Below are positions 1 to 64,000 of a DNA stretch of 64,000 nt, piece by piece (position 1 is the first letter of the stretch; each line of letters opens with the position of its first letter). The DNA is from Heterostelium pallidum (taxonomy: Eukaryota): NCBI RefSeq assembly GCF_000004825.1, contig NW_008805103.1, positions 183,941-247,940 of the forward strand, read 5' to 3'. The translations under genes and the position numbers were made by a program. The notes beneath the pieces were generated by a model. The model did no database searches and was not told the origin of the DNA. It saw nothing but the letters and a program-made list of their open reading frames with translations.

Positions 1-36
1 TCAATTTTGTTAATATATTTATATTTTATTTTCTAG

Positions 37-142
37 ATTCGTTGATCTTAGATACGATTATGATGCCTTGCCAGGTTGCCCAATCCCAAAGAGACCATTG
101 ACCGATGACGTCAAGGTCATTCAAATGGGAATCACACTTTAA
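37..142 (+). CDS. 3'-terminal coding exon of a gene that starts upstream of the window; product unknown
   Basis: AG acceptor at 35-36 after an AT-rich stretch. A GC-richer 35-codon frame (..FVDLRYDYDALPGCPIPKRPLTDDVKVIQMGITL) ends at TAA 140-142. Confidence 0.3.
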
Positions 143-771
143 AACAATATTAAGATATTAATAATAGCTTTGGTTTTTTCAACTCTTTCCTTTAAACGAA
201 AAGACGATAAGAAACCAATCAATACCGAATGATACCTATCTCTATTTTATTATTATCAATATTATATATATTTTTCAGATTTAGTTATTATCGATTTTCG
301 ATGTAGTGCGATGGTTTAGCCAATACAAAATACAAAAACTTTCGACAAAGGTAAAAACCATCAACTCTCACTAATTGGATAATAAACACATTGTACTCAA
401 TATAATACGACTTTTTCTTACCTGTACAGTAACAAACAAACCAAACAAACCAAATTCCTCCTCTCCGATTTTCTTTTTTTTTTATTAATTGTTATCACAA
501 TTTTATAACTACCAATAAGATGAAGGTCTTTGTTTTTGGAAAAAAAAAAAAAAAAAAGTGGTTGTGCAAAAAAAAAAAAATTGATTTTGATTGGTCTTCA
601 TTGGTTTTATGTGAAAGTTGAAAAAAATGAAGATATTTGTTATTACAAATATCACCCACACCCGAAATTAATTTATAGTGCTAAAGAAAATTCATTATCT
701 TCTTTTTTAAATATCAACAACTGTAGTTTTGTTTAGTTAGTTTTTTTTTTTTTTTATATATCAAAAGATAA

Positions 772-2325
772 ATGGATAATATAAGTAAAAGTGTAGCAAT
801 TATAGGTGCAGGACCTTCAGGACTGGTCAGTTGTAAATCAGCGTTGGAGTGTGGTTTGTTACCAACTGTCTTTGAGAAGAATAGCGATGTTGGAGGAATT
901 TGGTCGGTATCAAGTGGTAAAGTTTGGGATTCACTCCACACCAACCTCTCTGTGCACACTATGATGTTTTCAGATTTCCCATGGGAGAGCGAATGGTATT
1001 CCAAAGATTTCCCACCACACACAGAAGTTATCGCATACCTCGATCGATATGCCCGTCATTTCAAACTGTACCCACATATCCGTTTGAATTCCACTGTAAT
1101 CTCTGTCTATAGCGATGGAAAGAAATGGATAGTTGAATCGATAACAACAACTGCTGCCGATGGTAGCAAATCAGAAGTAAAGAACAAAGAATCGTTCGAT
1201 TCCATTATTATTGCAAGTGGAATGCTTGAATACCAGAGACCATTGAATATTGTTGACATTGAGAAGTTCACCGGTACGATTTCTCATGGTCGAGACTATA
1301 AGAATGCTGGACAGTTTACTGGCGACTCGTTTTTGGTGATTGGTGACAGCTATAGTGGTTGTGAAATCGCAGCGGAACTCACTATGAAATCAGCGGATGT
1401 TTCTGTCACTCAATTGATGAAGCGACCCTCCTGGATATTGGAAAAATACTTGCCAAGTCCACCTACCAAACCAGATGATCCGCCCAAACTCTTACCTCTG
1501 GATTTTCTATTCTTCTCAAGAGTTGGAATAGATTTTTTTGCAACAAATTTCAAAACATTACCAGAGGCATTCAAAGTTCGACATGAAATGTTGTCACAGA
1601 TGTGCGCCAAACAACAGTCAGTTAAACATCTACAACATGAGCTGCCAAAACAAGATTGTCCATCTATTTGTATCTCTGATAACTATACCGACATTGTAAA
1701 GAGTGGTAAAATTGATATCCATCCACAGATAACCGGTATCGAAGGAAAAACAGTACACTTTTCCAGTGGAGAATCAAAAGAAATCGATCATATCATTTTA
1801 GCATGTGGTTTTTCCTATGAGCTACCGTTTTTAGACCACAGTGTTCTGAAGGACATTGATTATGACCCAAATGAAAGGGTGGTACCGATCATTCTTCACA
1901 AGACAGTGTTCCATCCTACAATGGCTAATATTGGTTTCGTAGGTTGGTATGTCGCTGCATTGTTTCCAATCATTGAATTGCAAGCGAGATGGCTAACCTT
2001 GGTTTTATCAGAGCAAGTGGATGCACCAACCAAAGAGCAGATCGAGGCAGGTATGAATGCTGAGCGAGCAATCCGTGATAGTCCAATCAAATTGCGAATT
2101 CCACATATGGAAATGCCAGTGATTGGCGATGATTTGGCAGCGCAATTCGGAGCACTTCCAGATTTACAAAAAATCAAAGACGAAGATCCTCATTTATATC
2201 ATTTGATTTACAACAACTTTGCATCACCTGCATCCTATAGATTAACAGGTCCTTATGCCAACGCTGAACTGGCCACAAAGATATTGAACGACATTAATAA
2301 TAAATATTATATAAATTCAAAATAG
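772..2325 (+). CDS. Flavin-containing monooxygenase (FMO-like), single exon, 517 aa
   Basis: N-terminal FAD-binding GxGxxG (IIGAGPSGL). A second dinucleotide-binding motif (VIGDSYSGCEIAAEL). An FMO 'FATGY'-type motif (ILACGFSY). Uninterrupted ORF 772-2325, stop TAG 2323-2325. Confidence 0.85.
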   Translation: MDNISKSVAIIGAGPSGLVSCKSALECGLLPTVFEKNSDVGGIWSVSSGKVWDSLHTNLSVHTMMFSDFPWESEWYSKDFPPHTEVIAYLDRYARHFKLYPHIRLNSTVISVYSDGKKWIVESITTTAADGSKSEVKNKESFDSIIIASGMLEYQRPLNIVDIEKFTGTISHGRDYKNAGQFTGDSFLVIGDSYSGCEIAAELTMKSADVSVTQLMKRPSWILEKYLPSPPTKPDDPPKLLPLDFLFFSRVGIDFFATNFKTLPEAFKVRHEMLSQMCAKQQSVKHLQHELPKQDCPSICISDNYTDIVKSGKIDIHPQITGIEGKTVHFSSGESKEIDHIILACGFSYELPFLDHSVLKDIDYDPNERVVPIILHKTVFHPTMANIGFVGWYVAALFPIIELQARWLTLVLSEQVDAPTKEQIEAGMNAERAIRDSPIKLRIPHMEMPVIGDDLAAQFGALPDLQKIKDEDPHLYHLIYNNFASPASYRLTGPYANAELATKILNDINNKYYINSK

Positions 2326-2732
2326 TCAGTTTTGGTATTTGAAAGATTTCACTCTATGTAATGGAATGGCACCAAATTCAAACTCCAGATAAGGTACTTC
2401 CTTTAAACCAATAAATCTATCATCATATAAAATTGAGAAATCTTCAATATTTACTTTGATTGTGTCAACTCCACTATAAATTATTAAAAAAGAGTTAGAT
2501 TTTTTCTAATTGAAATATATTAATAAGGAATTTCATTTATACAAACTTTAATTCGATTATAAATCTCTTCTGATGATGGTAATCTTGATTTTTTATCTTC
2601 TACTGAAGGTTCATCCTCTAACTTTGGACTTTTAATTCTTTTCGATTTCTCTTTTATAATCTTTTCATCAAAGATCTGTGCCTCTGATTCAAAGTACTCT
2701 ATCTTCTTTTGATACTCTTCATTTTCCAACAT
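2326..2732 (-). CDS. Hypothetical small acidic protein; exon structure unresolved
   Basis: Minus-strand 70-aa ORF 2520-2732 (MLENEEYQKKIEYFESEAQIFDEKIIKEK...). A terminal coding segment (..GVDTIKVNIEDFSILYDDRFIGLKEVPYLEFEFGAIPLHRVKSFKYQN*) ends at TGA whose complement is 2326-2328. That stop abuts the FMO stop codon. I could not find an intron joining the two pieces in frame. Confidence 0.3.
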
Positions 2733-2915
2733 GTCCTATGGAAATGATTCTTATTTCTTTCTATTATTTATTTTAAAAGGTTGATATTATTACGTTTAAT
2801 AAAAAGTTTTAGAATAATTATTGTTTTTCTGCTGGTGTTGTATTTTTCTAAAATTAATAGATGTAACATACTTTGGCACACCAATTTGATCAATATCCAT
2901 CTGAGAGTTCTTTTG

Positions 2916-3578
2916 TCACCTACTTCCATTGTGTTCAAATTCCTCTTGATCGATCGAGAAAATACTTTGATAGTTAGAAAACAGCCAATCTAGAATATGT
3001 ACGTGACCGAATCTAGCAGCTGTTTGAATGACCCCATGAATGCATTCTGGAACATCATCCTCAGGTGCTGCTTTCTTGAGCCACCATTGGACAACTTCCA
3101 ACTTTCCAGTCATCATACATTTCAATATTGTCGCCTGGCTATTTCGCAGTGTCGTATTGTCGTTTAGCCAACTTATCACATCGACCGATCCATTATTAGC
3201 AGCGCTATCCATAGACTCTTGTAAAGTAGATTTTAAACTATTGTTATCATTTTCAAATAGCCATTTTAACAATTCCAATCTTCCATTTCTAAGATTCATT
3301 ACCGCCTCTGTAACTCCAAAGGTTGTTATGCGTAGTAGCATTTTCATTAGCTCCACACTACCATTGTAAGCATACTCAAGTGACTTGTAAGAGAATCCTT
3401 CCGATCTATTGGTAATTAACCAATTTACAATGTCTAGTAGCTCAATTTTAATGGCAGAGTCAAACGCGTGATTGGTACAACCTTCACTCCTATTTTGATG
3501 TAGAAATACCATCGTTCTCTTTTTTGTCATTCTTACCGCCACCACCACCACCACCACCTTTTTTAGCACGTGAATCAA
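2916..3578 (-). CDS. Ankyrin-repeat protein (dictyostelid/giant-virus-type ANK repeats)
   Basis: Repeated ~33-aa units with the signature ..NGxxxVxxWLxxN.. / ..HQNRSEGCTNHAFDSA.. (compare AAENGHLEVVKWLHENRSEGCT of the Dictyostelium ANK families). Minus-strand ORF 2916-3578. The true start may be the internal ATG at 3530 (MTKKRTMVFLHQNR..). The upstream poly-G/poly-V tract makes the 5' end uncertain. Confidence 0.6.
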   Translation of the reverse strand: MIHVLKKVVVVVVAVRMTKKRTMVFLHQNRSEGCTNHAFDSAIKIELLDIVNWLITNRSEGFSYKSLEYAYNGSVELMKMLLRITTFGVTEAVMNLRNGRLELLKWLFENDNNSLKSTLQESMDSAANNGSVDVISWLNDNTTLRNSQATILKCMMTGKLEVVQWWLKKAAPEDDVPECIHGVIQTAARFGHVHILDWLFSNYQSIFSIDQEEFEHNGSR

Positions 3579-4712
3579 TGCAGACTACATTACCATTGTA
3601 CTGATTGATGGCTGACACACGTGTAAAATAGGTTCTTACTGATGATGATGTTGTTGTTGTCAATCTTAAACTATTTGAACATAACTTTGATTGATTCGTA
3701 ATACAAGTGCCAATAATATTGATATTGTTGAATCTTCTTAACAATATAATATTTAATCTTTGTTTCAAAAAACATGAGATTAAATATTGATAGTGCTGAT
3801 TTCCAATAAAAATGATCAAAAAAAAAAAAACTTTGATTGGGATTTTTTATGTTTTTTATTTTTTTTATTTTTCTTTTTAACAATATGGTTTCCCTATTTG
3901 GAATTAAATGTATACTCCAATATTCTCACTCAATCCAGCATTACATGTGCTATCATCTGGCTGCTCACATTGAAGTCTATTGTCACTGTAATATAAACCA
4001 TCTGGACTTTAAATCTCTGTTTATTAATAATTCCCAAAAACTAAAACTAGAGTAAAAAATAAAAAGATTAGAATTAACTTGGGTGTCATTTTATAAAGAA
4101 TAGAAAACTAATTTTTAATCTAATTTAAAATGTTTTTATTAAAAGAATCAATTTTAAATACTTTATTTTGTTTTAAAAAGTTTTGATTGTTTTTATAAAT
4201 ATTATTTTGTTTTAAAATGTATGTTTTCGAACCACTTTTTTCCTATTTACAAATTTTGACCCTACAATGCTAATACGAGTATTGGTGATAACTAAAATAT
4301 TTACAAAATATCCTTTAAGATTATTGATTATAAGTTTATTAAATGAAAATTCTATTAAAAAAATATATGATAAAAGTAAAGTTTTTTATATATACCTAAA
4401 TAACCACTTTTATCGTTTATTTAACTGTATTCCCCCCAATTCTCTTTTGGTAAAATTAAAAACAATCAATTTTTGAAATTTAAGATATCTTTTTTTTAAT
4501 CTCCTTTGTATCTTGCTTAGCATTGGTAAAAATTATCTAAAAGTAAATAGAATTCCAGGTTTAAAGATATAATTTAAGCTAATGGGATTAAATATTATTT
4601 TTATATTAAAATAAAGTATAAATGTGTGGAATGTTTAAAAAACAAGATATCTTTGACTTCATTCTCAATTTTTTATGAAGCTACTCTATTTTTTTTTTTA
4701 TTAACAAAAGTA

Positions 4713-5108
4713 TTAAAGATCTACACCTAAATTTACATCCAAAGGTAACGGATGACATGTACTATTTACTGGGTTTTCACAACGTAGTCCATCATCATTC
4801 CATTGTAAACCATCTGGACATGGTTGTTCAGAAAACACACCTGCATCAGTACATTGAATATAATTATTACAATCATCTGGATTCGGTTTCATACAGAAAC
4901 GAGGACCGGGGCAACCTTTTGCTACTTCGTCACAATCACAACGAGGATCACATTCCCCAGAATTTACTAAAAGTTGAATTATTTAATTATTTAATTTTAA
5001 ATTTTGGTTCATTAAAATGGTTAACTTTAAAAGTTGATTTCAATTTCAATATTTACCAAAAATAACAATTGTAAAAAATAAAAATAATAAAACTAGCTTT
5101 GCTGTCAT
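4713..5108 (-). CDS. Small secreted cysteine-rich protein with a chitin-binding (peritrophin-A/ChtBD2-like) 6-Cys domain, 2 exons
   Basis: Exon 1 5108-5057 (MTAKLVLLFLFFTIVIF, signal peptide; donor GTAAAT). Exon 2 4966-4713 after acceptor TTTTAG (VNSGECDPRCDCDEVAKGCPGPRFCMKPNPDDCNNYIQCTDAGVFSEQPCPDGLQWNDDGLRCENPVNSTCHPLPLDVNLGVDL*). Cys spacing C..C..C..CxxYxxC..G..C..GL.W......C is the CBM14 pattern. Confidence 0.6.
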
Positions 5109-6199
5109 TTTTAAAAAGAAATATTCTTTAGTAATCTAATTGATACTATTAAAGTGAAATAGTTTAAAATGATTTAATCCTGAATGAATTATATATTTAT
5201 ATATATTTTTAAATATGAAGAGATCTAAATCGGTTGTAAATCAAAATATATAAAACTTTTTGTAGGAAAAGTCATTTTTTTATGCCAAATTACAAAATGG
5301 TAACCCTTCAAATCAGAAATCCAAACATAAATAAATATATATATTTATTTATATCTTTTTGAATTGTAAAGTGAGTTTTTACCACTTTTATTACAATTTA
5401 CAAAAAGTAGCCCTTCAAATCGAATAAGACAATTTTAATTAAATCTAAATATACTTTTTTAATTTGAAAAAATAAATTTATCACTTTTCATCTTTTCTAT
5501 TTCTTCTAATTTTGTGTAATCATTTTAAATCAAAACAAAAAGAAGTTTGATCTTTAATTTGAAAAACAAAAAATAGAAATTTTGTATTGGGGTAGGGAAC
5601 TTTTACAATTCTTAATTTTTATTTTATTACTAGTAAAATATCATTTTTTTTTTTAAATAATAAAATATTTGTGCTAGCAAAAACAAAATCGCACCCTTTA
5701 TTAAAATCTAACTTATAATTAGCAAAAATAGAAATATGTTTATGAATATGAATCTTGGTGCAGAGGGTCACGAGAATGATGATTATATTAATAGAGATCC
5801 TGACATTAGAGACCCTGACGAAGAAGAAGAATAGATAGTGATGATAGTGATGATAGTAATAATAATCACAACAATGCATTACTTCCTCCAAATAATGATA
5901 ATAATTACAATAATAATCACAATGTAATAATAGTTCAACCAGAAAATGGATATAATGCAATTAGGAATGATAGAAATATAATCAACAACAATAATAATGA
6001 TGATGTTGGTTTAGTTAACTTGGATAAAGCTGGTGACTTAAAATACTTTCATTATAGACATAAAAAAAAAGCTATGGTTTTTATTGGTTTTGGTAAGTAT
6101 TATTTTTATGAAAATGAAACTATTAATCAGTCAATGAATGAATGAATGATTTAACTAAAATTTTTATTTCTTTATTACTGATTGATTCCAGCTTATAAT

Positions 6200-6969
6200 A
6201 TGTTTAGTGATTTGTTTGATAATACTAAAGATGACGCTATCAATTCAATCACTTGGCGAAATTATAGAAGCTCATGTGATAGTTCGTAACCATCCGAGTT
6301 TCAACTCGAACTACTATACGGTCAATCGTTTAGGTACTCAGAAGATATCAGATATGGTGGCAATTATGACGAAAAACTTCACAGATCCCGATCAAGGTTT
6401 GCGAAGATTGTGTATTAACAGAGAGTTACTTCCAACCACTCGGTAACAAGAAAGGATATACATTGCCAAAAGGCTATGGTATCAGTGTAAAATATGAAAA
6501 CTCTACATACTACTTTACAGATTTCACTACCAATTTTCAGAATGGAACTTCGATAGATGACATGGGTTTCATATCTGCTGCAATAGTAAAAGACTATCGG
6601 TATGGGTGGTACAAAGTTATCAGTAAATTTGGTGCAGTCTATATCGAAGGTTTGTTTAAATACAAATTGTAATATTAACAGAGGTCCTCAATGGAATGGA
6701 ATGGGTAAAGATCTGTATCAAAATGAACCTGTATTTAAAGCAAGCATGGACAAATGTGATCAAATATTCAAACAGTGTTTTGGTTATTCAATAATAGTTC
6801 GATTAAATCAATACCATCTGATGATCCAAATGATTTAATTAATCAACCAATTGTTGCACAGCCATCAATCTTTATGCAAATAGCATTGTTTGAATTATTA
6901 AATCATTGGGGTATCACACCATCGATCATGGTTGGTCATAGGTATTTTATAGCTCTATTTCTAAATTAA
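6200..6969 (+). pseudogene. Polyketide synthase fragment (linker plus start of acyltransferase domain) with frameshifts and truncation; relic/pseudogene
   Basis: Three consecutive ORF pieces in shifting frames (6463-6672 frame 1, 6602-6838 frame 2, 6775-6969 frame 1) carry PKS AT-domain hallmarks. ..[27 protein letters not shown].. is the FxGQG..W.GMG..L region. ..[41 protein letters not shown]| then breaks off exactly where the GHSxG active-site motif should continue ([11 protein letters not shown]). There is no plausible intron between the pieces. Confidence 0.5.
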
Positions 6970-7054
6970 TATCTTTAAATTATGTTTTAATTTTGGAGAA
7001 ATGTCCGCATGATTAATTAGAAATTTAGCTATTTAATAAACAGCCATAACCTAA

Positions 7055-7127
7055 ATCAGGTTAGCTCAGCTGGCAGAGCGTAGGTCTCATAATCCTAAGG
7101 TCGTGAGTTCAATCCTCACACTTGATA
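7055..7127 (+). tRNA. tRNA-Met (anticodon CAT), 73 nt, no encoded CCA
   Basis: Cloverleaf read by hand. Acceptor stem 7055-7061 atcaggt pairs with 7120-7126 acttgat (one G-U). D arm gctc/AGCTGGCA/gagc. Anticodon stem-loop taggt-CTCATAA-tccta places CAT at 34-36. T arm gtgag-TTCAATC-ctcac. Discriminator A at 7127. An A1:U72 pair is present. A T-run follows from 7173 (Pol III terminator-like). Confidence 0.9.
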
Positions 7128-7150
7128 TTTATTAAATCTTAAAAATCTAC

Positions 7151-7167
7151 ATGCGCGCATTACCCCT

Positions 7168-7199
<32 letters not shown>

Positions 7200-7209
7200 G
7201 AATTAATTC

Positions 7210-7237
<28 letters not shown>
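7151..7237. repeat. GC palindrome ATGCGCGCAT (7151-7160), then T27 - gaattaattc - A28 perfect long inverted repeat (7173-7237), immediately 3' of the tRNA
   Basis: Read directly from the sequence. The T-run probably doubles as a Pol III terminator. The A-run mirrors it to form a potential ~30-bp A:T hairpin. Confidence 0.8.
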
Positions 7238-7242
<5 letters not shown>

Positions 7243-7769
7243 TCATCTGTTAGATGCTTCTGGAACACTAACTAGCAGGTTAATGTTAATACCTGAAATT
7301 TGTTGGCTTATCATGAGTCAAAAAAATCTTTTTTTGCAAAAAAAAAAAAAAAAGTTAAACTTCCTTTGGAAAAGGGAAAACCCATTGGTTACAAAATTTC
7401 TTAGATCATTGAACTCTATAGTTTTGGTGGTGATTTACTATTGAAATGATGTGATAGTAATAATATATTGGCTTAAAAAAATAACATCTACCTAGTAAGT
7501 TTTGTTTTTAATCTAAAATTTTTTCTTAATCTAAAAGATACTAAAATATCATCTCCATTAAAAGAACTTTAGATATTATAATCAATATTTTCTGTACAAT
7601 AGAAAGACAACAAAATTAAGAATTAAATATATCTATATTATGTAAATTATTTTCTTTAAAAGTTTTATCTATTTATATTTAAGATCATCAATTTATAGCA
7701 TACATTTAAAAATTAATTAGAAAAAAAATATTAGTTTGTTTTTTTTTTTGTTTGTTTTTTTTTATTAAA

Positions 7770-10533
7770 TTAAGTTAAATATATTTGGTGAACATCACTT
7801 TCGGAAAATGGTCTCTTGCAGCTGGGGCATCTTCTTTTTCTGGTATCGATATTTGAATATATACATTCCTTACAAAACACATGGAAACATTTGGCGATTA
7901 CATGATTCTTTTGTCTATCATTACAAATAGTACATCTTAATTTTTGCTGTGAAATGATGAAAAAAAAAAAAGTTAGACACAGATTGCATTTCAAATAATA
8001 GAAAAGATGTATTATCTTCAACTTACATTTACTAATCTTAACTCTTCTTCTGCTGTCGATGTTGATGAAGTGGTATTTTGTGCTGCTTTTTCTAATTTCT
8101 TTTTAAGTATTTGTTTTTCCTCCTGTTTAATAAATAACAAAAAAATAGGAATAATTAATATCAATAAAAATTATAATTATTATAATTTGATTGAAACTTA
8201 CATCTAATCTCTTGGCTTTATCAATCTCTCTCTCCAAAGCAAATATTGAATCATCTGCTTTCTTCTTTAGTTCTGCGTTCATTGCACCGAGATGATCCCA
8301 CTGGGTCTTTAGCTCAGTGGAGTGTGCAGAGGTCTCTCTGACAAAACGTTTGTGCTTCTCCAACTCAAAGTTACAGGTGTGTAGCTCCTCGGTGACCTTT
8401 GAGAGCTGCTTCTGTAGTACCTGACATTTGTCCTCGATCTTTGCCATGATTTCCGCTTGATTCTTTAGTTTCTCATCGGAACGCGCCACCTTCTCCTCCA
8501 TTGAAACCGTTGCCTCCTTGGTCAGACGTATCGTTTGCTGTGATTTGATGTTCTCTGCCATCAGATGTGCATGAGTGTCCTCCTTGTCAGAGATCTGCTT
8601 TAGTAGTCGTGTGTTTTGCTCTTGCATCTGCTCGTACGCTTTACCCATGCTGTCGATCTCCATCATCAGGGCATCGAGTTCCTGCTTCTGGCTCTCCTGT
8701 GCCGATTTACTGAGCGCCAAATTCACCTCCAACTCTTTAATAGCCAATCTATGTTTTTCTTGTAGTTGATCGACTTGCTCTTGATGTTGTTGCTTCAACT
8801 GGTCCACCGTTACCAAACTCTTTTTCAACTCCTCCACTTGTTCCTTTAGTTTCTTCTCGGAGATCTGTAATTCTACAACATCTGCTTTCTCTGATGAACT
8901 CGATTTCAATATTTCCAATTCTTTTTCCTTTTCAATTAATTTCCTTTATTTAGAGAATAATAACAAATTAGTATTATAATTCTTTTTTTTAACTTTTCAA
9001 CTAAAACTGTACATGTACAGTTAAAATTTTACTTACTTTTCAGAATGTTTCAATTCTTCATTTGCTTTTGTAATTTCCTGTAGTTTCTCTGTGAAACCTT
9101 TGATCTCTTGGTTCTTTGACTCAATTTCTTTTTGAGCTTTGTTCTCGATTTGGGCGATTGCCTCCTTACCATCACGATAAGTTTCAACGGTTTGTTTAAG
9201 TTGTTCAATCTCTTTTTTCAACTTTTGAATGTCAGTGTCCTTGGTCTCGAGCATCATTCGCGACTCTGAGAGATACTCTTGCGATGGAATACCCGGTAGT
9301 TTCTGGTCGATAATGTTGATGAGCTTCTCCTTCTCTGACTTGAGCTCGGTGGCATCGCTCTCCAGCTGCTGGACACGACGCTCCAGATTCTGGCGACGCT
9401 GCAACTCGAATGCCTCGTAGCTCTCGCGATCCACACGACGTGCGATCGTGAGTTGCTGGAGTTCGTGTTGGAGTTTCGCAAAGAGATTGGTCTTGATGTC
9501 GAGTTCGTCCGACACCACCTGTAGACGTTGACGCAAGATCTGGTATGGCATCGAATTGATGATACGATCCTCCGGGATGTTACGGATGTCGATCTGAATC
9601 TGCTGTAGCTCCTTCATGAGATTGGCTTTCTCCTCGCGTAGCTTGCGCGCTTCGTTGAGACGCGACTCTGACTGGCGCTGCAACTCTTGATACTCCTCGG
9701 TGTTGGTGATCATACCGGCAGCAGCACCGCCGCCGCCACCGCTGTTCAAACCCCCGTTCTCACCGGTGACTCCACCGAGCTTCGGTGTGGGTGGACCGTT
9801 GGTGGTGGTCGTGGTGGTAGTCGAGGAACTCAGTGATGGCGACGACAGACGAATCGAAGGAATCTTGGGAATGTCATCCTGCATCTTTATCAATCGCTTT
9901 CTCTCTATATTTAGGTCATCGAGTGATCGCTCCAACTCTAACTTTAGCGCCTTGATACTGATCTGATAGACACCGGACTGGTCGGCCAGATACGAAGTCT
10001 GATCTGTCAGATGCTTACACTGCTGCAACAATCGATCATAAGAACACTGTAATATTTGATTCTGCTGTGACAGTTTATCGTTTTCCTCTTTCAACAGTTT
10101 TTCGAAATCGTTACTATTCATATCTATAATGACAATAATAATAATATATAAAAATAGAAATATTTGTTAATCGATTCATTTCCTTCTTCTTTTTTTTCAT
10201 TTTCATTTCACTCATTTTGTTTTTTCAATTTTTGATTGATTGATTTTGGTTGTTGATTATTCATACCTCTTGATGACTTTAATAAACGAAACAATGAAGT
10301 TGATGTAAAATGCTCTCTCTCTACGCTATCAGCAATCTTTGAGAATGCTACCTGTGTCTTTTTAATACGATTCTGTAGTAGTTGCTCCATTATATAGTTT
10401 TCATCGAGTGTCTGTGGTTCGGTAATATAGGATGTTAAGAAATTATATGATTCGACAAAATGATTACAATCATTATTATTATTATTATTTTCATTACTAT
10501 TATCATTGTTATTATTATTATTATTACTATTAC

Positions 10534-10570
<37 letters not shown>

Positions 10571-11414
10571 TTCATCGGAATCAGGTAGTTCACCTATTAA
10601 CGTTAATTAATTTAATAAAAGATAAACCAAAGAATTCTGTTGTTAATAACTAACTAACAAACTAACTGAACTAACTAACTAAAACTTGATAACCTAATCG
10701 AATTAATCAAGAATTCTATTTACCTGATGTACAAGATAATCCTATGCCATTTGGTAATAAATTATCTAGAGTTGGTTCTAAATCTAATCTACCTGATAAT
10801 ACATTTAAACCGCTATTCAACTGTTTTTATAGATTATAATAATATGAATAAATATGTTTTTAAGAACTATCATAACTTCTACTACTTTATATGTATTTAA
10901 CATACCTGATCCCAAACACGACATAGACAACTGATAATCTCTTCGAAGCTCTGAACTTTGGTAGTGAGTGATTTTATCTTGTATTCTTTATCATTTATCT
11001 CTTGTTTTTGCTCTTCAACACGTATCTTCATTGCTCTATTCTGAAAGATCAATACATTTTGATCCTATCAATATTGTTATTGTCGTTTGTTATGATGATG
11101 ATGATAATGATGATGATCGAAAATGTGATTAATTAACAAAAAGTTAGTAAACAGTCAGCTCAAGTATTCATGAATAATCTTAATTCGCGCATGCGATTAA
11201 TTACCTTTATATCACCACCGATCAAACCGGAACTACTTGCACTCATGTTGGTACTGACTGCGAGCGGTGTGTTACCACCACTGCTGTTTGCGACGGCGTT
11301 GTTGTTGGAACTGCTCTCTGATAGTGCAGCTCTCTTGTTCGGTCTACCACCGCCACTACTCTCCTCTAGAGACGATGATTCTCGACGCTTCTTATCATCG
11401 CTAGTTTGATCCAT
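7770..11414 (-). CDS. bre1: E3 ubiquitin-protein ligase Bre1 (RNF20/40 orthologue), ~924 aa, 7 exons
   Basis: C-terminal C3HC4 RING exon (..LRCTICNDRQKNHVIAKCFHVFCKECIYSNIDTRKRRCPSCKRPFSESDVHQIYLT*) is near-identical in pattern to Bre1/RNF20 RING. The rest is long heptad/coiled-coil sequence. Minus-strand exons: 11414-11205, 11040-10906, 10820-10724, 10593-10267, 10123-9037, 8943-8202, 7946-7770. Donors are GTAATT/GTATGT/GTAAAT/GTATGA/GTAAGT and phases are consistent. Exon 4 contains a poly-Asn tract. Confidence 0.85.
10482..10572 (-). repeat. (AAT)n trinucleotide array encoding a ~30-residue poly-Asn tract inside Bre1 exon 4
   Basis: Plus strand reads (att)n with few interruptions. The plus-strand poly-Tyr ORF 10432-10653 is its antisense artefact. 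Confidence 0.9.
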
Positions 11415-11547
11415 TAATAACTAACTAAACTATGTCTATGAGTTCTTCTATCTATCTTTGTGTGTATGTGTTAGAACTTTAGTTGTTTTTATTGGTTTTT
11501 TTACTTTTTCTATTTGTTTTTTTTTTATAATTATTTCACACTAACAA

Positions 11548-11572
11548 AATGAATGAATGAATGAATGAATGA
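11548..11572. repeat. (AATG)6 microsatellite upstream of bre1
   Basis: Read directly. Shorter AATG runs also occur at ~6130 and ~28141. Confidence 0.9.
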
Positions 11573-12599
11573 CTAACAAAACTAATATATATTGTATTTG
11601 ATTACTACTCTACTTCTTCTAACTACTACTAATACTAAATGTTAGAAAAACAAAGATACATAATCAAAACTATTGACAATTAAACAACTAATGAAATGAA
11701 TGAGCGGATGAATGCTAATTGATTATAAATAAAAAAAGGTTGTGTTGTTGTTACTACTACTAATGTTTGATATTGATATTGTTGTTTTTATGACTATGAT
11801 GATGATGAATAAACACAACTTTAGCAACCAACTTTAAAGTTAACTCAGTCTTTTGAAATGAGACCAATTTGACTTTGCTAATTAGGTGGTGTAGTCTCTA
11901 ACAAGTCGTTTTAAAAATTTTTCAAATTTTCAAATTTTTTGTTTTATCAAAGCAGTCACACTTTCAAAAAAAAAAAAAATTCAAAATTAAAAAAATAAAC
12001 GTTACACTTTTTTTTTTTAACTTGTAACATTTCGAAAGCTCACTTTCAAAAAAAAAATTAAATAAATAGAGAATTAATAATAATAATAGAAACTGTTTAA
12101 TTGTAGAAAAACTATTTTTTATTATCCATTCGCCATTTGTACTGATATTATTATTATTTATTTTAATAATAGAGTAAAGACTGTTGTTGTTGTTGTTGTT
12201 GCTACTGCTGCTACTACGATTATTATTATGAGTATATTGCATCGTCTATTTGAAGGCTGAGATTTTTTGTTTTTTTTTTGTTTTTTTTGTTTTTCGTTAT
12301 TAAGATGAGTGAAGTGATGTGTTTTGGTGAAGTTATTTGAATATATATATACAATTCTATATTGTTATTGTTTTTATAATATTATTTATGATATTATATT
12401 GATTTATATTTTGATTGGTTTGTTGGAATATTTTGATTTAATGGTTGTTGGTCTAGTAGGGTAGGTCACACTATTAAATTTGAGCAATTGATTGGATGAT
12501 TGATTGATTGAATGAATAAAAGGAAAAAGGTTTGGTTGTTGATTCGATATGAGTTGGTATGGGAGAGTTGTTGGATGTTAAGAGGTTCTTTATGTTTGT

Positions 12600-13026
12600 T
12601 TAGAAACCGTGGATCTTAACATTGTTCTTTGGAACGATTTTCTCATCAATCAAGAATTGAGCTGCTTCTTTTCTGTGGTCACCTTGGAGTTGAATAACAT
12701 TACCAATGAGTTCGTTTTCATTGAGAATACTACCGTTGCAACAGTATGTCTTTTTGAAATATTTCAAAATCTTCTTGAAATCAATGTTCTTTGGAAGATT
12801 TTCGATAGTAGTCAAAGCCTTACGACCGCTTCTTTGGAAAATACGTATGTGAATATATTGTACACTTGAATCTCCTCCTAAACCGGAATCTTCAGCAAAG
12901 GGATCTGTTTGTTTACAAATTAAATAAATTAGATATATTAATAAATGACGACAACTTTATCAACTATAAATATTATACTATTGAATAATACATACCAGCA
13001 GAGCTAAGATTTTGAATTGAGCTCAT
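12600..13026 (-). CDS. eif1: Translation initiation factor eIF1 (SUI1), 2 exons, 111 aa
   Basis: Exon 1 13026-12996 (MSSIQNLSSA, donor GTATGT). Exon 2 12904-12600 after acceptor AAACAG. Spliced product MSSIQNLSSADPFAEDSGLGGDSSVQYIHIRIFQRSGRKALTTIENLPKNIDFKKILKYFKKTYCCNGSIL..VIQLQGDHRKEAAQFLIDEKIVPKNNVKIHGF* aligns residue-for-residue with eukaryotic eIF1/SUI1. Confidence 0.9.
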
Positions 13027-14925
13027 ACGTAAACGATTAGTAATTATAAACAACGGGTGGGTTGTGAGGTATAGAAAGCTTGGAAAGAAAAAAACCTTTG
13101 TTTGTTGTTGAAAAATAAATAAACTATAAATTTAATTAAATAATGAAGATCTTATTGTTAGTAAATGAAATACTAGTATTTTTTTTTTGATTGAATATCT
13201 AATATAAATAAATAGACAACTAACACTAAAGAATGATTAATGATTGATTATTGACAATAATAACACTTTATATTTTTCATTCTTTTTTTTTTCCTTTTAA
13301 CAAATTAGTTGTTTTTATCAAGTAGTAAAGTGAGAAATCTAAAAGATATCATATCTATGTGTTTGATTTGAAACCAGAAAGTTCATGACTTCACCACAAA
13401 AGATAAGGAATCTAATACTAATTCACATATTGAATTGTCTCTTGCTTTAACAAACACTTTTACTAGCTATCTAAAACAACATATTATTTTTTTATTATTT
13501 TAACTAAATAACTAACTAATTACTTTATGATTATTATTATTGTTGTCGTTGTTGTTACTATTGTTATTATTTTAGGTGAGATGAGCTGTTTCTATTTATA
13601 TTGTCTATTTATTTTTATTTTATTTTTAATGGAGTCACTTTACCTTTGTTTGAAAAATGAAAAAAATAAAATAAAATTAACTCATTTTAATACCTGTTTG
13701 AAAAATTGAAAAATGGAAAAAAAAAAACCAAATAAAATTAAATAAAATGAAAACTTCTCAACCTCCACCAATATTGAAAAACGTTACCCTAAATTTATCA
13801 ATCTGTTTCATTTCAGTTCATCTTAAAAGTTTTGATTGGCAAAATTAAAAGATTAAAAGATTCACAGATAATTAAGACAGAGAGGAACACAACCTGTTTA
13901 AACTAGTTTATTTAAATTTTAATCAATATAAATGGAATCAATAACAAATATAAGTTATTCAATAACTTTTTTTTTTTTTTTTTTTTCTTTTAATAATAAT
14001 ACTAAACAAATACAAAATAAACTTAAAAAATTAACTTTTCTAATTCCTTTTAAAATAATTAAAAGAACTTAATTATATTATTAATATAAATTCAATTTTA
14101 CTATTTTAAGAAATTCTAAAAAAAAAAAAAACAAATTTGTAGATCTATACTTTTGATATTATATTTAGAGTTTTCAAAAAAAATGAATCTAAAAGAACAG
14201 TTATGGAAACGATACATTTCAAGAGTTAATGGTATAAATTGAATCAAGTTAAAACTAAATCATTGCTATATATCAATATTTTAACAAATAATTAACTAAA
14301 TTATGAGAAACGCAACAAGAAATATGGTTTTTAAAACCAAAAAGACAATGCACAAAATCCATGTAAAGATAATGGGAACAAGGATTTATAAAAGAATAAA
14401 GTTTGGAAAAGAATAAGCCAACCAATATTAATATTAGGTAGGTAATATTGTTATGTTTTTGTTTGATTTTAAAACCTTTTATTAATAAACTTTTTATCTA
14501 AAATCTAACCATGGTTTTTAGAACTTTAAATATGTACATACTTTATTAAATCTTTCTAAAACAATATTTATTTAAATAAATCTAAATTATCTGTAATTCT
14601 TTTTGTTATTATTAAAATTAGAATAGACAAAAGGTTAACAAAAAAAAAAAAGTAATTTATTATTATTATTAAAATTTTAATAATAAGAGATATTAATGTA
14701 ATGCATTGTTGTTTTGTTACAAAAGATATTTAAATATCTTTTTTTTTTAATAGTTAATTAAAGAGTTCATTCGATTGGTTGGTATTCTAGATTATTGTTG
14801 TTGTAGTTGTTGTTGGAATACATTCGAATTGTTGTTGTATCTGGTACATATTATTATATATTTAAATAAATAATTTGAATCAAAACTATGTGTATGGTTG
14901 GTGACTTATTAAGTTGTTATTGTTG

Positions 14926-14960
<35 letters not shown>

Positions 14961-16195
14961 TTATGGAGTTATTGATAAGAACTTTTCTTTTGTTGCCCAA
15001 TAGCGATCGAAACGTGCTTTACCATACTCGAGATAGTCGAAATCGATCTCTGAGTTCATAGCCTGTACGATCGACCAGAATCCCCAGAACAAATGAGAGG
15101 AAAGTGAAAATTGGTTGGATTCTACAAAGAGTTGGTGAACTTGATCGTCGGATGGCTTCTCGCCTTTGTTGAGCACAGTCAGATACTCCTGGATGAAGAT
15201 GTTCTGTTGTTCCTCGGTGGGATAAAGCGAGTAGTCCGGACCGAAACCGGCATACTCATTAAAGTGGTTGCCAAGCTCGAAGCCTCTAAAGTTGTAGTTT
15301 GCATATTCGAAATCGATGAACGATGCTTTCTCTTCGCCATCGACAATGATGTTACGCGAGAGTAGATCGTTGTGACAAAAGACGATCGGTGAGTTCAGCT
15401 TGGCCAGTGTTTCCTCCAGCTGCTTAAACTCTTGTTTCATCTCTGGCACTCTCAGTGTCTTGTAATAGTCTTGACGTTTGGCATCTGGATATACTTCCGG
15501 TGCCAACGCTGCCCACTTCTTGATGGTGCTCCACACCGATGGTTGCTTACGAGTTGGCATCTCCAATGAATGCCATTCTCCGACTTCTCTTGCAATTAAT
15601 CTTTGTAATTTCGGTTCACTTAGATCTACAAAAGAAAGATTAGATTATAACAAAGTTAACTTCAATTCATCACTCTCAGAGTGTTGTTGATTAACATATA
15701 TTAAGTCTTACCTTGATGTTCCAATGGTCTGCCTGGAATGAAACCATAAATACAGCCATTATCGAATAGCCCATAGAATTTGGCACCCAAACCATTCAAA
15801 TCTGCTTCGGTCTGTACAACCAATTCATTCTTTCTGTCAATGATATCCTCTGATTTATATCCATAAAGTCTAATTACAACTGGCAAATCCTTTGCCTTTG
15901 GTTCAATCGATTTATCTTCAACTAAATATACTGTGTATAGTAGTAGTAGTAGTAGTAGTTTATTGATTAATATGACTATATACCTAGGAAATAAATAAAA
16001 AAAGATTCAAATATTGGTAATTCACTTACAAATATTGGTAATTCCACCATTTAATCTTGTGATTGATAGTTGATCGTCTGAAGAATCATGATATTCAGGT
16101 ACGAAATGACGAGCAATATCTCTCAATCCTTGATCTATATTATCCTTTTGTACAGTGTAATGGAATACATCATAGGTTGTCTTTGTCTTGATCAT
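14961..16195 (-). CDS. Choline/ethanolamine kinase, 3 exons (~347 aa)
   Basis: Exons 16195-16030 (MIKTKTTYDV..ITRLNGGITNI; GG(I/L)TN motif), 15921-15712 (FEDKSIEPKAKDLPVVIRLYG..), 15625-14961. Brenner motif IVFCHNDLLSRNII and choline-kinase motif region present. Donors GTAAGT/GTAAGA, acceptors ATATTTAG/TTTTGTAG, phases consistent. Confidence 0.85.
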
Positions 16196-18601
16196 TTTTG
16201 TTTTTATTTTATAAATGAATGTCTTAAATTGATTATATTAAAAAAAAAAGGTATTAGCAAACACTATTTTTTTTTAGTTTTTATTATTTAATAAGTAAAC
16301 AAAACAAATAATAAATATATATTACTTTTACAGAAATAATATTATTTGTAATATTTTTTGTAGTTATTTTATATATTTATGCAAACACAAATTATGAATT
16401 AGTTTGTTTTTATTTCGGGTGGTGTTATATGTGTATGTGGGGGTAACTTGTCAAATCTATTATCAAAACAAAAATAAAATAAAAAGAAATAAATAAATAA
16501 TTATATTACAGTTGATATATTATATATATTTATTGATGGCTTTTTGTTATAAGGAAAATAATATCTAACTTTTCCTTTGGTTAATCAGGAGTTTTATTGT
16601 TTTAATATTTTTAGAAATCGATTGAAATGGAAAATGGATAAATATTAAAACACAGTGTATGAAAAATAATAATTTAAAGATAGTTTTTTCTTTTTGTTTT
16701 ATGAATGTATTTCCATTTCTATTCTATTCTTTCTTTTTCTATTTCTTTCTTTCTTTCTTTCTTTATTTTTAAAGATATAATATATTATGTAGTTGGTAGT
16801 AGTGATTGACAACGGTTGCTACTGTTTTTGTTATTTTAATTTTTGATGTGTCGACGTATATATAGTGTGTATTTGGGAAATATATAATGTTTATGTGGGT
16901 GTGTTGTGTGTGGGAATATTATTATTAATAATATTGTTATTGTTGTTTATCACTTTGCGCTTGCTGCTGTTTTACTTTTTCTTTACTCTTTTCTTTACCT
17001 TTGTTTATTTAATTTAATTTATTATTTAATTTAAAAAAATTAATGTATTTATATAGTATTATTTGTAACTAACTTTTGTAATATTATAAAAAAATAATAA
17101 TAATAATAGTAATTGTTATATTATATCTCTTTGTTATTGTTTTGGATGTTTTTTTTTAAAATTTTTATTTTTAAATAATATTATTCAAAAAAATTGCAAA
17201 AAAAGTTTCGTTTGAAAGTTTTTTCAGGCAGCAACTTCTTTGTTTGGGGTTTTGAACTGAAAAAAAAAAATCTAATTTCAACCACACCACAATTGTGAGT
17301 GGGGCATTTGGAATTTCTATTTTCCCAGTCTGACAAGCAGTTTTTCAAAATATGTAATTAGTTTTATTTTTCTCATTTGCATAGGTGTTTAAGGTGAAAC
17401 CCCTTTCTTTTCATTAAAAATCGATTTTTCTTTCAATATTTGCAAGAGGCAAGGGTTTTGCACTGGTCTTACCAGTAATGGTGATATGTGATGATTAAAT
17501 ATAAATAAATATATCTTAAAAATTCACAAAATCTAAATTATTGATTTATTGATTTTTATTAATAATAAATTGAAAAAGTCATTTTAAAAATCAAATTAAA
17601 TTAGAGTAATCATGCAATAAATCAAAAATAAAAAAACATTAATTGTTTTCGGATTTAGATAAATTAGATAGATTGATTGATTTTACAAATTTACAACGAA
17701 ATTTCCTTCAACATTTAATTAAGATTTTTATTTATTTATTTTCTTCTATTAATTCTAATTGTATTTTTAGAATGACAACAAACAACATTTTTTAAGTTAA
17801 TTATTTTAGAAACTGTGTAGACAAGATTTTCTTCAATGCTTTTATAAATTTGTGATTCTATTACAACTTTCTCACCTTTCTCAATTTGGCATGGAAAACT
17901 CAAAGACATGATAATACAAAATCCAGGAATATAGTTATCAATATAATATTATCATTAAGTGTTACTCCTACTACACTACAGATATCTAGAAAAATTTAAT
18001 TAAAGAGGATTATTATTATTTTTTTTTAAAATAAATACCAATTAAAGTTGTAACCATGCCAGCACTTAACTGATAGAAATTATTGCAAAAGGAATCAGGA
18101 ATTATCACTATGATTCTAAAAATAAGATTTTCGAAATCCAAATCATATTTTTCCTTAAAAGATAGAATATGTAAATCGAAACTTGGAAGAGAACTCCATT
18201 CTTCTACATTCTCATAGATTGTTTTTATTTTCTTAATTTAATAAATTTTTTTTTTTTTTAAAGTTATTTATATTCTATCTTTTAAGGAAAAAAAAAGTAT
18301 TGTTATTCAAATAAAATTTATTTTTGTTTTCTTTCTCTGTTGTTGTTTCAATTTATTATTTAGTTAATTTGTCACAACCTGTTTCAATAGTATTTTTTTG
18401 AAAAAAAGTCTATGGCCGAGATGATCTGGAAAACAATAAAAATATTAAAAAAGAATAATTATAACTTTAATTATTTTGTTTAAAAAAAATCTCTAAAAAA
18501 GATGTAATTAATAAATAAATAATGTTGTTTTTTTTTCTTTGGTTTATTATAAAATATAAAATAAGATAGAAATACACTCTCTTTTTGTTTTCATATGATT
18601 A

Positions 18602-21510
18602 CTACTCTTTTCTATTTTCCCAGATAGAGGTTAGTTGTTTGACAGAGTCATGGTTGCGTGTTACTACACCATCGCTCATGAGCAGTGCACTCTGACCATG
18701 CAGATGAGAAAGTGTCGATGGAAGATAGTGATTATTTGATAAAGATTGTTTAGATGTTGTTGTTGTTGTCGATGATGATGATGACATTACAGTTGGTTTA
18801 ATTGTTGTTTTCAATGAGGATGACGATGAAGATGATGTTGTTGTTGTTGTTTTATGATGATGTGATGTGAATTGTGGAAGTGATGGTGATGTTACAGATC
18901 TCGATGATATATTCAAGGTCGGTCGCTTAAGGTAGGTAGGTGATTTCGATCTTGGTTCACCACCACCACCACCTGTATAGCTAGTCAAGTTCTTTGATGA
19001 TGTCGATATTGGTGTATTACTCTGTGGCATTGAGAAGTTCTTTGTATTATGATAGGTAACCTTGCTTTTACTACTATTATGATTGCTGTTACCACTTCCA
19101 CTCCCACTTCCACTGTTGATAGTACCAGTTCCGTGTTTACTCTTTATTGAATTCAATGTTGATCTTACACTTGGATTACTACTGTTATCAACGATATTAA
19201 CAGGTTTTTCTTTCTTTTGTTGTAGTTGTTGTTGACTAATATTACATAATGATTCTGTTGTTGATGTTGTTGTTACAGTATCTTGTTGTTGTTGTTGTTG
19301 TTCTTCAATCTTTGTATTTAAATCTAAAATAACTTTAAGTTCTTCTTCTTCAGCTTCTTCAATGGTGATCAACTCGGTTGTACCTTCTTTTGAGATCGAT
19401 AGTGTTACATCTGCTTGTTCTGCTACTGTCTCTAAGAGTAGTTGTTCATGTTCTTGTTTCTGTTGATCTTTCAATGCTTTAAATATGCTAAGTATCGAAG
19501 GAACATCAGATTGCTTATAGATATCACTAGCATTATCATTCGATAGACATCTCTGATTTCTAGTTAGATTGTTATTGTTATTATTATCACTATTATTATC
19601 ATTGTTGTTATTTGTTGTCACACTATTATCATTATCATTATCACTATCATCGGTTGAGTAATCTTCATCTACATCGCTACCAGTATGTCTAGAATGCCAA
19701 GAGATAGGTCTACTCTCCAACGATATCGATTTACTATTCTTTCTTGGGGCGACACCTTCTGACCTTGGTTTTTGCTGCTCGAACAACACCGACAATCTCA
19801 CCATTCTCGTATTCGATCTTCTTCTTCTTCTACTGGCAGTTCCACTTATTGACTTTACCAGTGGAATACCAACACTACCAGAAGTACTACTACTTGTACC
19901 AATAGTTTGTTGTTGTTGTTGTCGTTCATTGATGTTCTCTTCAGTTTCATCAACATTCTCAACAACAACAGCATCAGTAGTAGTTGTATTAGTAGCAGCG
20001 GCAGCAGCAGGTACATCTACACCAAATATAATCTCATAGTCATCGATTAACTTGGTTACGACATCGATACATGAACAATCGAAAGAATGTATTAGCGATG
20101 GTGCAAAGCATACTGCGAGATTGTAGGAACCCATCTTATTGAACTCCTCATTCAGCGACACAGCATGTAGCAACTCGAATAGATATCTTAATATCAGATA
20201 TTGTCCTTTACTAAGTTCTATCTTTAACAAATCCTTTAGTTGTCCACTTATCTCTTGTTGATTATCTAGATTTGATTCTAATTAGTTTTAAACTAATATG
20301 TTAGTTTCTGTCTGTTCGACAACAACAATGAAATCAAAGTGCAAATAATATAATAAGTAATCTTACCATATAACTCAGATATATGTTTATGTAGATTATA
20401 TGGGAAGATAGGTGATGATCTCTCCCTTAGATACTGTTTTAGCAATCCACCGACGTTGTGTGGTTCTTTGTAGTCTGAAAGATCAACTTCATCGGTCGAT
20501 GCCATCGCATGTTTCAAACGCTGTAACTCCATTGTATTGGCAGACTCTCTAAACAAACCTGGTACTTTCAATGCCTTCTCAAAGAGATATTCAATCGATA
20601 GTTTAATTGTTTTTGGAATATCCGTATAATCTTCAGTTGACTATATATATATATATATATTATAATTAATAACAATTTAATTAATTAAGTAAGTAATATA
20701 ATAAAAAAATGTTAAAACTTAACTTACGGATTCAATTGTTTCAATGAATCTTGATTTTCTTTGTGAACCATATAGATTATTATTATTATTGTTGTTATTA
20801 TTATTGTTGTTATTGTTTAATAGGTTATTCAAGTTTGATGAACTTGTTGATGATGATGTTTGTGTACCTAGGAGTGTTGGTTGTGTTATTTCGTTGAATG
20901 GTATCTTTTGTAGTTGTGTTGTGTATTGTTGGGTGAGTCCCGATTTCAGAGACATCTCTGCAATCTCTTTCTTTAGTTTATTGTTTACTTTTACACGACG
21001 GATGGCAGCTGCGAATCTCGATGGTTTCTTGTTGTTCTTAGAGTTACCACCGTTCTGCTGTTGTAAGTTGTTGTTGTTTGGTGATGAATCAGCACTCTTT
21101 GACAATGGAATATCTGCACCGTCCGACTCATCGTTGGATCTCGGTGAATTCGGTGGTGATCTCGCCGGCGAACCAGAGTAATCACTTCCATAGCTATTAT
21201 TTAAACTTGGTGATGATGATATTAATTCCTTTCTATTATTAAAACTGTTATTAATATTATTACTATTGTTATTGTTATTTCCTGAAATATTATTATTTTC
21301 TTCTTTTGATTTTGGTGAGTTTTGTTGCTGCTGTTGTTGCTGATATAGTAATTTTAAATTGGGGGTACTATTTGAGTGAAGATGAAAAATATTGAATTTC
21401 TTTTTCGATTGTGCGCGCTGATATTGTGGTGGTGTTGTATTTCCATTTTCATTTCCATTTCCACTAACACCACTTCCGGATCCAGTGGAAGAAGATAAAT
21501 TATCAATCAT
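18602..21510 (-). CDS. Rho GTPase-activating protein (RhoGAP domain) with long S/N/T/Q-rich low-complexity arms, 3 exons (~910 aa)
   Basis: Exons 21510-20728, 20640-20367, 20277-18602. RhoGAP core spans exons 2-3: ..IPKTIKLSIEYLFEKALKVPGLFRESANTMELQRLKHA..HNVGGLLKQYLRERSSPIFPYNL..LSKGQYLILRYLFELLHAVSLNEEFNKMGSYNLAVCFAPSLI. Donors GTAAGT/GTAAGA. Confidence 0.8.
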
Positions 21511-23275
21511 CTCTTAAAATTAATTATTGTTACAATTTCAATTCAATTCCAGTTCCAAGTATGACACTCTGACTAACTAAATAATAAATAAATAGATATA
21601 AAGTAAATATTACAAGATCTTGTTTGATTTTAAAGTCTACATTGAAATAAAAGGAAAAAAAAAGATTAAAGAGGAGAAAGAGACAGATGATTAGATATTT
21701 CAATTCCTTGTATGTATGTTTGTTTAGTAATATGTATTTGAAGATTGATTTAATTAAAGTTTAAGTTTAAAACAATTGATTTGATTTGATTTTCATTTGT
21801 TTTGATTGGAGAGAGTGAAATCAGAAGGGGTAATTTGTGGGTTGCGCGAAATTTATTGATTTGTGAAGGTGGTACTCCTTTACTGGTGCTCTCTATTCAT
21901 GATGAGGCTTTGTGGGTCTTGTGTGAAAAGAGGGTCCACAACACACAATCAATAAAAAAAAAAATTCAAACTTGTGGAAATTTTATTAAAAATGGAAAAG
22001 ATTGGGTTCTTCATAAATAAAAAGTTTGTTTTTTTTGACTGTGATTTTCAAATAATCTTAGTTTTTGCAGGTCAAGCAAATTGAAATCTGTTCCATCTAT
22101 GTCGTGTCTCAAGACAAGAATAATTTCATTGAAACAATTTAATTGATTGAAATGTCTTTTGAAAAATTAAAAAAATAAGAAAATAAAACAGTAAAAACTA
22201 AACTATTTATAATATATTACATATGATTTTAAAAACTTACAAATTAATTGTTTATATGTATATTTTTTAGTTGTTGTTAATGACAATTAAACAAATGTTA
22301 CCTATTCTACTAGAAATCTTTCTTTTTAATAATTTGCTTTTAAATATTAAAAAATACCAATAACAATTCAAAAACAAATAAATGATAAAATAGTTCTATT
22401 GTTCCTGTTGTTGATTTTTCATATGAATCGAATCGAATGAATAAGAATTCTTAAAGTGTAAACCAGTTTACTGCTGATTCGAATTGATTTGATTTGATTT
22501 GGTTTGATTGATTTATAAATAAATGTATCAATAATTTTAATTTACACAAATTTAAATAACTATTGAAAAATATATATTTTTTATATATTTTAAAAATTAT
22601 TGATTGATAGTTTGATATTAATATCATGGAAGTATTTGTTTACTATTATAGTATATATTAAAAAAATATTATAACACACAAACAAACAAACACACAATAC
22701 AAAAAAGCTACAAACCCCCTCTTCAGTCAAACCAAATCAAAACCAAAAAAAAAAATAATAACAACAAAATCAATCATACAGTCTATTTATCGAATCAATC
22801 AAAAAAAAAAAAATGAATAACACATCCATCTTCTATATATCTCTCTCTTTTACCCATTGATTGTATACAATATAATTGGTAGAAAAAAAAAAAAAACATT
22901 CCACAATCAATCACATGATTGATATGAATGTACAACATTTTTGTATATAATATAGATATTAGATTAGGTCAGGTTGTTTTGTCCTCATACATTAATCCAT
23001 CAATCAAACACAAACACAAACAATAAAAACAATCATATCATTAAAAAAGAAGAGTTTGTGGAAATTGTGGTTAATTTAACATGCTGTCAAAGAAATCAAC
23101 AATAAACAGAGAGACACCACAACACGACAATAATAATAACAATAATAGTCTACACTTTTGATTTATCGAAAATAATGTTTTATTAGCAATAATCAACGTC
23201 AATTTACAAAGAATAGTACAAAAACTGTCAATGACATTAGTTAGTTAGTTCAATAAGTATTGTCGTTGTCGCTGT

Positions 23276-23277
23276 AG

Positions 23278-23316
<39 letters not shown>
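23276..23316. repeat. (GTT)13 microsatellite in intergenic DNA
   Basis: Read directly. Confidence 0.9.
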
Positions 23317-23897
23317 GTTTAATTATTTTTTTTGTCAATGATAAAGTTATAATAAATAGATAGGGTTGTTGAGGTGTTGTCAACTGATGTGTTATTTAAA
23401 ATTTTAATCAAAATCGAATCAAACTAAAATGTATATTTAATAATAATTAACAAAGTTCGTTAAAAGAGAAATTAAATAAAAGTAAAAAGTAACTTTACTT
23501 TTACACTCATTCACTTCACAATTATATCAGTATTGATTGATCTTATAGCTATTTTTAGAACAATACATTTATTGATTGCCGACCTGTTGTTGGTTATATA
23601 TATATACTTATATTATAACCAAAAATAACTATTCATTATATCACAACAACAACAGTGATGATGATGATATTCTCATTTCGAAAATAAATAAATAATGACT
23701 GTTGCCATAGTCATGTTTATATTTATTTATATACGTCTATATTTTAAAAATAGGAGGTAATAACATATTTGATGATCGGTTTGTGATTTTAGTTACTTTG
23801 TAAAATGAAATATAAAGAAGAAAGGGATTGTTAAGTTAACATATACATATGTATATTGTTATATATTATTATTATCTACAATGATGATCTTATCGGA

Positions 23898-25138
23898 TCA
23901 AGATGTTTTATGAGTGGTTGGGAAAATAGGCATGAGTGCAGTATCTCGAGGTGGTGGATTCTCTTTGAAATAGGGGTGTTCCAATGCTTCCGCTGCTGTT
24001 ATTCTCTTCTCTGGATCATACGTCAACAGTCTCGACAATAGATCATAGGTCTGGTCGGTTATATGTGGGAATTTATTCTTCAAATTATTATAACTAAATA
24101 AATATGATATAAATCAATGTTAACATTGAGTTTGTTGAGTTAATAAAGTAAATATTAAAGTTGATTGGTTCTTCTTTAGAAAAACTTACGGTTGTGGTAT
24201 TAAGTTTAGATTCTTAACCAATGGAAGTTTGTTGAATCCGTCCCAGATTTGTTCGTTGGGTGTGCCGAGAAGCTTGAAGATGCGGTCGAGTTGGTCGATT
24301 TCCGATGTGCCTGGCAGGAGTACTTCACGTGAGATAATCTCGGCAAAGATGCAGCCGACCGACCAAATATCGATGGGCGTCGAGTAGATCTGGGTTCCGA
24401 GGAGTAGCTCTGGCGCGCGGTACCACAGCGTGACGACACCCTCGGAGAGCGGGCGCAGCGGACTGCCGTACTCACGCGCCAAACCGAGATCGGCGATTTT
24501 CAACTCACCGCAGTTCGTGTACAACAGGTTCGCTGTCTTTAGATCACGGTGAACCACCCAACTCTGATGGAGAAACTTGACACCGGACAACAGCTGGTAG
24601 ATCAGTGTTTTGATCTCCGATTGCATCAGTGGTTTCTTGATGGCTTCGAGTAGACCGCGCAAATCGTGATCGATATACTCCATCACCATGAAAATACTCT
24701 TCTCCGAGGTGACGATCTCCTTTACATTGACGAGATGCGGGTGCTTCAGCTCCATCAACACACGTATCTCACGCACTGAAGTCAGTGGGAATCCTTCTTT
24801 TTCGTGTTCTGTCTTTATCTTTTTCAGTGCCACAATTTCATTGGTTTCTTTATCCATTGCTTTATCTAATTATATATATATAGATGTTATAGATCGTTAG
24901 ATAGTTAGATAGATAGAAAGATACAAAAACAAAGATCTTTGTCAACACAATGATGATGATCCTGTGTTATTAACAATAAACTTTCTCATTACTTACAAAC
25001 AACACCAAATGCACCTTCATTGATTGTATTTAACTTTTTATAACAATCAACGCTTCTACATGGTGAAAACGGTTTAAATTCTCTTTTTAAAACTACATTG
25101 TTGTTCTCTCTTTTATTATTATTATCGATAATCGACAT
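23898..25138 (-). CDS. cdk10: Cyclin-dependent kinase 10 (CDK10-like), 3 exons, 337 aa
   Basis: Exons 25138-24997, 24865-24190, 24093-23898. Short N-terminus ..[39 protein letters not shown].. then [65 protein letters not shown]-terminus ..[23 protein letters not shown].. matches CDK10. The short N-terminus argues against CDK11. Confidence 0.85.
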
Positions 25139-26108
25139 TTGTTTTATTTTAGAAATCTATGTTTCAAGATTTTGTTTCAAAATGCATTCTAAAAAAAAAT
25201 ATTTTAATGAAGCATGAACATGTTTAAAAAAAAGATTTAAAATTTTTTGGTATCTCATTAGTTTTAACAAATAATTGTATGATAGTTATTCCTCAATTAC
25301 AATTTATATTAATCTTCTAAATTGATAAATCACGAATCGAAATTTTTTTTTGGTATAAACTAAAAAGTCTATACCAAAGAATAGGTTATATCATTTGTTT
25401 TTTTCTGTTCAAATTTGAAAACCTTATTATATGTCAAAAAGATAATATTTACATAAATATGATATCTTGAAGTATTATTTTTTTTCCAATTTAAAGATTT
25501 TATGAAACTTATATGTTTATTTCATGGTTTTACAAGAGACTTTTTCTTGATCCTTTGGGATTCTGCAGAACTGTTTGTTTTATCTTTAAGAATTGAAAGT
25601 ATTAAGATTAATTTAAACCACCTATTCAATCAATATCATTTTTAAATTATTAGGTTAAACAGAATCTTTATACAGTATAAGAAAAATAAGCGAATACTTT
25701 CAAAAAATAATTAATAAATATTTCAGATTTGATTAATATATAGTTAAAAGGGAGCATTGTTTCAGTTTTTCGTACCCTGGTTGTCCAAAGTGCCAAATTA
25801 AAAAAAAAAGGGCCTATCTCATTACAATTTAGATTTTTTGTTGCCGTCATCTGAAAAAAAAACTCCAAATACGGAAATGTAAAAAAACAACAACTCAAAT
25901 GATTCGGTTGATGAGGGAAACAATTCTGAATACTAAATTGTAATACTTAAAACGATATTCATTTTAATTCATCAATATTTTTTATTAGTTTTACTTTATT
26001 TTTTTTTTTATCTTTTCTTTTCTTTATATATCTCTATAATTATAACTATTTATTAATTTATTACTATTTTTAAAAAGAAATAAAATAAAGAAAAAAAATA
26101 TAAAAAAA

Positions 26109-27899
26109 ATGAATATTAAATTAAATAGAAAAAAGAAAATATATTTAATAACTTTTTTTATTATATGTGCCATCGTTCTTATTGTAACACCATCGGCCTA
26201 TTATGGTGTGAGAAATAAGAGGGATTCCCACGATCGATCTAATCAACCGGAAGATATAACTCCAAATACAACAGATACACCATCGCCATCACCATCACCA
26301 TCACCATCACCATCGCCAACACCAAAACCATATCCAGCACGACCAATGATTGTTCCTTGGCCAGATTATATCACTTACCAAATGAATAGCTTGGTGATTT
26401 CCAACCAATTCCAGCTGCGTATTGTCAACTCGAAATCCGACATTTTGGCACAAGCTGTTCAGAGATATCAAGAACTGTTGCCACTCGACTATGTTGCCTG
26501 GACAATCAACCCAGAGTTACCGCTGTTAAATGCTTGTACAGTCAGTGTTGGATCCGACAATGAAAATCTTTTTCTCGGTGTCGACGAATCGTATCATTTG
26601 GAAATCACTGTCGATCAAGTATGCAGCCTCTATTCCCCAACTGTTTTCGGTGCACTCCGTGGTCTTGAAACCATTTCACAGCTGTTCGTTCTGAATGGAA
26701 CAACCGGTAGTTTGGTTTTCAACTACTATCCAGTGTTGATCAAAGACAAACCTCGATTCCCACATCGTGGAGTGATGTTGGATACCTCCCGTCACTTCTA
26801 TCCGGTTCCAACTATCAAGCAATTCATTGACACCCTGTCCTACGCCAAAATGAATGTTTTCCATTGGCATTTGGTTGATGCCAACTCCTTCCCGATGGAG
26901 AGTAAAGTCTATCCAAATATGACAATGGGTGCATTCAATGGCTTTGAAATCTACCGTCAATCTGAGATCCTAGATGTCATTGAATACGCCAAGTATCGTG
27001 GAATCCGTGTGATGCCAGAGATAGATGTACCGGGTCATGCAACTTCCTGGGGATTCGCTTTTCCTGAGGTGCTTCCGGATGACTTTAAATCGATGGACAA
27101 CTGTCATTCCGATAGATACACATGGGACAATGTTCCACTGGATCCAACCAAGCCAAAATCACTGGAAGTCGCCACTGCACTCATTAAAGAAACAATGAAT
27201 TTATTTAATGATGAATTCATTCATATCGGTGGTGATGAAGTCGATAGAAATTGCTGGCAGAGCAAACAAATCCAACAATGGATGAATGACAATGGATTCA
27301 AAGGATTCGACGATTTGGAGCGTTGGTTCGACAGCAAGATTCAAAACACAGTGATCGACAACAAGAAAAGTCCAGTCGTCTGGGAAGATTCTTTCTTTTT
27401 ATTCGGTAAACATTTAGGTAACAATTCAGTGGTGGATGTTAAGTTACCCAAAGAAACAATTATCCATCTCTATCACAACTTGTCGTTGTCCTCCGATATT
27501 GTATCGCAAGGCTATCGTGTCATCGTATCGAATGCATGGTCATGGTACTTGGATCTCAGACAGCCATGGCAAGTCTATTACGCCAATGAGATATCTCAGT
27601 GGATCGACAATGACGATGCCAAACAAGTGTCGTTGCTACTCGGTGGTGAGACATGCCTGTGGAGTGAGAACGCCGACGTCACCACCCTCTACAAGAAAGT
27701 CTGGCCAAAGAGCGGAGCGGCAGCCGAGCGACTCTGGTCCAAGGCGTCACTCAACGACACCGAAGAATTCGAACCACGACTAAAGTCATTCAATTGTCAT
27801 CTCTACTACCGTGGTTTCGGTGTAACTCAAACCGATATCTTACCAGGATCTTGTTTCGAGTCCAATTTCGTAAACACCTACCAAATGGCTCATCAATAA
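26109..27899 (+). CDS. Beta-N-acetylhexosaminidase, glycoside hydrolase family 20, single exon, 596 aa, with N-terminal membrane anchor/signal and (SP)n linker
   Basis: GH20 motifs RGVMLDTSRHF, HWHLVD, catalytic HIGGDEV, and the W..E and WS.Y regions. N-terminal hydrophobic segment IYLITFFIICAIVLIV followed by TPSPSPSPSPSPTPKP. Uninterrupted ORF. Confidence 0.9.
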   Translation: MNIKLNRKKKIYLITFFIICAIVLIVTPSAYYGVRNKRDSHDRSNQPEDITPNTTDTPSPSPSPSPSPSPTPKPYPARPMIVPWPDYITYQMNSLVISNQFQLRIVNSKSDILAQAVQRYQELLPLDYVAWTINPELPLLNACTVSVGSDNENLFLGVDESYHLEITVDQVCSLYSPTVFGALRGLETISQLFVLNGTTGSLVFNYYPVLIKDKPRFPHRGVMLDTSRHFYPVPTIKQFIDTLSYAKMNVFHWHLVDANSFPMESKVYPNMTMGAFNGFEIYRQSEILDVIEYAKYRGIRVMPEIDVPGHATSWGFAFPEVLPDDFKSMDNCHSDRYTWDNVPLDPTKPKSLEVATALIKETMNLFNDEFIHIGGDEVDRNCWQSKQIQQWMNDNGFKGFDDLERWFDSKIQNTVIDNKKSPVVWEDSFFLFGKHLGNNSVVDVKLPKETIIHLYHNLSLSSDIVSQGYRVIVSNAWSWYLDLRQPWQVYYANEISQWIDNDDAKQVSLLLGGETCLWSENADVTTLYKKVWPKSGAAAERLWSKASLNDTEEFEPRLKSFNCHLYYRGFGVTQTDILPGSCFESNFVNTYQMAHQ

Positions 27900-29159
27900 T
27901 CAAATCAATGTACTACTACAACTATAATATTAATAATAGATATAAAAACATATATATATCTCATCCACACAAGTATAATTTAATTTTATACAAAGAATGA
28001 ACAAACCTTAAAAATAAATCTATTTATTTATATATTTTCCTATTCCTAATATGTAATACGTGAATTCTAGAAAGAAATCAAAAGATCTTTTAACAAAAAA
28101 AAAAAATAATATCTAAAAAACTTCTAATAAGATAAACCATGAATGAATGATGTTTTTTTTTAAAGATGATTAAAATAGTGATTGATCAATGATGACACCA
28201 CCTTTTTACACATTGTTTCGACTACATTTTTTTACCAGAGAGAATTTTTGGACACCCTTTTTTTTTAAGATGTTTTTCTAAAATGGTGTTTATATGTTAT
28301 CATTGGGTTAAACACCACTTGAACATCTTATTGATTTGTTTTTATTTTAATTTTTTTTATGAATTAATTGAAAAAAACAAATGAAATTTAATTAATCACA
28401 TGTTCAAATTTTTCAATTTTTACAAAAATCAAACATATATTATTGATTAAACTAACATATACAAATACATACATATACATACATATAAATACTACTTATA
28501 CTTATATAATTATTTTTTTTATTATTTTTTACAAAAAGTAACAAATATTAATTTAATTACTAATATAATAGTTCTTTAATTCTTCAAAAAAATTTAATTT
28601 TTTTTGTTTTTAAAACAAAAAAGAAAGATAAAGAATAAAACAAAAATAGAAAAAGAAATAAAATAAAAATTATTTAATTACATTTACAAAAAACAAACAA
28701 AAAAACAAAAAACAAAACAAAAACAAAAACAAATATTATTTTAATTAATATTAATTTTTTTTTTAATCATATAATCAATTTATCAATTTATCGATTATTA
28801 CCACTTTTATATATTTATTATATATTTTATAGTCTAAGCAATATAGACTAACAAGTCATAAATAAACAAAAAGTTAATGGTAACCTTTTATTATCCATTG
28901 ATTCTTCACAGTCGATTATTTACTACATACAACATCGCTTTTCGTAAGCTTCAAATTAATCTTAGATTATAAACAATCATCATAATCATTTTCACGAAAT
29001 AAAACAAACATCATCATACACTCCAACCTAATAATCAATCATAACAATAAATACACACATATATATATATATAGATACTTTAATTACAAAATTTAGTTTA
29101 AAATATATCATAATTAATAGAGTAGTAATTTTAAAAGTATAATAAATCAATCAAATTAA

Positions 29160-32100
29160 ATGGCTTCTTCTCCAAAGTATGTAACATAACTCTAACTAAA
29201 ACTTATTAAAAATCAAAAAAATTGTTAACATTCATTTTGTTTAATTAAATAATTAATTTATGTTTTTTTTTTTCTTTACAGTGATGATGTCATTATAATT
29301 GAACAAGATATAAATGAATATGTGTTTATAGATCTTTGGGAATCGTATGATTCCAGTTTAATGGAGAAGTTCTGGCGTGAATTAGTTGTCAGTACTTTTC
29401 ATACATCGGACATACAGCCATTGAATGAGTGGACAAAGGCGCTATCAAGCGAAGCCCACGACAATGACGATATTCCTGATCTACATGTGCTGTTGGCGTT
29501 CAACGCAGGCGACATCACTAGTTTCTCACCGAAAGAAGGTGATCAAAATGAAATACCCTACAAACACTCACAAATCACCGCTGCAGTCATCTTTGAATAC
29601 TATTCAAATATAAACTGTGGACTATTCTTACATATGATAATTCATAAGAAATATAGAAATATGGTAAAGTAACACATAGCTGTGATGATGATAGAGTAGT
29701 GATATGATAAGTTAGCTAACTAACTAACTTGGTTTGTAATCTTCATTCTCAGGGACTAGATAGAATGTTGGTAAAGAAAGCAATTGAGATTCTCGATAAG
29801 AACGCTCATTCTCATGGACATTTGGCGGGATGTAATGCAATCTTTTTCGAGACGAAATCGGCATCCAACAACAATACTCCGCAGGAACAAGTGGATCCGA
29901 GACAACAGCATTCGATCTTGTTCAACATTGGCTTTAGAATGGTGGATTTCGATTATACAAAGCTGCCGCTGAAACGACTGGGAAAGTCGAATAACTTGTT
30001 GTTGACGGTGTACCTGAGTGCGCACATTCCTTCGATTCCAACGTTGGACGGCGACAAGTTCTACCTGCCAAGCGTGCTGCTAAAGAATTTCATTTACGAT
30101 CTCTGGGAGACGTCGTATCTCACCGAGAAGTTGGATACTAAGCCCGACGAAGATCCAGAGTACAGTCGGGTGTTGGAGCAGATCGAGTTGCGTGAGAAGA
30201 TTCCACTGCTCGATTTGCCTTGGGGTGCGGGTAAGCCGTGGACACTGGTCGATCTCTGGGAGGACTACGACGAGGAGCTACTGGAGCGTTGCTATCGTGA
30301 GTTGATGGTGCCCAGCGTCAAACACAGCGAGGTTTCCTCGCTCGCCAATGTGTTGCGTGCAATGTCGCCAGAGGGTAACGACTCTGACTTCTTGCCGGAC
30401 GTCCACGTTCTCATAGCGGTGCGTTGGCCACAAGAGTCAAAGACGCAACCAATGCATCCTATTATCGATGGACTCTGTGTGTTTGAGTATCATGCCGAAC
30501 AAAACTGTGCTGTTCTAACACATTTAATACTACAAAAGAAGAATCGTGTCGACGGACTCGACAATCTGCTGGTCGAGTCGACCGTAGATATCCTCGATGC
30601 CAACGCAAGAGAGCGTGGCAATCTAGCGGGTTGCAACGCTGTGTTTGTGCACATCAAAAACCCCTCCTCCAATCACAGCTCTGACATCATCGATATCTGT
30701 CAGCATCATATCACCCTCAACAAGATGGGATTCCGACTGTTGGATTTCGATTACTACTTGTCGCCACTCGATCCTAGCTCGGCACCAAAGAAATCGATGC
30801 TTGGATTGTACGTGACAGAGTTGATTCCAATTGCCAGCGACAAACCCTATATTCCTTTCAACTTGTTAAAGTCATTCGTTGAATTGCAATGGTCGAACGC
30901 ATTTGGCAGTGAACAAATCAAACTATCACCAAACACCTACGCAGAGTACCAGAGAATGATTGAACAGATCGAACTTCGTGAGCGTATTCCACTGCTAGAT
31001 TTACCTTGGGATCTAGGTAAACCATGGACATTAGTTGATCTCTGGGAAGACTATGATCGTGATCTATTAGAGCGTTTCTACAAGGAAATAATGATACCAA
31101 ATTTTCCAAACAAAACAGGTAATAACAAATAATTATAACAATATAAATATTGAAAAAAATTAATTAACTAATCTAAACTACCTAATTAACAAACTTTAGA
31201 ATTGGAACCATTGGAAAATTGGTTATTATCATTCTCATCGGAAGCAAGAGATGATCCAAATATTTCGGATTTACATATTTTGTTGGCGCTTAGATGGCCA
31301 CATGAATCACATTCTACACAGCCAGTTATTGAGGGTGCAATAATATTTGAATATTTCTCAGCGAATAACTGTGGATTGCTGACATACTTGATCGTTCAGA
31401 AGACATTTAAAGGAAAAGGATTGGATAGGATTTTGGTGGAAACTGCGCTGGAGATTCTCGATCAGAATGCTAAATCACAGGGATTCCTTCCCGGTTGTAA
31501 TGCAATCTTTCTCGAGGTGTACAGCGGTGAGAAAGTCACTATAAAGCAAGATGTGGTCGATCCTCGTATGCGTCATGCAATCTATCATCAAATTGGATTC
31601 CGTTTGATCGATTTCGAATATGTAGCACCACCACTCGCTATGGGTTACCCGAAACTCAAGCACTTCCTCCTCACCGTCTATCTGACGGAACACATTCCCA
31701 AGATGCCGCTCGAAGAAGGAAAATACTACTTGCCTGCATCGGTACTCAAGAATTTCATAACGGTGTTGTGGAGGAATGCTTTTGCCACCAAGAAAATGAA
31801 AGATCCCGCAGCAAGCGACGGCGACTTCCAGCGAATCGTTGAGCAGATTGAATATCGTGAGAAGATTCCGCTGTTGGATTTGCCGTGGGGACAGAGCAAG
31901 CCGTGGACACTCGTCGATCTCTGGGACGACTACGATGAGGAGCTACTGATTCGTTTCTACAACGACCTGATGATTCCGAATTTCCCGATCAAGAACGAAC
32001 TCGAGCCGATCTCCAACTTTATCAATGCACTCTCTGAAGAACGACGTGCCAATTACAATCCGCATCTCTCGGAGCTTCATGTTTTGCTTGCACTGAAATG

Positions 32101-33829
32101 GCCGACCGACTCGTCAGAGTTGCAGCCAATCATTGGTGCCGGTATCATCTTTGAGTACTTCCCGCTGACCAATTGTGGTTTGCTTTCGTACCTGGTGGTA
32201 CATCGTGTCTCTCGAGGTCAGGGTCTAGCCGGAGTTCTGGTGGAACGAGCTGTTGCGCTGCTCGATAAGCATGCCAAGCAACGTGGACAACTTGCCGGTT
32301 GCAATTGTATCTTCTTGGAGACAAACTCTGCCGAGAAGGTTACACTCCAACAGGATGTAATGGATCCGCGTATGAGACACACTATCTATCACAAAATGGG
32401 TTTCCGTCTCATTAATTTCGAGTATATTATGCCGCCACTCTGTCCGGGCTATGAGAAACTCAAAGGTGTACTGCTACTCACTGTCTATCTGACTCCACAC
32501 ATCCCTTACCAGGATTTCAATAACAATCGTCAGTACTATCTACCGAATATATTGCTAAAGAACTTTATTCATGCACAGTGGGAGAATGCCTATCGAAATG
32601 GACGTCTCAGTGTGCTACCCAACCAGGACATGGATTTCACTCAATCGGTGGAGCAACTGGAGTTGCGTGAAAAGATTCCACTGCTCGATTTGCCATGGGG
32701 AGACGGCAAAGACTGGATGGTTGTTGACCTCTGGGAAGACTATGACGAGGATCTACTCGATGCTTTCTACAACAAATACATGATAACACAGTTTGGAACA
32801 TCGGACGAGTTGGAACCCATTGAGAATTGGCACAAGGCAATGTCGGACGAAGGTCGTGACGACCCGAACATCTGTGATCTTCATGTACTGCTCGCACTCG
32901 GACTGCCTGGAGAACACAAAGGCAAAGGTCATAAGTATATTATTGGTGGTCTGGTGTTTGAGTACTATCCAGAGACAAACAACGCTCTGGTGACCTACTT
33001 GGTGGTCAACCAGAAATGGTCGGGCAAAGGTATCGGTACCGATTTGATTCTGCGTACGCTGACGATTCTCGACCAGAACGCCAAGCAAAAAGGTCACATT
33101 GCGGGATGCAATGCGATCTTCTTGGAGGTGATGTTCTCGCCACACTCTGATATCACAGGTGCACCAGACTCCTCGCTATCACATGTCTTTTTGTTTAACA
33201 AGGGTTTCCGTTTGTTGGATTTCGAGTACTATCAACCACCGACCTCTTTGAAAAATCCGAAATCCAATAATGTTTGCTTAACTGTTTTGTTGACCCCGCG
33301 TATCCCTAAGCATGGCGAAGGCAGTGAGATTCGCCCGTTTGTTCCTTCGTCGCTGCTTCGCTCGTTCATCACCACGCTCTGGGAGGACGAATGTGGACTG
33401 ATTGGCTACAACTTTGAGCGAGATCCATGCTACCTCAGAATGATGGACCAGCTCGACCAGAACGAGTACTTCCACTGTCTGGATCTGCCGTGGTTGAAAT
33501 CGAGAATCGAGCGTCATCCCTCGATGGAGCACCTCCAGATTGGACAGGACGAAAACGGCGACGACCTAGATTCCGGCTCCGACCTGAGGAAATCGATCAA
33601 CCAACACGCAATCTACCGACCAAACATCAGTGTCAGCGATAACACAGGATCGCCTGTACTCTCACCGCAATCAATCAACTCATTCGGACTGGGATCATCG
33701 CTGGGCGTCGCTCCACTCTCGCCGGCACTCGGTTCCGTCCTACACAACAGTCAACTCATACCAAAGAACAACACACTTGGACAGTCACTCGATCCAAATT
33801 TACTCTCAACATCAAAAGGTGATAAATAA
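29160..33829 (+). CDS. Large protein (~1464 aa) made of five tandem ~270-aa repeats, each with a GNAT-like N-acyltransferase core; 4 exons
   Basis: Exons 29160-29176 (MASSP.., donor GTATGT), 29282-29663, 29753-31118, 31200-33829. Repeat unit: ..DLWEDYDEELLERxY.ELMIPNFP..ELEPIENW..DLHVLLA..IIFEYF...NCGLL.YLVV(Q/H)(K/R)xxxGxGL..L.E.A..ILD.NAK..G.LAGCNAIFLE....DPRMRH.IYH..GFRL.DFEY..PPL....L..TVYLT.HIP......YYLP...LKNF....W.NA......IVEQIELREKIPLLDLPWG.GKPWTLV. The Q/R-x-x-G-x-G/A segment (QKTFKGKGL, HRVSRGQGL, NQKWSGKGIG) is the GNAT acetyl-CoA-binding motif A. Repeats 1 and 2 have degenerate versions (HKKYRNMGL, QKKNRVDGL). A Ser-rich C-terminal tail follows. Repeats are also recognisably similar at nucleotide level. 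Confidence 0.85.
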
Positions 33830-35469
33830 TAGCAATGAATAGTAATTTAATCATAAAAAAAAAAAAAACAACAAACAACAAACAAAAAAGAAACAAAAAA
33901 ACTATGATAATTCATTGTTAAATGCAGCTAACCCACTAAAAGTTCTATATTGGCAAAGGAGCCACCTCATCTGAAAAAATTTATGAAAAAAAAATAAAAC
34001 AAAAAAAATGAAAAATTAAAAAAAACCTTTGAAATTTCAAATTAAAACAAAAAAAATAAAAAAAAATCAATCTTATTTTAAAATAAATAATATAAATAAA
34101 AAAAATTAAATTGTTTTTAAAAAAAATGATCATTTTTTTTAAAAACAATTTAATTTTTTTTATTTATATTATTATATTTATTTCTTGTCTATCTTTATAA
34201 AGTGAAAATTAATTAGCGATCAAGTATTTTAGTTTGTTCAATCACCAAAACAAAAAACAAAAAAAAATTGTACGATACTAGTAATTAAAAAAAATTAAAA
34301 AAATATTGCAAATTTTAGAAAATGAATTAATTTTTTAAAATATTAATGGTTATTTAATTTAAATTTGAAGTGTAATAATCAATCATTATCTGATATTAAT
34401 AGAACAGAAGAGAAGAGAAAAGAAAAGAAAAAGAATATTTAGATATCTTGATACTATCATTGTATAACAATAGTTAACAATAATAACAACAACAAATAAA
34501 TAATACCACAACCAGCTTTTTTGTTTTGTCTAAACAAAACATAAGCAAAAAGAAAAAAAGTATTAGAAATAGGAATTACCATTAAAGCTCACAACAAACA
34601 CAATAATTCGAATCATCATCAAACTATTATTATTTTATTTGTTTTAGTTTATTAACAAAGTTATAAACATTAATCTTATAAGACTACTACTACTACTACT
34701 TTTAACTGATTACGATCTAAACTTCAGAAGTTGAAGAACCCTTAACAAACAAAATAGATAAATAGATAGGATTGTTGAAAAACAACAACAAAAATAATAA
34801 TTTAATTAAAATTAAAAACAAATAAAAATAAAATCAATCTAATTTATATTTCACCCTTTACAAACAAAACACACCTGCAATAAAAAAACACAACAACAAC
34901 AACAGTAGCAACACTAGACACAACACATATTAATTATCATTATATCATATCATATCAATAACAAAAATAACAATAATAATAATATATTAAACTAAAACCA
35001 GCAAACAAACCAAATATACTTGCTTTTCTTTGCTTTGCTTACCTTTACCTTTTATATAAATATATTTATTAATAATAATAATAATAATAACATACATCCA
35101 TATTTTGATAATAATAATAATATTTAAAAAAATTATAATTGTTAACCAAGAATAGTAATTACAACAACAAAAGACAGAGAACTAACTTGAATTCAATTTG
35201 AACTTAATATAAAATTAGAGTTGTAGGGAAGTTAGAAAAGTGGATAAGTAGTCGAACAACAACGAAGAAGAAGAAGAAGATAAGTTTAATTTAGATTTAC
35301 ACAGTTTAAGTCGGTAGTAGCAAAAGACAAAAAAAAGTGAGCAGGGGTGTAGAACGGATATTGATAACAATCATCACACACGAAGAGCGATTGAGCTAAG
35401 CTTTTAGCACAACCAAGTTAGTTTGTCGATTACTCGTAGTAATTACATTGATAACATCAATATATTGTT

Positions 35470-38400
35470 ATGAAAATGTCAGCTACTACTGGAGGTACTT
35501 TATCAACGACTACACCAAATATCAGTAACAGTAGTAGCACCGGTGGTGGTGGACATCATAGAACACACTCGAGAAACATCAGCATCGGTGGAATAGGAAA
35601 GAATGTCGCAAAGATCAATGACTATTCATTCAGTTATCTAACACCAACTACAAAACAACAGCACCAACAACAATCAACACAATCGAGTTCGACAACAACT
35701 ACTACTTCTACTACCAATATAAACATCGATAAAAAGTCTAGTAACAACAATCATCATCGTGGTGTATGTATAATTTACATTCTGTAATATTGTTTGATAG
35801 ACTACAATACATATACTTACATTGTAATGTTTAATGTTATCTTTTTTTAAATAGCCAATCATTAAAACAACAAAAGATCTGTTGGAGTTTTATAAACGTT
35901 GCAATCCTGATTTCAGTTATGTATCGTCGCTCAATCCAAGAAGAGTTTTAACACATCCTTCCGAAGGTGTTTTAAACGAAGGTTTCGACAATGTCAACTC
36001 TGATTATATTATATATGTCAATGATATTATTGGTTCAGATTTTAATCAACGGTAATGATCGCATTACATTTGTGTTTATATTATTATTATTATTAACATT
36101 GTTATTTTTATTCCTGATCTCACTCATAGTTATAAAGTATTGGATACACTTGGACAAGGAACATTTGGACAGGTTGTTAAATGTCAGAATTGCGATACCA
36201 ATGAACTCGTGGCAGTGAAGATACTAAAGAATAAGAGTGCTTATTTTCAACAGGGAAGATTGGAGATTGAAATTTTAAGAAAGGTAAATATAGTTGATCC
36301 AGATACAGAGATGATTGGTGTGATCATTGTAAATGTTGATAATTTAATTAACCTTTTTATATACGTTATTATTATTGTTGTTATAGTTAAATATTACATA
36401 TGATCCAGATAACAAAGCAAATATATTAAGATTGTTGGATTCATTTGTTTTCAAAAAGCATCTTTGTATTGTTTTCGAATTGCTAAGTGTCAATCTATTC
36501 GAGTTGATTAAGCAGAATTCATTCAGAGGATTGTCAACCAACCTGATAAAGGTATTTCTCATTCAGATACTTGATGCACTCATAGTTCTATCGAAAGCAA
36601 ATATGATACATTGTGATTTGAAGCCAGAGAATATTTTATTACAAAGGTATGATCATACTTATACTCTTATACTATAATAAGATATATGAAAGCAGTTGAA
36701 CTAACAATATTGTCTATCAATAATAATAACATTAGTGTCAATTCACCAAATATAAAGTTAATAGATTTTGGATCGGCTTGTTATGAAAATCAGACTATTT
36801 ATACTTATATTCAATCGAGACACTATCGATCACCAGAGGTGCTGGTCGGTTTGCAATACACTAGTTCCATTGATATGTGGTCACTGGGTTGCATATCGGC
36901 AGAGTTGTTTTTAGGATTACCATTGTTTCCAGGTACATCAGAGTACAACCAAATCTGCAGGATCATCGACATGCGTGGAATGTTCTCAAACGAAATGATA
37001 GAGAAGGGCAAGAACAGCGCAAACTATTTCAAACAAACCATTGAAAATGGAAAAGTTATCTATAAATTGAAATCAGAGGAAGAATATCAAAGAGTAACTA
37101 TCTATTTCAAAACTGCAGTAAATTTCATTCACCATAACTAACTAACTAACTAACTAAACATTTTTGGAATACACACAGGAAACAAACAAAGTTTTAGAAC
37201 CACAAAAGAAATATTTTAACTATAAATTATTACCAGAAATCATTCAGAACTATGGATTTAAAAAGACTCTTACTCCACAGGAAATAGAAAAAGGTAAAAA
37301 CAACAAACCAAGTTACAAACTACTGGTAATCGACCTAACAAAAACTAACTTTTGTATTTTGTTATCTTTCTGATCAGAAAAACATAATAGAATTGTATTT
37401 ACAGATTTTGTTTCAGGTCTTTTAAATTTGGATCCAATCGATAGATGGTCACCTATGCAAGCTAGAGAACATCCTTTTATTACAGGTTCACCGTATACCG
37501 GTCCGTTTGTTCCCGATCCTCTAAAGAAGAATCCATTCACCTCCAGTGGCTCCACTTCCACTGCTGCCAAGCCAATCATGCTAAACACCGCCGCCGCCGC
37601 TGCCGCTGCGCAGAATCACTCGTTCAACGGCAGCAACAGCAGCTTTGGAAAACGTGTTCCCATACTCCCGCCATTCAAACACTCGTTGGGTGGCGAACCG
37701 GCCTACTTCCCAGAGTCGTATTCACCTCGTTCACTTTATGGCTCGTTTTCAAACAACAACAACGGTATCAATTCACATCAATCATCTTCACAACTGGCAC
37801 TTGGACAGAGTCCATCGATGTTTGGAACACCTTCGAATATGTTTCCACCGGTTCCGTTCAGTCCACACTATGGAAGCACTCCCTACTATGGTTCATGGGG
37901 CGGATCCGACGGATTACCACCTCCACCCCTCAATTCTTCGATTTATCAACAACAACAGCAACAGCAACAACAACAGAACTCTAGACGTGGAAGATCAAAG
38001 AGCGATGCTCCTAATTCCAATGGTAACAACAATAACAACAACGATCTTTTACCACCAAGTATGCATAATATCAATGGTGGTAACAACAACAATAACAATG
38101 GCAATGGTATGATGAACATGATGCTCGATGATCAATATAGTTTAGACGCAGAGAAACCACCAATGTATCCACTGAATTCACCACAGAGAAAGAGATCTCA
38201 GTCTGGATTGGTGCCGATGGACAATCCATATCATCAATTCATCCCGAGAATACATTTGGATCATTGGAGCTCGTCGAATCGCTTTCGATCACATAGCTAT
38301 GGTGAACAACACAACCAACATCCATCGAATAAACAGCAACAACAACAGCAGCAACAGCAACAACAACAGTTACAACAATCACCATTACAACACTCTGCTC

Positions 38401-39818
38401 CACAGATTTTCGATTACAACAGACAGCTACAGCAACAGCAACAACAATCGCAAAGGCAATATCATCATAACCCTCAATATTCACCACCCATTCCAAATTC
38501 ACCTCAAATCAATCTACCACTTACACCTCAGTTGATTTCACAAGATCCAATCAGTCCTTTGATGGGCTCTGACTCTGGAATGATCAATTGGAATCCATCG
38601 CCATCCGAGGAGATGTTGTTCCCAATCGAACAACTGCTACCTTCACAACAACAAACACCACAATTAACTTCACAGCAGCAGCAGCAATCAGCCAACCCAC
38701 TAAGTAAGAGTACATCGAGTCCAGTGGGATCACGATTCATTCCGCAACAACTACAGCAACCACAACAACAACAGGGCTGGAAGATGGAGGACATGAATAG
38801 CAACTTCAACACGATGCAGATCAACGGTGGCGAGAGTGGCAGTTGGCAACCACCTTCATCGCCATGGGGTATTCCACAATTTTCGATTCAAAACGAATCA
38901 CCCTATGACAATGGTGGTGGCGATTCACAGCACAACAACATGATCTCCTACAGTCCCTATGGTATGAACACAATGATGTTCCAGTCGCCACCCACCTCGA
39001 ATTTCAATAACTACGCCATCAAACAGTCGCCACCCACCAGAACATTCTACAACGATATGCAGAGTAATAGTCATGGTGCCTACAACAGCAACAACAACTA
39101 TGGTGTCGGTGGTGGATCTAATCATCCACACTCTTATAGTGCACCCTCGAAATATCAGCAGATCAATAACAATCTTCAACAACAACAACAGCAACAACAG
39201 CAATTGAATCAACAGTCACCTCCTTCCTCTAATTTTAACAACATCAACAACAATGGACATCAGGTAGGTGGTAACAAACCCATTAAAAATCGACCAAGAA
39301 ACGATGCATTTTCAAGAACATCGCCACCTTCTTCACGAGCCCACCCACAACAACAGCAGCAGCAACAACAACATCAACAATCACCAACCAAACCAATTTC
39401 ACTTTCTCAATCATTTTCACAGCAACAGCAACAACAGCCATATCAATCTCCATCAACCCCGTTGTCTCCCAACACTCCACCATTCATACCACAACAATAT
39501 TTAAATCATCCACCACTTCCAACAATAGTACAACTACCAACAAAACAACAATCAAATTACAATAATCAACAACAACAACAACATAATAATAATAATAATC
39601 AATATAATCAACATCATCATCAACAACATAATAAGCAAAATAATCAACTCTCACATTCAAAAGAATTGAATAACGAAAATGAGGAATCTAAACAACAACA
39701 ACAAACTACTATTCACAACCAAGAAATCAATACCAATAATAACAATGGACAAAGCGTAAATAGGAAACTTTTAATTGGATCTTATCGTGATCCTATCGCA
39801 TCATCTCCTCCTCCATGA
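35470..39818 (+). CDS. yakA: Yak1-type DYRK-family protein kinase (YakA orthologue), 7 exons, ~1263 aa, with very long Q/N/S-rich C-terminal region
   Basis: Exons 35470-35763, 35855-36051 (DYRK-homology box ..[20 protein letters not shown]), 36130-36283 ([34 protein letters not shown]), 36387-36646 ([38 protein letters not shown]), 36736-37093 ([50 protein letters not shown]), 37179-37293, 37405-39818. Closest by motif to S. cerevisiae Yak1. Confidence 0.9.
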
Positions 39819-40066
39819 TTATAACTAGTTAATAAAATATAATCTCTCGCTTTATTATTACACATAATTTTATCATTCTAATTAGTATTACTATGAATCA
39901 TTATTTTGTGTCGACATTGTTTTAAAGTTTATTAATTTTTATTTTTCCAAACAAGAATCAAATCAATCAATTTTTATTTTAAATTTATTTGTTTACCATT
40001 GTTGTTTATCATTATCATTAATCTAACTTTTATTATTTAGATTAAAGTTGTCGTTTAATTCGGAAT

Positions 40067-42032
40067 ATGAGTTCATCTGGTGGTGGAAGTTCGAGAAGAG
40101 ATAGAGATAGAGACAGAGACAGGGATAGAGATAGAAGAGGTGGTGGCGATAGAAGAGACAGAAGAGATAGAGACAGAGACAGGGATAGAGATGTAATATT
40201 GATATAACTTTAAATATAAATATAAACATAACATATCTAATTACTTACATATCAATAATAAATAAAAATAGGATTTGACACCTACCAAATCAATCTTGAC
40301 AAAGTCAAGAGTTTCAAATTCACCAATAAAGATTGAACAGCAAATAAATATTAAAAAAAGAGAGGAACCAACTTCACCTTCAGTAATTGTTACATCTTCA
40401 TCAACAGCAACAACTGATCCACAATATTCGATAAATCAGAACCAATCTACAACAACTACAACTACAACATCATCACAACACCAAAGACAAACAGAGACAG
40501 CAAAACAAAATCAACAGCAGCAGCAGCAACAACAACAACAACAACAATCGGCACATTCACAACAACTATCACCTTCATTTCTACATAAACCAGTTAATTC
40601 ATCTGATAACAACAATAATAATAGCAACAACAAAATAGAAGAAATATCACCTACACTTAGAAGTAGTTTAATTCAACCTATTATCTATACACCAATTAAA
40701 ATACTATCGAAATTTAAATTAAATATTGATTCTGCACTTAAAGTATGTGTGTCAATGTTATGTTTATAATACTATTGCTTACTTTTCATTTAACTAATCA
40801 CTGTATGTTGTTGGTATATCTGTTTATAGCTATTGACAAAAGATGAAAATTTTATGGTTGTTGGCGTTTTAGGTGGTCAGTCAACAGGTAAATCAACTAT
40901 ACTATCATCGCTGATCACTCAAGATCCACTGCAATACCCATTCGAAGTACAAACAGAAGCTAATTTTTGTCTTGGTAATCACCAGACCAGAGGAATAGAT
41001 ATATACGTTACACCCGATCGTTTCATATTTTTAGATACACAAGTAACTATCAAACAAATCAAGTATACTAGAGAATATGCTGTCTGTGTATAATTGAAAA
41101 CAATATTTAAAACAACCTATTACCTACTATATAATTATAGCCACTGCAGAGTATTTCTATTGTATGCGAACTGATAGAGAAGAATACACACTATCCAAAT
41201 CAATATAGCTCTCATGAACACTATCATCATGTACAGTGTTTGAAGATGATCGTTTTCATTATCAGTGTCTGCAATGTCGTATTGATAGTCCAAGAAAGTA
41301 AATCAATTGATATTCCTATTTGTAATTTAATTCGTACCGCTCTTATGTTAAAGGTAAAACAACTATCACCAAATTATTTTGATTACCAATTAACAATATA
41401 ACTTACTTTTTTTTCACTCATTTATAGAATAGAGTACCAGATATCACCAATCCAATTCCAAACAATGATATTGAATCGAATGAATTCATTGCGAAAATGG
41501 GTAAGCTTAAAATTAATCAATCAATGAATTGATAGTGATAAATCGTTCACCTACTTATTACTAATATCGCTCTAATTCTAACTCTCAAAATAGTATTTGT
41601 ATTTAATAAACTATCAGAATTGGATTTCAATATTGAAGAACTGGAAAAACCATTAACCTTTTTAATGGGATCAAAAATGAATGATTATGCAATTGATCGT
41701 ATGTATTAATTTTGGTTATTTATATCATCTTGGTATCATTTATATATTTACAAATTACTTAAATATTTATAGTTAAACCAATTCCAGATAAATATATATT
41801 TACTCAACAATCTCAACCAACACAAACATTTGCATCGATTCCCAAATATCATGAAACAATTGAACAGTTGAAAAAACGGTTACTTCTCATGAAGGCACAA
41901 ACCAAGTTTTCAAAGCCAATGACAGAGAAAGAATGGTTGGTCAACGCTGCAAAACTACATGAATTCATTCAAGACTATGAATATATTGATAATTATAACA
42001 AGGTTTTACAATCAAAAAAGTATAGAAACTAA
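40067..42032 (+). CDS. smg9: SMG9 orthologue (NMD factor, SMG1-complex subunit with degenerate NTPase fold), 7 exons, ~486 aa, N-terminal (RD)n repeat
   Basis: Exons 40067-40192 (MSSSGGGSSRRDRDRDRD..), 40272-40742, 40830-41042 (..ENFMVVGVLGGQSTGKSTILSSLITQDP..QTRGIDIYVTPDRFIFLDTQ; compare human SMG9 DFLVVGVLGGQGSGKSTVMSLL..QTSGIDFFITQERIVFLDTQ), 41141-41353 (..VCNVVLIVQE..), 41428-41500, 41594-41698, 41773-42032 (..TEKEWLVNAAKLHEFI..). Confidence 0.8.
40085..40192 (+). repeat. (AGAGAT/AGAGAC)n hexanucleotide array encoding (RD)n in SMG9 exon 1
   Basis: Read directly: agagatagagatagagacagagacagggatagagat, in two blocks separated by GGTGGTGGC. Confidence 0.9.
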
Positions 42033-44730
42033 TTCATTGTTATAATAAACAAAAATTTAAAAGTATAATCAAATCTCATAATTACTTTATGAATAAAAAT
42101 AATTTTAAATTCTCTTTATCATCTTTGGTGTGATCTTCCTTAAAAAGAATAAGCAGACAAGACAGTGTAGTTTACATAAAGAAAAAAAAATCATTTTAAA
42201 ACATTATTGTTATTTTGTAATTTGTTATATACACTATGATTGATTCCAGATCAATCATAGAACATTTGTATTGTTTTTGATTTTTTATTAAATATTTACA
42301 GATTTAGTTAATTTACATATACATATCAAATATGATGTTAAAGAACTTGAGATGTTTTGTTGGTATATTATATACATGAGTAAGTGCGTGTGTGTGTAGA
42401 TATCTGACTATATACAAGAGTGTTTGTTTGCGATCCAGATTCTTCCACAGAATGGACCATTGGTTTAAATTCCTCGATCTCCTCACACAAAAAAAAGTAA
42501 TTAATAAAATACTTTTTTTTTTTTTTTTTTTTTTTTTGGTATTCTTATTAACTATTGGTTAGAGTGATCCGACCTCAACGACTTGAACCATACGATACCA
42601 AGAAGACTCTCTATTTTGTTGATTGTTTGGTGGAATAGCGATTGATGGACTACGAGTAACAAAATTGTCTGATGAAGTATCCAATGAGGGTTTGTTGTCA
42701 ACTTTTGTGTTATTTATCTTTGTATCGATCTTTGTATCGATAGTTGGTGGTGCACTACTCTTTGACTCAAAACTTCCAGAAAATAATTCCAATGATCTTC
42801 CTATTTATATTATAAAAGTTAAAATATTAATTATCTTTTGCCTCGGTACAATCTTTAGCTTCATTTGTTTTGGGTAACAACTTACTTAAGAACGACATTT
42901 TAAATGTAATATAGTATAAAAATTATAAAAATAATTTGGTTGTTTTGTTTTGTTGTTTTTCGAAACTGTTATTTGTTTAAAGAGTTTTTATAAACAAAGA
43001 TTTATCTTGCTTGCTTGTTTTTATTGAGTAAGTAAGTAAATGGTAATTAAAAACAAAATGAATGGTGATATTGGTGTTGTTAACTTTGATTCTTTTGTAA
43101 AAAAAATAACAATAATAAATGTTAAATACACAAACAAATAATAATTTATTGGAGAATATGTGTGTGTGAGTGTGTGTTTGTTTGTGTGTGGGGAAGTAAT
43201 AATTGGAGCGTTTTAATTAATAAAAAAAAAAGTTTGTTATTTTCTTTTTGGTGCTATATTGCAAAGAATTATATTAATTATATTTAATTTAAAAAAAAAT
43301 GTTATTTTTTAGAGTAATAGTGCCATGAACCAAAAAAAAATAAATAAAAAAAATCAATATCCTATTAATGGAAATTAATGTTTTTTTTCTTTTTCGAAAC
43401 AGATTTTTTTTTAAATTCATTACAATACCACACTTTTTCTTGAATAGCGTGGGTGTGAGTGTGTTGTATTTTTTTTTACAACAAAAAAATGAAAATTTAT
43501 TATAAAAAAAAAGATTTCCAAATTAAATGAAAAAAAAAGTAATATATTTGGTGATTGTGCCAATGTTTTTTTTTTTTGATATATTTATTCATAGTTTTCT
43601 CTCCCCTACCACTCACCTCACATTATATCACCATTGATTTCATCATCAAAAATGAGAGAATGATAATATGTTGGTATTAACTATTTTGATGTAGTCAACA
43701 ACATAATACAATTCTATCAGTTCGAGGGGTTTTTGAATTTATTACCAATAACAAAATAACACAACAACTGTCATTTTTTTTTTTTTCGCTTACCTTTTTC
43801 ATGAGAGGTGCGAGATACCTACCAATCAAACTGAACTGCCAACAAACTGTCATAATCACTCATTATCATTATCATTATCATTATAAAAGTAATTAATGAA
43901 CGAATGTTCTGTTCTTGATAATATTGTGAATGGTTTTTTTTTTGTTTTCAACTTCTGCAATAGGAAGTGGTCAAGTAAGATCGATGTCTTTTCTTATTTG
44001 CCACCAAGCAAATTAATCCAAATAAGCAATCCGATAAAAATTATATTCTTATTTTTTTTTATTATCATTGCCTTATATATTATGTTAATTAATCAATTGA
44101 AAATCAAACTTTATGAAGTTTCATTGTTAGCTGTAACACATTGTGTGGAGTATACTACTATGTCAAAATAAATAAAAATACTGGCAAAAAATGAATTTGT
44201 TTAAGTTGGAATAACCAATAATAATCCAATATTTTAATTCGAATCGTCGATTTGCAAATCGAACTTTGATAAACAAACATAATATTAAAAAACATTAAAT
44301 TTTAAACGATATTTGTTTCAAAATTTATATATCTTTTTATTATTCTTTTTGTTTATTGATTATCTTTGCTCTATTAATACAATTAAATTAAAATACTGCA
44401 AAACTTGCTTTCTCCTTAGAAAAATAAAAATGATTATTTTTTGATTTTTTTGAAAAATTAAGAAATTTTTTAATGATTAATAATATTTTTTAAAAAGTTA
44501 AATTAATTTGAATGTTTAACCCCATTATCATATACACACACGCACACATTGTTTACTTGTTGATAACATAATAATACGTTATCAAAAAAATAAAAAGCAC
44601 ATTCAAATTTAATTTATATATATTTATGTTTGTATATACACATTTTGAATAGATAGAAAGATAGAGTTGTTAAGGAAGGTTGTGAAGAAGAAGAAGATAA
44701 ATAAATATTGCTATATAATTTGATGTAAAG

Positions 44731-46355
44731 ATGGATCAGAAACATCTGTATAGTACTGGTGTCGGTGTTGGTGGTGGTGGTGGTGTTTCATATCAATCAC
44801 CAAAGATACAAAGATATCAGTCTGGCCAGAATGGTAATGGCAATGGCAATGCTCTTCTTGATACCATTGCTATAAGCAGCAACAGCAACAACAACAATAT
44901 GAGCAGTGGTGGTGGCAGCAACAAGAGTTCCATTAGATATAGTAACGATAGTAGCGATCATTATCAACATCAACATCATCATAATAACAACAACGACGAA
45001 TCAATAGGTGATGAAGATAGTTATGATTTCGAAGATGATGATAGTAATAGTAACGATCATCATAATCATCATCATCATCATAGTAACGACGACGACAATC
45101 AACAACATCAACAACATATTATAGATTTTCAACAACTAAAAAACAGTTCCTATTCACCACAAGACAAACAATATTGGAGAACAAGATTGAATTCAGGTCT
45201 TTTTGCAATAGTGTTCCTCGAATGTTTATTTATTTTCACATATGTACCTTATTTCTATTATTTCACAGCACAATCGAAATCCATAGTTGCATCTGCACTC
45301 ATTCTATTGATCTATCATGCAATCATGTTTTTAGTTCAATTCTCATTGTTTAGAACTACATTTACCGATCCCGGTGGTATACCCAATGGTTTCCCACAAT
45401 CTGTATGTTAATAATGAATTAATTATAAAAAAAACATTGTTTCTCATTTACTAATGTAACTTTTATAATTATTTTTTTTAATATTTAATAGATTTTCTCC
45501 GAACATGAAAAGTTTGTTAATCTTATTTTTAGTTATTATTTCAATGTTATCTTTCATATTTATTAACTAATTTATTTTTGATCATTTTATAGTTTATTAT
45601 ATGAAACAAACAGTCAAGGACAAAAAAGAAAATGTTCAAAGTGTCTTAAGATGAAACCAGATAGGACTCATCATTGTTCAAAATGTAAAAGATGTGTATT
45701 GAAAATGGATCATCATTGGTATGTTATTATCGATAGTAAAATGTTATAAACAGAGTTTATAGTTTAGATTTACTAACTTGTTTGTTAAAACTATCTCTAA
45801 ATTATTAATTTTTACAATAGCCCATTTGTAAACAATTGTGTAGGATATTTTAATTACAAATATTTTGTATTATTTTTGTTTTGGACTACCATCCTCTGTT
45901 TCTTTGTGATTGGTACAACATTCCAAAACTTTTTTAATATTATTAATAGAGTAAATATCATCTGAAGATAAATATATTGTAATTAATCATATTTCTAACT
46001 AATTACTTATTTTCTTCTATTTTCCTTTTAGAACGATGAAAATATATTTGTTGGTGTTGTATTTGTGATTGCTCTTATTTTTGGATTAGGTTTGTCAGTT
46101 TTCACGATGACTCACTTTAGTTATGTTTTCAAGAATGTCACTACTATTGAACACATGGAGAAGAAACTTCGATTCAGTAAGCAATCCACCACAAACAACT
46201 CACTGTTTGATGTGGGACATTATCATAATTGGTGTCAGGTTTTTGGTTACACTGCCAGTAAATGGTTCCTACCTGTACCACCTTCCTATGCTCTTTCATC
46301 TGGAATGATATTCCCTGTGAATTGCTCAGAGGATTCACCCTTGATGGGGTTTTAA
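44731..46355 (+). CDS. DHHC-type protein S-palmitoyltransferase (zDHHC), 4-5 exons
   Basis: Exons 44731-45402 (N-terminal region, His/Asn-rich, TM1-TM2, ..[14 protein letters not shown]), 45593-45718 (..[31 protein letters not shown]|), 45821-45950 (|[26 protein letters not shown].., the DHHC-CRD), 46032-46355 (..TTIEHMEKK..*). Exon 1 ends in phase 0 but exon 2 must be entered from phase 2. A 20-nt micro-exon 45492-45511 (ATTTTCTCCGAACATGAAAA, donor GTTTGT) would restore the frame. That micro-exon is conjectural. Confidence 0.8.
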
Positions 46356-46580
46356 TGGATAGCAACGACGACTATATAAGTTTAGTTTCAAAACAAAGTT
46401 AACAAAAACATCCAACAACCTTTTTTATTTTTTTCAAATCCCTCCTCCAACTCCCGACTTAAATTCAAATTGAATAGTAGTTATTTAAAAAATTTCAATT
46501 TCAATTTGTTTATTATAAAAACAAATAAAAACATTAATTTAATCAAATTTTATCAAACAATTTTATCTATCTATTTATTA

Positions 46581-49500
46581 TTATTTATTTGGTATTACTA
46601 TTGTTTCCATTGGTACACTGACGGGCTTGAAATTTTGAGATGAGTTTATATCGCTAGACATTTCTCGCTTTCTGTAGAAAATGTAGGCAACGGCAGCTCC
46701 TATTACGGCAGCTCCACCAATTCCAACACCAAGTCCAATCGCTAGATTCCTGTTTTTTCTTGCTTGTGCTGATCCTGGACAACGATCCATTTGCATCGTC
46801 ACTTGATATCCACAGCTGATGTTTGAAACAAAGTAAACAATATATCTTCCACTGGTCAGTGGTAACTGAATGTACTCGTCGACCAACGACGAGTTGAAAA
46901 CGGTTGACTCTGCTTCGATATTGTAGATTCCTAGTTTGAATGGGAAGTTGGCTGTCGCTTTAAGTACTTCACAATCTGGGAAATCGAGTGACGGTTGGAA
47001 ATCCATTGTCTTTATCTCGAGACTTCGTGGTTTGAGATTACGTTGACATATTCTGTCGTTGATTACTCCTCGCACTTCGTAGAGATCGGCTTTGAGATCG
47101 GTGAATCCTGTGCTTGAATATTGGTAGTCTTGAGTAGGTACCACTCTAAGCGAGAAATTGAGGAATATGAAGTTTCCGTTCAGCACCGGTGTAATATAAC
47201 CGTTGCCAGCTCTTGGACACACATAGGTTGAGTAGTCCCATTGCAACTCTGGTTCGGTTGAAACAATTTCAATGGTGGCATACTCGTAGCAGAATGGATT
47301 GGTGAGTCGAGTGAGCGTGTAGTTTCCGGTGGTCAGTGAGTAGAATCGGGTGTGAGTACCATTGACATGAGTTTGAATGAGTGAGTTACTTCCTTTCTCC
47401 AATAAACGATAGGATTCTCCAGTTGGAGAATTTGGTATCACAATGCTACCATCATAACTTCCAAGACATGATTCATGATGAACAACGACATTGGAGGTGT
47501 CTAAAGTAGTACCAGTATATCCATTATCCACATATATTGCTGATGAAGAACAGGATGTTGCTCTATGTTCATAGTTGATAGTCAGTGGACCAGCCGGTAC
47601 ATTACTAAGTTGTCCATTGTCCTTCAAAATATAGCTACTCATTTGATCTAAAGAAAATACAAAATCATTATAATTTGTGAAAATATATGAATTTGCTAGG
47701 TTGGAACAAGTTGCTTGTTTTGTTTCCAATTTTGGTTGTACAGGAAGAGCTATGAGAATTATGAAAGAATATTAGAAAATTATTATTGTTTAGAAAAGAA
47801 ATGATAAGGTTGTAACATACGAGTTGAAAAAACAGAGATATAAAAGTTGTCATTACAACCACCATTCCATGAGTATAGAATTCTTGCATTCATGGGGATC
47901 GATGGTGCAGATATTTGAATTATGATATAGGATGATGATACTGGAATAACGGTGGATGCACTGGTGATAAGTTCAACTTTGGCAGAATCCAGGTTGATTC
48001 CTTCGTATGCTGATTTTAAGTGAATGGTTGCGTACTGAACCAAACAAGTTGGTTGCTCCACAGTGTAGGTTACAATTGGTCCAGTGTACATAGGAATGTT
48101 TATCGATGTCCGATATTGACACTTTCCATAGTTGACGATTACAAAGTTATCAGGATATAGACCGGTGACAAAGTTGTTGGTGACGTTATAACGAACGATT
48201 GCACCATTCGAGTAGATATCTGTTATTGGAGGTGATGTACCATTGTCGAATTTCAACGATACCAGCGCAATTGAATCTACCAGCGCAAGATTATTGTTAA
48301 TACAGGATCCATCGCGGACTTTAACGAGATTGGCTGTTGCTGGTGGAACATCGAAATAGACAATGGCAGAGTTGATACAAGCCGAGTTGTTTCGTTTGTA
48401 ATCTATTTTCTTGGAGGAAGCATCCAAACCTGTGAAACTACCGTTGACTGCATTTGCACTTCCCAGCTTGATGTAGGAGTAGTTCTGATAGTTCTTTACA
48501 TTGATTGAACCGGTCGTGGCAAAACATGGTGGTGTAACCATAGTGTACTGGAAGTCAGGATCCACCTTTAAAACTGGAACTTGAATCCTACCAGTGAATG
48601 TACAATAACTTGAATAGTCATCGGTATAAACAATCTTGAGATCCAGAGCATCGTCACTTCTCACCACAATAGTATTATTATTGACACCAACCTGTATAAT
48701 TCCAGATTCAACTTTCTTTATTTTCAAGGCGGTTGTCATCTGAACTTTTGTCAATAAATCATAACAACCTGTTTGACTAGCAGAGAAACTAAAACTTGGT
48801 TTATACATTGGCGCTGTAAATAAAAATTAGTAAATCACATTATGCTTATTATTAATTAAATTCTATTCTTACGTATTGGTGTTGGGTATTTAACTGAAGG
48901 AATTGTACAACCAAAAATATTGTTGGGTGATTTGAATTGGAATTCCAATAGATCTCCTGCTCTATATTCAATTGATGGTGTAATATAGGTGGTTTGCAAT
49001 GGATTGTAGTAAAATTCGGCATGTGCACTACCGTTTTGTGCACATGATGCTGGTCGTTCAATGACGTGCTTTACCAAAAAGTCAAAGGGATTCAAAGGGA
49101 AGTTGTCGAATGTGAAATTCTTTCTTCTCAAATAGTTGTAGTTTTGACAATCACTGTTCTGATACAATACGTATCCATCGACACCTCTTGGCATCCTCGA
49201 GATGAGTCCATAGTTTGACAATGAGTATTCGGTGTAGGAAGGATTGGTGGGATCACGGATATTCACGAAAACACGCAGTACTTTGAAGTGCAAAAAGTTT
49301 GGAATAAATAAAGAGGTATTGTACATACAGTTGAGGTAAGGCAAGTCTTCAAAGATCAACTTTGGCTCTTCACCAGAGATATTTAGACTACCGATCTGTT
49401 CTGACAGACCATAGTTCATTGTCATTAATTTGTCTGCCTGAATTTGGTAAACATTGTTTGGATATTTAGTGGTTTGGCCATACACATAGTTAAGTGGGAT

Positions 49501-50676
49501 CGAAGGTTTGTTGACACCCTGACTTATAGTGATATTAAAAACTTTATCTACACATATATCTGTATTTGGATTTGTAAATTCATAGCTAATTGGTGTATAG
49601 TCAAAGTCTAAAAAACAATTTATAGGTTAGAAAATTACACAATTAGTTAATCAAAATACAACTATCAGCTACTTACTTGCAACAGGTAATTTTAATGATT
49701 GAGAAAATGTAAGATTTTCACTTTGATACTTTGCTGTTAATTGATTTACATTGATTGCTGGTAAATTTGGAAATAGAAGACTGCTACCATTCACAGTGAA
49801 TGATAGTGTTGGGTTTACCAGGTTGGTGTTGAGTATCGTTGCATTGGTTACGTTCATATAACCATCGAGAGTGGTAGCTACCGCTTCGAATGCAATCGTT
49901 GGATACTGTCGGTCGATCGTTTGAAGTTCAAATGGAATACGCTCGATACCACATACCGCTGAAACCAACTCCAGAGTGTATTGGCCGGGTAGCAAGTTAT
50001 TCGCTCTGTATTGAGTGGATGCGCTGATATTGTATTCAGGATGTCCAACCAGCACGATCGATTGATACTGATCACCGTTTCTCACGACAATGGAAGCATC
50101 TTCATTGGTGTAAGTGTATGGTGTTATATGATACGCTGGAATATTCGAGGAGATAGGTGTCATTTGGAATACTTTTTCGCATTTACCAATCGCCAGTGTA
50201 TTCCAACCGACATTGCTGACTTGCACCGGTCCATTATTATTATCGAGTAGTACGCCATTCAAATAGAATTTATCGTTGGAATTTTTCAGTCCGAGAACAC
50301 TGACCGATCCCACGGAATATCTACAGAGTGGTTGTGTCAAATTCAGCTGGACTGAGGTGTAGAGGAATTGGGTGGAGTTGGTGCAATTGTTTGAATCTGT
50401 ATATTGAATTGTGTACTGAAGATTGTCTTGGAGTTGGTAGACAACGGTGCTTACGACACCGTCGTATACTTGCGCCGCCACCGGTGTAACACTCCAATCG
50501 AGAAGATTCGTAATATTAATAGTATAGAGCGAATAGTCAGCTCCTGTCGTCGGACAATATCCACTGACAATATTTGCCACCAGACTCAAACAACCAGCAC
50601 CATTGGCAACAATATCTATTTGGCTGATCGATCCAACCAAAAAAAATATTAACGCCAACAACGATAATTGATTCAT
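46581..50676 (-). CDS. Type I transmembrane glycoprotein of unknown function (~1294 aa): signal peptide, large beta-rich N-glycosylated ectodomain, single C-terminal TM, 31-aa cytoplasmic tail; 4 exons
   Basis: Exons 50676-49689 (MNQLSLLALIFFLVGSISQ..), 49607-48873, 48813-47821, 47749-46581. Donors GTAAGT/GTAAGA/GTATGT, all in phase 1. C-terminus ..NRNLAIGLGVGIGGAAVIGAAVAYIFYRKREMSSDINSSQNFKPVSVPMETIVIPNK*. Ectodomain rich in T/S/N/Y/V/G with many N-x-S/T sites and scattered Cys. No motif I can assign to a known family; possibly Ig/IPT-like folds. Confidence 0.7.
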
Positions 50677-51773
50677 CCTCAAATCTCTTTATGGATGGAT
50701 TATATATTATATTTATTTATTGATTTATAGAAATAAATATTTATATTTATATTTATATTTTATTTATTTTAAAAAAAGTAAAAATTAATAATATTATTGT
50801 TGTTTGTTTCGATTTACACACACTGCCAAAATAATCAAAAGGTTTTGTTAACAACCAAACCAAAACAAGAGCTTGCGATTAATTCTCATAAAAATCACTT
50901 CAAAAAAGAAGTTTGTGGTCATTTCATCTTTCTTCTTCATTTAAATTTGATTGGATTTATTAATGTTTTTAAAACTGTTAAATATTTTTGGTTTTTTTTT
51001 GTAAATTATTTAAACTCAAAAAAAAGATTTTTTTTTTGTTTATTATTTTAAAAAGGTTCGTTGAATTCTGAAAAAATATCTAAAAATATTGGTAAAAAAC
51101 TATTTATTTTAAATTTTGATTTTTTTTTTAAGAATCTTTAAATTTATCGCATTGAAAAAAATAATGCGATAAATTATATAACATTAAAGTAGTATTTATT
51201 GATATTTGTTTATCATCTCATCAAGACTTTTTTTCATTGTGCATAAAATCAAGTTTTAACTTAGATTTATTATAAACACTGCTGCACAATAATCCAATGG
51301 TGTCATCTTGATGGTTTTTTTTTTACTGTTTTGCAATAAATGGATGATTCAACATTATTGTTGTCCATTTAAAATTAACATTGACGAACGAAAAAAAAAA
51401 AAAATCAAAACTCTGCAAAGGGATTTCGAATCAAAAATAACTACTAATTTAAAAAAATTGGGATGGAACAAATGCATTAAAGCCGATGCATCTCCATTGA
51501 ATTTAATAATTTTTTTTGTTTTTCTCACTTTCATGTGATAGTATGCCATCCCGACGACAAATAAATTAAAACATAATGAATACATTGAATATGGACATCC
51601 ATTTTTTTTTTTTTTGTTTAAAAATGTATTTTTTTTAAATTTCTTTAATTTCATTTTTGGAAAATTCATTTGATTCGTTTGACACTCTTTTTTGTTTTTT
51701 AAACAGGTGAACTAACTGACTTAGTAGAGATCTTAATCTGAAAAATAATTATTAATAATAATAATAAGAAAGA

Positions 51774-54395
51774 ATGAATAGTAATAACCATTTCTTTAGT
51801 AGTAATAATAATAACTTGGCTAAATCAGCTGAGATACCTGTTTCTGATTATTCATTCAATCAGATTCACGAAAATGATGAAGCAAACATTGTCATTGTAA
51901 GTTGATTTATTATACCTCAAAACAAAAATGAAGATATATATATTGACAATTGTATCAATCTATCAATATTATTTGTTTAGTTAAATGAACCTTCACTTGC
52001 ACAATGGATGGGATCTATTCATCCAAATGGTTCGCTATACGAAGAACCACTCGATCTTTCAAAGGCACAAGAGGAACACAGAAAATTCAGAAAGTTGCTC
52101 GAAGACGAAGGATGTACTGTTAAGACTGTTAGAGAGATTCTTACTTCTGTAAGTAATTTGTGATAGATGAGATAGATGAGATGATAGATGTTTTTCATTA
52201 AGTAGTATTGACAAGTATATTTTTAAACTTTTTTTTTTTAGGAAACAGGTGACATTGCAAAAAGAGTAAGATTAGAAGAGTTTGCTTTCAAATGTATCAA
52301 ATACGAGTTGGATACCAATCAAAAGAAAGAGGAATTGGGTGCAAAAGATCAATTGTTACTCTCTGACGACTACAAACGTAAATGTATTGACTCTATGAGT
52401 GTTGAGCAATTGGTAGAGGTAATCCTTACAAGACCAACCATTAAATTAAGAAAATCCGAAAGAGATACAGAGCTATTGGCAACTGAATATTCATTGTATG
52501 TAGCGGATAGCTATTTTTAATATTTGACATATGTTTAATTTAATTGACTCTATTTTCTTTTCAATAATAGCCATCCATTGGTAAATTTAGTTTTCCAAAG
52601 AGATCAACAAATTACTACGGCAAAGGGAATTGTTATGGCGAGTTTGAGTTCACCTATTCGTGCACCAGAGGTAGAGTTGATGCGTTTGTGCTTTGATATT
52701 CTGGGATTGCCGGTGGTCGGTGAGATTCCAGCGCCTGGAAAGTTGGAGGGTGGTGATTTCTATCCATCGGGATCGGATCTTTGTTTTATTGGTGTTGGAT
52801 TGCGTTCGAATTTCGCAGCGGTCGACTATCTCATGCGAAACGACTTGTTTGGAACGAACCGTGTCGCCGTCGTCAAAGACTACTTTGATTTGCATCAGCA
52901 GCGTATGCATTTGGATACCGTTTGCAACATTATCAATGAGCGAACCATGTTGATTCTCGAAGATATCTGTGGAGAGGAGTCACCGATTCGTCGTTTGGTC
53001 GACGAGTATCGTCGCGATCCCGCAACCGGTCGCTACGAGTTGGTGCGTCACGACATTGAGTTCTCAAAGTATCTCGTTGAGCAGGGTTACGAGCTGCTGA
53101 AAGTGACCAACCAGAATCAAATGGACTATGGTTGCAACGGTCTCAATATCGGCAAGGGAAAGTTCATTGTCGTCGACCAGGCAACTGCCAAGACCATCGC
53201 ACGAAAGATGAAATCCACTGTCAAACTGTTGTTTGTTGACTTTAGAACTGTTACTAAAATGTATGGATCAGTTCACTGTTGTTCACAAGTCGTCAGTAGG
53301 CGCACTTCCCATGTGACCAATGCACAACATGGAGCATCGCCAACTCTTGTGCCATCAACTGACAGCAGTTGTACCAAACCAAACAACAACATCAACAACA
53401 ACAAAGTATGTAGTCAGAGCTCGAATAAAGTGCTTATGGTTTCTCCTACCTACTTTGTAAAAGCTAGAATCGGTAGTGAGTTGGTGAATGCGTCGGTTAT
53501 CCGTGAGACAAGAACCAAAGTGTTGCACGACTACTCTGCATTGCACCGTGAGCTGAGGAAGCACAATGTCGATGTACATCTGTTCTGTCACGAACCACAT
53601 CACAACACCGATCAAGCTGTGTTTGTATCGGAGTGGTTCTCTACTCACTCGGCTGAGGAGGTCGGCGAGAAGACACTCGTACTCTACCCAATGGCGGATC
53701 CATCGCGTCGTGACGAGAGAAGAACCGATATTCTCTCGAATGGATTCTCTGGATACACAAGAGTGGTCGATTTCACAGGAATGGAGAACGGTGCTTCCAC
53801 TTATCGACTTACCACCATTGCCGAGTTGGTAGGTGATTCCAACAATGACACGCAGCTGAAGTCGCCAACCTTGGGATTGTCAATCAGTCAAGCCGCTAGA
53901 GAAGGACAGTACTTGGATTTCGCAGGATTGGTATTGGATCGTGTCAACAAGGTTGTCTATTGCGCCGTCGATGAGGAGCGCTATCATAGCAACGTCATTG
54001 AGCAGTGGGCAAAGGTGATGAAATACACACTCGTCAAGGTCAAGTCACAAGGTTACTCTGCGAGTATGTTCCTTTTCATTGGATCGTCGATTGTCTTGTT
54101 TTGTCGTGATGCGCTATCTGCCGAAGATGCTGCACTCGTCGAGAAACAACTCGGTAACAGCAGACCGATTCTCTATCTCACCAAACAACAAATGGAAAAC
54201 AGTTGTTCCAAGGTAATTGAGATCGGTGGATGCGACAAACCCGCACTTATCATCAGTCAAGCATGCTTCAATCAACTCGATACCAAACAGATCGAGCTAT
54301 TGAACAACACCTATGAAATCAATCAAATCGATATGTCATCGATTGAATCTCTAGGTGGTACAGGTATTCATGGTATGGTTGGTGGTTTATTCTAA
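51774..54395 (+). CDS. Bi-domain guanidino-group-modifying enzyme: arginine-deiminase-like N-terminal domain fused to a DDAH/amidinotransferase-like C-terminal domain, 4 exons, ~789 aa
   Basis: Exons 51774-51896, 51981-52148, 52242-52495, 52571-54395. Domain 1 has ADI hallmarks: ..EEHRKFRKLLEDEGCTV.., FHPLVNLVFQRD (compare HPMPNLYFTRD), LEGGDF, and a C-terminal catalytic-Cys motif GSVHCCSQVV (compare GGGxHCMT). After an N/S-rich linker, domain 2 (..HNTDQAVFVSEWFSTHS..TLVLYPMADPSRRDERRTDIL..) resembles DDAH (..LPDCVFVEDVAVV..TALITRPGAPSRRKEVDMM..) and ends ..KVIEIGGCDKP... Confidence 0.7.
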
Positions 54396-54551
54396 AACAC
54401 AAACAACATCAACAAAACAACAACAACAACAATAACAAAGACGACAACAACAACAACAACTTCTTAATCTTCTTAAAATAAAGTATAATTATTAATTTTA
54501 GTTATTTACAAATAAGTTAACATAACATATCTTTTGTGTGTTAACTACTTT

Positions 54552-55994
54552 TTATTTATTATGTTTAAGTATATATTGTTTTAATTGATTTATATCTAAT
54601 GACATTTCAAAACGATTTAGATTGTTTGAAGATTGTTGTTCTAGCAGTTTTCTTGTTGGTTCAAATTGTTGTTCAACCGATTGTTTACTGTTGATTGCTC
54701 GATCAACTGTTTCACTGAATTTAGCTGGGTGTGCTGTTGACAGACAGATCAAAACGTGATCGTTACTGTTTTGATTGTAGTGAGAGTAGTTTGTTAGTCC
54801 ATGGTGTTTGGCAGCTGCCAATCCTATTGCTGTATGTGGATCGAGTGTGTAGTTTAGTGTTTGATGGTAACTGGCGATGGTCTCTACGATCTCTTGTTGA
54901 CCGACATGTGCAGAGAGGAATCGATCGGCTTTAGTTTGATCGAGTTGCTCTTGATTGATAGTCGCTGTGCCTTGTGAGTTGAATTCATTCATAAACTTGA
55001 CGAGTCTATCGGAATCCTCGTTAAAGAGGTAGTAGAGATATCGCTCAAAGTTGCTGGCTACGTTGATATCCATTGCCGGCGCAACGGTAGGAACTACGGA
55101 CGCTGGCTTTACATATCTACCTTCCCTAAAGAATCGATCGAGAATATCGTTGTCGTTGGTCGACACAATGAGATTGTCGACTGGCAATCCCATCTTACTC
55201 GCATAGAAACCCGCCAAGATATCGCCAAAGTTGCCGGTTGGCACAGAGAAGGTGACGCTCTTTGCACCCGATTGGAAGTAAGCGTGGAAATAGTAAACCA
55301 TTTGAGCGAGAATACGTGCCCAATTGATGGAATTCACTACACCCAGCCGCTGTGAGTGTTTAAACGCTTGGTCGTTCATCAGCGTCTTTACAAGCGATTG
55401 ACAATCGTCAAAGTTGGAATTGGTCACCGCGATAGGATGAATGTTATCATCGTTGACAGTTACCATCTGTAGCTCTTGAACAGCGGAGATTCTTCCCTTT
55501 GGATAGAGCACAAACAGCGAGAGGTTTTGACGCGCGCGCAAACCGGCAATCGCTGCGCTTCCGGTGTCGCCAGAGGTGGCGGCGACGACGGTCATCGGCT
55601 CGCTCAGTACATACTCAAAGAGATTGCCTAACAGCTGTAGAGCGACGTCTTTAAAGCTAAAGGTAGGACCGTGAAATAGCTCTAGGACCAGAGTGTTTCC
55701 CGACGGTGACAGTCGGTGTAGCGGAGTTATCTTGGTGTCGGAGAATGTCGAGTAGGCGCGCTCGATGAGAGCTTTGAGATCGGCAGCTGGTATATCGGAA
55801 CGATCGATATACAGCGACAGTATCTCAAACGATAGCTCTTGGAATGACTTGTTTCTCCAACTCTCGAGAGTCTCTGACGATAGCTTTGGAATGCTCTGAG
55901 GAATCAGCAGACCACCGTCATCTGCCAGACCCATCTTAACAGCATCTACAAATGTTAAACCATTTATCTTTCCTCTTGTACTTTTATATTTCAT
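54552..55994 (-). CDS. Threonine synthase (PLP-dependent, fold type II), single exon, 480 aa
   Basis: N-terminus MKYKSTRGKINGLTFVDAVKMGLADDGGLLIPQSIP matches the eukaryotic/yeast THR4-type N-terminus. PLP-lysine motif PTFSFKDVALQ. Uninterrupted minus-strand ORF. Confidence 0.9.
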   Translation of the reverse strand: MKYKSTRGKINGLTFVDAVKMGLADDGGLLIPQSIPKLSSETLESWRNKSFQELSFEILSLYIDRSDIPAADLKALIERAYSTFSDTKITPLHRLSPSGNTLVLELFHGPTFSFKDVALQLLGNLFEYVLSEPMTVVAATSGDTGSAAIAGLRARQNLSLFVLYPKGRISAVQELQMVTVNDDNIHPIAVTNSNFDDCQSLVKTLMNDQAFKHSQRLGVVNSINWARILAQMVYYFHAYFQSGAKSVTFSVPTGNFGDILAGFYASKMGLPVDNLIVSTNDNDILDRFFREGRYVKPASVVPTVAPAMDINVASNFERYLYYLFNEDSDRLVKFMNEFNSQGTATINQEQLDQTKADRFLSAHVGQQEIVETIASYHQTLNYTLDPHTAIGLAAAKHHGLTNYSHYNQNSNDHVLICLSTAHPAKFSETVDRAINSKQSVEQQFEPTRKLLEQQSSNNLNRFEMSLDINQLKQYILKHNK

Positions 55995-56627
55995 TTTATT
56001 TTATTTTATTTTTATTACTTTTATTTATTTTAATTTTAATTAAACGCATTGGCGATGAAAAAAAATATTTTTTTTAAAATTCATATCATGATTATTTTTT
56101 TTAACAAACAACACATAAAAAAGTAGTAAAAGTGTTTGAATATACATTGGTCATCAAACAATCAATTTTGAATTAAAAAATTGCACTACACACGGTTTTT
56201 TCAATTTAAAATTATATTTAAAAATAATTATTTTATTTCTGTACTTTTACTTTTTATGTAAGAATATGTTATAGTTTTAAAACAAATTATCAAATCTGAA
56301 GAATAAAATTTAACACATTTTTGGAAAACCAACTTTGATATCTTATTTTTATGATGTTCTTTTTTTCCACCTGTCATTGAATGGAATTAAACATAAATTT
56401 ATGTTTAGAGTTACACGCAGAGTTTTGATTGCATTTTTTTATCTAGATTTTTTAAAGTTTTATAAAAATCTTTGGTCCAAAAATAGTTCTTTTACAAAAA
56501 ATTTCCAAAACAGCAGTTTTCTTCGAAAGCTAAATTTTTTTTTTCTTTTTCATGAATGGTCAAACCTTCTCATTTTCTTATCCAAACTACCAATTCTAAA
56601 TATTTCTTTATAACACAATAATTATAA

Positions 56628-59251
56628 ATGAGTGTAGATTTAAACAAAGTTATAAATACAATCAAAGAAAGAGAATTAGATAAAGTAATAGAGTTGTACA
56701 AAGATAGAAATGAATTGATTAATGATCTATTCAGTGTTTTAAATTCAAATTTCACTCAAAAAAATGTATGTATCTCATCTTTATGTTAAGGTATAATCTT
56801 TCTGTTATTTAATATATTTTTAAAATAACAGATTGTTGAGGATTGTTTCTTCATTTTGAATGAAATGATATCAAACACGATTTGGAATGATCTAACATTG
56901 ACAACAAAGATTGAATTACAATCAAAATCATTGGATCTTCTTGAATTGGAATGTAATCATCTCAACACAATCACAATTGAATTCATTAACTACCTTTATC
57001 ACAATCATAATCATGAAATCAGTAAATATATAAATAATAAATACTCTATTGTTGCAATGAATAATATGCAGCAATACTCGAAATGCTAATATTAACTAAA
57101 CTAATCAACAAATACCTTATTATTTATTATTTATAATAGATGAATATCAAAGTATATTACAATCAATATCAAAAAGATATATCAAACATAACAATACTGA
57201 ATTTAGATTCACATGTTTGGAATTGATTTGTTTGATTTTAAAATCAAAAGTATCAACTGAAGAAATCAATGAATTCGAATCATCACTTTCAAATTTGATC
57301 ACAATCAGCTTTGAACAACCCAATGACAATACATTGTATTTTATCAAACATTTCGAAATAATCAAACCAAATTTTCCTGATTTACGTATAGAAAATGAAA
57401 CAATTACGACCTATCTTAACAATGTAAGTTTTTAAACCTTGAAAATAGATATCTAGATAAATATTAAAAGCTCGACAATTATTGTACAAATCTATAGAGA
57501 TTTGATGATTATATCATGAGTGAATCATACAACACAACAGTTTTCTCGAATTTCTTTGAAGAAATATTTGAATTATCAGATTCAAATAAATTGGATGATC
57601 GTAAGTTTATCTTAGTCTTATTCCTTTCAAAAGATAATTAATATACTAATAACTTACTTTCCTTATTATTTTACAATATAATTGAATAGGTATCGCTCTT
57701 GTTTTATTGAGTAATCTAATATCTGCTACCGAAGACGAAGATGTTCAAATTGAAGAAGAATTCAAAGATAAATACTTGCATTTCATTTTCAAACAATTTT
57801 TTAAAATAGATGATACACAAGTTCAAAGATGGGATGATCAAGTAAGTATAAAAATTTTTGTTAAATATAATTTTGTATTATTTAACTTTTAATATTATTT
57901 AATATTTTAGAAACAAGTGTGTAGTTCCTCAGGCTTTCCAATTCTATGTTTAAATTCAATAGCTTTTACATACGACAAGCTTTTATATCAAAGATTCAAG
58001 GAGTTAAAAGATCAAGTCATTCAAACTGGAGATTGGAAACAGTTATGTGGATTATCAACTATAGCTAGCGTGACACTTAAAGATTATATCGATGAATATA
58101 CTTATATTGGGTAAAGTGATATATTTTTGGAAAAAGAAATACTCTCTTACTAATTAATTAAAAAAATTTCAAGTGTTTATAAATGGATTTCTGAATACTT
58201 TGTTCATCCAGAACCATATGTAAGAGCAAACTATATCGAATTAGCTGTAGCTTTGATCGAACAATGTGAACCAACAGTTGAAGAAACCATTACTTTATTG
58301 GATAATGTGTTGAGTTTGAATGATAGTCATCCACCTGTCCAAAGAGGAATATTTAAATTAATCAACACAATGATTGCATTGGAAAATTCAAAATTCAAAG
58401 AAAAGATCGATCGAGTTTTAGAGTACTGCTCGAAATATATGAATATCGAACAACCAAATGATATTATAGAAGGTGTTGTTGGTTTAATAGGTGGCATCTG
58501 TGGCTCCATGTTTGAAAGTATTTCAAAATATGCCAATAGTTATCTTTCATTCATGATGTCAATCATAAAGAGTGATAGATTCAATCCACACAGTCACATG
58601 TTTGGTATAGTTCTTGAAGCAATAAGTGTTATCATTTTAGAATCTCACGGCTCGGTCGATGTTGGTTTCAAACATTCATTTGAAACCATTGAGATTATCA
58701 AGAGAAACATGCCACCTCATACCGATGAGACATCGGGTAACTACGCCAGATCTTTGGTTCGATTTGTCCAAGCATTGAAAGCGAAATTCCAACCACATTA
58801 TGAATTCCTCATTCACTACCTTATCAATACTCTCGATTTCCAATGGGATGAAATCAAGCAAATCTCGCAGGATGAACTAGATTCTCGTCATGAGACCATT
58901 GGGTTGACAATTGCATTGATTCCCCTGCTTACATCCGAACAACAACCATCAATCCAACCATACATCGGACAACTTATAACCCAGCTTTACAAAATGATCG
59001 ACTTTGGATCAGTAATAATCAAAGAAGATTCAGTTCGTTTACTTTCACTTTTATTTGAAACTACAATTACACACTATCAACTCACTAATCTCAATAACAA
59101 ATCCAACACAAACAACAAACATATCGAAACACTTCGTCAATCGATCATAAGTAGACTCCAACAATCGATTGATATGGAAGAGGACGAAGATGTTTTAGAA
59201 ATCAAAGAAGAGGAACTTGAAAATATTAGTAAACTATTAATTAAAAATTAA
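56628..59251 (+). CDS. Multi-exon alpha-helical (HEAT/ARM-repeat-like) protein of unknown function
   Basis: At least 8 coding exons linked by GTATGT/GTAAAT/GTAAGT donors. First exon 56628-56765 (MSVDLNKVINTIKERELDKVIELYKDRNELINDLFSVLNSNFTQKN). Exons follow at ~56832-56999, ~57141-57423, ~57494-57600, ~57690-57842, ~57910-58114. Last large exon ~58170-59251 (..WISEYFVHPEPYVRANYIELAVALIEQCEPTVEE..LENISKLLIKN*). Helical-repeat character and leucine periodicity. No catalytic motif seen. Confidence 0.6.
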
Positions 59252-59479
59252 ATCAAATTAGGTAACTAAATTATGAAAAAAAAAACAGAAACATTGCTAA
59301 AAACAAACTTTTCGACCAATAAAATAACAAATATTTAAACATATAATTTTTATTTAATTTCTTTTTGAGAATAATATTTTTAATTTTGTTCTTTAAAGAT
59401 TTGAGTCAAAGGGGATGTTTAATATATCCTTAGCAATTATCATCAAAATCTATATATTCAATTCCTAATTTAATTTGGA

Positions 59480-59935
59480 TCAGATTATAATACCGAGAGC
59501 AAATTTCCTACATGTTTTTATCAAAGCAGTAAAGAATTTAATATTATTTATCTTTTTGTAAAATTTAAGAAGAAACATGCCACTCATAACAACCCAGCTA
59601 TGAATAACTACTCAAGATCTTTAGTTCAATTTGTTCAATCACTTAAATCGCAATTCACTCTCTTATCAATTTTCTCGATTTCCAATCATATGAAATCAAG
59701 AAAATCTCAGTAGATTCAGTAGGTTGTCCACATGGTGAGGCAGTTCATTAGGTATTTTCATTAATTTCAATACTCTCCAGCGAAGAACATCCATCGACCT
59801 ATCCTTATATCGGTCAATTCATACCTCAACTTTTCAAACTACTCGACTGTGATTCCGCAGTAATCAAACAGGAATCAGCTCTTTTACTTTAACTTCTATT
59901 TTCAAAGAAAATGGAATTTAATCAAACATATTCTT
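59480..59935 (+). pseudogene. Degenerate partial duplicate of the 3' end of the preceding gene (copy of ~58690-59065)
   Basis: 59566-59935 aligns with 58693-59065 at roughly 70 percent identity by eye. Examples: aagaagaaacatgccactcata.. against aagagaaacatgccacctcata..; ..ctcgatttccaatcatatgaaatcaagaaaatctc.. against ..ctcgatttccaatgggatgaaatcaagcaaatctc..; ..ccatc..tatatcggtcaattcatacctcaac.. against ..ccatacatcggacaacttataacccag... It carries a ~25-nt deletion and an in-frame TAG, so it is non-coding. Confidence 0.55.
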
Positions 59936-60773
59936 AAATGAAAATACACATGTTTTAGATTCATAAAAAATTAAAAATAGAAACAATAAGCTTACGACCT
60001 ATGTCCATTGTATTGTTATTATTATACTATAATGTTTGTTAGTTTGGTTTAATTTGTTGGTATGACTGTATAGTGATCTTCAACAACTTTAATTAATTGG
60101 CAATAATTAATTCAAAACGAGACCTTTTGTATAAAAATTTAAGTTGTAAACCAAACTATATAGTTTTGTTTTTATTGATTGTGCTTATTATGACCTAAAA
60201 TTCTTTACAATGATTAAACAAATTTTTAGTTACTCTAAACATATAATGAATCTAAACGAGCACTTTTTCAATCAAAAAAAGTGGGATAAAGAGCTGGTTC
60301 TTTTTCCTTTTAAAAAAATTGTTGATCAAAATTAATGATATGATAAAATAATAAAAAAAGATTTACCCAGTACATATAAGAGAAAAACTGATATGTGGAT
60401 ATTTAGTTTACTCCTTTGAATCAATTAACAATACCCCACCACATTTTCAAATACAAGTATAACTCAGTACTTTGAATTCTATTTTAATGATAAATTTGTA
60501 TTTTAGAACGAGCATTGATTGCTTGTGAACAACTATGAAAATCGAGTTTATATATAATTGGTGTCACAGGAGATGTAAAACAAACAAAAAATGTTTAAAT
60601 AAGCGTTAATATTATAATAATGAAAGATTATACTCTATTAGATTGATCAAAAACATAATAATTAGGATATTAAAAATTATTAACAATTAACATTTAATCA
60701 ATTATTTACTTAAAGTGAAATAATATTGTTTTTTGATATTATTTTATTATATTTGGTTTTGCAACATGAATAT

Positions 60774-62637
60774 TTAAATATCATTGCCGTAAAGTGTGTA
60801 AAGTTCGCCAGATGCAACAACGGCATATAATCTGACACCGTTTGGAATGATACGGGTGACTTGTGAAGTTGATGAGTAGACATACCACCAATTTCCAGTT
60901 GCTTCTTGATTTCTAAAGATATCAACACCGTTTGAACCGATACCATAGAGGGCGTTCTTTGTCACACCGAAAGCATCACCCGGTCCACCAACTACAAAGA
61001 AAGCAGGTGTTGTGCCAGTCCAGATATCTCCATTCGCTACAATGACATAACCTCTGTTTCTGCCAGAGAGTACGTCTTGACCGTTGAATACATTGGTATT
61101 GGTGAGAACACCGTTGCTATACATTTGCAATAGACCGCCTGGTAGCAGAGCAAAGAGGAAGTCACCAGATGCACTGAATTTGGTTGCTGGAGGGAAGTAG
61201 AAAACTGTTGTCCAATTGTTGCTGGTGGTTAGCATCTGGACTGTGGTGTCTGTACTGTAATAGTAGAGTGTATTACCACCTCCAATTAGGAACTGAGCAC
61301 TGACTCCACCGGGTCCTGTCACTACCCAATTGGAAATGGCAGGATCATACTTGTAGATCATTCCCCAAAGAAGAACATAGGCATAGCTACTTGTACAACC
61401 TAAACTTTGACCGCTACTACCAATCTCTAACCAGGAAGAAGCCAATTGATTACGTCTGTACGACTTGTTTGGTGTATTGTCAATCTTATAGACATCGTCG
61501 GTTGAGCTAACAACACAGAAATCAGTTGCAGCATCACTGAATTTCGACCATTGTAGAGTTGTTGGAATTCCTGTAGTAGTGGTAGTTGTAGCTGATCCAG
61601 TAGTTGCTGAACCTGTTGTAGTGGTAGCCGATCCTGTTGTTGCCGACCCTGTTGTGGTAGTGGTAGTTGGACTACCAGTGGTAGAGGTTATTGTAGTAAC
61701 TGAAGATGTACATCCTGAACTGAATGTTCTTTGGTTGGTATATTGCAACATCCAAGCGTAGATATCATAGTTTGAATCGGTTCTCTCATATAATGGAGTC
61801 CAACAATCATGAGTAAAACTTGGATTCCAACCTGCAGCGAAAATAGTTTTCTTTGCTCTTGGACAAATACCTTTTGATCATGATTATAGTCGAATAAAAT
61901 TAGTTTATTAAATTAACAATATGTTTATAAATATAAATATTTACCTTGGTTATTTAAATAATCAACATTTTCAATTGTTCCCCACCAAACAACATTGTCA
62001 TTTGCATTCCAAAATCCCCATACCGGTAGACTTGAATCATAGATACCAGTTCCAGATGTAACTTGAGCAGTTGCCATGGTTAAAGCAGCAGCGAATAAAT
62101 CGGAATTCGCTTTGGAGATTTTGAGCATTTCAAAGACTGCGGTAGCACCACCGGATAAACCTGTAAGGTAAACTCTTGAGGTGTCTGCACCAGGATAGAG
62201 TGTCGACAATGATTGAGTGAAGCTCAGAATCTTATCGGCATTCCAACCGTTTCCATTGATTTGTGGCGAGAGAACTACAAATGGAAGAGTTGTATCCCAT
62301 CGGTTGTTTTGAATTAACATTGGTGGAGCACCCGGAGCATTTCTCAATAAATTCAGATCTGTTGGCCAATTGCTATTCCATGCGATTTCACCATTACCAT
62401 GACAGAAAATAATAACTAAAAGAGTTTTATTAATTAAATATTCTTTTTATCTATTTTGAATGAAGATGGTTGATTTTTACCTGGTGATTTATTTACTCCT
62501 GTTGGATCGTAGTTTGATGGAAGATATTCTAAATACCATAGTTTATCGGTGGTTGTATATTGATATGATCTATCGGTTTGTGTTAAACCGTTTACACAAA
62601 CAATTGCTGTTACTAATAATATTACAAATAATTTCAT
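60774..62637 (-). CDS. Secreted carbohydrate esterase (PHB-depolymerase/feruloyl-esterase-type alpha/beta hydrolase) + Thr-rich linker + C-terminal tectonin/tachylectin-like beta-propeller domain; 3 exons, ~574 aa
   Basis: Exons 62637-62481 (MKLFVILLVTAIVCVNG.. signal peptide), 62415-61945 (..VIIFCHGNGE.. oxyanion-hole region; nucleophile motif YLTGLSGGA = GxSxG), 61870-60774. Linker TTGSATTGSATTTTGSATTGSATTTTTTG. C-terminal ~250 aa shows repeated blades of the form ..G.LY.V...G.IW.. (YVIVANGDIWTGT, YGIGSNGVDIF, YAVVASGELYTLYGNDI) as in tectonin beta-propeller lectins. Confidence 0.75.
61563..61690 (-). repeat. Tandem direct repeats (~33-nt unit) encoding the TTGSATTGSATTTT linker of the esterase
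   Basis: Plus strand: agtagttgctgaacctgttgtagtggtagccgatcctgttgttgccgaccctgttgtggtagtggtagttgg. Confidence 0.8.
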
Positions 62638-63564
62638 TTTTTGTTGTTGTTGTTGTTGTTGGTTGACAAAAAGAAAATAAAGAAGGTTCAATGAAAGGTT
62701 TCATTCTACTAATTAAAACATTACTATCTATGTTTATTTCCGTTTCTGTGTAAACCACAAGAGAAAAAGAATATCTATTTTGTTGAAATTAATAAAAAAA
62801 TCAGAATGAATGACCCGATAATGATATGATCTGGCAACGAGTACCATATCATTTTTTGTTTTATTTGAAAAAACTCACCACATTTTGATTGACTTTGTTG
62901 TTTTCAAAATGTTACTCCACTAGAGATACTTTGGCAGTCATTGAATGAAATGAATCTTTAGTACTTTAGATAGATCTATAGAAGATAGATAGTTAACCTA
63001 GGATAGTTAGTGTAGTGTGGTGCGATGAACAACAAGTAAAATCATTGTGTTTGATCTATTTTTCATTTTGTTTTTTTTTTTTAGTTTTTCATCAAACTTG
63101 ACCTTTTTTTTTATCATCACCAAAAATTATTTGAATTTTAATTTAAATTAATTTTAATTTTAATTTTAATTTTAATTTTTTTTATCTAAAAGCATGGGTC
63201 AATTAGTATCCTGAAAACCAAAAACAAATCTAATCAAATTAATATTCTTTTTTTTATATTTTTAAATATCAAGAATGACGAAAAAACTATAATTGGAACT
63301 AGACATTATTAACATATCTTTTCCACTTGATCAAAAAATTTTGTCGGTATTTTTGACCTTTTTTGTACCACCCTTTTTTGTTAGAAAAGGCAATACTTAA
63401 GAAAATAGTTGAAAAAATCCAAAAAATAAAAATTTCAAGTTTTTCTTTTGGAACTAAAAAATTTTAGTTCATCTAAAACATGATATAAAATGATCAGAAT
63501 AACAACAATAATGAAATGTTATAATCATATTTATTATCTATTTATATAGTACGGAGATAGAGAT

Positions 63565-64000
63565 ATGGACTATTTGAATGTCTATGGAAATGGTGGCGCG
63601 GGAAAGAGTACAATTTGCAATACTTTAGTCAGAGAAGTACATTTCCCAAGTGGTGTTGCTGTTGGATCTGGTTTAACAAGAGAGTTTAAAACGAAAACCT
63701 TTGGTAATTTAACGGTTTCAGACTCTCCAGGATTGTTAGATCCAATTATTATGCAGTTGGCAATCCAAGAGATAGAAAAGTCATTGAAAGTAAACCCTGT
63801 TTGTAAGATAGTATTTGTAATCGCTTTGGATGCTGGTAGAGTAAAGGCTCAAGATATCGATTGTATCAATCAGATCTTGAGAGCGATCCACAACAGTGCT
63901 CCTATTTCGTATGGTTTGATCATCAATAAAGTAACTAGTGCTCTTGCCAACACGTTAAGATCGTCACCAACAGCATTGGATGCTTCGCTTGCCAGTCTCA
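63565..64000 (+). CDS. P-loop GTPase-like protein (MMR_HSR1/AIG1-type G domain), 5' part only (runs off window end)
   Basis: ATG 63565. MDYLNVYGNGGAGKSTICNTL.. is the G1 box GxxxxGKS/T. ..TFGNLTVSDSPGLLD.. is the G3 DxxG region. ..LIINKVT.. is reminiscent of the G4 NKxD. ORF still open at 64000. Confidence 0.5.
   Translation, partial: MDYLNVYGNGGAGKSTICNTLVREVHFPSGVAVGSGLTREFKTKTFGNLTVSDSPGLLDPIIMQLAIQEIEKSLKVNPVCKIVFVIALDAGRVKAQDIDCINQILRAIHNSAPISYGLIINKVTSALANTLRSSPTALDASLASL

Follow-up and report, generated by a model that had tools for sequence, protein, structure and literature searches.

We consider it probable that a single gene of Heterostelium album PN500 joins an arginine deiminase (ADI), intact by its residues, to a conserved but non-catalytic relic derived from CtlX ("citrulline utilization hydrolase"), which has been retained as a folded partner of the ADI. 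CtlX itself is a putative citrullinase, a function proposed on genetic evidence and on an argument from its FPNN and HTN motifs, and for which the authors call for biochemistry (Price et al. 2022, PMC9007349). No published description of an ADI–CtlX-type fusion was found in literature searches, which included PF19420 and DDB_G0272182, the D. discoideum orthologue of the H. album fusion gene.

Gene structure and the arginine deiminase half

The gene lies at 51774-54395 on the forward strand of the window, the 64,000-nucleotide stretch of DNA analyzed here. It comprises four exons that splice into an in-frame coding sequence of 2370 nt, running from the start ATG at 51774 to the stop TAA at 54393-54395 and encoding a product of 789 aa (Table 1). 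Its introns are all of the GT..AG type (84, 93, and 75 nt), with a GC content of 20-23%. The translation is 100% identical to the deposited H. album protein, P0001, outside the region that was spliced out of the latter. The deposited 656-aa model is wrongly spliced and the public record needs correction: 399 coding bases (53070-53468) were called an intron, and for this reason the deposited protein is devoid of the ADI catalytic Cys. The GC content of this segment is 43.6%, in contrast to that of the real introns, and its sequence is conserved in the orthologues P0002, P0006, and P0011. Downstream, the neighboring gene is a threonine synthase; its similar GC3, together with orthology across the dictyostelids, led us to reject horizontal transfer as the cause of the high GC content of exon 4. 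A Pfam search with the upstream ORFs gave zero matches, and a functional link to the neighboring genes was not found.

Table 1. Features of the fusion gene, with positions counted from the first letter of the window
Feature	Position	Strand	Basis
Exon 1 (aa 1-41)	51774..51896	+	ATG start; donor GTAAGT; translation equals the N-terminus of deposited H. album protein P0001
ADI domain (aa ~27-425, interrupted by introns)	51852..53300	+	PF02274, 4BOF alignment, motif scan
Exon 2 (aa 42-97); ADI domain begins	51981..52148	+	Preceding GT..AG intron of 84 nt, 20% GC; sequence conserved in orthologues
Exon 3 (aa 98-182, phase 2 end)	52242..52495	+	Split codon TT/C = F182 of FHPLVNLVFQRD; adjoining introns of 93 and 75 nt, 23% GC
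Exon 4 (aa 182-789 and TAA): bulk of ADI, linker, and entire second domain in one open frame	52571..54395	+	ORF 52578-54395
399-nt "intron" of the deposited 656-aa model; coding (ADI C-terminus with Cys418, linker, start of domain 2)	53070..53468	+	P0001 lacks exactly these 133 aa
N/S/T-rich disordered linker (aa 426-462)	53301..53411	+	Stop-free; A. subglobosum equivalent pLDDT <50; dN/dS 0.48 in Dictyostelium
CtlX-like, DDAH-fold predicted pseudoenzyme domain (aa 463-789)	53412..54392	+	PF19420, NCBIfam CtlX, AF2, Foldseek
FVSE (aa 533-536) at the CtlX substrate-binding FPNN (= ADI FTRD)	53622..53633	+	Alignments; motif correspondence from PMC9007349
~40-aa insertion in second domain (aa 589-628)	53790..53909	+	Alignment columns 170-205; pLDDT 57-60 at model residues 141-160
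YSAS (aa 677-680) at CtlX YHTN: His to Ser678, Asn to Ser680	54054..54065	+	Alignments; hhalign opposite MHLD of the ADI half
Gly783 codon GGT at the nucleophile Cys of CtlX/ADI/DDAH (GGVRC to TGIHG)	54372..54374	+	Alignments; hhalign opposite Cys418

The N-terminal half matched the Pfam ADI family PF02274 over aa 60-425 (E=1.2e-55; 189.6 bits against a gathering cut-off of 22.8; model positions 4-377 of 377), and a motif scan found the FQRD, LEGGD, MHLD, and HCC motifs complete. These results bear out the ADI signatures that the first-pass annotation had read in the first ~430 aa, namely FHPLVNLVFQRD (aa 182-193), LEGGDF (aa 240-245), and GSVHCCSQVV (aa 414-423). The catalytic Cys418 (the nucleophile, codon at 53277-53279), His295, and Glu241 are present, as are the guanidinium-binding Asp193 and Asp297, as ADI membership requires. 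Asp193 falls in FQRD, Glu241 and Asp244 in LEGGD (52743-52757), and His295 and Asp297 in MHLD (52905-52916); D193, E241, D244, H295, D297, and C418 are invariant across 13 eukaryotic ADIs. Alignment with the S. pyogenes ADI structure 4BOF (PDB; 2.7e-10) also brought the FTRD, EGGD, MHLD, and RCMS motifs into line, while the bacterial ADI equivalog models scored 80-84 bits, far under their cut-offs of 414-489. Judged by its residues, the N-terminal half is a catalytically complete arginine deiminase, which is predicted to convert arginine and water to citrulline and NH3.

Loss of the second active site and its proposed history

In the C-terminal half, the active-site motifs of CtlX are replaced: FPNN by FVSE, LEGTG by LDFAG, YHTN by YSAS, GN by SK, and RC by HG. 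None of the residues that are invariant active-site candidates (N, N, E, T, H, N, N, G, R, and C) survives in H. album, on which the MAFFT alignments concur, with the HTN substrate-binding motif reading SAS and the conserved GG(G/S)VRC nucleophile motif reading GGTGIHG. Across 124 intact CtlX-type domains, 42 positions show conservation of 90% or more, and 23 of these are retained in H. album. Comparison of the two halves by hhalign placed Gly783 opposite Cys418 and YSAS opposite MHLD, in a weak match (probability 17.7%, E=0.0014). Neither single-sequence phmmer nor hmmsearch with a 13-sequence profile found a solved relative of the C-terminal half in the PDB, and the mapping of the catalytic residues therefore relies on the family alignments and this weak hhalign match. 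A check of the catalytic triad, which the first-pass annotation had proposed for the second half, thus fails: Gly783 stands in place of the Cys, Ser678 in place of the His, and Asp631 in place of the Glu of LEG. With the nucleophile Cys, the general-base His, and two substrate-binding Asn residues lost, the second domain is therefore predicted to be a pseudoenzyme. Of the two roles offered earlier for the second half, coupling of catalytic steps or a regulatory pseudo-enzyme, it is the pseudo-enzyme that agrees with the sequence.

Homologues were collected by an exhaustive representative search and by a search seeded with a stand-alone dictyostelid CtlX; the exhaustive search replaced a word-indexed search with the C-terminal half alone, which had returned 5 proteins and missed obvious orthologues. 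The fusion was found in ~70 representatives from Amoebozoa, CRuMs, Holozoa, Heterolobosea, Euglenida, and one colponemid, so that the architecture cannot be called uncommon, as had been assumed. Its conservation in other dictyostelids, likewise proposed as a check, was seen in every dictyostelid examined. Among the fused representatives that cover all motifs (n=69), 32 are fully intact, the Cys alone is missing from 17, and Cys and His are both missing from 20, a group to which all 12 dictyostelids examined belong. The nucleophile position is occupied by Gly in 11 of these 12, and no conserved substitute nucleophile was seen at the active-site positions among the dictyostelids. Stand-alone CtlX-type proteins are intact in 95 of 104 cases. 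The intact fusions reach 310-332 bits against the NCBIfam CtlX model (cut-off 334), the colponemid fusion scoring 332.4.

The dead C domain is still under purifying selection in Dictyostelium. Between D. discoideum and D. firmibasis, the C domain has a dN/dS of 0.21, as against 0.034 in the ADI and 0.48 in the linker, and identity to H. album among the dictyostelids is 76-88% in the N-terminal half and 39-66% in the C-terminal half. We infer from these data a history, and with it what each domain catalyzes, which way evolution ran, and what the dead domain does. It would start from an ancestral two-step ADI–CtlX enzyme that converted arginine to citrulline and then to ornithine, CO2, and NH3. 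This form, to judge by a full set of intact residues, survives in Planoprotostelium, the colponemid, Eutreptiella-like euglenids, and many environmental eukaryotes, and the second active site would have died in the lineage leading to the dictyostelids, a direction (intact to dead) that is suggested by rough neighbor-joining trees without support values. The dead domain would then have persisted under selection as a folded companion of the ADI, and conservation and a high pTM suggest that it may act as a regulator or scaffold. If citrulline is hydrolyzed in H. album at all, this would proceed in trans through a separate intact CtlX gene, PPL_02240 (P0277), which carries all motifs and, with 335.5 bits, just passes the cut-off of 334. 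A stand-alone CtlX copy near the fusion gene was sought within the window and none was found.

A more specific role for the dead domain, possible but on balance unlikely, would be that of a ligand sensor, which binds arginine or citrulline without turnover and controls the ADI allosterically; more widely, the intact fusions would constitute an unrecognized eukaryotic two-domain route from arginine to ornithine. In line with this notion, the second Asn of FPNN is changed to Asp or Glu in 25 of the 37 Cys-less fused proteins, and several read HTD or HTE for HTN. Asp or Glu is the guanidinium-gripping residue type of ADI and DDAH, and the pocket would therefore resemble an arginine binder more than a citrulline binder.

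Very unlikely, in our view, is a working bifunctional "arginine dihydrolase" in H. album, in which citrulline made by the ADI half would be converted by the second half to ornithine, CO2, and NH3. The CtlX homology of the second half and the purifying selection acting on it would fit such an enzyme, as would the joining of a citrulline producer to a putative consumer, a classic functional link, and the survival of every CtlX catalytic residue in the 32 intact fusions with their high CtlX scores. Yet the Cys and His are absent from all 12 dictyostelids without a conserved replacement for the nucleophile, the FPNN asparagines read SE in H. album, the adjoining GN and R residues are replaced as well, and the same genome carries the separate intact CtlX gene. 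Coupling of two catalytic steps, as the first-pass annotation had suggested, does not fit H. album because the nucleophile is missing from the second domain; judging from residues, the only plausible candidates for it are relatives in other lineages with the full set of CtlX residues. We thus return to an intact ADI with a conserved, non-catalytic partner domain as the preferred reading.

Family of the second half and integrity of the gene

The C-terminal half matched Pfam PF19420, named "DDAH_eukar", with E=2.5e-37 (129.1 bits; gathering cut-off 23), and the NCBIfam CtlX model NF046062 with E=4.7e-38 across the model (131 bits; the equivalog cut-off of 334 is not reached). A match to the amidinotransferase superfamily, expected earlier for each half, was therefore found far above chance in both (PF02274 and PF19420). 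With a stand-alone dictyostelid CtlX as the query, phmmer matched the H. album C-terminal half at 2e-29. The AF2 model of this half (pLDDT 89.6, pTM 0.89) retrieved DDAH1, ArgZ, AgrE, Pa-DDAH, and RESC5 in Foldseek at a probability of 1.0 (TM 0.6-0.77), and AstB, agmatine deiminase, and AGAT also at a probability of 1.00, with 58 chains at E<=0.001. The ~40-aa insertion in this domain occurs in dictyostelids and partly in Ceratiomyxa and is absent from the intact CtlX-type domains aligned.

The resemblance of the last ~330 aa to DDAH (AVFVSE at aa 531-536 and TLVLYPMADPSRRDERRTDIL at aa 550-570) holds at the level of family and fold, given the PF19420 match and the best Foldseek match, bovine DDAH1 2CI3, with human DDAH1 and P. 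aeruginosa DDAH ranking next. This resemblance had led to the idea that a genuine dimethylarginine dimethylaminohydrolase forms the second half and that the protein couples free-arginine to methylarginine catabolism. We regard this as highly improbable: PF19420 also takes in bacterial CtlX proteins and its name therefore cannot separate DDAH from CtlX, whereas the NCBIfam DDAH equivalogs NF045658, NF045659, and NF045660 were not reported for this half even at E<=1. Identity to the DDAH structures is 11-14%, ArgZ fits equally well, and the catalytic Cys and His are gone. By sequence, the closest curated family of the C-terminal half is CtlX, the putative bacterial citrullinase, and not DDAH, and the second domain is accordingly assigned a CtlX-type descent.

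That two distantly paralogous guanidino-modifying-enzyme (GME) folds reside in one polypeptide, as the first-pass annotation proposed, agrees with the open frame through the linker and with orthologue transcripts. The D. discoideum RNA-seq contigs (2.5 kb, intronless) span the whole 802-aa fused ORF and represent a single mRNA, and the fused proteins of Ceratiomyxa, Diphylleia, and Rigifila derive from Trinity transcripts; in none of these four was a gene boundary seen in the linker. The transcript and dN/dS evidence comes from orthologues rather than from H. album, the dN/dS values and RNA-seq contigs being those of Dictyostelium. AF2 modeling of the complete A. subglobosum orthologue (75% identical) gave a pTM of 0.88 with disorder confined to the linker, which points to a fixed packing of the ADI and the second domain. 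It is hardly credible that neighboring genes abut in the N/S-rich linker, or that an artefact of assembly or annotation lies there, and that the fusion protein does not exist. Although this linker is of low complexity and disordered and the deposited model already conflicts with a simple reading of the region, 52571-54395 is a single stop-free open frame with identical codon composition on both sides (GC3 0.50 and 0.51), and the same fusion recurs in 12 of 12 dictyostelid sequences and ~70 representatives, including the fused transcripts.

Comparison with known systems

The D. discoideum ADI is already part of a published ADI phylogeny, in which "ADI on its own" in many eukaryotes was termed unexpected and the second GME domain was not mentioned (Novák et al. 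2016, PMC5052871). The N-terminal 425 aa of the H. album protein share all catalytic and guanidinium-binding motifs with the eukaryotic ADI (EC 3.5.3.6, PF02274) of that clade and show 44-48% identity to single-domain ADIs of ~450 aa from green and red algae, from which the protein differs by ~330 extra residues that form the second GME fold. If true, a route from arginine to ornithine through ADI and CtlX, needing neither ornithine transcarbamylase nor carbamate kinase, would explain the lone ADI of the many eukaryotes in which these enzymes do not accompany it. Moreover, the occurrence of CtlX behind a citrulline-making ADI in many eukaryotic groups would provide independent gene-fusion (Rosetta-stone) support for its unproven citrullinase function. 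The protein also offers a case of pseudoenzyme retention, with an enzyme predicted to be active covalently tied to a dead paralogue under selection, and culturable protists hold both intact and dead versions of the fusion for direct comparison.

With CtlX (NF046062), the C-terminal half shares the fold and the framework motifs WFSTH, LYP..RR.ERR, VLDR, and QM, and it differs in its score (131 bits vs 334), in the replacement of FPNN, E, H, N, GN, R, and C, in its position behind an ADI, and in its 40-aa insertion. With DDAH (human and bovine DDAH1, P. aeruginosa DDAH), it has in common the pentein α/β-propeller fold and the Pfam name (E 3e-10, TM up to 0.76), but identity is 11-15%, no NCBIfam DDAH model matches, and the Cys-His catalytic pair is missing. 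The GME-fold N-domain of the cyanobacterial arginine dihydrolase ArgZ/AgrE (PDB 6JUY, 6LRF) is as good a match to the C-terminal half as DDAH (E 5e-10, TM 0.64-0.77). ArgZ converts arginine to ornithine, 2 NH3, and CO2, net chemistry that would also be anticipated for an intact ADI–CtlX fusion, and a single active site within a single domain carries out both of its hydrolyses. In the fusion, unlike in ArgZ, each of two paralogous domains would take one step, and the second domain is dead in H. album.

T. brucei RESC5 (PDB 8DPK; PMC9980740) shows most clearly that a dead member of the DDAH fold can persist: its catalytic positions hold Ala and Pro instead of Cys and His, yet the protein is conserved and works as a non-catalytic partner. 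RESC5 is, however, a stand-alone protein of the RNA-editing complex, found only in kinetoplastids, whereas the H. album domain appears to be derived from CtlX and is joined covalently to a paralogous enzyme that is predicted to be active.

A single gene and its deposited model

The window belongs to strain PN500 of Heterostelium album, a species previously called Polysphondylium pallidum, and the fusion gene in it was read as four exons with GTAAGT or GTATGT donors, AG acceptors and introns of 84, 93 and 75 nt (GC 20–23%), giving a coding sequence of 2370 nt and a protein of 789 aa. Across the whole overlap of the two models, the spliced product shows 100% identity with the deposited "putative arginine deiminase" (P0001), and the motifs quoted in the first-pass annotation were all recovered where it had placed them. 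The deposited protein reaches only 656 aa because a 399-nt segment is spliced out as an intron. This segment has a GC content of 43.6%, about twice that of the real introns, and codes for 133 residues kept in every orthologue; its removal costs the deposited model the catalytic Cys418 of the arginine deiminase (ADI), the linker and the beginning of the second domain. Base composition and orthologue conservation therefore favor the first-pass gene model over the public one. Within the gene, GC3 steps from 0.29 in exons 1–3 (51774–52495) to 0.50 in exon 4 (52571–54392), while it is 0.46 in the neighboring threonine synthase gene and 0.27–0.40 in other ORFs nearby.

Positions of the fusion gene and its surroundings in the window
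Feature	Position	Strand	Description
Four long ORFs	46581–50682	-	upstream; 209–382 aa, without Pfam match
Exon 1	51774–51896	+	sequence reading
Exon 2	51981–52148	+	sequence reading
Exon 3	52242–52495	+	sequence reading
Exon 4	52571–54395	+	sequence reading
Segment called intron	53070–53468	+	deposited model
3′ UTR repeat	54396–54460		imperfect CAA/AAC run, right after the stop codon
Threonine synthase	54552–55994	-	intronless, 480 aa, with Thr_synth_N, PALP and THR4_C domains; convergent to the fusion gene, 157 bp off its stop; functional link not obvious
ORF	58253–59251	+	downstream; weak importin-beta TPR repeat match (2.3e-07)

That both halves belong to one gene, as the first-pass annotation proposed, is borne out by a linker free of stop codons, with equal codon composition on either side, and by fused transcripts in other species. 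In Dictyostelium discoideum, three RNA-seq assemblies contain 2.5-kb intronless contigs with the fused ORF complete at 802 aa; the genomic copy exceeds it by 69 nt, which fits one intron following codon 48, at the site of intron 1 in H. album. Trinity transcripts are likewise the source of the Ceratiomyxa, Diphylleia and Rigifila fusion proteins. The D. discoideum contigs (L004–L006) and the AX4 genome sequence (L003) encode an identical 802-aa protein and differ at synonymous sites, their exact common prefix and suffix amounting to only 585 of 2409 nt, which suggests a strain other than AX4. One contig, L004, terminates in Illumina adapter sequence.

Family and active site of the two halves

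The Pfam ADI model (PF02274) matched aa 60–425 over its whole length (E=1.2e-55), and arginine deiminases were the sole phmmer matches of the N-terminal half among PDB sequences. Alignment to Streptococcus pyogenes ADI (4BOF) paired FTRD with FQRD, EGGD with EGGD, MHLD with MHLD and RCMS with HCCS, and D193, E241, D244, H295, D297 and C418 are invariant in 13 eukaryotic ADIs. With 44–48% identity to the single-domain ADIs (~450 aa) of green and red algae, the N-terminal half is, by sequence, a competent arginine deiminase.

The C-terminal half had been described as DDAH-like, of which the fold stands and the family does not. It matched PF19420 ("DDAH_eukar"; E=2.5e-37), a family that also takes in bacterial CtlX proteins, so its name cannot tell DDAH from CtlX. 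Among the NCBI curated models, no DDAH equivalog matched, and the sole meaningful match was CtlX (NF046062, "citrulline utilization hydrolase"; 4.7e-38), at 131 bits and thus far under the equivalog cut-off of 334. CtlX is a putative citrullinase (citrulline to ornithine and carbamate) defined by transposon fitness data, with diagnostic FPNN and HTN motifs where arginine deiminases carry FTRD and HLD (PMC9007349). PDB searches found no sequence-related solved structure for this half. Its AlphaFold model, built on a 26-sequence alignment (pLDDT 89.6, pTM 0.89), is weak only at a ~40-aa insertion absent from intact CtlX-type domains. Foldseek matches in the PDB (probability 1.0, TM 0.6–0.77, identity 11–15%) comprised DDAH1, the N-domains of the arginine dihydrolases ArgZ and AgrE, Pseudomonas aeruginosa DDAH, and RESC5, a pseudoenzyme. 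The C-terminal half is hence a genuine pentein (guanidino-group modifying enzyme, GME) fold, and its family of origin is CtlX, not DDAH.

The active site was mapped by MAFFT alignment of the C domains of ~50 fused and five stand-alone CtlX-like proteins, by a 13-sequence alignment and by hmmalign of ~195 domains, and all three concur. In H. album, FPNN is replaced by FVSE (aa 533–536), LEGTG by LDFAG (Glu to Asp631), YHTN by YSAS (aa 677–680; His to Ser678, Asn to Ser680), FCGN by SCSK (the start of SCSKVIE, aa 726–732) and GGGVRC by GGTGIHG, with the nucleophilic Cys becoming Gly783. Against 42 positions conserved at ≥90% across 124 intact domains, 23 are retained, framework residues without exception, and every invariant active-site candidate is replaced. 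A profile–profile comparison of the two halves gave a weak match (E=0.0014, probability 17.7%) that pairs Gly783 with Cys418, YSAS with MHLD and LDFAG with LEGGD. Across dictyostelids, the Cys column holds Gly in 11 of 12 sequences and Tyr in Cavenderia, and no substitute conserved nucleophile was seen. Since GME enzymes work via a covalent Cys–thiouronium intermediate and the Cys is gone, the C domain, judged by its residues, cannot act as a hydrolase of this type.

The domain is clearly still constrained, though relaxed relative to the enzyme half: Nei–Gojobori dN/dS between D. discoideum and D. firmibasis was 0.034 in the ADI domain, 0.21 in the C domain and 0.48 in the linker between them, and dictyostelid identity to H. 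album was 76–88% in the N-terminal and 39–66% in the C-terminal half. In a full-length AlphaFold model of the Acytostelium subglobosum orthologue (75% identical; pLDDT 87.4), almost all low-confidence residues fell in the N-terminus, the linker, a short loop opening the second domain and the insertion; a pTM of 0.88 in a protein of two domains suggests that they pack in a defined way.

Distribution of fused and stand-alone proteins

The fusion was found in 12 of 12 dictyostelid sequences examined (Heterostelium, Acytostelium, Synstelium, Cavenderia, Polysphondylium violaceum, Tieghemostelium, D. discoideum, D. purpureum, D. firmibasis, D. dimigraforme and two EukProt or metagenome sequences). 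It also occurs in other Amoebozoa (Ceratiomyxa, Soliformovum with ankyrin repeats, Planoprotostelium, Balamuthia), CRuMs (Diphylleia, Rigifila), Holozoa (Corallochytrium), Heterolobosea (Naegleria, Willaertia, Acrasis), Euglenida (Euglena and one sequence clustering with Eutreptiella) and one colponemid. Searched exhaustively with HMMER, 1.84 billion cluster representatives yielded 1169 relatives of the C-terminal half at E≤0.001. Among representatives covering all motifs, 69 proteins have an ADI part: 32 keep Cys and His, 17 have lost only Cys, and 20, all 12 dictyostelids among them, have lost both. The corresponding counts for 104 stand-alone proteins are 95, 7 and 2. All seven tabulated active-site residues persist in 31 of the 32 fusions that keep Cys and His, the exception being Planoprotostelium (KN and HTD).

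Rough neighbor-joining trees, one per domain, were congruent and grouped Dictyostelia, Ceratiomyxa, Soliformovum, CRuMs and Corallochytrium, all with Cys to Gly; separate Cys losses appear to have occurred in Heterolobosea, Euglena and Balamuthia, a history that is tentative because the trees carry no support values. P0038 (Euglena gracilis EG_transcript_2839) has Arg at the ADI nucleophile site (GALHRSTQ) and Ser at the CtlX-like Cys site, and thus appears to lack the nucleophile in both halves. P0034 (colponemid Colp12) reverses the dictyostelid pattern, with a fully intact CtlX half (332.4 bits) and RMHLSF instead of RMHLDx in the ADI half, where one guanidinium-binding Asp is replaced. P0014, P0020 and P0032 (Soliformovum irregulare and environmental) are 830–930-aa fusions with extra ankyrin repeats in precomputed Pfam annotations, and P0256 (721 aa, metagenomic) has the reversed order, an intact CtlX-like domain (1–292) preceding an ADI-like segment (423–561).

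Every dictyostelid also has a stand-alone CtlX-type protein of ~310 aa with all CtlX motifs, such as PPL_02240 in H. album (P0277; 311 aa, 335.5 bits, narrowly over the equivalog cut-off), P0272 in D. discoideum and P0230 in Cavenderia. No stand-alone CtlX gene lies within the 64-kb window, PPL_02240 being located elsewhere. These proteins share ~44–46% identity with CtlX of Mucilaginibacter (Bacteroidota). In green algae, ADI and CtlX-like genes are separate.

Role of the second domain

The first-pass annotation had offered two roles for the fusion. Coupled catalysis of two steps fails for H. album, given Gly783 in place of the nucleophile and the replaced active-site candidates. Of the regulatory pseudo-enzyme, the pseudo-enzyme part is supported by the replacement of the catalytic Cys and His. 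The best-supported reading is an active ADI joined to a CtlX-derived pseudoenzyme domain, a relic of a two-step ancestor retained in a structural or regulatory capacity. The ancestral fusion would have converted arginine to citrulline and then ornithine, the C domain would have been retained as a partner of the ADI, and any citrulline hydrolysis would fall to the stand-alone CtlX. Asp or Glu stands in place of the second FPNN Asn in 25 of 37 Cys-less fusions, and HTD or HTE replaces HTN in several; H. album retains only Glu536 of this pattern. Asp/Glu is the guanidinium-binding residue type in ADI and DDAH, and these substitutions hint, speculatively, at a binding pocket re-tuned toward arginine.

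Novák et al. (PMC5052871) reported "ADI on its own" from many eukaryotes, a result they regarded as unexpected, and make no mention of a second domain on eukaryotic ADI, and no published description of the ADI–CtlX fusion was found in the literature searched; the architecture is visible in precomputed Pfam annotations. The fusion is an uncharacterized variant of known enzyme kinds, already labeled "arginine deiminase" in databases, and the wider ADI–CtlX family is the lead of greater value. A precedent for its second domain is provided by RESC5 of Trypanosoma brucei, likewise a conserved DDAH-fold protein without the Cys and His (PMC9980740).
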